The notes beneath the pieces were generated by a model. The model was not told where the DNA came from. It ran no database searches and saw only the letters and a program-made list of their open reading frames with translations. Positions 1-64,000 of a DNA stretch of 64,000 nt are shown one piece after another. Each line of letters starts with the position of its first letter. Position 1 is the stretch's first letter. The position numbers were made by a program, and so were the translations under genes. This stretch comes from Klebsormidium nitens (taxonomy: Eukaryota > Plantae > Klebsormidiophyceae): positions 1 through 64,000 of the forward strand of contig DF237010.1 in NCBI GenBank assembly GCA_000708835.1, in the 5' to 3' direction.

Positions 1-253
1 TCGTTACAAATAGGATCACAATTCGGATATAGAACCTGCCAGAATATGCCGAAAAATGAAATTTGCAGTCCGAAATTCATTACTTTACGGCCGGTAGCTT
101 TTCCGCCGGGCTAGATGCCAGCCGCCAATCCCCGGGCCCATCACTTTCCCGGGCGATTCCGCCGGCCGCCGGGGCCACCCTCCTAGATTAGAGAATGCGG
201 AGTTCGGTCTATGCCTGCATATATGTTTTGAGACCACGCCCTATACTCGATCG

Positions 254-477
254 ACCCGGAGGTCGCAAAATCGCGTGGAAAGTCGCGGAAAGTCGCAGGG
301 CATTGCAAACTTCTAAACACAAAACTTGCTTGAAACTATATTTCCAAAAGGTTTGTAAGGTTGTGGTGAAAGTCGCGCGAAGATCGCGGAACAAAGTCGC
401 AAAGCAGTCGCATAAAGTCGCGGGGAGGATCGCGGAAAGTCGCGCGGCGTCGCATGCAACTCTGGCAACCTCCGAGT
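254..477. repeat. Cluster of short (A)AAGTCGC/GATCGCGG direct repeats inside a weak inverted repeat; possible degenerate MITE
   Basis: AAAGTCGC or close variants occur at about 279, 289, 369, 393, 414 and 436. They are flanked by ACCCGGAGGTCGC (254-266) and GCAACCTCCGAGT (465-477), an 11/13 inverted match. No target-site duplication identified. Confidence 0.4.
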
Positions 478-615
478 CCAGAATAGGCTACGACGGTCAC
501 TCTGAATGCTTGCCAAGCTGACTGGCGCAGAGATTGCCACTGTGTAAGTTGCATTTCGAAATTGGATTGGCTAGCTATGTTAGTACGTCAGTACACTGAA
601 CTGTGACCGTATTAA

Positions 616-1198
616 AGGGAAGGTCATTTTGAAGTGGTACCCCCCCTATGATATGTGAGGAGGGGGAGCCCGGGGCTCGGAGAGCCGCTTTGAGGGCCTT
701 TATGGGGGGGGCACGTGTACACCCACACTTTGCTCACCGGCGGGCTTGATGGGGGTGTGGCTTGACGACCTTGGCCTTCAAGGAGGCTCAAGGGGGGGTA
801 GCATTGAGCCCAGTCCGCATTTTCTTGTGATTTTGAGGCTTTTTGAGCTTAAAATGGCGTATATGCACTAGGCCGTCAATAAATCCTTGTAAATTGGCGG
901 CTTTACAATAACCACTTTTCAACATTTCAGTCACAAATGATGAAGAAAACGGATTTGTACGGTATGCCCGCATAAGCCCGGGCTTACCCATTCGATTTGG
1001 TGATTTGGCTTCACTAGATTACAAATATGGGGGGGGTACCCGAGGCCCTGATCCGTGAAATTTATATGGGAGGGGGGCCCGAGGCTCCGGTCCGACTGAG
1101 GACGTGGGTATGGGGGGGGGACCCAAAGCTCCAAGCAAGAACCCTAGCTACGATCATAAGGGTGTAAGGGGGGATACCACTTCAAAGTGACCTTCCCC
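616..1198. mobile_element. 583-bp non-autonomous PIF/Harbinger (Tourist-like) MITE
   Basis: Left end AGGGAAGGTCATTTTGAAGTGGTACCCCCC (616-645); right end reverse-complements to GGGGAAGGTCACTTTGAAGTGGTATCCCCC (about 30-bp TIR, 3 mismatches). TAA directly repeated at 613-615 and 1199-1201. Internal ATGGGGGGG-type subterminal repeats. No transposase ORF. Confidence 0.85.
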
Positions 1199-2521
1199 TA
1201 ACCTGCAGGGCCCGCCGGAAACAGATTAAGTCGATCATATATGGCAAAGCTCACTCTTCACACTCTAGAGTTCTTGTAAGTTGCTATATGGCCGTTTCAA
1301 GTTTCTTATGCATGAAAGATTCAATGAAAATGATCAATTGTCTATATAGAGGATATCAGTAGCTAGATTCTATCTAGCCTAAAATGGAGTCGCCGGACTC
1401 AATCAATCATGGCCCATGCTGAGTCGCTTCATTATTATTGCATGGCCGGGGATAACTGGCTTTCCGAATCAATTCAATGAATTTGAAAGACCGAATTTCC
1501 GGTCCGGGCCGAGAACTAAGTACGTGGAGGTGGGCGATCCGATCAAGTGGAGATGATGTTGAGTTCAATTCGAGCTAGAGATATAGGCGCGCGCTGCGCG
1601 GCCTTTCATGCCATGCAATATTTACATAAATTGATTAATTTATTAATATGCGCAATTGTCGGACGGTTGTTGTCCAACTTCGTCGATCATGTGGTCTACT
1701 AATTACCAATTATATGTTGGACTCGATGCACATCTAGGTCACTTAGTATGCAGATGACCATATAACTTCATGACTACCGTAATTTGCTTCAGTGATGTTC
1801 TCTTTTCAAACGCCGTAGCCACATGGGCCATAGGCTTCCATGGCATACATGGGAGTACATGTTTGAGTTCTGTACGCCTAGCTATACCCTCCCAAATCTT
1901 CATGTACTACAGGCAACCGTGATCAGGCAACCGTACCAGCACTGCGCGCCATGCACTAAGTTGATGGGCCACAAAAGCTGAATCGATCTGCAGGAGCGAG
2001 ATCGGACATGAACTAGTATTGCCGACTGATTCAAACAAGGTTGAGTGTAGCTTACCCAGCCTGCCAGAACGTACGATATGCCGCATGCACAACTTCAAGC
2101 TTGACGAGTCACCATTGTTGTCTGTCCTAGCTCAGTCATCAATTCAACCTGGCAGCTGCGCCGCACTGCCTTCCGTGAAGTTCATAGTTTTTCAATGTAT
2201 GTAAATGCCAGATCGATCCCAAAACTGCATGAACCCGGATTTATCATAATATATGGTTTGGAAGCTGAATGTACAAGTTACTAACCGTCTTCTAAATCAA
2301 AAGTAACAATAAGGAGAAGAAGATATATGTAATTTGATGATTGAAGAGAGAACTTGAGCCCCGCCTTCTATATGTACAGCAAGTGCAACCTACACAGGTA
2401 GACCTATCGAAGGAACTAATGTACCTTTCTTGCCAATTCCGCTCCAACCAGACTAGAATATACAGATTGCCGTAACATGACACACACTCTCGAGCTTCCT
2501 CGTCATTTTGTTAACCGGATG

Positions 2522-4900
2522 TCAATTCTCGATATCCGAGCCATTTTCGACTACATCTTCTGTTCGTTTCCTTTTCCTAGACGGTGTGAATATTCCTGGC
2601 ATGCGTGCAAAGGTGAGCGCGTCTAGTGGATCTAGGGAGTTGAGTAGCATGGCCATAAGTTCCTTGACTCCGGTTTGTCGATGGGTGTGACCGCGCACGG
2701 TCTTGGCAAAACTGCAACCACAGTACAGTACATAAGCGTTTCGCTACTGGGTGGCCTGTCCAGCACGACTGTTTGATCATCAACACCTGTGTGGTTTTGG
2801 GGAGGGTGCCCACGGGCTCTGGCGTCGCTCACCTGTTGACCTCCACGAGGTGCACCTGCGCGCCTTTGGCATTGGTGCCCACCTCGTGCAGCAGCCCGGC
2901 CCACTCGGCGCGGATGCGCACCAAGTCCTCGTCGTCCGCGTTGGTCACGTCCGTCAGCACGGTGAACACCGGGACCTGCCAGGCCCGGCCACACTGAGCC
3001 GTCAGCCAGGATCCACCATGGCCACCACATCCACAGAAGTACCAGCTATTCGAAAGGGATGATGCAGCAAAAGGATTAGCAGCCAATGATTACGGCTCGG
3101 GAGCCAGCAATGCACTTCGGCAGCCTCGATCAAAAAGTTGAGGATGGCTGCAGCCCCTCACCAGCTTCATGTGCGGGATCCGTAGGAGTTCCACCACCCT
3201 TTCTCGCAGGATCTGCAGCACATGCGAACATGATATGAATAGGCGGAGACAAACGACATGCCTGTCCAGACGACTGTTGCAGCCAAGCATGATGACAAGT
3301 CGCTCTGTCAGAAAGAGCTGCGGCCGCTGCTCATTCGCCATTGAGAGCCAGGGGTGTGGCCCTGACCCTGGCTCCTGCGCGGTGGCAGTAGATGAGCGCA
3401 AAGGGCCGCAGGCGCGCGTCCTGGGAGGTGAGGCGCGCGTGCAGGCTGCGCAGCATGGCGCGCCAGGCCAGCACCTCGCGCAGCCACGCCAGCGAGAAGC
3501 GGCCCCCCTCCGCAGCGTGCGCAGCGCCGGGGACGGGCACCGAGATGGCCGCGGAGGGGGAGGAGCGCAGGGGGAGGGGCACGCGGAAGCCGGGGGTGTC
3601 CACCACGCGCAGCCCGCACGGCAAGCACACCTCCGTCTCCACCACCTGCCAGGGGCCAGCGCACACAGAAGCCAATCAAGGGCAGCCGCGCAGGATTCCC
3701 CGAAAAGACGCGCAGCCAAATGCCAAATCACTTGGGATGGGCTGGATGCAACAGGCTGAGAAGGGAGGGTGCACGCCGGCCTCACGGTGCCGGGCCCCGT
3801 GGCGCTGACGGCCAGGATGTCGCTGTCGTGGGTCAGCGCCTTCACCAGCGTGCTCTTGCCCGCGCCCGCCTCCCTGCACCAGCCATGCAACAGGAGGGGC
3901 TCACTGTGAGCAGCGCGCAGTGGAGTGGTGCCAGTAGCAAGAGGAGACAGGCCTGCAGTGAGAAGCCACGCTGATGGGGGCCGCCAATAGCAGCCGAGGC
4001 TCGCCCTCTGTGCCTGGAGGACTTTTCGGCAGGCAGGGCCTGCAACGAAAGGTACAGGCATGCTTGGGGGGGATACCGCTGTTGCCGCTTACCCATACAC
4101 AAGCACAGTAATCTTCCTGGAGGCAATGACGTCGTTGCACAGGTCTGTGTTGACCCCAGCACACGTCACCTCAAGCGCGCGCGTGGTGTCGCCCCAGCGA
4201 TCAAAGAAGGGGCCCAGCAGCTGCTCGTCCTGCACCACCAAAGCGTCAGCGCTTCAGCAGCCCCACGCACAGGCCCGCCGCCCAGCGTGGCCCTTGCGCC
4301 TGCCCAGAGCACGTGGCATTGCAGAGGGAACAATCAAGAGGAATTGGAAAACAGAGTCTGTGACTTGGCGTCGTGCCGCTGCTTCCTTGACCTGCATTAA
4401 GGCCAGGCACCAGCATCGTGGGGGCTCACTTGCAGTGCCTTGTGCCCCTCCGCCACCGTGCTGAACGTGACGAACTTGCGCGACCACACGTCCGGCAGGC
4501 TGGAGGGCACCTGGCGGTGGGGACAAGGGCGGGGCATGAGGAAAGGCAGCACCCCACAGCACTCCAATCGAGGACATAAGGCTGCATAGCGTCAGCTGGC
4601 CAAGCTGCGGTGTTTGTCCAGCCATGTCCTGCCAGGCATCAGCGGACACCCCAGTCCGTGTGCATCGTGGCCCTAACCCCGCCTGCCACGGCATGCCCCT
4701 ACCTTGGTAGCTGCCCCGTCCCCCTTCCCGCTCTTCCCTGGCCGGGCTGCTGCTGCCACCAGGAGGCCTGCATCCTCGTCCTGTCCCTCGTCCTTCACCC
4801 GCGCCTCTGCTCTGCCGCTGGAAAGGCCAGGCAGCCCGCCTCCGTCCGCTTTTCCTGCACCGCTGACTCCCTTGCCGGCGCGACCGCGAGAGTGTGCCAT
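2522..4900 (-). CDS. Orphan P-loop (TRAFAC-like) GTPase-domain protein, about 390 aa, 8 exons
   Basis: Phase-compatible spliced exons give MAHSRGRAG..., then TVLVYG|EAGAGKSTLVKAL (G1), SATGPGT|VVETEV (G2), LRVVDTPGF (G3), PVFTVLTDV (degenerate G4) and a last exon SFAKTVRG...SRKRKRTEDVVENGSDIEN*. ATG at 4900, TGA at 2522-2524, canonical GT-AG sites. Confidence 0.75.
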
Positions 4901-5869
4901 AGGGACACCCAAAGGGCTCTCGACAGCTGGCTCGAATCTCTTTGTGCAAAAAGTGGCAATTTTAGTGAGAGGGCATTGGAGAAGCCCGGCTAAGTATGTA
5001 GCCTAGAAGTCCTTGATCTCAGATATCTTATTACTAGCTGAACTGAGTTTCAAGCAACCCTAAAACTTCTGTGGAACTTGAAGGGAAGCGCTGGCAGTGG
5101 AGGGCGTCTAGTCTCTATGTAGATAATCGAGACTGAGCTCAGTCTACCACGTGGATCCGCAGCGGCTAATTCGGACTCGCATTTTCTGCTTTCGTGTCGC
5201 CGAGGAATCCATCACGTGGTACAGTGTTTGGCGACTCGGATTATTGGCGTACCTGTTTCTCGGTCGCCGAAGCGTCATGGGCAAGATTCAACTTCGAGAG
5301 AGACGGAGGCCTGCTTTTTGAATCTCACCTCTCAGACTCAGAGTCAGAGTCAGAGTCACTGTCTCAGTCTGCGGCCTCCGAAGAGTCAGAGCACTGTTCT
5401 TCGAAGTCCGAAGGGGAAGGCGTTGATGCACGGGCGCGGTGGGCCGCTCCTGATGGGCCTTTACCAGTGCCAGCGAAGCGGTGCATCGGCGCCTGCAAGG
5501 CCGGATCTTGGTGGATCTGACTTCAAAGGGACAAATTGGTAATCTTGCAACTTGCGTATGCAGCTGGTTTGGGTGGTTTTAAAGAGGCAGCCCTTTTCTC
5601 CTACATCGCCTGTCGGCTCATTCATGCGCAATCCTGCAGAAGGTAGCAGATTGTTTGAACTGTAGCCCCTAGCTTAGGGCTGGCTCCATTACTGATAGGT
5701 CGTGTATGGGAATGCTCCGGAAAAGTCTGGCTGGTTGCAATTGTCTGTTGTGCGGGGCACTGAATTCCTCGTTTAGTAAATGGTGCGGGCACCAGTCGCA
5801 ACGTAGCGAGGCAGCTCAGAGCTGTGGTAATTGGCGGCCGCGTGCCGGACAAGCGCGCTTTTTCCAATC
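4901..5869. promoter_or_regulatory. Divergent (head-to-head) intergenic region between the GTPase gene and the ankyrin/RING gene
   Basis: Start codons at 4900 (-) and 5870 (+) face away from each other, about 970 bp apart. Promoter function inferred from geometry only. Confidence 0.55.
5332..5361. repeat. Short (TCAGAG)n hexamer microsatellite
   Basis: TCAGAC TCAGAG TCAGAG TCAGAG TCACTG seen directly. Confidence 0.6.
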
Positions 5870-8800
5870 ATGAGTCGGTCCAGCAATGGGAGGAAAGCTG
5901 GAGGCGTTGCGCACCACGCCAACGGGGTGGCTGGCGCAGAGGAGCGTAAGGGGGCGGGCCCGCCTCCGCCCGCCGCCCTGACTGCCCAGTTTGTGAAGCT
6001 GGTCCAGGAGGATGACGCGCAGGGCCTGGAGGCGGCGCTGGCTGCAGAGAAAGAGAGGCTGGCAGCGGGCGCGCGCAAGGGCAAGGCCAAAGGGAGCGAT
6101 CCGTCAGCAAACTTGAAGAAGCGGTTGCTGCAATATGCTGCAGCGTGCGACGCAGACGAGTGCTGTGCATACCTGCTCGATGAAGAGGAGGTGCCCATTG
6201 ACGGGGGAGACGAACACGGGCTGACCCCGCTGCACCACGCGGCCCACAACCACGCCAAGGCGGCAGTGCAAGCGCTGTTTGACAGGGGGGCCGAAGGGGA
6301 CGAGCTCAGCAAGGAGGGCAAGACGCCGCTGGAAACGGCAATTGCAAGCCCAAAGTAAGCAGCCCTGTAACAGAAGCCTTGCCTTTGATTTTTTTTGTGA
6401 ACTGTTGGGCGAGAGAAGTCACCAGGATTTTGCATCGCTATAGATTACCAGCTCCCAACATTTGACTCATGTTTGCGTTGAATCTGGTACTATGTTGGGT
6501 TCGGTGCAAATTGTGATGATCACTTGAATGCGATGTCCGGAAGGTTGTCTGTTGGGGGAAAAACCCTCGTCCTTAGGGTTAGACACTCTTGACCATGACT
6601 ACAGGCTTGTGTTTTCTTTTAGCTTTGCTCGATTTTTGACCCTGTATGTATCTAATGTCCCTCTCACAGGTTTCTTGCAATCTGCAATGAAGTCAGACTG
6701 TCAGCAGCGGTCTGAGACAGTGATCAATGCCAGCTTAGCCAGAACGCACGTGACGAATGCTAGCATCAGATGCTGGTGCCAGCTTATTGCACTTTTTTTG
6801 TCGGCGCCAGCTTAATGCATCCAGGACCTCAGTCCAGTTGCCACTCTGTTCCAAACCAGCCGCGGTGACATTGAGTGCTTGCCCAGGAAGAATCGCTCCC
6901 GTGTGGAGCCTCCAGTGCACCTCGCCCCTCCGCTCTGCGTTCCTGCCTTCACCGTGGCTGCTGTGCTGTGGTGCAGGTTGCACATTGAGTGGACCCCGCA
7001 CATGCAGGCCACCAGCCTGGTGGAGCTCATGCAGAGCAAGGTGCGCACCTTCGCGCCGCACAGCGGCCGCTGCGTCTCAACTGGAGTGGGGGTCTTGCCT
7101 TTGAGCGTGCTGGATCAGGGGGTTAGTCAGGGCGCACCGCCAGAGCATGGGCCTAGCTTGTGGCACGGCCGTGGGCTCTTCTGGGCTTGTGGCCGCCCTT
7201 TGTTGTAGGAGCCCTTGAAATTGTTTTGAGAGCTCTTTAACAAAGCTTCTGAAGAATTCTGCAGCGCAGGGCTGCGCCAACACGCTGGCGCCCCTATGGG
7301 CCTGTTGGGCAGGGGCCTATCAGTGTTGTGTGTAAGCATCGTAGCGCTGGCCTGTTGGCCTCGCTGCCTGACCCTGCCCTCTCCTGGGCTTGTTGTGTCC
7401 CCTGGCTGTATGTGAGCGCCGTCCCCCCCCTTTGCAGGAGCTGGCGTGCCTGCAGCTGTTGGCGGACATGGTCCCTGCCAGCCTGCTGGTGCAGGTGGCC
7501 TTTGCGACGGCCGCTGAGGGCGCTGTGCCGCGCCTCGTGGTGCTGCTCCTGGTGGGCAGCAAGCACATTGTGAACGCCGTCAGCCGCATTGGGGAGGCTG
7601 CCAGCGCCACGGGCACGCTGGTGGAGCTGCTGCTGCGCAAGGCGCTGGCCACGTCGCCAGGGGCCAGCGCAGACAAGGCAATCGGCGGCGCGCTGGGCCC
7701 GCGTGTGGAGCGCGAGGTGGCACTCAAAGCCCTCGAGGTACTGCTGCTGTGGAATCCGCGCCTGACCAGCCGCGGGCCCGAGGCACGCTCCCCGGAGCAC
7801 ATCCCGGTCATCCGCTCCGCGCGCGCCAACGACGCCGAGGTGGTGCGCCTACTGCTGGAGGCAGGGGCTGATGTCAATGAGACGGACAGCGAGAGCAACA
7901 CGGCGCTGCACTGGTGCCTGCGCGGGCCGCGCGCGGGGCTGGACGTGCGCGTGGTGAAGCGGCTGCTGGAGCACGGCGCGGCGTGCACGGCCAGCAACAA
8001 GCTGGGGGCCACGCCGGTGCACACTGCGGCAGGGCACGGGCACGCGGAGGCGCTGCGCCTGCTGCTGACACAGGAGCCGGCAGCGGTGAACGTGCTGGCG
8101 GCGACCAAGGAGACGGCGCTGCACTACGCCGTCAAGAACGGGCATGCCGAGTGCGCGCGCGTGCTGTTGCTCATGGGCGCCAACCGCAGCGTAGTTAACG
8201 TGCGCAACCAGCGGCCCGCAGACCTGGCTGCATCCCCTGTGCTGCGCCGCCTGCTGGGCTCCACAGATCTGGCCCTGCTCAATACGCCCATCGCTGAGGC
8301 GGAGGACCCCGCAAGGAGCCCCAGCGGGGGCAGCGGGTTCGCGGGGGATGCGGATAGTCTGGCAGACGACGGATGGCAGGTTCAGACGGGGCGCACCAAG
8401 ACAGCGGGACAGGGGGGCAACCACCCCAAGGGGGCAACTTCGCCCAAGGTGGGCGGACTAGCCAGCAGCGGGGCCAGCAGTAGTGGTGTCCCTGCCGGGG
8501 GGATGACGATTGGTATTGGGGGAGTGCAGCTGGATGCCAACAACATGCCCCCCGCCAAGACGGTGCTGTGCAAGTTCTTCTCGTCAGGGCAGGGCTGCTC
8601 GTGGGGCTCCTCCTGTCACTTTGCCCACAACAAGGAGGAGCTCCTCGCAGCCCGTGCCAAGCAGGGCCTGCCCCGGGGCGGGCCCCCCTCCCACCGCGAT
8701 CGCCCCACCCCCACCCCCAAGCAGGCCTCAACGCCCCCTTCTGTCCCGGTGGAGGCCCCGCGCGCCCCCCCTCCTGCCCCGCTTGCCGCGTCGGCCCCCC

Positions 8801-10780
8801 GGCCACAGGCTCCCCAGAGCGCCGCCCAGCAGGATGCGGCCCCGCTGCAGGACAACCGTTTCCTCAAGACCAAGCTCTGTGTGCGATTCAGCAAGCTCGG
8901 GGGCTGCCCGAGGGGAGACAAATGCACGGTGCGGCCCCCCGCCCTGGCTGCCAGCAGGGCGCTCCGGCTGGCCTGGCAGCATGGTCCACTGGGCAGCACG
9001 ATCCCCGCCTTCAAGACGGCCTGCTGCAATCAATCAGCTTGCCATTTGGGTGCCCCTCTTTGATTAGTCTTGTCACAGCCTCTCGTCTGATCCCGCTGCT
9101 CGCTTGTTTCCTGATCGGCTGACACGTCCCACGGTTTCTCCGATGTGCAGTATGCTCACGGATTTGGCGAACTGCGGCCTTGGGTGGAGGGCGAGGGTGG
9201 GGGCAGTGCGGGCGGCAGCCGGCCCGCCACCCCGGCCAGCGTGCCGCCCAGCGTGCCAGCCACCCCCGAGGCAGCGTGGATGCAGGACGACGAGCTGGCC
9301 GACAAGAAGAAGGTCTTTGTGGGAGGCCTGCCCGCCTTTGTAGAAAAAGGTAAGGCTGTATTTCGAGACCATCTGGAGGCGCTGTTGAACTCGGCTCGTG
9401 AACAAGCGAGCGGATCACAAACCAGATGCTGAAGCTGTTGTAAAGCCAGAATCTGCCTGGTCAACCACTGCCGCAAGGGCCGGCTGCAGAGGATTTTATA
9501 CTCGTGCTTTCAGAGCCAGCCGCATTGGTGGCTCGAATGGGAACTCCCTTAGATGATGCAATCGTGGCAAACGGGCTTTCCAACACACGACCGGTTCCCA
9601 GCACATTGGGGTGTGCCTGTCCGTTCTCGCCTTGCGCGCCTCCTGTGTTCCTGCTTGCTGATGGTAATGCGGTTTTGCGCGCCTCGCAGACGACCTCTGG
9701 TCCTTCTTCGAGGAGAAGTTTGGCGCTGTGGCGGATGCCATGGTGGCCTACTTCCCCAACGGCGCCTCGCGCGGCTTCGGCTTCGTCACCTTCCAGCAAG
9801 AGAAGCCCGCCGCGAGTGCCGCCAAGCTGCACTACCTCCCCTTCCATGGCAAGCGTGTCGAGGTCAAGTTCGCGCAGCCGTTCCAGGACCGCTCCTCCGC
9901 CAGCCCCGGCAGCCGCGCCTCGCGTGACGGGTCCCGCCACACCAGCGGCTCCATGTCGCCCATGCCGCTGCCCCCCGCACCCACCACCGCGGCCGTACAA
10001 CCACCGCCGCTCTCCTTATCAGGCTCAGGGCCCTCCAATAGCTTCCATGCCCCGCACTCGTTACAATGCGGAGCGTATGCTGCAGTGGCCGCCCCTTCCA
10101 ATAGCCGCTCCCTTCCTTCGCCCATTGGTCCGCCATCTCCCTCGGTCGGAGTTGTGGGCCAACGTGGCCCCCCTCCCGGCAGTTATGCCGCCGCCGCCGA
10201 GCAGCAGCGGCAGGCGGAGCAGGCCCGGCACTTCGAGGAACACCCCCACTTCCAGCAGCCCGCGAGCAGCGCGCGCGAGCCGCAGCCGAGCCCCCCTCAG
10301 CGCAGCCAGCACCGGCGGGGGCCGGGCCTCGAGGTGCCGCAGGGGCGGCAGTACGAGCAGTTTCCGGTAGGGCCGCGGGCGGCGTTTGGGAACCTTGAGG
10401 GCTTTTCCACCGGGCCTGAAGACAGCAGCCTGATCTCGGAGCTCATGTCGTCGTTGGCGCTGCCGGAGCAGGCGCAGAACGGTCGGCGCAGGCCGTATGA
10501 CGGAGGAGCAGTGCAGCAGAACGGGCCAGGCTTCGGCCCCAGTCGACAGGGGCAAGGGCACGCAGCCGCGCAGGAGCTGGGCATGCCAGGCGGGAACGAG
10601 TCGCTCGACGGTGTGTGTGTGGTCTGCTGGGAACGGAAACACGCGTGCGTGGCAGTGCCCTGCGGCCACCGGAGCTTGTGTATACCCTGTAAAGACGCGC
10701 TTCAGCAGTCGAATGCTGATCGAGATTGCCCTATATGTCGGTCAACTGTTAATCATTGGGTCGCGGTTCCCCAGGGATAG
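5870..10780 (+). CDS. Ankyrin-repeat + two CCCH zinc fingers + RRM + C-terminal RING-HC protein (putative RNA-binding E3 ubiquitin ligase)
   Basis: Exons 5870-6354, 6977-7040, 7438-8928, 9151-9349 and 9690-10780 join in phase. Ankyrin motifs GLTPLHHAA, GKTPLETA, SNTALHW, GATPVHTAA, ETALHYAV. CCCH fingers KTVLCKFFSSGQGCSWGSSCHFAH and KTKLCVRFSKLGGCPRGDKCT|YAH. RRM RNP2 KVFVGGL and RNP1 RGFGFVTF. RING CVVC...VPCGHRSLCIPC...CPICR. Confidence 0.9.
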
Positions 10781-12241
10781 AGTGATGGTACTTGCTAGTG
10801 TCAGGATGTCATTGCAAAGGTCGCAACCAGATGTCAATTGACCATAAGCAAGTGCTTCACGCCTTTTACGTTGGGACCTCTATATGGGTCGAAGAACCTT
10901 TGTATAATTGGATCATGTGCTGTGTTTGGAACAAAGTGGATCAACTGGCGAGTTATGAGCTCCACTTTGTGACGTCGAATTCTGGCAGTTTTTGGCTCCA
11001 GCCTGGCAGCGCTAGTGTTAGCTTGTCTGGATGGTTGGACAGTATGGTAACGCATGCATGTAATTCGATTGGATGAAAGCAGTGCGCTTGGCACATGCAA
11101 GTTTTTCGTGGCTAGCTTATCAATGAGCATTGCATGAGTCTAGATTAACCGACCGGAACGGGACTCGGGGCCCATGCTGCATATCTGCAGCCCATGCAAC
11201 GGCCGCCCCCCAAACATACGGCCTATGGGCTTAAAGCTCATAAACATCCGCAATCAAAAATCTTCGATTGTTGCAAGTCGACTCATATGTCCAGCCTGCA
11301 TGGTCGAGCTGCACATGCATAAATTGATCGTATGCACTGGCTTGCAGTGCATGCATGTTGCGTCCATGATGTGCGTGCGAATACAACTAGCTAATTGACC
11401 AGTCAAGCTTGCGTATATACGATCCATGCATGTGCAGCCAATTCAGTTGTTGGGTTAATTCGATCCAATGATCATATAGATGATCAAACTACTTGCGTAC
11501 ATTGAAGTAGTCCAGCCAATGCAGGCTCACATTCAGTCCACACCGTGACACGTGCGCATGCTGGCACGCGGCAAGCTGCATACAGTAGTTGTTTCATGCA
11601 ACTTCATTGCTCGACTCGAAACTTACTGATAGTTGCTGACTCGCATGCATGAGGGAGCGCTGTAGTGCCATTGGGCCGGATCACAAGGGGCAACGGCACT
11701 TCAGTCGTGATTGTCCTGCTAGTCCGACGTGATTGTCCTGCGACTTGAAATTTCCAAGATCTGGCTGGCACCAGCCTGTCATGAGTTATCACTCAGGCGA
11801 TTGCACGCCATCAATCAAGTCGCTCTATCAGATAGGTTCGTTGCACATCTGACGTCAAGAAACTTAGAAAGAATGCAATCAAAGTGGGCCGAAGCATGAT
11901 CCACAAGAAATTAACGACCGGACTTGACGTTGATCCGGCACTGCTGATCAGTAGCAGTGTTGGATGAGAAGAACTATGGCAACACGGCCTGTCTGGAACA
12001 TAACAATCTTGTTCTTGGCGGGCAAAGCACATCAGTGCTTGCAGATCCGTGACAGAGCTCCTTCCGATTTACCGGTTGGATCATGCTGAGGATTGCGCCG
12101 GGGTGTCCACCTACATTCAAAGAACAAGGACTAAGCTCATGCCATGCCAGAACGGGGACTCCGCAAGCATGTGCGTGCAGTAAACCTCCAGCTAAGCAGA
12201 GAACCAAAGCATCCAGCTGCAGTGATTACCAGCGGCGGTTG

Positions 12242-16894
<4,653 letters not shown>

Positions 16895-17842
16895 GATGCA
16901 GATGCAGATGTGCGAACGATGCCTGACTGAGCCCCAACCCGTAAACTCCCTGTGGGCGCCAAACTTCTGTCAAGGAGCAGAAAGTGGAAATGCGACCCGC
17001 TCTGATCAACAACGTTTGAAATTGTTGAACAAGCAAGCAACCATTTTGACACATTGTGGTCCCCTCACCTCAGGCAACCATTACCACATGGCCGGCGGCG
17101 GGCGGGCAGGCTGATGATCATGCTGGTAGGGTAGATAGGTCATTACCGCTGACCAACCCGGTTAGACCAAGAAACCCACCGCCCTAGTTGCTTGCGAAGC
17201 ACAATGCTGACTTGCACCGCTGACGAGGCCAAGGCTCAATTTCAAGCTTTATCAAGAGTAGTCGGACAAAGGGCGCGGCGTTTGCGTTGTGCCTCCTTTA
17301 CCACCACCTTTTCTGGATTAATCGGCTGACATCCAGGTGCGGCATCTTTTCCCCCTCCTCTGTTCGATTTGCAAGATTGGCTTTTTGTGCTTCTTCTTTA
17401 CCTGGCGGTGCGCCAAACATCCTACTTCTGCTTCAGCTCATTAGAACTTCTGGATGCCAATGCTCTGGCTGCGTTGATCCTGCGCTCGCATATTCAGTGC
17501 CATGGGCGTCTTTAGGATCTTCCTTGGTGCATATAGCCTGGACGCCAGCTAGCGTTCATCTGGCACCTTTCTTCCTGAAGCTGTCGAATGGATGGAGCAA
17601 TACCACCAACCATCACAGTCGTCGACACTCTCCGAAGGCAACTGGTTGTATTGAAGTATGTTGAAAAGATCTTGATCCAGACATTGATCAGAGCTGCCCT
17701 AAGTCTGTGCTGTGGAGATGTTTGAGGCACTTAGGAAACGCTGACACTCCGCGGGTTGTTGCCCAGTGCTTGTGCTCCGCCCTTCTTGTGTCTTGCCTGC
17801 GCTGAGGCCCCTGCTTGTTGTCCAGATCTCTGCTTTGCCACC
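16895..17842. promoter_or_regulatory. Divergent intergenic region between KRS1 and aspartate aminotransferase
   Basis: ATGs at 16894 (-) and 17843 (+), about 950 bp apart. Confidence 0.55.
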
Positions 17843-20800
17843 ATGTTGGGCCGCACCCTGCACCATGCCCTGCGCCAGGCGCTGGCCCCAAGCCAGGCGC
17901 GCCAGTTCACTGCCTCAGCCCCTGTTGCCGGCTGGTGGCACGATGTTCCCCAGGCGCCAAAGGTGAGATCTCTTGGCGCTGCTTTTGCAGATTGGACTGC
18001 AAGTGTTAGGTTCTGATGAATGCACAGAAAGTTGTCTATCCAGAAGTTTGTGAGCATCAGGAGTTGCAATTCAGGGCTGTGGTAAGCTCTGCAATGACTT
18101 TCTGTCTTGACAAGAGCGGTCTGATTATGCAGGATCCAATTCTGGGAGTCACGGAAGCATTCTTGGCGGACAAGGACCCAAACAAGGTGACACAGCTCTT
18201 GATATCACTGTTTCAATTCTTCTTTTAGAAGGACCTACTGCATCTACCGCTTCTCCGTCTGCTCCTCATGTTCGTATCTGCTTTGTTCTCTCCTTACATG
18301 TATCTGCGCAATGAGCTGACTGGGCATGGCGATGCTGTCCCTTTCCCTTGTAGATGAACCTTGGTGTTGGGGCCTATCGTGATGACAAGGGCAAGCCCGT
18401 CGTGCTCGACTGTGTGCGAAAGGCGGAGGAACAGATTGCTGGGCAGCTTTTCATGGAGTACAGGTAAGCTAGTCCCGCTACAGGCCAGCGAGCGTTGCAA
18501 TTGAAAGGTTGCTGCAAGCAATCGCAAAAGGATTGTTGGTCAGCTCTATTGCATGTCCATTCCGCATTAAGCCAAAGCTCTGGGAAATTGTTGAGAAGGT
18601 TATGGTGCACCCAACTTAGGTACATGGGCATGAAGCCTGGGCGTCCCAGCATTCCCTTGCTTCTGGCTTGTCCTAAGTCCCTCACGCCCTGTTGAACTTG
18701 TGCAGTCCAATGGCGGGATCTGCAGACTTCAACAGCCATGCCATCAAGTTGGCCTATGGGGAGGACAGCCCTCTGATCAAGGACGGTCATGTTGCTGCGG
18801 TGCAGACTTTGTCTGGTGAGCGCTTGGGGCAGGCACATGCTCATGGCAGTTTGCACAGGCAGGCAGCTTGTCTGGGGGGGTGGGACTATCTCAGCCGACG
18901 CTTGCACTTGTCTTGAAGTATTAGTTCTGATATCAAGATGTTGAAAAACGGTGTTCTCATTCCGCAGGAACTGGAGCGTGCCGCTTGTTTGGCGACTTCA
19001 TCCACCAGGTGAGTTTGCCACCGTTTGCAACGGCTCTCCTCCTTGCACCTACTACATCTTGGACTCCACATCGGCTCAACGGTTCAGCCTGTTTCCACTC
19101 GAGAACCGCAAGGAATAACTAGCCATCAGTTGCAATGCTGCACCCAGCTGAGATCCTCACGCCCGCTCATGTGCAGTATTATCCGGACAGCGGAATGCTT
19201 TTGCCGACTCCGACTTGGAGCAACCATCTTGGTAAGTCTCTCGTCTTGCAAAGTCATGGCCCAACATCGCTGGAGTTGAACTTACTCTTTGGTTGACCAG
19301 AAGGACCGCGTGGTCGAGGTGCGTTTAGGCAGCAACGAGGTGCATCTTAGTCGTGCAGGCCTCCAAAGACGAGAAAGTTGAAGGGTTTTCACGGTCACGG
19401 TCACGGTTTTCAGAGCTGGCAGACTTGTGGTCGATCTTCACGTTTTGACTCCCCATGCATGTAGGAGAGCCCTGGTGTTGATTGAGCCTGTTCTCTGCAA
19501 GCCTTTTGAATCTTTGAAGTTTCATGCATAGTGGATTGCCTGGCTTAACGCGTGTCTTCTGCGGCTGTCAGGCATCTTCAAGGATGCGAATGTGAAGACC
19601 ACCAACATCCGCTACTACGACCCCAAGACCAAGGGCCTCGACTTCAAGGGCTTCGTGGAGGATCTCAAGGCAAGCCCCACGGCGTCTCCTCTTATGTCAG
19701 CCACGTCACACAGCCGGATCACATTCAGTTTGCACTTCACTCTGAGACTGTTCAGGGTCCACGAACAAGAAAGTGCCGTCTCAGACCGTGAAGGAAACAG
19801 TGCTCACAGCTTCATGCGAATTAGCCGCATGTTCGGAATTCAAGAGGTCCCTGCCGCATGCACAAGCCAAGGTCCTCTACCAAAGACTTCCTTCAGCCGA
19901 GGCAGCGGAGGGACCTGTCTCTCACCTTCCGCATGCCCTTGTGCAGGCTGCTCCCAAAAAGTCCTTCGTCCTCTTCCACGCTTGTGCACACAACCCAAGT
20001 GAGATAACTGCTCCCTGCCATGCGATCAACTGCGCGTCGCACACTCCCACCTGAGTTTCAACGGGCAATTAAGGACGGCACTCCCAAAGGTCCATGTCTT
20101 GCTGACCATGGTTGATTGTGACTCTTCGAGGAGCTTTTGTCGACTCGTCAACTGGGGAGGCTGACTCGTCTTTGGCGTGGCTGCAGCTGGCGTTGATCCT
20201 ACGCCCGAACAGTGGAAGGAGATCTCGGCAGTTGTGAAGGTGAGCATCATCTCTTCGTAGCCACGCAAGGAAGCTTCGTTTGAACCAGGCAACTCTTCGT
20301 TTGCAGCAAGGGGTGTGGCCCGCACTGCAGCCTTGCGGTGCACTCGAGCCGCTCGTGACGTGCGACCCGCCGCGCCGGATGTGTGCAGGAGAAGCAGCAG
20401 TACCCGCTGTTCGACATGGCGTACCAGGGCTTCGCCAGCGGCGACACGGAGCGCGACGCGGCGTCCATCCGCATCTTCCTGGAGGACGGCCACCAGGTGG
20501 CGGTCAGCCAGAGCTTCGCCAAGAACATGGGCCTCTACGGACAGCGCATCGGATGCCTCAGGTCGGCGCGCACTCACTTTGACCAACTGCGCGGAAGCAA
20601 AATCAGAGTACTCGATGACAGCGGCAGTACTTCAAACATCGTTGCGATCATGGGTTTCGGCATACTGCCCTCGGTGCTCTACCGCCTGTCCCAGCCGGCT
20701 AACCCGCCGGGCTTCCGGCCCTCTAGTGTCGCTGATGCTGGGCGCTTGTAACCCTACTGTACTGACGTGCGGCCTGCGTGAGGTGCAGCGTGGTGACGGA

Positions 20801-21734
20801 GAACCCGCAGGAGACGACGGCGGTGCGCGGGCAGATCCAGCTGGTGGCGCGCAAGCAGTACAGCAACCCGCCCATCCACGGCGCGCTGCTCGTCACGCGC
20901 GTCCTCAGCAGCCCCGACCTCAAGCAGCTCTGGTACAAGGAGGTCCAGGTCAGCGCACCGCCGCGACCCCGCTCCTCACGCTCAGTAATGCATAAAGACG
21001 GCCGTTTGAGTCGCTCGCGAATGTATTTGCGCTCGCCAAAACACTTCAAACAGCATCTTCTGGACGATATAAGTAAGCTCGACCGGAAGTCAAGCTGCTC
21101 TTTGATGTCGCTCGAGCAGCAATTTAGCTTCCGTTTTTCTGGTTGTGTTGGCTGCGTCAGTGACGTCAGCTGGGCGTGTGCAGGGCATGGCGGACCGGAT
21201 CATCTCGATGCGCCACTCGCTGCGCAGCAACCTGGAGGCGGCGGGCTCCAAGCTGCCGTGGAACCACATCACGGACCAGGTGAGACGCGGGCTGTCCCGC
21301 GCACCGGCCAGCAGCGGGTCGGTGCCATGACTTGCAGTCTGCAGAGCGAGGCCCCTCGGGATGTGCTCGACTGGCGTCGCCGAGGCCTGACGTGGCGTTT
21401 TGGGTGCCTCCTTTGCAGATTGGCATGTTCTGCTTCACGGGCATCACCCCCGAGCAGGTGGACCGCCTCACGCACGAGCACCACATCTACCTCACACGCA
21501 ACGGACGCATCAGGTGAGAACGCCGCCTGCCGAGGTGTTTTGAATACAAAAGGAGCGTGTTTGCGTTTCTTTTCTCTGCGGTTGCGGCATCATGTATGCG
21601 GCGTATTCCCAACTTTGTTCTTGTGGGGGCATGGCACTGAGCAGTTACGTTTTTGTCGGCTGTGCAGCATTGCTGGCATCAACACTGGGAACGTTGAACG
21701 GCTCGCACACGCGCTGCACGAAGTCACCAAGTAG
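17843..21734 (+). CDS. ASP1: Mitochondrial aspartate aminotransferase (AAT class I), 13 exons
   Basis: Arg/Ala/Ser-rich presequence [25 protein letters not shown]; [10 protein letters not shown]; NLGVGAYRD; QTLSG|TGACR; PTWSNH; HACAHNPTGVDP; [12 protein letters not shown]; PLP-lysine motif [14 protein letters not shown]; QIGMF; RNGRIS; ends ...ALHEVTK* at 21732-21734. Confidence 0.97.
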
Positions 21735-23278
21735 AGGACGAACACTCGATTTTTGCAGCATAGAGTTGCTCGAGTAGGGGAGCTGAAGACGTAGCGCAAA
21801 CGTCTTTCGGCTGAGCTTATCAGTAGGCGTAGTGCATGCACCTTTCGAAATAAGACCTTAAGGAGACCCTCTCGACAGGCCTTTCAAGGAATTTTGACAA
21901 ATTCTTGCAATCATCTTGTCACAAAGACATTCAGTGTAAGGAGCCGCTGCATGCTGATCATATGATCGAGTCAAGGCCGGCCGGTGCTGGCGGCCGCCAA
22001 AAGCACAGCCCTGTTTCGAAATATACGGTGGGCCGATAAGCATGCCAAGGCCGGTGTTAAAGTGAGCGGGGGTTCGCCTGTGCATAAGACGGCGGCCGAT
22101 GGCCCGGCGGACGCACCGTCTCCAGATGAGGTCTGCCAGTGGGCATTTGGCTGCAGTATGTATAGGTGCGCCAAGTCAACAAGCTTTACCAACTTCATTG
22201 TATTGTGATCTCAAATCACGCCAGAAGGGGCGGGAGTGACGATTACTTTACACTTACATTCAGTTTTCGTACGTTTGTTTGAGGCTTAGACTCGATCGTG
22301 AAGTGCTCCTAACAAGTGCAGTCGCGCGCCGCTTTTGCATTAACCACACATGCATCATTTCAGTTCAATTTACGGGAAGTCCGCAGAACGCGCGCGCGTG
22401 TTGAAGCCGCTGAGCAGGCCTTCATTCAAATGTGATTCAAGTAACATGCTAGCTGCTAAGCTCTGTCGGACTCGAACTTAGTGCGGCCCATGACGTCGCC
22501 CACATTGGCATGCACACGCACATGAGTGCAAACGTACGCATGGTTTGTATATCGATAGGCTAGAGTCTGAAAGCTGCAAGTACATGCATGTCCTGAGTCC
22601 GGTCAGCTGGCCCAAATGTATATCAGCGAGAGTACATAGAATTTGAACTTGCATGGGGCCCCTGCAAGCAATTAGCTACTATGCGCGATCGATTGCATGA
22701 TCACTAGGTGCACGTACGTGTGCTCGCATGCCGCGTGGAGGCTCCGTGCAGCTAGAGAGAGATCGAAGATCCAACATGCTATACGTAGAATTGCAAGTTT
22801 TGTCACTGAAAGTTTCCCTTATCAACAGGTTCGGGCCATATTGGATCGACAGGCTTCGATCGTTGCCACCGTGACGGTTCAATTATTCTGAAAATGCCAG
22901 AAGCCATGAGAAGTTGGAATAGAAACTCGAGCTTTCGAGCTTATCTATGCACAATTACGCAGTTACTTCCACAACAATAAAAAAACGTACACCGAGCGTG
23001 AATCTCTGGCCGGGCGCATGAGCTCGTTCTTCGATGGCGACGTTCCTCGGTACATGTACGTACTAGCCGGCTATAAGAGTACAGCTGCAGCTGGTCCCTC
23101 CGTCCCCATGCCCATGAGCTCCATCACCAATGAGATTAGCCCTACCAAGTCTCCCTTCAAACTAGAAAAAGGAATGAGCCACCCACTGTTGCCAGCCCCT
23201 AATTCCGGGGAAGAAGCAGCAAGAGGGTCGGAACCGGCTTCAAAAGTTATCGGCAGTCGGAAAAGGCGAAGTTGTGCA

Positions 23279-25165
23279 TCACGCCCCGTTGGGCGCCCCC
23301 AGCTGCTGCCCCCAGATGCGATCCACTTTGCGCTGCAGCTCTGCCAGCTGTTCGTTCACCAGTGCGCCCACGGCCTCCCCCTCTGCGCGCGCGCTGGCCT
23401 GCAGCACCTTCTCGCGCTCCGCGATCGCCGCGCGCAGCTCCTCGATGGCGCGCTGCTCCTCGTCCAGCCCCAGGCCCGCAATGCGCGCCTCATACTCGCG
23501 CTCGGCCCGCTCCTTCGCCTCTTCGCGCTCCTTCTCCGCCTCCTGCGCCTCCTCGCGCGCGCGCTTGGCGCGCCTCTCGAGGTCCTCCGCGGCGCGCTTC
23601 TTGGACACGACGTACTCCTCCACCTCCACCACCGCGCGCTCGCGGTCTGCCGCCGCCTCCTCGCGCTCGCGCACCCGCTTGCGCAGGGCCACCTGCACCG
23701 AAAAACAGCCGCGTCAACTTGTCGGTGAAGCAATAACTCGCTCTGAGAGCACGCAGCTTCTGAGCATTAACTCTCTCGTCAAAAGTGCAAAAGAAGTGGA
23801 AGACAATCTCGGACACCAATTTGTGGATGCAAGACTCCTATCGCTCTTGTCATTTGCTGCAGTATAGCATATGAAAGGAGTGCGCACACGAGGCTGAGCA
23901 CCAGGAAGCTAGCACACTGTGTCTAAGACCAGCAAAACAGATATATCAACACAAACGAGAGAAGTTTTCGTAAGAGAGCAGGAAGAAGCAGGGACGTTTC
24001 CGGACTTTCTCTACAAATATATCGCTTGACCGTGCGAATAGTAAATACCTCGCGCTTCGACAGATTCTTCGCGTGAGCATTCTCAATCACGATTGACGGA
24101 CTCGTGTTGAAACGGGCAACATGGATATGCCCCCAGTCCCACCAGTAGAAAGCCGCGTGAATCTGAGCCACTAAGAGCAATCTCGCGCTCGTCCCTCACC
24201 TCGTGTTCCTTCATCCGTTCGCGGTCGCCCTCAATCTTGCGCGCCGTCTCCTCCCTGCGCGCCTCCAGCTCCGCGCGCACGCCCAGCTCGAACGTCGCCT
24301 TCAGCGCCTTGATGCTCGCAGGGGACGTCACGCCGGCGGCCGCCTCGTAGCCCGCGCCAACCGGGCTCCCTGCCGCCCCCTTCGTCCCCACCGGGTGCTT
24401 CACCACCGTCCCCGGCGACACCATCAGCGCGTCCTCCTTGCGGCTGCCACGTGGCACCTCTGTGTCGCCCTCCGCCGCCTTGTCTCCGTCGCCCTGCACC
24501 TGTTCCCCCACCTTGGAGGCGTCCGGCGTTTTAGGCGACATGTCGCGCTTCTGCCCGTACCGCTCCGCCGTGTTGCTCCCCCGCCGCGCGCGCCCCCCCG
24601 CTTCCTTGTCGTGCTTCTCGACCTCACCCCCGGCCGCCTCCTCCGCTTCTGCGTACGGCCCCAGCTCCTCTTCGGCCATGTCCGGCAGCTCCGGCTCGAT
24701 CTCGCTCAGATACTCGTCCTCTTCGCTACCCCCCTCGGCGGCTGCTCTGCGCGTTTTCGCGCTCTTCCACCCGTGCCGTCGCCCACCTGTCCCCTCCAGC
24801 GTGACCGTCGTCCGACCTTTGTCCTCAGCCTCTGGCGTCACCGCACTCTTTTTACTCCTCCGCACCGCCTTCTCCTCCGCCTGCTTCCGCTTCCTTCCCA
24901 CGTCTTTCCTGCCTCTCGCTGTCTGCTTCTCTCCCTGTGGCTCCTTCTCGTCTTTCACGGCAGCCTCACTTCGCTGTGCGGACGCTCTTCCCCTGGGCCG
25001 GCGCTCCGCAACTGTGGTGGGGGGCGCCAGGGCTGGCGCCGAGATGGAGGTCCGCCTGAGCCGACCGGCCCACGGAGTCTCTGACTGGCGCGCTTGAGCG
25101 CGGCCTAGCGCAGCAGCTTGTTCGAACTGTGTGCTCAGAGGAATGTGGCGGCCGCGCAAACTCAT
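23279..25165 (-). CDS. Hypothetical low-complexity/coiled-coil protein (5' end unresolved, probably further exons between 25200 and 26750)
   Basis: Two long GC-rich exons (about 25100-24200 and 23692-23279) join in phase 0 (HE|VALRKR). E/K/R/A-rich heptad-like C-terminus; TGA at 23279-23281. No recognisable domain. Confidence 0.65.
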
Positions 25166-28100
25166 GAATGGACGACAGGCATCTGCAGGAGAAGTGAAAC
25201 TTTTGGAAAAAGAAGTACAACTAGACCGGTCTGGTCATTCCTGCAAGTGTATGAGGAATTTGCCTTGTGTCAGTAGGCCGCCGTCCTCTGGGGAGAATGC
25301 AGGTGCTGTTTGTTTAAAAATCAAGTACTGAGGGTCACAGCCCAGCAGCTTATGTCAGCAAAAGTCTGCTTCCAGGACAGAACGATGACTCAGAACTGGG
25401 GATAAACGAAGATGATGGGTTAGGCACAACTTAGAGCTTACGCAAAAGCTGCTAGCCAAGAAACCTCTTAAAGGCACTCAAGCTAACCATATCAAAGGCC
25501 TTGGCATTGAACCTTGAAATGACCAAGTGAAGCTGACAGGTCAAGGTTTTCTTTGCAGCAAAAGACTCGGTACAACAATGAGTGTCTTGCAGGCTCTTCA
25601 GCTTCATGCTGAGATTCAGCTAAGCTTGGAAAGCTGTGCTTGTCATGATCCATTGCAACAAGCTCATGTGGTTTTGCTATATGCCTGTTCCCACTAGATC
25701 TTTGCAAATAGGAATAGTGCCCCTTTATGAACATCTCAGCCAGCACAGTGTCAAACAATCCACTGTGAACTTCAAGCCAGAGACAGGTGCCGACAGGAGA
25801 CCTTCACGTCTGACCTTTTCCCACTGTAATGCTGCTGAACAAAGGTACGGCAAGCAGACACTCCTGTAACCCTTCCTTCCACATCATCCTTTCACTCTGT
25901 AATCAGGCTTAACCTAGCGCAACAAAGCGGACGTGTATCACAGCCCCTCCACAACTTCAACGCTTTGCTGGATGCAGAAGTCTAGTGATAACAAGGTAAC
26001 AGATAAAATCATCTTAGTGTCATCTCTGCATTTCTGAGAACCCTGCAAGGGGCATGGGCGCGGTATATCATGGCTCTCAGCTGCGAGCACCAGCTCAATC
26101 TCTCAAGCCAGTCAACAAAGACTTCTGTCATACCAACAAAACGCCCTTACAATCATCTTAGAAAAGATGTGACCACTTGCCCAGTACCTTGCCAGTGCCC
26201 CTTCCTGAAACCTTCCTCTACAGAGATGCAGAGCCCATTTTGAAACAAAATGGTTCAAGCCCTTATTAGCTCCCCAAGCAACCTCGCTGTCCCTCATAAG
26301 TGAGCCGTTTGGTGCATGCTGCCGGTACCAGCCTTTTACTGTCCTTTTCAATCTCACAGAACCCACACTTCCACATCAAACAAGTGCTCAACCGGCTGCT
26401 TGTTGAACAACAATTCTGAGCACAACACCAGGCTAGCGCAAGAGCAGGGAACCAAGCTCAGAGAAGCAGCGTACCTGGGATGCGGCTCTCTGTCCCCAAG
26501 GAAGCGCGTGCGCCAAGCTGTGCATGGACATCGAACGACTACTCAACTGCTGAACAAAGCCATGCACAGACCTCATTGGAAACCGGACAAGACGGTCGCG
26601 AGCCCCGTACACGGGAGTCGGTCTGGACTCTGCGTCGAACGGCCGTTGTTGACTCGACAAATCTCCAGGAGACTTCGCACCGTCGATCGAGACTAGAATG
26701 GATGAATGACGGTTACGATTTGACCAGGACTCTACCTTGCATGACAAGTCTGATGCACAGTCATCGAGTCTGAGGGATCCCTCTGTCTTTTGCGTGAGGT
26801 GGCACGCCGCGCTGCCAGGGGGCTGCCAGAGAGCGGGCGTGCCAAGTACCGTAACTTGAAGTCAAAGGGGGCCGGGCACTAGGACTACTAGGTTGATCCT
26901 AGTGCTGTTACATGGAGGATTCAGCTTCTATGCTGATGTTGCATGGCCTCGTCTACCAGCTTACGGTCCCCTTACGGTAGATGGGCGGTAACATTGATGT
27001 AGGCCGCCGGTGTGCAGCCTGTCATGCGGTCTCGGGTCGTTGCGGTAACATGTCGATATAACATGCCGGACAAGTCTCGGCGCACTCGGCTAAAAGAAAA
27101 CTACATGGCGTCTCCAGCATGGCATGTCACTCATAATGATGCATCATACACATCATCTGTGATCTCTCCGCGAGTCGTCTTCCCCTTTTGTGCGGGTTTT
27201 GTGCAAATGGGGTGCAGATAGAGCTCGCCTAGATGTCATGACCACTTTTTTGAAGGTGGTCACTTGTCCACTTGGTTGCTGCATCAGCATGACTGACACT
27301 AACGCCACTGCGCATGAACTGCTAGCATGCTTTTAGACGATCTAGCTAGGATAAAAAAAACCGTCGGCATGGGATGAAATTGGAAACCAGTTTATAAATC
27401 ATCAGTGGAATTTTCTTTGTAGTGTATTACCAATTTTTGGAACGTGCGCGCGCAGTAGCTTAGTATAGCGCCATGGTAGCTCCGCGATCAAACGCGTGGC
27501 CTTGGTCACACATGATTGATCAGTTATAAAAATTTGGCTTGCATGGCCCAATGCATGATCGTCCAATGTATCATGACATCCCACAGCCACAACTCATGTC
27601 GAATATAGTATCGTTGGGTCCATATATGCTGTGCACATGGTATACCAATAGAGCATAAATAACGCGGCATGTAACCGAGCCGGATCGAGCTCGGCACTCT
27701 CGATGTATCCCAAATCCAAAATCTAAATGCAATAAGGGTACGTACGTCTGCTCAAGTGTTCACGTGCAAGTGACATACCGCGGCCGGCCGCCGGCGGGAG
27801 TACTTCAATATTGTTGGATCCAAGCATTTCGAGTCTGGTCCATTATGCAGGTCATGTCCAACGGCGCACGTGCACATGTTAGACCGGCAGGCCATGTTTT
27901 CGCAACTCGCGGGGTTAAGAACTAAATCTGTGACATACATATCATTCATTCCGAAGCCTGCTGGTTCGTGGACTAGCTTCGATTATGCGACTGCTTTCTG
28001 TGCATTTCACCTATACATCCTTGACGTGCTGGCCATGACAATCGTCTCACATAGCCGTTCCCCCTGTGTAAATCGCTTTAGCTGGGCCTCCTAGGTTCTT

Positions 28101-28702
28101 AAGCCGGCCAACCCTCAAAAGCGGTTAAGTATCCTCATGTCTACAAATACTTTGCACGAAATTCTTGTTCACTCCCCTTTGCGCGGCTTAGACAAGTATT
28201 GTTGACCGATCCTTGGAGACTCAATCTCCAAGACACGGTCTTTTAGTCTTCCAGCTCCTATCAAAGCACTACGACAATCACTGCTTCAACCGCTGTTCGT
28301 GCATAGCTGGATACGAAGTATGCATAGAGTACGAGCAGTTGTCGGAAGTGTTCGTCCCACCGCTTGGGCCCTTGCCACCGTGCGGGTTGGAGCCAAAGCG
28401 TCCGGTGATGCCTCTCAGCTTGTTGTTGTGTCTTCTTTCAGGTACGCTTGGCGTTCGGGGCTCATAGAGGTACGTACAAGGCACCGACCGCTGAATTGAC
28501 ACTTTCCGCTGTGTCCATCCGGCCGTGGCAAGACACCGTAGTCGTTAAACGCAGCAAATCCCTCACGATGGGTGTCCATTCTCCCCAGCATAATCACCCC
28601 GCTAGATGTGCGCAGCCCACGGCAGGTCGGTCCAAGAAGGACGCAGCAGTGGCCTTCCGGGAGCTAGTTCCGTAATCACAGCCTTAGGGACCGCAGCGGT
28701 GA

Positions 28703-31700
28703 TCACCCCGAGAATGGAGATGCCGCTCGCTGCGGTGGCGGTGCTCCGAGTGGCAGTGGGGGCGGGGGAGGCAGGTGCGCTGTGCCGGGCAGGGGCAGGC
28801 CGTCCGGGGTCAGGCCAGGGACGGCGCTCGGAGCAGCCGCGGCAGGGGGGGCAGCGCCCGTGCCGGGGACGAGGGAACGCGCTGCAACAGATGCAATACA
28901 ACAGCGACTTAGGCCAGAGCAGGGCAAGCCAGGTGCAGGCCCGACGTGCTGGTAAGAGAGTACACTGACAAGGCAAGCTCGCAAGGGGCCAAAATTGCCG
29001 GCTTCAAGGGTCTGATTACAGCTGGCAATAATAGAAGAGCGCGTGCGTGCGAGCTCTTGCCTGTGGCGTTGTACTTGTCGGTGAGTGCGTCGCCGGGCCG
29101 GTTGCGCCCCCAGACCTTGATGGTGTGGTCGCTGCTGCCGCTGCACAGCAGGTGGCCCATCGGGTGCCACGCCAGGTCCCACACCGCAGCCTCGTGCGCG
29201 CCCACCACCTCGCTCGCGGCCTCGCTCGCGCTGCACGCCAATACACGCACGGGGTGAGGCGGACGAGGGGCGAAGAGCCCAGCAATTGCTTCCGACCATA
29301 CGGAACAAGCAATACTGCGAGGGACCCACCTTTGAAAGCTCACGAAAACGTGCGCCAGTAGTTGTACCCCTGACATTTAGTGTATCCGGGCCGGAAAAGA
29401 AGCACATGTCAAAAGCTGCTAACCACGCAGCAATAAATCCGTGTCGCCTCCCCCTGTTGAAATTATTCGCATCCCCGTGCCTCACCTGGTGTACCAGATG
29501 CGGATGTTGCCGTCGTGCGCGGCGCTGGCGAAGAGGTCTTGGTGGACGGGGTGCCACGCGAGCGCGGTGACCTCCTTGGCGTGGCCGCGGAAGACGGCCA
29601 CCTCGCGCAGCGTGCGCACGTCGTATAGCCGGATCAGCTGGTCGCGGCTGCCCGCCAGCAGCAGGTGCCCGCCCGCATGCCACCGCACCGCCAGCACCGT
29701 GTTCTTCGCGCCGTGCCTACAAGGAACCACCACAGCTGGGCACATGTCAGGAGCAGAACGCAAACGACGACATTAAGCAAGTCGGGCGGAAGTACTTTGG
29801 AGTCGCCTCTAAAGGCGATCGCAACGACTCAAAAGCAGCGGTTCTAGTGCTCGTCTACTGCGGGCCTCTAAACTGGCAAAACAATCCATTAATACGAGGG
29901 GCGCTTACAGCGTGCTGAGCTGCTGGCCCTCCTTGGCGCCCCACAGCTTGACCAGGCCGTCCTTGCCGCCTGCACGGACACAACAAAACCAGCGAGTCAG
30001 GCCGCCTAGTCAGCAACACGGCCGAGCACTCTCCTCTTCGAGGGTCACCATCTCAAGGTGGGTTGTTCAAAGGGACATTCTTAAACTCTTCAAGGTCGTC
30101 AACGAAAACCACGATAGGGCTCAAAGCCGTCCGGACAACTTGCGAAAAGCGTGTCGCCCCCGGCTGTTGCTGCTCACCTGTGGCGATGAGCCCCTTTGAC
30201 GGGTGCCACTCCGCCGTCTTCACGTCCCACCCGTGGCCTGCACCCGACACCAAGGGGGTAAGTGCAGAAACAATCGACCAGTCGTGCTGCCACGGACAGG
30301 ACTGCACCCTGGTGACGCACACACAGCTTCCATTTGGTTCAAAAGGTAGAACTTCTGCTGCTGAGCGCGTCAAGGGGCTCCTCATGGCAGACAGAAGTCT
30401 GAGGCTACAAAGCCGCCAGAAACTTGATTTTCTGGTCTCCACCGACCAATGTCTACGCTGCGGCCAACTCCTCACGAAGAACCCTGCCATATGCCTGGCC
30501 ACCGGATCCAGACAGCATGCAGCGATGGCGCCTGGAACGGAAGGAATGAAGGTACCTGTCATGACGTGGTCCGTGACTCCACGCGCAAAGTCCCACACCT
30601 TGACGCTGCTGTCGTCGGAGCCGGAGCAAAACTTGAGGTCGGACGGCGCCCAGCTGCACACGAGCAAACACGACCGCGGCTGCAGATCGGGGAGGGCCCA
30701 TGCAATCGGAGATCAATGGGAATTTCGCACTACTCTTGACTCAGTAATCATGAACCCTTACAGGTCTCCCTCCCCGTCCGCCGGTTTCTTCAAGGCACAT
30801 TCAAGGAAGTTGGAGAATTTGTCGCCTAAAAGGGCGCACCCACCGCCTCTCCTCCCAGCTCACCTAAGGGCTCGCACCGGCTCTTTGTGGGCGGGGAGAC
30901 TCTTGAGGATCTTCATGGTCGTCTCCGAGTATCTGCACGCACAACGGCAGCTTAGAGCCCCAGCCGAAAGAGGGTCATGTCTACAGCGCCCCATTCACCT
31001 CGGCTCCGCGTTTGGCTGGCCAGTTTGTCAGCCTGCCTGCTGGGCCTGCCAATCAGCGCAGGGGTGGCCTCACATGATGGTCCCGCTGTCCTCTCCGCTG
31101 ATGAGGTAGTTCTCGTTGTGGCTCCACGCCATCGACCGCACAGCCGTTTGATGAGCCTGTAGACAAACGAGAAAATTTCAGCAGGTGGAATCATTGTCCC
31201 AGAATGGCCCTACTCCTATAGCCAGTTTCTTTACAAGCGCAAGTACAACATTCTACCCAACCTCCTTGTTCTGCTGCGCTGATGTGACACTTGGTCCTCG
31301 TAGGTCCTTGCACAGGCACCTGGTTGCGGACCAGTGCCCGCTTCGCGTGACGGCCAGTGTCCCCGCCTGACAGTGAGGGCCCCTCACCTGGATCAGGTGC
31401 TCGAAGGTGAAGGTCTGGCCGCTCCACAACGTCAGCTCGCCCGCCTGGGACCCCGTGATGAGCCGCCGCCCACTGGGCGTCCACTGAAAAACATAGCACA
31501 CGAAGCACACGTGGGGAACAAGCATGACTTGAGGCCACCAAACTCAGATGAGGGCGCGAGAGCAGCTCAGCCAACTCCACACTGGGACATAGGCAGCAGG
31601 GGCAGTGTGGCCTCACCACGACCTTGTTGACGGAGGCGCGCACTTTGTTGGTGGTCTGGCTGACCCAGCGCGTGGCCTGGCTGCTGGCGGGGGTGCACGG

Positions 31701-32591
31701 GTAGCCTGCGGGGGGAAGCATCTGCACGCCACCACCACCACTCATCATCAAAATACAGCGCTTGCCCGAAGAGCAAGAAAGCGGCCTTGGAGGTGTTGCA
31801 GCTCGGAGTAGTGAATTCAGTAGAGCAATTGTGAGGGGGGGCCTGGCGTTTCTGGACTCACGTCAGCGGCGGCAGCGGGGACAGGCTGCACTGCGGGGGC
31901 GTCCCAAACCTCGCGCTGGTACATGCGCGCCTGCCACAGGAACACATTACACGCATCAGACTCACAACACACGATTTTGTGATGATACTTGGCCAAGCTT
32001 CCACCACCACCGTCGGTCAGCTCTGTAAGAGACCCACAGCTATTGTGCGAAGGCTTGAACAAAAGCAGCCGCCTAAACCCGTCACAGCTTGAGCGTTTGC
32101 CTATTTCAGGGCCGCAACTAACCTGGATCAGCCGATAGATGGTGCTGATGTGGTCCACCGTGCGGCGCTGGCGGGCGCGATAACCGGGGCGGCCTGGAAG
32201 GCAACAGAAGACAGACCATGGAAAAGGGACTGGGCCAACCCAGCCGAGTTTCTTGGAAAAACGAGACTGCAGCAGGAAAGCAAGACTCCTACGGACAAAC
32301 ACACCAGAAAGCGAATGCGGCTCTGGAACAAGGCCTGCCCAAAGTTTCTGATGATGCCAAAAGGTTCTAAAGTCAAAGTGCCTCTGATCGTCAGCGAGGA
32401 ACAAAACGAAGGGACCATTTGTATCATGTCCCAGCTGTCTGGTCAAATGGTTACGCAACATCCACCACCAGAAGTGTAACGCCAAAGCATGCTGGGCGGC
32501 AACTTTATTCCTCACCGTCGGCTGCAGCATTTCTGAAATCGTTCTCATCAGCAGCTGGAAAACCATGATAGCTGCCCGAGCCAGACGCCAT
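28703..32591 (-). CDS. FY: Polyadenylation factor FY / WDR33 / Pfs2 (WD40 subunit of CPSF)
   Basis: Exons encode [120 protein letters not shown] and a Pro-rich tail. In-frame ATG at 32591 (alternative start 33031, see findings); TGA at 28703-28705 (an extra 3' exon is possible). Confidence 0.95.
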
Positions 32592-33029
32592 GGAAAAGTA
32601 TGTGTCGCACCACCAATCAGGTGGCGTATAGCGCACTTTTCAAGCAGCACACGAAGGGAATGCTGGGCACCCTGGCAGTAGAAAGAAAGTGAAGAGTTTC
32701 TGGGCGATCACGTCTGAGCAGTGCTCGAAAATTTGTTCAGTAGTCTGTCAGAATTCCTCAAAACTCTAGGATTTGGCCCCCTTATCCCATCAACCCGCAG
32801 AAACGTCAAGAGCGCGCTCCCGAGACGTCAGGTTTATCCACCGGAAAAATGCCGTTGCTCAATGCAAGAGGTAAAACCGGCAGATGAATATGTTGGATTT
32901 TACCAATCTTGGCAACGATTTGAGAACGGGACTTCAACAATTCTGAGAGTCCGAGTCTGATCCATACGGTACTCCTACCAGATTGCATCTGGATGCTCAG
33001 GTCGGCGCTGCTGGCGTTTGCCGCCCGCC
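32592..33029. promoter_or_regulatory. Very short divergent region shared by FY and NUP160
   Basis: At most 438 bp separates the FY ATG (32591, -) from the NUP160 ATG (33030, +). Confidence 0.6.
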
Positions 33030-36000
33030 ATGGCTGCTGTGGAGGCCACGTTGTGGCAGGGCAGCGCCCATGATGAGTGGTTGGACGTGCACGTGCGGGG
33101 GGAGGGTCACCAGGGTGGAGAAGGCCAGGGGGGAGCAGCGGAGGATGCGGCGGCCAGTGGCGCCATTGCGGGTGGCGCATTGCTGCCCAGCAACTGGCTG
33201 GTTGCATGGTGAGGAGCACATAACGTTTCGTGATTTCTAGAACGCACTATGCTGCGACTCCAGAAACGTCGTCACGACCACCTCACCGTGTCTGTGAAAC
33301 TGTACATAATGCATTTGTGATGAAGGGTGGTCGAGGTTGAGCTTGGGGTGGAATGTGGACTTTCCTTTTGATTGGAGGTCCGATACAACTTATCGCCTGG
33401 TCTTCCAAATATGTGTAGGAGGATCCGTAGCGGCAGCCCCCGGATCCTTGAGGTGCAGCAGGCCCACATTGTCGAAGCGTCAAGTTTTTGTGGAGTGCGC
33501 CTCCACTTCCCAGCTGCTGTGCAGGATGTCGACCTCAAGGTACGGAACCGGAGCTTCTTTGCAGTCGCAAAAAGTTGCTCATTGCTGATGAATTCATGGC
33601 CATTGATTTGATTGTGACAGCACTTTAATCGGGACCTTCCTTTGCACGCCTCAGTGTTGCATAGATGCTACGATCCAGCGTGACCTCTACTGCCGTTTGC
33701 CAGTCAGGCGCCAAGACAAAATTGCCCGACCCTTCCTCCATTCGCACAGCCCACTGCGACTGGCGCTGTCCTGGTCGCGCTCTTCTCGGCAGGCATCCTT
33801 TACTCCGCCCCTCTGCCCGCAACCCCATCAGGGCTTGCCCTTGAGCAGCTGAGCCCCACCAGCTTGCGCCGCCACAACCTGGCTGCCCCGCTTGGCCGCC
33901 TAGGCGGGGCCACCAGCCTGGCAGCCGCGGCAAGCCATGCCCTCATAGGAACGAAAGCAGGAACACTGCTTATGTGCGCACTGCCGGCTGAACAAGGTAC
34001 ATTTCTCCCCTGGTTTTGTTTTTCGTTTTCGGTCTTGATTCGTTTTGACTCTGATGCGGCTTAAGATAAGATAAGATAAATCCTGTGATGAGTGAATCTT
34101 GTTGATGCGACTTCATTCAAAGCACTCTGCATAAACTTGTAGCAACATCGCGTGTAGTGATTGTGCTCCAACCGCTTGGACGCCACTGCCCCAGCAACTC
34201 CTCATAAAAGCCCCGCTCGTCATTTGCAGACGAGGTCACTGAGCTGAAGGAGGCGGACCGCGTGCTGGGGCGGCTGTGGAGAGGGCTCGTCTCAGGGTAG
34301 GTGCCCCTTGGGACAAGGCCTTACTACTTGCACAAAATTCGCAGTGACGATCTGTCTAAAACGTTATCTACAAAACAGTCTGTGGCTGTATCGCTCGATC
34401 GTGAAGCATTCCGTCGTTCCCCTGACATTACGCATTGCTCACAAGACGTGATCGCCAGGCCCTATCCATACAATCCTGCCTCTCCCACTGCTCTCCAGTG
34501 TGCCCGCTAGCAGCCCAATTTGCGCTGTGGCGACGTTACGATTGCGCGGGGCTGACGTGGGGGCGGCCCTCCATCTGGACGGCAGCCTGCGGCTCTGGAA
34601 TTTGCAAACCCGCGACCAGCTTGTACGCGCACCGCCGTTGCACATCCCTGAGGAAGCCAAAGGTGCGTCATGATAACTGTTTTCGTAAGAGATTCTCTTA
34701 CCATGTGTCTGCCTCCTTGGTGATCAAATTTGAACGTTTTTCCAGTGCTTTTTTGCAACTTGGTGTTTCCATTTTTTACTTAGTCAGTACTGCCTTAAAG
34801 CGGGTCAAGGAGCACAAGCCTAAAGGAAGAATATTAAACAACCCCAAAAAACACCGCAACTCCGCTCCTGTGGTAAAGGTTGGCCCCTTGACGCTCGAAT
34901 CCACGTTATAATGCAATCAAGACTTTTCGTCCTCTAAGATTGACATCATGTATCCGTTATCCGGGGATCCAAACCCGTTGCTCCTTTGAAACAGTGGGCA
35001 ACGTGCGGTAAGATTGATAGAGAGGAGCTTTGTATGGTGCAGAGCTTTGCGCAGGGTTGAGGCCCGAAGCTTTCCTTGTGTGTGCAGGGTATGCCCCTAG
35101 CGGTCTGCTGTCTGTGGATACCAGCGAAGGGGCGCGCCGCATCGCCGTTGGCTACCGGCATCCCCAAGAGTTGCGCCAGGTAGGGACGATCGTTGACGAG
35201 GCCAGACGCTGATGAACTGCGCCGTTCAACAAATCTGTTGCTTAGTGCATGGATTCCCTTCTTTAAAAGGATTTTGGTCTGCGTTTGGAAAAGTGGGTTG
35301 ATTGTGGGTTCTTGCCGGCTCACGTGCCCCTGTTCTTCTTCAGGTGGTGTGCCTGTACGAGATAGAGGAGCACGGCTGGGCCGCCACCTTTGTGCAGTCC
35401 CATACGATCGAGGTGAGCCCCTTCCTCCAACAAGGACGCACATACGACGGCCAAAAACTAGCACGATGCTTGTTTCTGCAGGATCAAGCCATGCGGTTGT
35501 GTAAGCCTTTGTTCACATCTTTTGTGTGGAAAGCCTTTCAGACGCGCTTCGACATGGTTTCGTCGGGCGGCAATGCTGTCACTCCATGCCTCGTTGTTAC
35601 TTGTGCAGGGCCACGTGTCGTCCCTGGCCCTCACTGCTGCGGGCCTCACCCTGCTGGCTGCTCCCACTCCCAACGTACCTGCCCGCCTCGAGCAGCGCAG
35701 CTGGCGCCAGTGAGTGCTTCCGCCGAGTTGCAAGATACACTCACGTTGTACTCTCCATTCTTACCTTATTCCTTTCAGTCGTTCCACTGACCACTGCGTC
35801 GTCACGAGTTGTGTTTTTTCACGGTTGAACCACGGTAAACGGTCTTCCCTGCTTGCGGATGACTGAAGAGGTCTGGCTGCCTGGGGTGTTATGCTCTTTC
35901 CAACAAGCGCTTCTTTCCGCGACCCCCCTGCAGGCACACTGTTGATGCGCCCTTATCTGTGGTGCCGGCCTCTGATTACGTGCACACCCGCCTTCTGCTG

Positions 36001-39000
36001 GGGGACGATCAAGAGGGTGCTTTCGAGCAAGTATGGGCTGCACTGGAAGACGTGGTGAGCCGCCCTGGCAACACTGCCGTACCTGTTGTCGAAGGGAAGA
36101 AGGAGACTCCACGTTCCACACGATCCAATCGTCTTTACCCCGCTCATTCTGCGCCGTGTGTATGAACGATGGGCAATAACATTTGAAACATCGTGTGTCA
36201 GTCGAGTCGAGTGACCGTTGATGCTAAGCGATCAAACGCTTTTAGCTGACCCGCCTGCTTTGTGCGGCCCGCAGGAGCTGCCAGACGTGTCGGCTGTGTT
36301 TGTGGACCGCCTGCTGTCCGTTGGCGTCTTCTCGGCCGAGGCTCTCACGCGGCTGCTGATCGCCCGAGGAGTGCCCCCAGCTCACGGTCGGGATGTGGCG
36401 GAAACGGCACAACGATTGCGACAAGCGGCCAAGGTAAAGCGAGATGAAACGGCAAATTCGAGCATCTGCTTCTCATGCTGCATACGAGCACGCAAAGGTT
36501 GAGGCACAGGAGGGAGATAAGAATATAACGCTCAGCAACGCACATTGCGGAGCCACCAGTGAAAAATGCGAGGCGCTTTTGGTTTATTACCCCGTTGTTC
36601 GATGCTCATACATGAGCCGATCACAAACCTTCCAAAAGTCGAGGGCGCTTCTTTCGCTCACAATAGTAAATGGGTGAGGCCTTTGGCGTCACTCCGGGCG
36701 CGTTTTCTCGATCGGACATATTGCTCTGCAGGTGCCTTCAACTGCAGACCAGGCAACCGCTCTCCGCGGCTGGCGTTCTCTCGCCCAGTCTTACGCTACC
36801 ACGTGGACTGACCTCCATCAGCCCCTCGGGCTCGCCACCAACTCAGACGGCACTTTCGCTGCGGCAGTCAACTCCGACTCGATTTCAGTCCTAAGGGCAC
36901 CCGACAAGGCGGAAACAGAACGACCAAGTACGTCGACGGAGGTAGAGAATGCTTCGCCCAGCCTGGCACGGTGCTTAGAGCTCGTTGGCGCAGGGCTGGG
37001 TAGCGTAGCAGGGGAAGTGCTGACGGAGCTGCTGCTGCGGGGGGGCAACGCGCAAGGGGCGCTGGACGCGTTCCTGGGCCTCTTAGAGGGGGGCATGTCG
37101 GCACTCGACGGCGACAGGCAAAGGCATAAACACGACCGGGAACGTATTCTGCAATTACGGCAGAGCGTAGAACAGCTGGGAAGCGGAGCAGGGGGATGGG
37201 ACGGCGTGCTGGCGCAGATGAGATTGTTAATAGCGGGGCTGGAGGCGGGGCCGGGGCAGGTAGCTGACGCTGTGGCGGGGGGGCGGCCGGGGGCCGGCCT
37301 GGCGGTCGGAGGGGGCGTGCGGCAAGCGGTGGCCGCGCAGCTGCGGCGGGCGCATCACGTGCTGCTGCTGCTGGGACTTGTACAGCGGTGTGGCGCTCAG
37401 GTAAGGAATGAATCCGCCCATATTAATCGCCCGCATGACCTTGCGAAATGCTTGGGCGCCCATGTCTTGCATCGGTGACATTGGCGTTACACAAAGCCAT
37501 CAATGTTCCACCGACCGGGTTTGAACGATCTGATAGGGACAGATTCGCTGTGAGCTCTTGCTCTGGCACACTTTCTGCCCCCTAGAAGTCTCAAGAAGGT
37601 ATCTTGCGGCCGTATGCAGGTCGGGGTGCCCCCGCCCGTGCTTGCCGCTGTCCAGTCGGAGCTGGTCCCTGCCACGTGGCGGCTGCTGTCGTCGCTGCTG
37701 CTGGTGCACAGCCTGGCCACCATCCCGGCCGCCACGCTCGCGGCCCCCTCTGGCGTCGACTTCAGCCAGCGGCTGTCCACCCTGCAAATAGGTAAGCGGC
37801 ACAACCACGAAATCACTGCCCCGAGCCAGACCTGCCGGATCTGCCCCGTGGAGAGACGGTTCCTCTTCCCCATGCATTTATTCCGTCTTTCAGACGCTCT
37901 CGCTCAGATTGTCAAGAAAAACGTGTGCGTTCCTGACAAGCAACTTGATAAGCACATGATTCCAGGTAAACACTGATGTGTAAGCAACTGAAGCTCTGTC
38001 CGTCCAGGCGACTCACGCGGCCCTCCGTCCCTTCCGCCCGGGACCCTGTCCTTGGCTGACGTCACCCTGGCCGCTCAAGGCTGGCTGCCTCCCCTCTCGT
38101 CCGCTGTCCCGCCGCCCGCTGTCCTGCTGCAAGCTGTGCAGAGCGCCCTGGGCGGTCTGCGGTGGCGCGGGGGACGGCGGGAGCCGCAAAGTGCGGTGGA
38201 GCGCGCAGCAGACCTGGCGGTGCTGCTGCTGCAACACAACCAGCACGTAGCGCTCAAGGTCAGCCGCAGCACCTCTCCGCGTTGCTTCTCAAAATGCCTA
38301 GCGTTCCATACAACCTGGGAACTTTTCAAGTATCCGGAGGCCTAAGATGCAGAGACCGTACGTTGTTGTCCACGTAGATTTCGATTTCTCGCCAAACGGC
38401 CGAGGAATGGAACGTCAACAACATCCAAACCATCCGCAATTATGCCAACTGGCGCTGCAAACGTCCGTTGCTGCGCTTTGCATTGCCAACAATCTGGAGC
38501 TCGGGTTACATTCATTCTGCCAAATGACGTATGGGACGACTCTGCTCGAAGCGCCCCACGAGGCGACGGTGATCGTTGCACACTTTCATCTTGCACTCTG
38601 CTCTGGGGTGCAGGTGTTTCTGCAACGCGTTCTTGACGTGGCTGCCAGCCTGCCCACCGACCTCGGTAACGCACCCGGCAGTGGGGGAACAGCCGCGGTG
38701 TGGTTCCTGTACGGGCTGTGCTGCCTGGCAACCACAGGGGCGGACGCTGCGCGGGAGCAAGGAGCGGAGGACGAGGCCGTGGCGGCTTTTCTCAAGTAGG
38801 GCGGCTCTGAAAGGAGCACCCTGTTGATTGGCAGTGCTGAACCATGCCGCAATATAAGGTTGAATCTCAGCTGGAGTCTTCTTTTGGGAACGGAGAGTGA
38901 TGAGATACACGGGGTTGAGATTGACAGGACTTGTGTTTGCTGTTGCCGGGCTCCTTTTATGGACGCCCTGCGCAATTCTGCCCCGTCTCATCATCCTTTT

Positions 39001-42000
39001 CCTCGTCCTTTGCTGTAACCAGGGCTGGTACCTCCGTTGGCAGCCCCGATGCCCTTTTGGCGTCAATCCTGCGGCTCTTCTCCCCTCAGCTAGCATCCAC
39101 CGCAGCAACCACATTCAACGGTAAGGCATGCGGCATGACCCTCTTTAGTTGTTGCTATTGCTGGCCCCTTGCACCCGTTAACTTCCCTGCTGGCTGCGAG
39201 TCGCTTTCGAGCTTCAATTGATAAAGCTTTACTCTTGTGTTTCTGCTACCCGTTCATCATCGATCTGGTTCTGAAATGGTTTCAAGCCTCCTTTCTTGCG
39301 TAACTATTCTGCTGAATCGCCTCTCTCGCTGTTGCCGCAGCCTCCTCGTCGGCCCTGCACCGCGTGCACTACTTCGAGCTGGTCCTCGCCCTCTTGGAGC
39401 GGTACGGCCACCTTGCCGGCGCGCTCCAGTGCGCGCGCGCCGCCCTCCAGGAGCTCGCCGCCGCCTACCCCCCCGCCCCGCCCCCTTCGGACGCTGCCTC
39501 CGACGCCGACCCAGACGGCGACCTGATGCTGTCCGGGTCCGAGCTGGCCCTCTCTAGCAGCCAGGCGCGCGAGGTGCACGCCGCGCTGCTGTGGGGCCAC
39601 GTGTTCGACCTGGCGCTGCGGCTGCGGCGCTACGGGGAGGCATATGCCGCCATCGTGAGCAATCCCGACGCGGGGAGCGCGGGGGAGAACCTGCGGCGGC
39701 TGGTGACGGTGCTGTGCGAGGCGGGCGACGTGGACGTGCTGTGCGGGCAGCAGCTGGCGTACGGGGGGAAGCTGGAGGCAGTGCACCACGAGCTGCTCAG
39801 AAAGGTGGGGACGGGAACACACAGTACTCCTTTTTAGGGCCTCCTTTGCAGTCCCTAGATTCATGACCTTGTTTGGTTGGACTGGGCGTCCTCAGAAGCT
39901 GTAACATCCTGAATTGCTATGTCCACCTTCAATCACTCGCAGTCCCACTTCGTTGTGCAGTTTCTTCGTGACCCCCCAGCTTGGCCTACAACTCGCGTGA
40001 CGTTTTGACCAATCTGACCGCCCCCTTAAAACCCCCGCCTCCACCCCCTTTCTCCAGGCCGAGACGTCGGACGTGGGTGCACAATCCAACCCGTACCGCG
40101 TCCTCTTCGCCTTCCACACGGCCCGCCACAACTGGCGGCACGCGGCGGCCGCCATGCACCGCTACGCGCAGCGCGTGGCGCAGGAGGCGCCCGTCACGGC
40201 CGCCAGCGTGCGCGTCCAAGCCGAGAGCGTCCTCGCCGCGGTCACCGCGCTGCGCCTCCTCCCGCCCGACAGTGCATGGCTGCCCGCAGAGGACGGCATC
40301 CCCGGGCCCAGCAAACGGCCGCGCATCGAGGGTGAGGCCACCGACAGACACTCCTGGCGCAGCCTGGCGTCCATAAGTGCGGCTGGAACACTCCTAAACT
40401 AAATGTGCTCCATAAGTGTGGAGTAGATATTCACCTTCGGGCAACATGTACCCCACTTCGGACTTATCGCATATCCATGGGAATGAGGTGAGGAGGTGTT
40501 TTTAGCATTCGCTTGTTTGCTATGTTTTTGGTGCAGGCGAGGGTGCGGGGCGGCTGCGCGTGACTGTGGGCATCCCCGACCTGCAGCAGCAGCATGCGGT
40601 TCTGCTGGCGCGCCTCTTCCTGCTGCAGCGGCCGCAGGAAAGCATCCGCAGACGAGCAGGTGCGATCACGTCACGCCTCAACAGCCGAGCGTCAGAAAAA
40701 AGAAGGGGAAAGTCTCAAGATGGGAATGCTCGTCGCTTTCATCCTGCAATGATTGCTTTGTTTGACGGCAAGTCTTGCATCTTGGAGGGTCTGAATATTC
40801 CCTTCGAATAGCAGCGCCAGGTCTAAATAAGAATGAAAGCTTTTCGTTGTCGTTGCGTCCGAAGTACAACGTCCAGTCGCTGTTTCTCATCTGCAAGCCG
40901 ATTTTCCTGCGTGATTAGGGCTCGCCTCCACCTGCCGCCCGTCTAACCCAGTTGCGTGCGTGCTTTCTTGTGTTGGTACAGAGAGCGTGGCTGCGGTGCC
41001 GGAGGTGGTGTGGCTGCTGCTGGAGGCCGCCGCCTTCGACCAGGCCCTGTCGCTCGCCACTGTCTGCCTCACCGGCGCGCCCCTCCGCAAGTGAGCCATC
41101 GACTTCGTCGTGCTCCTGAAGTCGGAGGATACTGACCGAACTGCTATTTATTCTGTCGCCTCTCAACAGGCAGGATCATCAGGGGAGCCAATGCTCAAGT
41201 GATGCTTCCCGCTTTAGTATACTCAGTCACCGAGTGGAGCCGGCTTCTTACCTCGGCGCTCCCTACCCACTGCTTCTTCCGTCGCCTTTGTCGTCAAGTT
41301 ACCGCCGACTTCGGGCAGCAACCTTCCTAAGAGTCTGTGCAGTTTTTGCTGTGCATATTTCAGCAAGCCAGCTGTATCAAAGCGATATTTGGGGACTAGC
41401 GACCTCAGTACTTTCTGTATGCCAGCGTGCTGACGCCTTGCCTGGCCGTGTGCAGGGAGTTGGAGGCCATATTTCGGAGCCTGGCGGGGGCGTGCTGCCG
41501 CGCACAGGCCCAAGAGGACAGGGAGCACAACCCCGCCCGGTAAGCGCATTTGCACAGAGAGCGGCTTCGGATGCTTCCGGCGCATCTTCGACTCTCTCTC
41601 TGGCAAAAGTAACAAAGGATTGCGTGTCTGCCTGAGGTGTGAGTCGGTGGATCCGTGGGCCCGGATCGGGGTCGCCAAATGTTACTGGGCGCAGACAGGC
41701 TAACAGAGCTAGCTCAAGCCTGGCTACCGTTTAAGATGCCACATCGGCCACTTGTTTCCAGGGCCTTGACTACAAAGACGTGTCTTGCCCAGCACGCGTG
41801 CCGTTCAGCGCCCGCTGCTGACGTTCTCTTTCTCCTGCCCTGGTCCCCAGGTCGGCTGCCCCCCGGTCGGTGGCGTCCTCCCTGGACGGCTTCTCCCCGC
41901 TCCTGCAGGAGCGCAGCGCCGAAGACACCACCGCCACCGCCGCCACGCTCTGGCGCAGCTTGCAGGCCTACCTCGTAAGGAAGCCCCCAGCCGACACCCA

Positions 42001-43484
42001 CAACCCGCTCCCTATTTGAGTAACATTTTCTGGGGTGGCTTCCACATCAAGCCTTTGAATTCCTGAGATCCACTCTTGGTAGAGAGCGGAGCGAGCAGCC
42101 TCTGAACAACGTAGGTCACATCCACGTGGCAGTTATTGATGATGGATTGTCAGGGGGGTTTTGGTCCGGGGGACTGCTGCTGACGCGGAAGCTGACCGGT
42201 TGGCGGCATGCAGGAGCGGTACGACACGGTGGAGCACAACTTCGCGTTCCGGACGCTGGTGGCGGACACGGTGCTGAGCAACAGCAGCTGGAGGCGGAAA
42301 GCGCTGCCGCCCTGGCTGGCCGACCTCTGCAAGGTATCTCATTGCTGGGTCAGGATTTGTGGGGTCTTAAAAGGGAAACTCCGGCATGTTGTTGGGAGCA
42401 CGAATGATATTGAAGTTTCGACCTACAGATCATCGAGACTGGCGTCTGCATTGGGAAGTAGCTCTATTCGAGTTTGGTGTGCATCGCGCCGCCGTGTGTT
42501 GAGAAGCAGAAACTCTGGGCAGAGATATCTTCTCCCGGCTGCGCTCAAGCGTACTACCCTGCGTGTGGCAGGCTGGCGATCCCGCGGCCCTGCTGCGCAC
42601 TCTGCTGGAGCACGGCCGCCTGGAAGAGGCGGCGGAGCTGGCGCTCGACATCCTGGAGAAACCGAAGAAACAGGTGACCGCACCCGCCGTATGCAGCCGG
42701 TCGACTGATGGCGTCGTTGCATGGGGCAGGATTGTGGATATGTTTACTCCAATGTCTTTCTTCTTGTTGCAAGACTCAAATCTTTTTAGCCGGATGCGCA
42801 AATAACTTGACTGATAAGGCCAGCACAGCCTCCCTGCCCGCTTTTGCGGTGACAGCGCCCGCAGCTTTCTTGCAAAATTCTTTTCTTCCGCACCGCAAGA
42901 CATGTTCATTGCCGATGATTACACGGTAGCCGAGCTAAGCGTCTATAAAAAGGCGTCTTTCCGAGTGAAAAACGGGTAGCTGAGGTAATGACCGACACTG
43001 TCGGTCTGCTCCTGTTCAGCGTACGTCGAGCCGGGCCGGCTTCGTGGCCTCACAGCAGCTGGGCGCGGTGTGGGTGCCGCACACGCTGTTGGGCCAATTG
43101 CAGCAAGACCTCGCGCAGCCGGGCCAGCCTGCATCGCGCAACCGCGCAAAGCTGCAGGCCGCACTGCACAGAGAGCTCCAGCAGCACGTCGCACAGGTAC
43201 GTAGCACGCTGGCAGGAACCTTGATTGAAACGAAGGGAGTGGGGACCTTTCCTTCATGCTTATGTGGAGAATTGATCGTATGTGAACGATGTCGGACTTT
43301 CTGCGAGTTTCGGTGGTCGGGCCTTCCTGGTCAAGGCTGCTTGAACCAGCCTTCATCTGGGCTGGTGGCAATTAGAGGTATGGTGGTACTGGCAGTGAGC
43401 GCGGCCCACTAATTGCAAGCTGATGCTGTCTGTGCGCTTGCGCAGGTGACCAGCGATACCAGGACGCTCCATGCTGCTGCTTAG
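33030..43484 (+). CDS. NUP160: Nuclear pore complex protein NUP160 (Y-complex), about 21 exons
   Basis: Phase-compatible exons: MAAVEATLWQ...EWLDVHV...LVAW|RIRSGSPRILE; ELKEADRVLGRLW; LHLDGSLRLWNL; FVDRLLSVGVF; HYFELVLALLERYG; LWGHVFDLALRLRRYGEAYAAIVSNPD; NPYRVLFAFHTARHNWRHAAAAMHRY; LPPWL; VWVPHTLLGQL. All align by eye with plant NUP160. TAG at 43482-43484. Confidence 0.92.
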
Positions 43485-44580
43485 AATGCAAATGCACGTC
43501 GAATGTACTAGCAAAGCTTTGCACCCGTTCGGTTAGGCCCGTACAAGCGAGGTCAAGCCTTGCATCAGAAGCGGCCGGTTCGGATTGTCACCACGTAAGC
43601 TCAGCGGCCTAAATGATGTGGCAAACTCGACTCCATCCAATCTTTTGGACATATGCCGAAAGACGAAATCGCGCGGTTGCCATAGTCCGACATTGTGGCA
43701 CTGGGCGCAGGCTGCGGACCATAGAGACTATACTGCTCAAGTCAGCCTAGCTAGCTCACTATATCATACCATAACGCGTCGGAAACTTGAAATCGTACAT
43801 GATATCATTGAAGCTCAAGGACATCATGTCATCATGGAATGCACATGGCTCTTTCGTGGTCCATCCATGCAATCACATGACCAAAGCTTGGCCGCCGGGC
43901 ACAGCTAGCAACTGGCAAGCTGCTCTGCACGCGACTGTTGTAGTACGCCGCAATCGTGGGGCTTCCAACCGTAATGCACATATGATAGATCCGTATATAC
44001 TGCGGCCCCGGGACATGCAGTATCGGAATTGCATGAGTGCAATGCATGTAACAAAGCGATTGCATGCATGCAAATTAAGCGATCGACAATTGACACTCGA
44101 CATTGACCCACATATATACAGGGACCAAAGTTCTATAAGCTTACCTAGTGCTCGCTGTATATTAAACGGATCGCCATAGAATGATCTGTGCACGTCTATA
44201 GCGCCCGGCGCGGCGCCGGCCTAGCTATTGCTCGAGTCTGACGTTTGAGCTTTTTGAGTCTGTCGCAGTGCTGATGCGCTCAGTGCTCGTACAATCTCGA
44301 TCAATTACAGGCAAACAACCGCTCTTTGACAATTACGCAAATGATTGAACGTAGGTTATGACGAACATAATTGGAAGCATTGTTCATGTACTGCTCTGCT
44401 GACAGCTCGCGCTTTCAATTGTGGCGCAGCCGCAAAAGCAACACTCGCAAATACAATAAGACTGAGGTGACGGCTGCTGCAGCACCACCAGCCTGCGCGG
44501 CTGGACTCGGAGTTTAGCGTTCCAACATATGCGCGGCTCGCCGGTCGGGCCCATAAATCAAAAGATATCAGGCCACGGTT

Positions 44581-47500
44581 TCAAAAGGACGGGCCGGTCA
44601 GGTAACCCGAGAGGATAAAGAACTTTTTCCCGGTGGCTGGTTGCTGTACTGGCTCGAGCCACGTGTACTTGTTGGCACCATTGAGCACATAGTAAATATA
44701 CTTGGGGGCGCCTTCGGCAAAGGCGGTCAACAATGCGGCCGCCACATCTGGCGTCTCGCTTTCCTGCAGGATAAGAAACTCAAAATTCGAAACCGCGCTG
44801 CGACGAATGTTGCCTCACGTTGACTCGAAAGGGCTTTCTTGTCCACAAGTAGTGGCACACCAGCCGTGCGACGATTCCGTGCTGATGCATCTTTGTTGGC
44901 ATCCTAAAGAAAAAGTGCATGACCTCGAAAACCGACCGGCCCGCACCGCTCCAAACCGTAACGCCATGGATTCGAGTCGACTCGTTCCGCAGAAGAGCTC
45001 TCTCCACCGTCACGCCGGCGGAACCTCTAAACTCGTCTTGCAAAGTGAGCGCCCCGGATTACGCGATCGGCTCTGACCAGGGCGGAAGCTCTCACCAGGG
45101 GGGTCTTCCCCGCCTTGGCAAAGACGTCGCCGTGCGCCAGGCAGCGGAACCCGGTAGCCGGGTCGGCGTCGTAGACAGTGACGTAGAAGCCCCCCAGGGT
45201 GCGCCCGGGGTACACCTCCTGGTTGGCGGCGTCCAGCAGCGGCTGGACCGTCCCCGCATACCGGAGGATGCGGCCGAAGTTGCTGGCCAGCGTGTAGGCC
45301 ACGACCGGGGTGCAGAAACTGTAGGTGGAGTAGAGGCACTGGGAGATCTCGGTGTAGCCCTGCGCAAGGAAGAACAACCGTCGAATCACGATTGGATTGT
45401 GACCCCCAGTACTACCGAGCAAAATCGTTGACGGCTTACTGGTTAAGCAGGTGTGGTTTGGAGGGAAGCATTCTTGTGCTGGTAACGCCCACGAGAAGAC
45501 CGCCGCGTGTGAGCTTGCAGGTAAGTCTGGTCAGCGTTAACTAACGCGAGCATGAGCGGCCTGAGGAAGAAACCGCCATACGGGGATTCGGACCAGGCGC
45601 GAGATGCCAACGGATCCTTTGGAAGGAAATCCTAACACGTGCAAAGGGAAGTGCTGAAACCGGTCGCGAGACTCTCTCTCCCGGGCACTCGAAGGCCGCC
45701 GTTCCCCCTCCGCCCCCTGCCGGTTCTCTCACCGAGATGACGACGTTAGCGCCTTGGCGATGGACCTCTTGAGCCCCAGGTCCGTCTTGCCCACGAAGAT
45801 GTACTCGTAAGTGCCCCCCCCGGATTTCCCGAGCTCCAGCGTCACTTCGCGGAAGTTTGTGTACACCGGGATGCGCGCGGCCGACAGGCCCTTGGTGGCG
45901 GAGTTGCCAATCCCGGTCGCGTTCGGGTAAGCGACCCGGTGGAAGTTTACGTCCAGGACGAGGGGGTAGAAGCCGTTCGCCTGATACCGGGGGTCGTTGC
46001 TGTTGATGGCCTCGTACACCTGGCAAAGGAGGCCGTGTTTGAGCGCAAACGGCAAAAGTGTTCTAAAGGGCGGGAGTAAACAGCATGTCCCGTTTGATCA
46101 ACTGAGGTCGTGGACAACGTTGTGCTGGCCAACGATGTTCCCTTGATGCCGAAGATATGGATATTGGTGGAGCGGAATGATTTACCACTCGAGGAACCCG
46201 ACAGGAGGAAAACGAAGAGAATCAGTAGTCGCGAAGCGAAGCTGCCACCGAGTTCTGATTGGAAGCGATACGTGAAGCTGCTGAAGTTACCGGGGTCAAC
46301 GAAATGAGACAAGTTAGTGAAAACTTTACCCGTGATTAGTAAGTGGTCAGCCAAACCAAAGCCGGTGCACGAACTACCGGCAGAACAAATCAAGTCAGCA
46401 CGTTGACCCGACCCACCTTTCGGGGGTCGCTCGCTGCGTTGACGTCAGCAACAACCAGGTTCACTAGGTTCACCATGGCTGCATACTCGCAGCCGGTTTC
46501 CTTGACGGGGTCCGAGTGACACGCGGGGAGGCTCAGGCTGTCGTCCTGGTAGAGGGGTAAAGGGAGTGTTAGTCTGTTTCGCTTTTGTCGAAGGGGCGTG
46601 ATGCAAATCTGCCTTCGGCACCTACGAATTCTGCAGCCTAGAGAGCATCGTTGTTATGACCCGTTGATAAGGTCCATTTGTACATTCACCTACGAATTCT
46701 GCTCTTACCCAAGCTTGTGTCTTTTACGCTTGTTTGAGTCAGCCTCTTGTCAGCTGATTTTTACCGGATAACGACTGGCGGAAGGGCACAATAAAGGTGG
46801 TTAAAATCAGTGCCTAAGTCCCGTAATGGAGACCCTATTAGCTGCTCGCAGTCGCGCCGCGTAACACGCCTCGATGAGTCAAACCCATGATTGCTGTCCA
46901 GATACGCTAGGCATCACCATTGCAGCATTAAGACACTTCGAAGAAAGAAGCGCAAAGGAATGGAAGAAAATTGCATTTTGGGGCCAGTTCGGTGGCGCCT
47001 CTCACCGCATTCCGTACCGGGGAAGAGTCGGTCAAGTACCCCGCAAGAACGAAGTACTTCCGGCCCGTGACTACTGACTCCACAGGCTGGAGCCACGTGT
47101 ACTTGACCCGTCCATTAAGGAGGTAACCGACGTACTGGGCGATTCCTTGCTCGAAAGCACTGGTCAGCGCGGCCGCAACATCAGGAGCCTCGCTTTCCTG
47201 CAGGGATGTCGTCGCTACGTGCGTAAAGAAAGGCCCAAGAGTCGAGTATGACTTCAGTGCGCGTCTTCGTGAATCTGAAATTCTTTGTATGCGGATACTG
47301 TTGGGGGTTATTCAGCAGACCGGGCCGGGATGGAGAGTCGGGAGTGCCTAAGAGTGTGTTCTGGAAGATCGAGGGCCTCAACGAAAGGAGTTTAGAGAGC
47401 TGTTCTTGGAAGGAAATCGGGGCTTGCTCTAAACTAATAGCACCGCCTATGAGAACCTCTCCTACGAGGTTTAGCGACGGAAATCATGGATTATGCTAAG

Positions 47501-50116
47501 GATATTTCTTTAAGTATGAGCTGTTCAAGGAGTAGGCCTGCCCAACATACGTGACCAGGTGCAGAGCAGTGAAGGAAGGTTCAGAGCGATGGAAGCGACC
47601 CCAGAAGGATATAGAAGCAGCAGCTTAAGCCCACGGTGCAAAAGGAGAGTACTAATCTGATGGAACATGTAATAGTGTGACCCTCTCTGACCTGGGGGGT
47701 CTTCCCCGCCTTTTCGATGACGGCCCCGTGCGCCATGCAAACGTAGCCAGTGGCGGGGTTACCGTCGTAGATCTGGGTGTAGAAGCCGCCCGGTATGGTC
47801 CCGGGGTAAACCTGCCTGTTGACTGCGTCAATCAGTGTCTGCGGATTAGGCGCATACTCCAGGCCGGTCGCCAGGTTGGTGGAGAGCGCGTAGGCTGCCA
47901 CCGGGCTGCAAAAAGTGTAGTTGGTGTAGAGGCACGAAGAGATCTCGGTGTACCCCTGGGGAAGGTTGGGCAGAAGAGAGAGGTTAGAGCCACTCCTTTA
48001 ATCAAAGAAGCTTCGCCTTTGTGAAGAAAGATTTCCACGCCCCAAAGACCGGAGGCGTGGACCAAACAATCAGAGCTCTCGCTGGCAAATGTGTGACCCG
48101 TGTGTACCCTGTTGCAAGTCAGAGGCTATATCAATTTTTGTGATGACAAGGAAACGCTTTGAACGGCAGTGCTTCAAGACTAGCATTCTTTGGAGTTTCC
48201 CTTCGAGTTTGATACACGACACTCGTTGTATGATGGTTTTAGACTTTAAACAAGAAGCTTTGTACGTACAAAGGTAAGAACTTTGCTGTGACGGATTGGT
48301 TTCTATAACCTGGAAACACAACAAGATTCTCAGGAATTCTCGCCTAGGAACACGAGCCCATCTCTTTTAGAGTGTGAATGCACAACTATAAGCTAGTGTA
48401 AATACAGAAGGCTATTGACGTGGGCAGCCACCATTTCCTTTGCGGCATCCCCAGGTAAGTCCCCATCTGAGCCTCACCGCTCCTACGGAATACCCATTTG
48501 GCAGTTCCGGCCCAATGTAAGACTTCTTCAGCCCGAGCCGACCCCCCGCACCCGTGAAGAGATACTCTGTGGTGCCCCCCCCGGCTCTGGCAATCGCGCG
48601 GACGTTCTCAGCGAAGTTGGGGTACGTTGGCACTCCAATGTCGTCATTGGAGTCCTGCAACTCCAAGCCAAGGCTCGAGGTGTTCACGTGAGCCACGCGA
48701 ATGCCCTTGCTATCGTACACAAACGTGTAGAAGCCGTTGAACACATATCGCGGGTCCTTGTTGTTGAGTTTCGTATAGACCTGCGAAAACTAAAGGCCCT
48801 GTCAGCGTAGGGATTGCTAAGGAATGTCAAGAAGGTGAGCACCTGGGGATCATTGATTGGGCGGTGCGCGCACCATTCACCGCTTCTGTACCCATGCCTC
48901 TTTGAGTGTTCCCGTGTCAACAAAGTTGAAGGTTGCTTGATTGGCTCCTGCATCAATGGTATCTGGATATACTTTGTCGCAAATAGCAAAGATTTGGATA
49001 TCCAATGAGGGGAGTTATTGTATCTCCCTCATGAGTTACAAACAACAAAACACGCCAAGCGGACTAATCAGTCAAGAGTCGGAGGTGGCCAGCCTCACAT
49101 GGTGACTCTGACATGTCTTTCTAACATGGCTCCTGTGGGACAGACGGACGCAAGCCCTGAGACACCGATTTTCTACCAAACAGCCCAAGAAGATCCACCA
49201 ACGTGCATCAGGTGGGAATGCAGCATGCACGGCAGTGTAGTCACCTCAAAGGGATCCTTGGCTGCCGCCACGTCTGCGATGACGTTCAGCACCAGGTTTC
49301 GCGTGATGGCCAGCTCGCAGCCGGTCTCCTTGGCGGGATCGTTGATGCAGTTGGTGATGGAAGACTGCTGCGCCTGGGTGCCAGGCTGAAGATGCGGGGA
49401 AAGACGACAATCTGTATTGGTTGACCACTCGCTGCTTGGAAGGGAGCCCAGTTTGTATCGCCAGCAGCAAGTGGATGCCGTTAGGTGCAGCAGTCCGAGA
49501 ACTGACATCTGGCGCACTTCTCCGGTGTGCCAGATGGGTTAAGGTGGTGCCAAATGGTTGCTCAGCTATGAGCTTGCCAGAAAGATCTTGATGCAGGTTG
49601 ACTGCAGTAATCAAATGCGGGATGAATGCAGCTTCTATTGAACAAAGAGATAGCCCCTCCTTGAGCATTGAAAGTATCATGGTATGCAACTTATGAAAGC
49701 AAACCTTCTGCTATTGAGTGCTGAAACCGATCGGCGCAGTCAAGCAGACCCGCGCAACATGAAGCAAAGAAGCAGACTCGTCAAGTCCAGGATAAGTACA
49801 GCATTTGGTGGGCATTCAGCATCAGGGTCAGCATCGGTCAACAACTATAAGTAAAAAGCAACTTTCTAGGCGCAACCCGAACTCAACTTACAGGCCCCAG
49901 CAGCTTTGACAATGCGGTCCAGTTAACATCAATCTATCTAATCCAATTAAACTTGAGCTGCAGGAATCAATGCATGGTTTACAAAGCCAAAACTTCGCTC
50001 ACATGAGCCAAGCAGTAACACTAAAAGATAGAAGAAGCACTCACCAGCATAAAGCATATGAAGAGCCCCATCATTGCAAGCAGCACTGTGCCGCAGGTCC
50101 GCAGTCGTGGCCCCAT
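44581..50116 (-). CDS. Predicted secreted protein with four tandem single-Cache (sCache_2-like) domains, about 610 aa, 9 exons
   Basis: Exons 50116-50045 (signal peptide MGPRLRTCGTVLLAMMGLFICFML), 49385-49245, 48780-48478, 47955-47692, 47197-47006, 46545-46417, 46019-45733, 45359-45096, 44763-44581. Each repeat has the Cache_2 pattern FY-x-[FI]-[VY]-D...AH...G...GGG-x-x-x-Y...K-x-SY...AGY. One junction (45733/45359) is out of phase. Confidence 0.8.
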
Positions 50117-50325
50117 GTTGTTCACTGATTGCTTAGCAACGGCGCCCATATTGTGGGCAGCTGCGTCAGCGCGCGCCTTTGAGCTGATCAGAATATAGAA
50201 TGCTGCCGCCTGAAGCTTCTTTTCAAGAGGCGGCTGACTCCAGATCGAAAACGATGCTGCCAAAGTCCGCAGCCATTCAGGAGGCCGAGAATTTGCGCTG
50301 CGGCCGATTGATGATAGTGAAAGTA

Positions 50326-50615
50326 CCGTAGTCCAACGTGATGATTCCGAATAAATAAATAATTATTTGCGTACGGAAAGTCAGAAATTCGGATTTCCTA
50401 GTCGGAAAGTGAAATTTCGGAAAGGTAAAATAACCTTGAAATGGTCCTCGGGAGCCGTAAAACTGCCAAAAACAGCCAAAAACTCCCCTTCGAAGTGAGA
50501 CCATAGGGCATTCGGATTCTTGTCGGAATCAGCATATATAATTCCACTTTCCTGGTCGGATTGTTGAGAAATAATTCGAAACAAAATCGTTCGGAATCAT
50601 CACGTTGGACTACGG
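50326..50615. mobile_element. 290-bp Tc1/mariner (pogo/Stowaway-like) MITE
   Basis: Perfect 26-bp TIR CCGTAGTCCAACGTGATGATTCCGAA (50326-50351; inverse at 50590-50615). TA on both flanks (50324-50325, 50616-50617). AT-rich interior, no transposase. Confidence 0.9.
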
Positions 50616-50828
50616 TAGTACCAACGGTAGTAATTCCTAAGTAGTGACCAGTACCTAGATGTATTCCAGGCTCCGCCATTCACAGTATGGGCTTCGGCAT
50701 GCAGGCACTGTTCACACAGAACGCACTTGTAAGTATAGGATCTGAAACACGGTAGTACAGCTCGTCCGGAAATTAATTCTCAACCGGTGAGAAGCATCCG
50801 TTTCATGTGGGGTGACTTTGGGCAGAGC

Positions 50829-50920
50829 ATGGTAGGTACGGCAACCGGTTGCCCGTACCGACTCACCTTCCTACCATAGATTCAGGTGAGTACTTCAAAG
50901 CAGGTACCTGCCGTACTCAC
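50829..50920. repeat. Fold-back cluster of nested palindromes and inverted repeats
   Basis: GGTACGGCAACCGGTTGCCCGTACC (50835-50859, one bulge); ATGGTAGG/CCTACCAT (50829-50836, 50870-50877); GTGAGTAC/GTACTCAC (50886-50893, 50913-50920) enclosing the perfect palindrome GCAGGTACCTGC (50900-50911). Confidence 0.7.
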
Positions 50921-52391
50921 AATTACAATGTGGTACCAGGTACAGCAGTGGCGAACACCAGCAAAATTAATTGGTGAACCTTGCACAATCATTGGTACCG
51001 CGATTGTCGGAAAATGACCGTTTGACGTCTTTCACTGAAAACTACTGCCATGACTGACCCTTGACTTTACCTATAGGTAGATGACTTTGCCAGTCGGTTT
51101 GGGAATAAGATTAGGTACCGGTAGCTCCAAACCGCTGCAGACCAAGTACTAGAACATGACAGTCAAATATTTGCATCTGCCCCAGGGACTTTAAGCGAAT
51201 TCCTGCGCAGCTTACTAATCAGTATTCCGACCTGATCACGAATTCGACACTCATCATGTTAGTGGGTGCCCCGCACCCGGTATTTGTGATGCCACCGGCT
51301 TCATGTCAAGGTTTAGCCTGGAACATATGTTTCCGCCACATATTGGCTAGCTGATCCTTACAAGCAGGCAGGCGCCTCAATGGAGCCTCAATGATGATGA
51401 ACAAAGAAATTAATCGCCATTCAGCTTGAGCGAGGGTTGACACAGGAACACAGCGAGCTTCGTAAGCAGTTGCATCTCAAAGTGTGTCGTGCTGCTAGCT
51501 GCTGATTCTCTGCTCAAGAATCGGAGCCTACCTATATATAAGTGGCGCCCGTGCAATCAGTTCGTATACGCAAGCCTGGCTCGAGGCGCCTATCATATGC
51601 TGTGTATGCTCGATAGGCTATCAACGCGATACTTACGTCGTCGACGTACCCTTATGGCGAGGACCTAGCTGCATATATTGGGCGCCTCGCTTTCAGTTGC
51701 GGCGCCATGGAGCGCGTGACAACAGTGACAATCTGATTTGTAGTCAAAGTCTATGATGGCGTGCACATCGCGATCGCGCAGGCTTCCTTATACTGGTGAT
51801 TCAATGAGGAACATATATCAGGCTTATATCATCGATTTCTAACGTGAACTTCAAAGGGTAGGTCGGACCTACCAGATTGAACTTCACACCTACCACAACG
51901 TACTTCCTTTCGGCATGGTAGCAAGTATCAGGTGGGAAGTCCAGTCAACTTCAATCACGAATATGAAGCATGCCCCAATTCCCAATTCATAGATTTCAGC
52001 TGAGGCCTGCAGTTAAACGCGTGATTCGATCGCTCTCCACGGTCCCAAGATGAGAGCCAAACGGACTTACTTACTATCGGGTTACCGTCACTAAAGCATG
52101 TAAAAGCCAAATTGCAACAAACCACATGGGATGATAAGTCGGCGGTACAGAGGATGTCGCGACGTCGGTGTCTGGCAAGTCACTCACCGTAAGTGGCAAC
52201 TCAAAGGTTTTGGCATGAAGAAAGCCTCTATACCGGAAATGTTGTGCAACACTTTTAGAGCGTGTGTCCTTGTGGCACGTGCCCCTAGCACGGCGCCATG
52301 CAGTGACCTTCGGTGAAAGACTCCGACGAACAGAAGTAGCGATTGCTCGCCTCGCGTATCATTCCTCGCAAAGAATACTACGCCTTGAGTT

Positions 52392-55300
52392 TCAAGCGGC
52401 GGGCGTGCGCGGCCGCCCTTGCTCGATGAGGGTTTTGATGCTGGCGGTGGAGTGCACGCCCAGCACGGGCCGCTCCTGCCGCCAGAGTGCCGCTGCCAGC
52501 GTCCACGTGTCCTCGCCAGCGGACGACAGCGAGGGCCTGTCGCAGCGACCGTCGGGGACGCTCCTGCACACGAGCACAAGGGGAAACATAGAGCCGGGCT
52601 GGCAGCGTACCCGCAACAAGATTTTCCTTGATTCTCAAAAAGGCTGGTTCTGTTTCGTGTCTCGACTGGCTGCATACTGCGAAACCGACAGCGCTGGGAA
52701 TTCCTCGACGGTTCAGCGAGACCCTGAGAAGGACGAAAATGTTGTTTTTGCTTTTATCGAGTCTTCGTCATTTTTAGTACTTCTGGTTGTGCGCATCTAA
52801 CACAAAGAGAGATCTGACTTGGATCAGGCGCGCGAACAGTGCTGATGTCGACAGGTCATCAAAGGATTTGTGCGCCACTACTACTACTTACCAGCTGCCT
52901 TTTGCGATGGAAGCCTCGACTCTGTGTTTGATGCTGATCTCAAAAAGACTGCGTGTCTGTTCGGTACGATGGGAAACGCTTTCCGGGCGAACCCGCGGGC
53001 TTGGTAACCTGCACATAAGAGTCAATCAAGCAGAGTAAGCAGAAAGCTCGGTCAGTCTGTATTGTATCCTGGGAGTCAAATCATCCTTGCCGCTTACAAT
53101 ACGACACCACACAAGCTTCAATGCAAGACAGAGGTGTATTTAACGTTAGCCGAAGTCTGACCATTGTCTGCCCTTCAAAATCGAACATCAATTTGTGAGT
53201 TGGAAAAGAATCTGAAAGGGCTGAAAGTATGGTCCCTCTATTCGGGGTGCCCATCTCTCACGTGCTGCTCGCGGGCTGATTTTCACTCTTGTCCACGTCA
53301 TTTTCAGGCGGTACTTCTGGCCGCTCTTCCGCTTCGGAAGCCTCCAGTTCCACTCTTTCGATTGACTTCCTCAGGTCGCCGTCCGCTTTTTCGCAGAAAC
53401 TGCGTTCAAAAAGCGTCGCGCTTCAGTTTCAGTACGCCTCGTTCGGTTCAAACCCGCTCCCTGATGATACTTGGAAGGCGAAGCCCACGAAGTCCTCGAA
53501 CAAACGCATCAACCTTGAAGCAAAACGGTTCCGGCACGCTGCCCCACCGCTTCCAGGTCACGCCACGTCGAATCGCGGTCTCACCTCGAGAAGTCTAGCC
53601 CAAGAACAAAGTCTAGCAAGCGGTCCGCCTCTTCCGCATCCAACGCGTCAACCTGCGACAAGCACTCCCCCATCAGGCGGGTGAAAAAGCCGGTCTAAAC
53701 AGAGGCCAAGATCAGCGCCGTGCCTTTCTTTGTCTCCCTGCTTGTCATCAAGAACTTTGCTCACAAGATTTCAGAACCAGATACATCCGAAGCTCATCAA
53801 GATGCCCTGCTGCTGTAAGGCCAACTAAAAGTCCGATGGAGTCGGTGAATAAGCTGGCGTTAAGCCCGGCTATGAGCTGGGCAAACTCACGTCTTCTTCC
53901 GTGAGTGCCCACTTGGGCCGTCTTTTCCAGTCCCCCGCACTTTTGGGGCGAGCACCTTTCCTGCTGTTCAATCCTGAAGCACCGACTTTGTTCTCTTTCT
54001 CTGAACCCAAAGTCTCTTGTGAATCCGAATCCTTTTCTCCTCGTCTCCTCCGGAAGGGCCTCTTTGGCGTCGCTCCTTTGCCCTCCCCAGCGGAGCTTGA
54101 CGTGCTTGCCTTTTCTGCTTTCGACGATCCCGAAATGAACTCCCTCCAAACATGGTCAACTTGAACTGTATCTTCTGTCGTCTCCAGTATTGAGACCTCT
54201 CGATGATGGAACGAACACACCGACTGAGCTCGTGCGCTTGCCGCAACCCTTCGACTATATGCATCTGACCCCGCTTCGCCATGATCGACCACGTCGGCAT
54301 TTGCAACTCGTTCGAGAACGCTGTGTGCTCGACCAGGCAAAGACTCCTGCCTCGCTTTCAGCGCGCGCGAGTTTCTGGCCGCTCGCCAAAAGCCCAGATC
54401 ACCCTGGAAGCGGCAGAAAGGAACCTCGTGAGCACCTGGCAAGATCAGCGGGTTCAATCTTGCGCAGTCCTATAGCAGGCCGCATCGCAAAGAGCTCATG
54501 ACGACCGGATTGTTTCGCGTGCGAAGAGGCGGCAATCGACAGGATAGCTTCAAACTAACCTTGCCTTCCCTTATTTTCGTCCTTAGTCGGCTGGAGAAGT
54601 TTGCCACCCCGTCGGTCTTCGGTTCTGCCGCATCCTGATAGGAAGGGAATGCGGTTGTAGTGAGGCACATTCTTTAAGTTGGACTCTTTTTATTCTTGAG
54701 CTGGGTACCTGTTAAGGCCGGAAGCCTTAGCAGATGCTTTGGCATGATGTACTTGTTTCCCCTGAGAAGCTGGCTAACAGTGACCCCCGAAAACAGGACA
54801 AGAGAAGAAGACAATGGGCAGCAAGATGACTTTAAGCCATGTCCGGTCACCTTGCGCTGCTGCTGCAGCTCTCTGTCCCGCGCGGCCAGCCAGCGCCGGT
54901 GCTGCACCAGGGCGGGCAGGGGCAGCGGGTCCCGCGGTAACACCTGCACCACACAGGCCCATCCTCTCAAGCAGGATTACGACCGCGCACCATCTTGCAC
55001 TGCAATCGAAGCTTTCCCTGGCAGCCAGCTAAACCCTTTGAGCTTGTGTTTGGAGTAGCATTATACGGAATTGGTGGATGGAGCGAGCAGCTGCCAGTGA
55101 GCTGTCCAATGAACACAAGAGCCCCCGAGGAAAAGTGCCAGCTTCGTTCCCAAGATTGACACGATGATCATAGTTCGATGCATCATATGTGCGTTTGTCA
55201 AACTTTGGTCTTACGGGCTTTCTCGTTTCCCCGTTCTCACCTTGGCTGGCCCGCTGCTCAGTCCGGCGGGATCGTAGAACACCACGGGCCTGAAGGGCGC

Positions 55301-55474
55301 ACAAACATCGGAGCCCATCGTTTCTTTGTCTGTGCTGCGGCGCGAAATGCTGTGGGGCGATCGGGCATGCCTGCGCGGCTCAGCATTGGTGGGGCGCTCG
55401 CACAGCAGGATCGTCTTCCAATGGCTTGCGCTGCGGGCAGAGAATGACGCAGCCGCAGGCTCTTCTGACGTCAT
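52392..55474 (-). CDS. Uncharacterised protein, about 430 aa, 7 exons
   Basis: Exons 55474-55241, 54943-54851, 54634-54560, 54403-53891, 53652-53585, 53399-53262 and 52563-52392 are all phase-compatible with GT-AG ends. Motif-like segments ALVQHRRWL, RPKWALTEED|VDALDAEEADRLLDFVLGLDF and VLGVHSTASIKTLIE. Confidence 0.75.
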
Positions 55475-56862
55475 GGCCGGGCCACCATTGCCCTGCTGCT
55501 GCAGTCAGTTGCATGTTGTGCACGTGACTGGCACTGGATAACCAGCAAATGGGGTTACAGGAAGCCGTGAGGCGATTGCCTTTGGAGACTAGGATAAAGC
55601 TTCTCGCCCACTGCGTGACGTCGTTTGATGGGGCTCGACTTGGCCGAGCAACACTTCTGGAGGGGACCTGGCTGCTGTTAAACGTGGGCCTCATGAGGCC
55701 TTCTGCACGAGATATTCTCGTTGCAGAGACTGGGGAACTCTACATAGGAGTCTGCTGCACGAGTTTCTCGTTCGATCAGACGTCCGGACAACGTGTATCT
55801 AAGATGAATTCACTTTCTTTAATTTGGGGCGTGCAGATCATCGGATCACGTGAAGATCACCTGACGGGGGGTCTCCATGAATGATTACAGGTCTGTAGTA
55901 GGTAGCACTCAGACTGGCATCGGAGGACGCATTGGGTGATAGTGGTTGGTTTGCACGAGATTTGCATTTGGGACCGGGGTTGATCAGCTATACACGATCT
56001 TCAAGCTGATGAGGATGACATCACAATCAGGGCCAATTAAAATCTCTGACAGGATCTTGTGATGTTGGACAAACTGCCTTAGGTACACAAAGGCCGAAAA
56101 GGCAATGAACGCATATGCCCGGAGTAGCGGTTGTGCAAACGTCCCCTGATCACGCAACCACTGTGAATTCTATCGATCTATGAAGTGGCCCTTAAATAAT
56201 CCGATGACGTTCTTTAAATGTTTCTGTTGATGTTCTGGGGGACGTACAACGTTACAACGTTTCAGGCCCTTTTTAGGGCATTCTTGGTATATGGCCATCA
56301 GACTCGCACCAAAAAAAACAGCAGGTGTTTCGTGTACATAAATACTTCGTAGGTTGTTTTCGTCCATTGTGTCCGGAAGTGCCGAAGGTAGAAAGTTCAC
56401 ACCTGAGTCCGTCGAGGCAGCTAGCCTCGGCCTGCCCGGGCCTATCATAGAAGTTTTAGTCACAGGCTGAGGGAAGGCTTGAGCCTTGGTCAACCGCGAA
56501 CTTCGGAACCCAGCCCCTGATGATCGCGCGCATTTTGGAATGCCTCCGATGACGTCGATGAAATTTTATCGACGGCTGTCTAAAGGACCCATTCTTTCGC
56601 TGCAGGGTAACGGTGCAAAAGGCCGGTAAAGCTACGCTGCTCGTGCATGCATGGGCAGTTCAAACCCGACAAAGAAAACTCACCCTGGGCCTTGGCCCTG
56701 GGTGTTCGCAATTCGCGTGGCAGCATTGAAATCCTGACAAGGTGTTGGGCGGCGCCTGCAAGAACTTGAAGACGGCATCATCATGGTCACGGTGCCAAAC
56801 ACTTTGCTCAAACAGCCGTGTCTTTGAGCCTCGACAGGAGCACTCTCACCTTTGATTCCGGA
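55475..56862. promoter_or_regulatory. Divergent intergenic region between the uncharacterised gene and TTC27
   Basis: ATGs at 55474 (-) and 56863 (+), about 1.4 kb apart. Confidence 0.5.
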
Positions 56863-59800
56863 ATGGCGCCGTCTACCGACTCACTCTTTGAGCTGCGGTT
56901 GCTGCGCACTTCTCTCAGCGGCGCTTCGACCCCGCCCACCACCCCTGATGATGCCAGCCCCCAGGCCCTCCACCTGGCGGACACCCTCCTGAGGCTCATT
57001 GAAGCGGGCCGATATCTCGACGCGCTGCGCAGCTCGGGGGCGCGCTTGGTGTTAGGCCCTTCCATGCTGCCGGGGGCTGACCAGAAGCACGATGACCCAC
57101 AGCATTACTATCAGGGCGTGCGAGAGAAGGCTCAGGAGCTGCGCGAAACGGAGGGGGGACCACTGTTGACGACGGCGGTCGGGGTGGCGGCGTTGTATGC
57201 ATTTGTCCAAGTAAACATCCTGGGTCCACAGGCGCAATTCCCGCCCTTCCCGCTTGCGAGTTCTGCAGCTTCGGAGACCGCACATGGCGACACCGCCGAG
57301 CAAGAAACCTCCGATGATTTTGCTGATTTCGCTGCCAGCATTCAGAGTAGCACCAGTGGGGAGACTGCGGACAGTGCGCAGGCAGGGCCAGGCTTTGATT
57401 GGGACGATTGGGCGCGTCGAGAGTTAGTCATAGACGGCACGGATGTAGTGGGCCGGTACGCCCTCCCTCAGTACCTGCTGCTAGCGCGCATCCTACTAGT
57501 GGAGCCCCACGTTCAGAACCTGGGAGCGTCCCCAACCACAGAGGTTCCACCTCCTCTTCCATCAGGAGAATCGGCCTCTTCTCAAAGCCCCAATTTGCCC
57601 CAAATCACGCTGACTCCGCCTGAGAATAGTAGTGCCCCCCTGAGCGGCTACTGGTGGGCTGCCCGCACTCTGTTGGTAGAGCAGCGCCTGCTGGCGGAGC
57701 ACTCGGCGTCGCTGCGGGGGGCTATCTTCCTCCTGCTGCCGGCTGTGCTGGAAAGCTTTGGAAGCGCACAAGCAGCGCAGCGGAGCATCCCAGCGGGTGA
57801 TGCCTGGAAAGCAGGGGAGGCGGGTGTGGTGGCAGGAGTGGCTTGCTTGGAGGCGGGCTTGGCACAGCATGCCTACAGGCAGACTGATGCAGCGGCGGCG
57901 CTGTTCGAAAGGGCGGCCCGGGAAAGTGGGCTGGAAATTGAGGTCACGGGGGCGCTTGGGTACAGGACGCCACATCAGGTAAGATCTGATCTGCACCACT
58001 TTTTCTGATGATGTTCTCATTCCCGACCTTGTCCCAAGTGTTCGAATTCAATGCGTCTATCCTTTCCAACCCTCAGTGAGAACGTTAACCAGTCTGCTTA
58101 AATATGATTCTAACCTTGTGACGATTGAGTCTTTGAGGCCTCAGTCCAAGAATATCGATTCACCAGTCTTCAATTACTATTGAAACCAGTCGCATAAGAT
58201 GGAAGAGAGTCTGATCAGTACCATCCTGCGAGTGTGACCTTTGCCTCCCCTTCCAGGTGGATGCCAAGGCGCAGATGGTCGTCCGCACAGCTACCACCGG
58301 CCCTGCAGCCACTTACGATTCAGACCCCGACGAACCCACCACTTCGACACCCCCTCCTCCAGAGTCCCTCCTCCCAAAAGACAAGTTTGCCGCCGACACC
58401 GAAGTCTTTATGCAGCCGCGCCTTGTTCCCTCCGCCCAGCCAGATTCGCAGCGCCTCACTTCAATAGCCCAATGCCTGCTGCTAGCGCACTGTTTGGATG
58501 TGCGGAAGCAGAGCCCGAGCGACGAGCTGATAGCGTGGCAGGCGGCGCCCTTTTTGGAGGCGGTGCAAGCGCAGAAAAGGCAGCGACCTGGGGTGCGTGC
58601 CGCGGGAGGGCTGGCGCGCGCCCGCTGGGAGAGGCACCGCGGCAGGACACGCGAGCGGGCCTTCCTCACCATGCAGCAGCTGGTGAGTGGACAGGATTGT
58701 GGGGTATGTTGGTTGGTTTCTAGGTCATGGATCAAAATGGAGATTCGAATTCCTAGGCTGTCGGCCCTCCTCAGCCCAGGAAATGCTCAAGCGTCGAGCC
58801 AAGCTTCAGCGCAGCCAATCAGAACGGAATTGAGGCTCACGAGTCATGTGTGACTTTCCAGCAAGCTCTGGAATTCTTCAACCCACATTTCCGTGGATCG
58901 AGGGAATGTGGGGCCCCGGGGATGCTCTATAATGATTTACCCATCACACATCCTGAGCTCTTTGCCCGGTCACTTCAACCTCCTCGACACACCAGGCAAA
59001 GTCGCACTCCCGCAAGCGCAGCCCCTTACGCTCTCATCCCCTCTAGGTGGACGAGCTGAGCGGCGCCGACATCCCTGCAAACAGTCACCCTGCAACCGCT
59101 GCGTCTCGGCTACGGTACGGGCTGTCGGTGTGGTTCCCGTCGTGGCCCGCCCTGCAGAAGGAGCTGGGCGAGGAGATGGTGCGCAACGGCATGGTGGGCG
59201 CAGCGCTGGACGTCTTCGAGCGGCTGGAGCTGTGGGACAACCTCATCTACTGCCTCAAGTGAGCGCGGCTCGGTGTTGCTGATTGCAGGGGAGCACAAGA
59301 AGGGCTTTCGAAGCATGCAAAAGATCGAATGTCGACGTGTGGAAGTGTTTCGTCGGCTGTTGTTGTCTGAAGCGCACGAGATTCTGCAAATGTCCATAGT
59401 TTTGTGATCCTCTTGTTTTAAGGGGCTCCTGGGCTCAGGACTCTGAGTTGGTATCGGACCTGAGTTGCTTGGGGGCCTTTTACTGCGAATGGATCTTCAG
59501 GTGATCTTTCCCTTTTTTGGATTTCGCGCTCTTTATCACTTGCAAATCCGAAACGAAAAAGCTAGCATCTGACTTCAGACTGGTGCGGCGTACAGGGGCC
59601 TCGGCAAGGTGGCCCAAGCGACCTCTCTGGTGCGGGCGCGGCTGGAGGTGTCGCCCAAAGACCCGCGGCTGTGGTGCAGCCTGGGCGACCTCACTCTCGA
59701 CGACGCGTGCTACACCAAGGCCTGGGAAGTCTCGGCGCACCGCCACGCGCGCGCGCAGCGCTCCCTCGCAAAGTCCGCACAGGTACGCCCAGCGCCACTG

Positions 59801-62070
59801 GCTATATGCATTTGTACTGGTGCACCCTCAGGATTGAGATGGGTCGACAGTGGAATCGCTGAGCAATGGTTTGTAGAGTCTGTCCCTAGCTTATATGCCT
59901 TAGCTTGAGGCCTCTTCCTTTACAAATCTGACGGCATTGGAGTCATCGGAAGTACTTTCTCATGTGATTGTCATCCTGGTCGTATTGGTTTCTGGCAGTA
60001 TTGGTGGAGCGACTGTGTGTCCTTGCGTTAGCTCCTTCTCCCGTTTCGAGCAACTTCGTCCCATCCTAGTTTTCCTCTCAACGGCTCTTTCTTTTCAGGG
60101 CCGGGGCGACTTTGCGGCTGCCATCCGGCACTGGGAGCTCGCCCTGGCCATCAACCCACTCTTCAGCGGGGCTTGGTTCGAGCTCGCCTTCGCCGCGCTG
60201 AAAGAGGGGGACGACAAACGCGCGATCAATGTAAGGAACCGCTTGCCGAATATGAGGACATTGAATCCGACGGCTAAAGGCAGACGTGCTGGCCCGTCAA
60301 GCTTTTACACCTTTTGCAAGGTTTGCCTCTGTAATGCTCAGCTCTTGTTCCGGCTTTCTAGAAAAGGTCCGTGAATGGATGTCGTAGAAAGCGTTCCGCA
60401 GGCCAATCTGGCTAGATGGATGGAACTTGTCAATGTTGACGTGGGCCATAGACGGATGTGTAACAACGCCCACACTTCTTGACGCAGGCGCTGACGCGGA
60501 CGGTGCAGCTGGAGCCGGACAATGGCGAGGCGTGGAACAACATCGGGGCGCTGAATCTCAAGGCGGACAACTTTAAAGAGGCCTACATCGCGCTGCAGGA
60601 AGTGAGCCACACTGCCTGCAAAATTAGTGGACGGTCGCTGAGGCACGGATTGTGATCCGGCGGGGTTCTTCACTGGCTGCCGAGCATTCCGCTTGCGTTT
60701 TGGTTTAGACTCGTGAATTCCAACTTGCCTGTTTAGTGCTCTGGTTGTTTTGTGACCATCTTGTGATGGCACTCTTTCTCTTCCTCTTGGCATTTCGCCG
60801 GTGTCGAACACGACAATCTTCGGGATTAAGGTTTTCGGTTCGGCATCGAACGCCCTCGTGAGTAAATTACTGAGTTCAGTCCTTGTACGAAGCATTTGAC
60901 ACGCGGCAATCCGTGTGCAGGCGGTCAAGTACCGGCACGACCAGTGGCAGTCGTGGGAGAACCTGGGCAAGGCGGCGCTGGGCGTGCGCGCGTACGGGCA
61001 GGCGTGCCGCGCCACCGCCAAGGTGCTCGACCTCTCGCGCGACAAGCGCCTCGACGTCAGCACGCTGCGCCGCCTCGTCGAATGGGTCGAACACAGCCGC
61101 AAAAGTGACGCCAGCGGAGCGGCCCACTCCGCTGGAGCGCCGCCGGAACCAAGTGGGGGAATGGGCCCGGGCTTCAAATCTGGGCCGGTTACCACAACCG
61201 TGGAAGAAGTTTCGAATAGCGTGAACGAGCCGGAAGGGCTGAGCGCTGCTGATGTGGCGGCGGCCGTTCACGCGGCCGCGGATGGGGGCGACGAGGAGGA
61301 GAGCGGCAGCGGAGGGGTGGCGGAAAGCGGGCCGGAAGAGGGGGGGGAACTGGCGTCGGAAAGGGAATTATCAGCGGTTGGAGAACTACTGAAGCGAGCG
61401 GTGGGCAGCGGGGAGGGGGGTGCGGAGGTGTGGGGCCTGCAGGCACGCTTCTTCGAGGCGACGGGTGACGTGGACATGGCCAAGGAGAGCAGGCTCAAGC
61501 AAGTGCGCGCGCTGCAGGTGAGCAGCGCACCCGCGTAGCCGGGCGCGGGGATGCACTCCACATTTGTTGAGCGAGAGTCTGTTTGAAAGCTCGACCTGCG
61601 ATGGAAGGAACTTGGATGCCGACGTTCAGTGACGAACAAGCATCAGCCCAGCCACTTTATAAATGTGATCAAGGTCAGTTTCCCTTCTCGGCCCCTCACC
61701 TACTGAGAAGCGGAGCGTAAAACGCACGAAACATGTTCGAGGAGTGATTGTGATATTCAGGATGTTTGCCTGACTAAATGCTTGCTGTCGTGCTTACTTG
61801 CAGAGCTCCAGCTGGCAGCACGAGGACGCTGGGTTTGAGGCGATGGCTGCGGCGTCCATAGCTCTCGCTGACGTCTACATGGCGTCATCTGCTGCTGCTG
61901 CCGGTCAAGGGGCAGGCCGCGAGAAGCGGGAACTAGGGGCGGCGAGGCTGCAGCTGAGGGGAGTGATCAAGCAGGCGCAGGAACGGTTTAGCGGTACGGC
62001 CAGCTATGCTGCCTTGGAGGGAAGTCTGGCGAAAGTGGAGGAAGCTCTCAAGAACCTCAGCAGTGGATGA
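56863..62070 (+). CDS. TTC27: Tetratricopeptide repeat protein 27 homolog (TTC27/Emw1)
   Basis: LELRLL-type N-terminus; AALYAFVQVNILGP; TGALGYRTPHQ|VDAKAQMV; QCLLLA; AALDVFERLELWDNLIYC; PRLWCSLGD...CYTKAWEVS...ARAQRSLA; WELALAINPL...WF; GEAWNNI; WQSWENL; WGLQARF. Ends ...NLSSG* at 62068-62070. Confidence 0.88.
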
Positions 62071-63206
62071 TGACACTCATTCTATCGAAGGCGTCCTTGC
62101 TCGATCGCTTGCATGCGCACTCGCCTACAAATCTCGTTTCTTGGATGCTTATCGTGTCTCGTAGGGAGCATAAGTGTTCCGGTTTCGGTCCAGTTTGACC
62201 GCAGCTTAGTCTAGCTAGGCGCCGCTGCTTGAAAAATGATCCCACGGTGAATCAAGTCAGCAAACGCGGATGCGAATATATATGATCACGAGATCTGACT
62301 TATGCACCCACATGCTCATGTTCATGGCTTCGCGTGACACGTTCGGGCACCTGGCGTGCGCAGTTGGACGCTCAGTTCAGGTTAGACTCTCGGTTCAACG
62401 AAGATTTGATCAGGCCGCGCGAGAACAATCGGCACGAGCCTGTTTATAATCATCGACTATACACCAATTGAACATGTCAGTGTGCGCCCGGCTGCATGGG
62501 CGGTTTGAGTCCTATGCCAGTGACAATCGCGCGATTGATCTCGTAAGACGGTTCACCATGAGTATCGGCTATTGAGATAGGTACCGGCGTGCCATGCCGA
62601 GTAAAGTCTTCGAAACAGCTTTCTCGCGGTGTTGATGAGCGGGCCAATGTACGACTCCAGATTGTAATTGCCATCTCCAATACAATAGCTAGCGTGAATC
62701 TTGTAAACGATTCAATTCCACTTCAACTTCGTCTAGCATATCCCTAGTCCACAACTCGTTTCGAGCCCTCTGACAACATTAACTATTTTGCAGCACGGTA
62801 GCTCAACTGGATAACTGGATGTTACAAAGTTACCGCAAACTCGATCGAGGTCGAGGCCATAAAGTCTTCAATTTACGGCGTCCGCGAGCGGAAACAAGCC
62901 TCGGCGTCAGAGTTGTCGAGTCAAAAATGAATGATATATAGGCCAACGTTGCACGCCCACTGCTTTGCAAATCCCTAGCCCAGCCCCTGATTGAGCTTCT
63001 CTGAATCGCTCAGCAGAAAGCTGTGTACAGAGAGCATGGTCGTCGAACTACGCCCTCTCTAAAAGGCTGTCATATTGATCAACTGCAAAACGGACCCAGC
63101 CTGATCTCTCCAAGAATGTATCCAAAAGCATTTACGTCTAATCGGCAACACCACACCCCCATCATTCAACAACGTGAGCAGAGCAGCCCCAAATATCTCA
63201 CAATTA

Positions 63207-64000
63207 CTAGTGGTAGCCAATTGGTGCAGGGGACTCCTTGAGATCCTTTCCTTCCGTCTTGATGTTCTGCAGCGACGAGGCAACTGGCGCGTAAGCATTT
63301 GCTGCCCTCGAGTTCCTCGATGAAGCACAAGTAGCACATGCAGACAGGCGGCCAGGCAAACCTCAACCCCCATCAATCGCGGAACTACAATTTGGAACCC
63401 TTCAGCGGGCCCGAAGCACAGCGCACGTGAGAGAAGCAGGCCAGTCTGCCAATCTTCACTACCTAAATCCGAAACCATGCAAAATGGCGGACAAGTGCCA
63501 ATTCTACGTCCAAGTTCGACATTCTCCTTTCTCTCTGTCCGTATCCAATAGGAGAACAGAGTTACTGCAATTCTTAATCGCTTCTCATGTGCTCACCGCG
63601 GCGTAGTGGTTGACGTCCCGGTGGTGCGCCTCGTCGGCCCTGACCGCGAGGACCACGTCGCGCAGCTTGGCATCCTTGGGCAGCCGCCAGTAGTCGATTG
63701 CAATCGCGGGGGCGGCCGTGTTGGCGATCTTGCCGCTGTCAATGGCCTCCAAGTAACTGCGAACGCGAGAGGAAGCTCCTACTTATGGCCGTCGATGGGG
63801 TTTAAAGCCGTAACCAGAGCCCCGCCTTGCGGGTTAAGGAGGTTGTGGAAGAAAGACGTCAACATGGAGTCAAAACGGAAAGACGGCACGCCAATTCAAG
63901 GAAAGTGGAATAGAGGAGAGAGCACAATCAAGTGGAAACTGGGAGGCCTCAAACGGAGTCGCAGGTTACTGGCGACGATGACGGACCTCACAATGTCTCA
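63207..64000 (-). CDS. AOX: Alternative oxidase, last two exons (63756-63597, 63266-63207); 5' part lies beyond the window
   Basis: [53 protein letters not shown]|[19 protein letters not shown]. Contains the di-iron ligand motif [12 protein letters not shown] and the plant AOX C-terminus PAPIGYH. Confidence 0.97.

What the first reader, a model, noticed from the sequence alone, without database searches (positions are those of the whole stretch)
44581..50116. Secreted protein built only of four bacterial-type single-Cache sensor domains, with no transmembrane anchor or output domain
Seen: a signal peptide (likely cleavage TQA-QQ), then four repeats such as NGFYTFVYDSKGIRVAH...LGLELQD...AIARAGGGTTEYLF...LKKSY...VGAGY. 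Each is preceded by a two-Cys segment (CINDPAKETGC, CLYTNYTFC, CHSDPVKETGC, CLYSTYSFC). The protein ends ...LSGYLTGPSF* with no hydrophobic helix. Established: sCache_2 domains are extracytoplasmic small-ligand sensors (often carboxylates or urea) of bacterial chemoreceptors and histidine kinases; the best-known eukaryotic Cache domains are the dCache_1 modules of alpha2delta calcium-channel subunits. Inference: a horizontally acquired, intron-invaded, disulfide-stabilised soluble ligand-binding protein, acting as an extracellular metabolite sensor, scavenger or co-receptor in a streptophyte alga. I know of no such system in land plants. This is the strongest novelty candidate in the window.
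Basis: partly seen in the sequence, partly recalled or inferred. Interest (0 to 1): 0.8.

Follow-up and report, generated by a model that had tools for sequence, protein, structure and literature searches.

The report
Secreted tandem Cache protein, frame-broken copy
A spliced, transcribed gene of the streptophyte alga Klebsormidium nitens encodes a secreted protein made only of bacterial-type Cache ligand-binding domains with no signalling part; this copy carries a 10-base deletion that puts its fourth domain out of frame.

Summary
The gene is real. It is KFL_000610080 (GAQ80730.1, "hypothetical protein") of Klebsormidium nitens, on the minus strand, with nine exons. RNA contigs confirm five of its eight GT-AG introns.

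It encodes a signal peptide and four domains in an A-B-A-B order. Each domain follows a conserved Cys-Cys loop. There is no transmembrane, GPI or output part.

Pfam misses the domains (17-18 bits against a cut-off of 25). Three other tests place them in the sCache_2 type:
- Profile-profile comparison with prokaryotic tandem sCache_2 domains gives 97% (A-type) and 96% (B-type) probability.
- An AlphaFold model of the first A-B pair has mean pLDDT 83.
- Structure matches reach Z 13.1 to 4k08, 12.0 to 4exo and 11.8 to TlpB.

Exon 7 is 287 bases because of a 10-base deletion relative to the paralog. The RNA-confirmed exon 7/8 junction therefore reads domain 4 out of frame, giving 462 family residues plus a 100-residue nonsense tail. 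The public 608-residue model avoids this with an internal acceptor that I did not see in RNA.

The family is small. It has three K. nitens paralogs (two already flagged by this scan on other DNA), one metagenomic algal homolog and a related Cys-loop protein in another eukaryote. The nearest prokaryotic relatives are also extracytoplasmic tandem sCache_2 proteins without an output domain. The ligand and the function are untested.

The parts
50045..50116 (-). Exon 1: the signal-peptide exon (MGPRL...CFML). The public model starts 33 nt upstream, at 50149. The donor is CTG|GTGAGT.
   Evidence: A hydrophobic segment is found only at the N-terminus. Homologous 66-nt first exons occur in both paralogs. 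No RNA contig covers this exon.
49245..49385 (-). Exon 2: the end of the signal peptide (PGTQA|QQ), the Cys loop C-x9-C (CINDPAKETGC) and the first helix of domain A1.
   Evidence: The junction to exon 3 is confirmed by RNA contig X3 record 6. The Cys pair is invariant in all A-type domains.
48478..48780 (-). Exon 3: the core of domain A1 (GFY...AH...GGGTTEY...LGLKK...SVGA), including the conserved N-x-S/T sequon.
   Evidence: Pfam sCache_2 at 18.1 bits, below the cut-off of 25. Atlas features score 0.94 to sCache_2 clusters. phmmer matches prokaryotic sCache_2 arrays. Structure match Z 13.1 to 4k08. Sequon.
47692..47955 (-). Exon 4: the Cys loop C-x7-C (CLYTNYTFC), the helices and the first two strands of domain B1.
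   Evidence: The junction to exon 5 is confirmed by RNA contig X2 record 4. The AlphaFold model and Cache matches cover residues 155-292. hhalign of the B-type profile gives 95.8%.
47006..47197 (-). Exon 5: the second half of domain B1 and the linker (...AGYLTDSSPVRNA).
   Evidence: The junctions on both sides are confirmed by RNA. The donor used is GCG|GTGAGA at 47005.
46417..46545 (-). Exon 6: the Cys loop (CHSDPVKETGC) and the first helix of domain A2.
   Evidence: The junctions on both sides are confirmed by RNA contig X1 record 2.
45733..46019 (-). Exon 7: the core of domain A2. It is 287 nt, the only exon that is not a multiple of 3. A 10-nt deletion relative to the paralog lies between 45767 and 45766, just after ...DLGLK. 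The last beta-strand of the domain is lost from the reading frame.
   Evidence: Exon lengths. DNA alignment with the paralog's 300-nt exon. RNA contigs X2 record 3 and X9 record 7 match the genome with 0 differences. The highest dN/dS of the gene, 0.43, is in this exon.
45096..45359 (-). Exon 8: the Cys loop (CLYSTYSFC) and the first half of domain B2. It is out of frame in the RNA-supported splice form.
   Evidence: The joint 45733|45359 is seen in RNA. The open frame is intact and dN/dS against the paralog is 0.12 for B2.
45305..45318 (-). First 14 bases of the shortened exon 8 of the public 608-aa model. That model uses an internal acceptor (CTACAG|TTTCTG), so its exon 8 starts at 45318. 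This restores the frame but drops GYTEISQCLYSTYS, including the first Cys of the pair.
   Evidence: The model is reproduced exactly with this acceptor. The acceptor was not seen in the RNA contigs laid.
44581..44763 (-). Exon 9: the second half of domain B2, ending ...GYLTGPSF with a stop at 44581-44583. In the shifted frame a stop falls at 44727-44729.
   Evidence: RNA contig X1 record 1 runs colinear from 44760 to 44519, past the stop, so no further exon is spliced on within the 62 nt it covers beyond the stop.

Best explanation
This is a nuclear gene of Klebsormidium nitens. It belongs to a small family of eukaryotic secreted proteins built only of tandem sCache_2-type Cache domains.

Each domain has an N-terminal helix pair and a five-stranded PAS-like sheet. 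Each is preceded by a short conserved Cys-Cys loop, presumably a disulfide formed in the secretory pathway. A-type and B-type domains alternate. One A-B pair resembles a bacterial double sCache_2 (dCache_2) module.

The family is homologous to prokaryotic extracytoplasmic tandem sCache_2 proteins that also lack an output domain. It most likely entered eukaryotes by horizontal transfer. Phase-0 introns were gained before the A-B unit was duplicated.

The copy in this window has lost 10 nt in exon 7. With the splice junction seen in RNA, it therefore makes a signal peptide, an intact A1-B1 pair, an A2 domain lacking its last strand, and a 100-residue nonsense tail. Domain 4 is encoded but not read.

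The most likely mode of action is inferred from the fold only. After secretion, the A-B pair binds a small extracellular molecule in the Cache pocket; solved sCache_2 domains include complexes with urea (3ub6) and formate (8py0). Because the protein has no transmitter of its own, it would act by sequestering or presenting that ligand, or through a separate partner.
For: Shown:
- Identity and organism.
- Five GT-AG introns confirmed in RNA contigs from two studies.
- Eukaryotic neighbour genes.
- Homology of A-type and B-type domain profiles to bona fide prokaryotic sCache_2 repeats: hhalign 97.4% (E 1e-11) and 95.8% (E 7.5e-9). Those repeats score 92-563 bits on Pfam sCache_2.
- AlphaFold model of residues 40-335 with mean pLDDT 83.3 and pTM 0.68.
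- Structure matches. A1: Z 13.1 to 4k08, 12.0 to 4exo, 11.8 to 3ub6 (TlpB). B1: Z 9.5-11.7 to Cache modules.
- The A-B pair matches an Atlas dCache_2/sCache_2 cluster at TM 0.58 over 243 residues.
- No hydrophobic segment other than the N-terminus.
- Cys pairs are invariant in all domains, in both paralogs and in a second alga. An N-x-S/T sequon sits at the same column in every A-type domain.
- dN/dS is 0.11-0.32 in all four domains against the paralog.
- The paralogs have the same exon structure.
- The frameshift rests on exon lengths, the RNA joint 45733|45359 with 0 mismatches, and the 10-nt gap against the paralog's intact exon, which reads ...NYVASLPGGYIVFA|GYTEV.
- The prokaryotic relatives are a lipoprotein, signal-peptide proteins or membrane-anchored proteins, none with an output domain.
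Against: - Pfam sCache_2 is below its gathering score on the whole protein (16.6 bits) and on exon 3 (18.1 bits), and is absent on paralog P0003.
- A profile built only from Klebsormidium domains finds nothing significant among PDB sequences.
- No ligand, localisation or disulfide has been measured.
- Only one low-depth RNA contig (depth 2.6) covers the exon 7/8 junction, so a minor in-frame isoform cannot be excluded.
- Domain 4 has an intact open frame and low dN/dS. This fits either a very recent break or continued use.
- The direction and donor of the transfer are unresolved. The algal domains group with those of another eukaryote's protein.
Confidence: 0.72

Rival explanations
1. The public 608-residue model is the real product. 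Splicing from 45733 to the internal acceptor at 45318 restores the frame, so a four-domain protein is made. It lacks 14 residues at the junction between domains 3 and 4, including one Cys of the fourth pair.
For: The model is reproduced exactly and is in frame. The acceptor has a usable CTACAG. Domain 4 keeps an intact frame and has dN/dS 0.12.
Against: The only RNA contig across this junction uses the canonical acceptor at 45359, which is also the position homologous to the paralogs' acceptor. The internal acceptor has a weaker pyrimidine tract. The product would lack the last strand of domain 3 and the start of domain 4. Gene predictors routinely pick such sites to keep a frame open.
Confidence: 0.2
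2. The family does not bind small ligands. The Cache fold serves as a stable, repeated, disulfide-braced module of a structural, adhesive or protective cell-wall protein.
For: There is no output domain. The protein is built of tandem repeats with Cys loops and a conserved glycosylation sequon. More than 90% of Cache domains are fused to signalling modules, and stand-alone haem-Cache proteins appear to have non-sensor roles (bioRxiv 10.64898/2026.02.01.703092).
Against: Core motifs shared with prokaryotic sCache_2 domains are kept in all domains: GFY, AH, the GGG-x-x-Y strand and the Lys-bearing strand. Purifying selection acts over whole domains. Neither point proves binding.
Confidence: 0.2
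3. The window copy is a pseudogene in decay, and its transcription is residual.
For: There is a frameshifting 10-nt deletion. Constraint is relaxed in exon 7 (dN/dS 0.43, 49% identity to the paralog). RNA contig depth is low, at 2-5.
Against: The signal peptide and the first A-B pair are intact, with dN/dS of 0.11-0.19, and match the natural single-unit paralog P0003 in layout. All splice sites are intact and in use. The shifted stop lies in the last exon, so nonsense-mediated decay is not expected.
Confidence: 0.3
4. The gene is bacterial contamination or a misassembly.
For: The domains are of a bacterial type.
Against: The gene has eight spliceosomal introns, five of them seen spliced in RNA. 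It sits on a 255-kb scaffold among eukaryotic genes. Two paralogs and a metagenomic homolog share the same intron positions.
Confidence: 0.01

Closest known systems
sCache_2 sensor domains of bacterial chemoreceptors and kinases (Pfam PF17200; structures 4k08 Adeh_3718, 4exo/2qhk, 3ub6 TlpB)
   Same: The fold and topology match (Z 11.8-13.1, 129-134 aligned residues). The core motifs are shared. Both are located outside the cytoplasm.
   Different: The algal protein has no transmembrane helices and no MCP or kinase output. It has four domains in tandem, a Cys-Cys loop before each domain, introns and a eukaryotic signal peptide. Its sequence is too diverged to pass the Pfam cut-off.
Prokaryotic output-less tandem sCache_2/dCache_2 proteins. 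None carries a name from its source, and my literature searches found no paper on such proteins. Examples: P0002 from an Acidimicrobiales MAG (lipoprotein, 13 repeats), P0004/P0015, P0008/P0009 and P0010.
   Same: These are the nearest sequence relatives (phmmer E 4e-27 to 8e-4; hhalign 97%). They are also arrays of sCache_2 domains outside the cell with no transmitter.
   Different: They have no Cys loops. They are anchored by a lipobox, an N-terminal helix or a C-terminal helix rather than being soluble. They fall on the other side of a branch with 96/91 support in the domain tree.
P0005/P0012: a 497-residue protein on a eukaryotic contig from public run SRR20217180, next to Deltex and WWE-PARP genes
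   Same: It has three sCache_2 domains (Pfam 51 bits), each preceded by a C-x7-C loop. It groups with the Klebsormidium domains.
   Different: The gene has no introns. Identity is only 26-29%. The organism is unknown.
Eukaryotic Cache proteins: alpha2delta calcium-channel subunits and CACHD1 (dCache_1 plus VWA), and the CHASE domain of plant cytokinin receptors
   Same: They share the general Cache/PAS-like fold (Z 8.5-10 to 8x90 and 8s7c; Z 9.2 to 3t4j).
   Different: They belong to different Cache families, carry VWA or kinase parts and are membrane-attached. They are not the best matches.
Stand-alone haem-binding sCache proteins (DUF3365/Tll0287 family; bioRxiv 10.64898/2026.02.01.703092)
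   Same: They are a precedent for Cache domains that occur without any signalling module.
   Different: They have a single domain with a CXXCH haem motif, and they are bacterial. The algal protein has no CXXCH motif.

Membership tests
sCache_2 (Pfam PF17200, Cache clan) | Score at or above the Pfam gathering threshold (25 bits) | tested here: not met
   Exon 3 scores 18.1 bits and the whole protein 16.6 bits. Paralog P0003 has no hit.
sCache_2 (Pfam PF17200, Cache clan) | Demonstrable homology to accepted members | tested here: met
   hhalign of the A-type profile gives 97.4% (E 1e-11) and of the B-type profile 95.8% (E 7.5e-9) against prokaryotic repeats that pass Pfam with 92-563 bits. phmmer of exon 3 matches them at E down to 4e-27.
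sCache_2 (Pfam PF17200, Cache clan) | Single-module Cache fold: N-terminal helices, two strands, a helical insert, then three strands | tested here: met
   The AlphaFold model has mean pLDDT 83.3 and this order of elements in both domains. The best structural matches of A1 are the three solved sCache_2 domains, at Z 11.8-13.1. B1 matches Cache modules in general, at Z 9.5-11.7.
sCache_2 (Pfam PF17200, Cache clan) | Location outside the cytoplasm | tested here: inconclusive
   An N-terminal hydrophobic segment with an A-x-A site occurs in all three paralogs. Cys pairs and an N-x-S/T sequon are conserved. No predictor or experiment was available.
sCache_2 (Pfam PF17200, Cache clan) | Binding of a small ligand in the pocket | not testable with these tools
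Biochemistry is needed.
dCache_2 (Pfam PF08269; a double module made of two sCache_2) | Two sCache_2 modules forming one double domain | tested here: inconclusive
   On exon 3 the dCache_2 model gives only a non-significant 13.3 bits (E 0.047, cut-off 26.5), and it does not appear for the whole protein at E up to 0.1. The A-B model matches an Atlas dCache_2/sCache_2 cluster at TM 0.58 over 243 residues with rmsd 5.1. The prokaryotic relatives pass dCache_2 strongly.
Signal-transduction receptor (MCP, histidine kinase, cyclase) with a Cache sensor | Transmembrane helices and a cytoplasmic output domain in the same protein | tested here: not met
   There is no hydrophobic segment after the signal peptide and no output family in Pfam. 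RNA runs unspliced past the stop. Both paralogs also end right after the last domain.
alpha2delta / CACHD1 (VWA plus dCache_1) | VWA domain and dCache_1 modules | tested here: not met
   No VWA or dCache_1 hit. The structural matches are only at the level of the general fold.

The most novel reading that the evidence does not exclude
A lineage of streptophyte algae, and at least one other eukaryote, took up a prokaryotic output-less poly-Cache protein. It was rebuilt with disulfide loops, glycosylation and introns into a family of soluble apoplastic metabolite-binding proteins. This would be a previously unrecognised class of eukaryotic extracellular small-molecule receptor or scavenger, possibly used by a soil-crust alga to read or capture organic acids, urea or bacterial signals, and working through a separate membrane partner.
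Probability: 0.3. Interest if true: 0.65.

Novelty: new variant of a known kind. Interest (0 to 1): 0.5.

Why it matters
Cache domains are the main extracellular small-molecule sensors of prokaryotes. According to Upadhyay et al. 2016 (PMC4822843) they are rare in eukaryotes. The best-known eukaryotic cases are calcium-channel alpha2delta subunits and the plant CHASE receptors.

This work finds a secreted, output-less, disulfide-looped sCache_2 array in a streptophyte alga close to the land-plant lineage. It has paralogs under purifying selection and a relative in another eukaryote. This adds a new architectural variant and a probable case of cross-domain gene transfer.

It also draws attention to the equally unstudied prokaryotic poly-sCache_2 proteins without outputs. 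The proteins are small, soluble and cheap to express for ligand screens.

Three practical points follow:
- The public annotation is "hypothetical protein" with no Pfam domain.
- The public gene model for this copy hides a frameshift.
- The paralog's model carries a doubtful C-terminal extension.

Tried and rejected
- Pfam on single exon translations gave only a sub-threshold sCache_2 hit on exon 3 and nothing on the other seven pieces.
- A Klebsormidium-only domain profile against PDB sequences gave nothing significant; the best match was pectin lyase at E 0.19.
- Word-index searches returned only the query and one paralog for P0001, and only the query for P0003. The domain profile found one metagenomic exon.
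The genome scan with P0002 only named its own Acidimicrobiales MAG and a weak Methanocorpusculum match.
- Two metagenome scans, with the A-type and B-type profiles, were blank. The patterns would also have missed the known homolog L008, so the blanks mean little.
- The Atlas look-up for P0005 failed twice because the machine was busy.
- Literature searches for the gene's identifiers, and for Cache domains in Klebsormidium or algae, found nothing relevant.
- I first looked for an extra mini-exon or a GC donor to bridge exons 7 and 8 in frame. I dropped this once RNA showed the direct joint.
- I first thought the A-B pair was acquired as a pair, because A and B each resemble the prokaryotic profile more than each other. 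The domain tree instead places A, B and P0005 together, so this stays open.

Full report
**What is there**

The minus strand of 44581-50149 carries a nine-exon gene. I assembled it from open frames and splice consensus. A phmmer search of exon 3 against 1.84 billion representative proteins then returned the public protein for this locus: GAQ80730.1, KFL_000610080, UniProt A0A0U9HIG3, a "hypothetical protein" of Klebsormidium nitens.

The exons, in window coordinates, are:
- E1 50116-50045 (the public model starts at 50149)
- E2 49385-49245
- E3 48780-48478
- E4 47955-47692
- E5 47197-47006
- E6 46545-46417
- E7 46019-45733
- E8 45359-45096
- E9 44763-44581

All eight introns are GT-AG and 332-659 nt long.

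Contigs from four public runs of the same organism, belonging to two studies, lie on the exons with 0 mismatches. They skip introns 2, 4, 5, 6 and 7 exactly at the predicted sites. One contig continues unspliced 62 nt past the stop. The tool could only guess that these runs are RNA, but the exact intron skips mean the contigs come from spliced transcripts. So the gene is transcribed and spliced. Depth is low, and contigs cannot give expression levels.

The neighbouring genes are ordinary eukaryotic ones: Nup160, an ankyrin-CCCH protein, an RRM-RING protein and a WD40 protein. Contamination is excluded.

**The observation**

- The N-terminus is the only hydrophobic segment. It ends in TQA|QQ, and the paralogs have AQA|Q and CQS|Q at the same place.
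- The four repeats are two diverged types in an A-B-A-B order. A1 and A2 are about 41% identical, and B1 and B2 about 59%.
- Each domain follows a Cys pair: C-x9/10-C before A-type domains and C-x7-C before B-type domains. These Cys are invariant across the family, including a homolog from another species.
- All A-type domains share an N-x-S/T sequon at the same alignment column.
- The last exon ends in ...GYLTGPSF followed by a stop, with no hydrophobic tail.

Every exon length is a multiple of 3 except E7, which is 287 nt. The RNA contig that crosses intron 7 joins 45733 to 45359. E7 ends after two bases of a codon, but E8 starts on a codon boundary, so exons 8 and 9 (domain 4) are read out of frame. 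The seen transcript encodes 462 family residues, then 100 residues rich in Pro, Ser, Thr and Arg, and stops at 44729-44727.

The paralog KFL_000580250 (P0027, 62% identical, the same nine family exons) has a 300-nt E7 that reads ...DLGLKKNYVASLPGGYIVFA|GYTEV. Aligning the two exons shows a 10-nt gap in the window gene between 45767 and 45766. Downstream of the gap, the old frame would still read ...GANVVIS|GYTEIS.

The public 608-residue model keeps the frame open by using an internal acceptor at 45318. This drops 14 residues, including one Cys. I reproduced that model exactly, but I did not see this acceptor in RNA.

dN/dS against the paralog is 0.19 for A1, 0.11 for B1, 0.32 for A2 (0.43 in E7 alone) and 0.12 for B2, with saturated dS. 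Domain 4 was therefore under constraint for most of its history. Either the break is recent or a minor in-frame isoform exists.

**What the domains are**

Pfam alone does not settle it. sCache_2 scores 18.1 bits on exon 3 and 16.6 bits on the whole protein, against a cut-off of 25. Three independent lines do settle it.

1. Sequence. Exon 3 matches prokaryotic proteins that pass Pfam sCache_2 and dCache_2 strongly, at 92-563 bits. Klebsormidium-only profiles of A-type and B-type domains match a profile of those prokaryotic repeats at 97.4% (E 1e-11) and 95.8% (E 7.5e-9).
2. Language-model features. Exon 3 scores 0.94 to sCache_2 clusters, with 189 of 256 features shared. The first half of the B domain gives only a weak lead, at 0.84.
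3. Structure. An AlphaFold model of residues 40-335, built with a 27-row alignment, has mean pLDDT 83.3 and pTM 0.68. Both domains show helix-helix-strand-strand-helices-three strands.
   - In a search of 48,161 solved chains, A1 is closest to the three solved sCache_2 domains: 4k08 at Z 13.1 (rmsd 2.9, 129 residues), 4exo at Z 12.0 and 3ub6 (TlpB) at Z 11.8.
   - B1 matches Cache modules in general: 3li8 at 11.7, 5wbf at 11.2, 4zr7 at 11.0, CitA at 9.8 and 8py0 at 9.5.
   - The A-B pair as a whole matches an Atlas cluster annotated dCache_2/sCache_2, at TM 0.58 over 243 residues.

**Family and origin**

The family is small.
- K. nitens has three members: this gene, the four-domain P0027, and the single-unit P0003 (KFL_007210060, 311 residues). 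All share the same intron positions. The two paralogs match, by gene length, the two earlier notes of this scan on other DNA of this genome.
- An 85-kb contig from a JGI metagenome carries a single A-B unit. It has the same exon breaks, 45-64% identity, conserved Cys pairs and an F-box gene nearby. This points to a second alga.
- A 497-residue intron-less protein (P0005) sits between Deltex and WWE-PARP genes on a contig from a public run, so it comes from another eukaryote. It has three sCache_2 domains, each with a C-x7-C loop.

In a domain tree, the Klebsormidium A-type and B-type domains and the P0005 domains lie on one side of a branch with 96/91 support. The prokaryotic repeats lie on the other side. 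A1, A2 and B2 of the two four-domain paralogs pair up, so the four-domain layout predates the paralog split.

The prokaryotic relatives are themselves extracytoplasmic arrays with no output domain:
- a lipoprotein with 13 repeats from an Acidimicrobiales MAG;
- proteins with an N-terminal or C-terminal membrane anchor;
- a protein with a signal peptide.

The output-less tandem layout is therefore inherited, not an algal invention. Transfer from prokaryotes into eukaryotes is the simplest reading. Donor, direction and number of events remain open.

**How it probably works**

This section is inference. The protein enters the secretory pathway. The Cys pairs form short disulfide loops at each domain entry, and the A-type domains are N-glycosylated. 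The folded A-B unit then binds a small molecule in the Cache pocket. With no transmitter, it can only sequester the ligand, present it, or signal through a partner. Nothing here identifies the ligand. In two prokaryotic relatives the neighbouring genes include ABC transporter parts, which is no more than a hint.

For this particular copy, the likely active part is the first A-B unit. Domain 3 loses its last strand, and domain 4 is not read in the transcript that was seen.

**Comparison with what is known**

Stand-alone Cache proteins are unusual: more than 90% of Cache domains are fused to signalling modules (bioRxiv 10.64898/2026.02.01.703092). Cache domains in eukaryotes are rare and have been attributed to horizontal transfer (PMC4822843). 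I found no paper on this gene or on Cache domains in Klebsormidium. I rate the finding as a new variant of a known kind. It is interesting for the evolution of extracellular sensing and cheap to test, but no function has been shown.

**Limits**

- No signal-peptide predictor was available.
- The exon 7/8 junction rests on a single low-depth contig.
- Exon 1 and introns 1, 3 and 8 have no RNA support.
- The blank metagenome scans are uninformative.

Noticed in passing
L006:8301-10762 (paralog KFL_000580250): The public 713-residue model of the paralog splices from ...GYLT to an exon about 2 kb downstream, which adds 105 residues. That exon is about 70% identical to a sequence at L006:196-519, inside the upstream neighbour gene. 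Reading straight on gives ...GYLTGSV followed by a stop, like the window gene. The extension is probably an annotation artefact.
   Followed up: partly
window 44581-50116: All eight introns are phase 0, and every exon except the damaged exon 7 is a multiple of 3. Intron positions are the same in unit 1 and unit 2, in both paralogs and in the metagenomic homolog. The introns were therefore gained before the A-B unit was duplicated.
   Followed up: yes
window 48478-48780 and 45733-46019; alignment A6 column 77: An N-x-S/T sequon lies right after the AH strand and is conserved in all five K. nitens A-type domains. It is also present (NVS) in the metagenomic homolog. It is a candidate N-glycosylation site.
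   Followed up: partly
window 36732-40376, + strand: Exons of a Nup160/Nup120-type nucleoporin gene lie convergent with the Cache gene (Pfam TPR_NUP160_120_M at E 6e-17).
   Followed up: partly
window 7390-10780, + strand: There are two long open frames. One has ankyrin repeats and CCCH zinc fingers. The next has an RRM fragment and a C3HC4 RING finger.
   Followed up: partly
L002 and L003 (prokaryotic relatives P0015 and P0002): The poly-sCache_2 genes sit beside ABC transporter genes: SBP_bac_5 plus two permeases at L002, and Bmp plus an ABC ATPase at L003. The P0015 contig also carries a PaREP1 gene, which in my recollection is an archaeal family; I did not test this.
   Followed up: no
L001 (Logan contig of run SRR20217180): An intron-less gene for a protein with three sCache_2 domains and Cys loops lies between a Deltex-type RING-DTC gene and a WWE-PARP gene. 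This is a second, unidentified eukaryote with this kind of protein.
   Followed up: partly
P0006 (Logan, 86 aa): This is a short open frame that closely resembles exon 3 of paralog KFL_007210060 and then runs on into what looks like an intron. It probably comes from the genome of another Klebsormidium strain or species.
   Followed up: no
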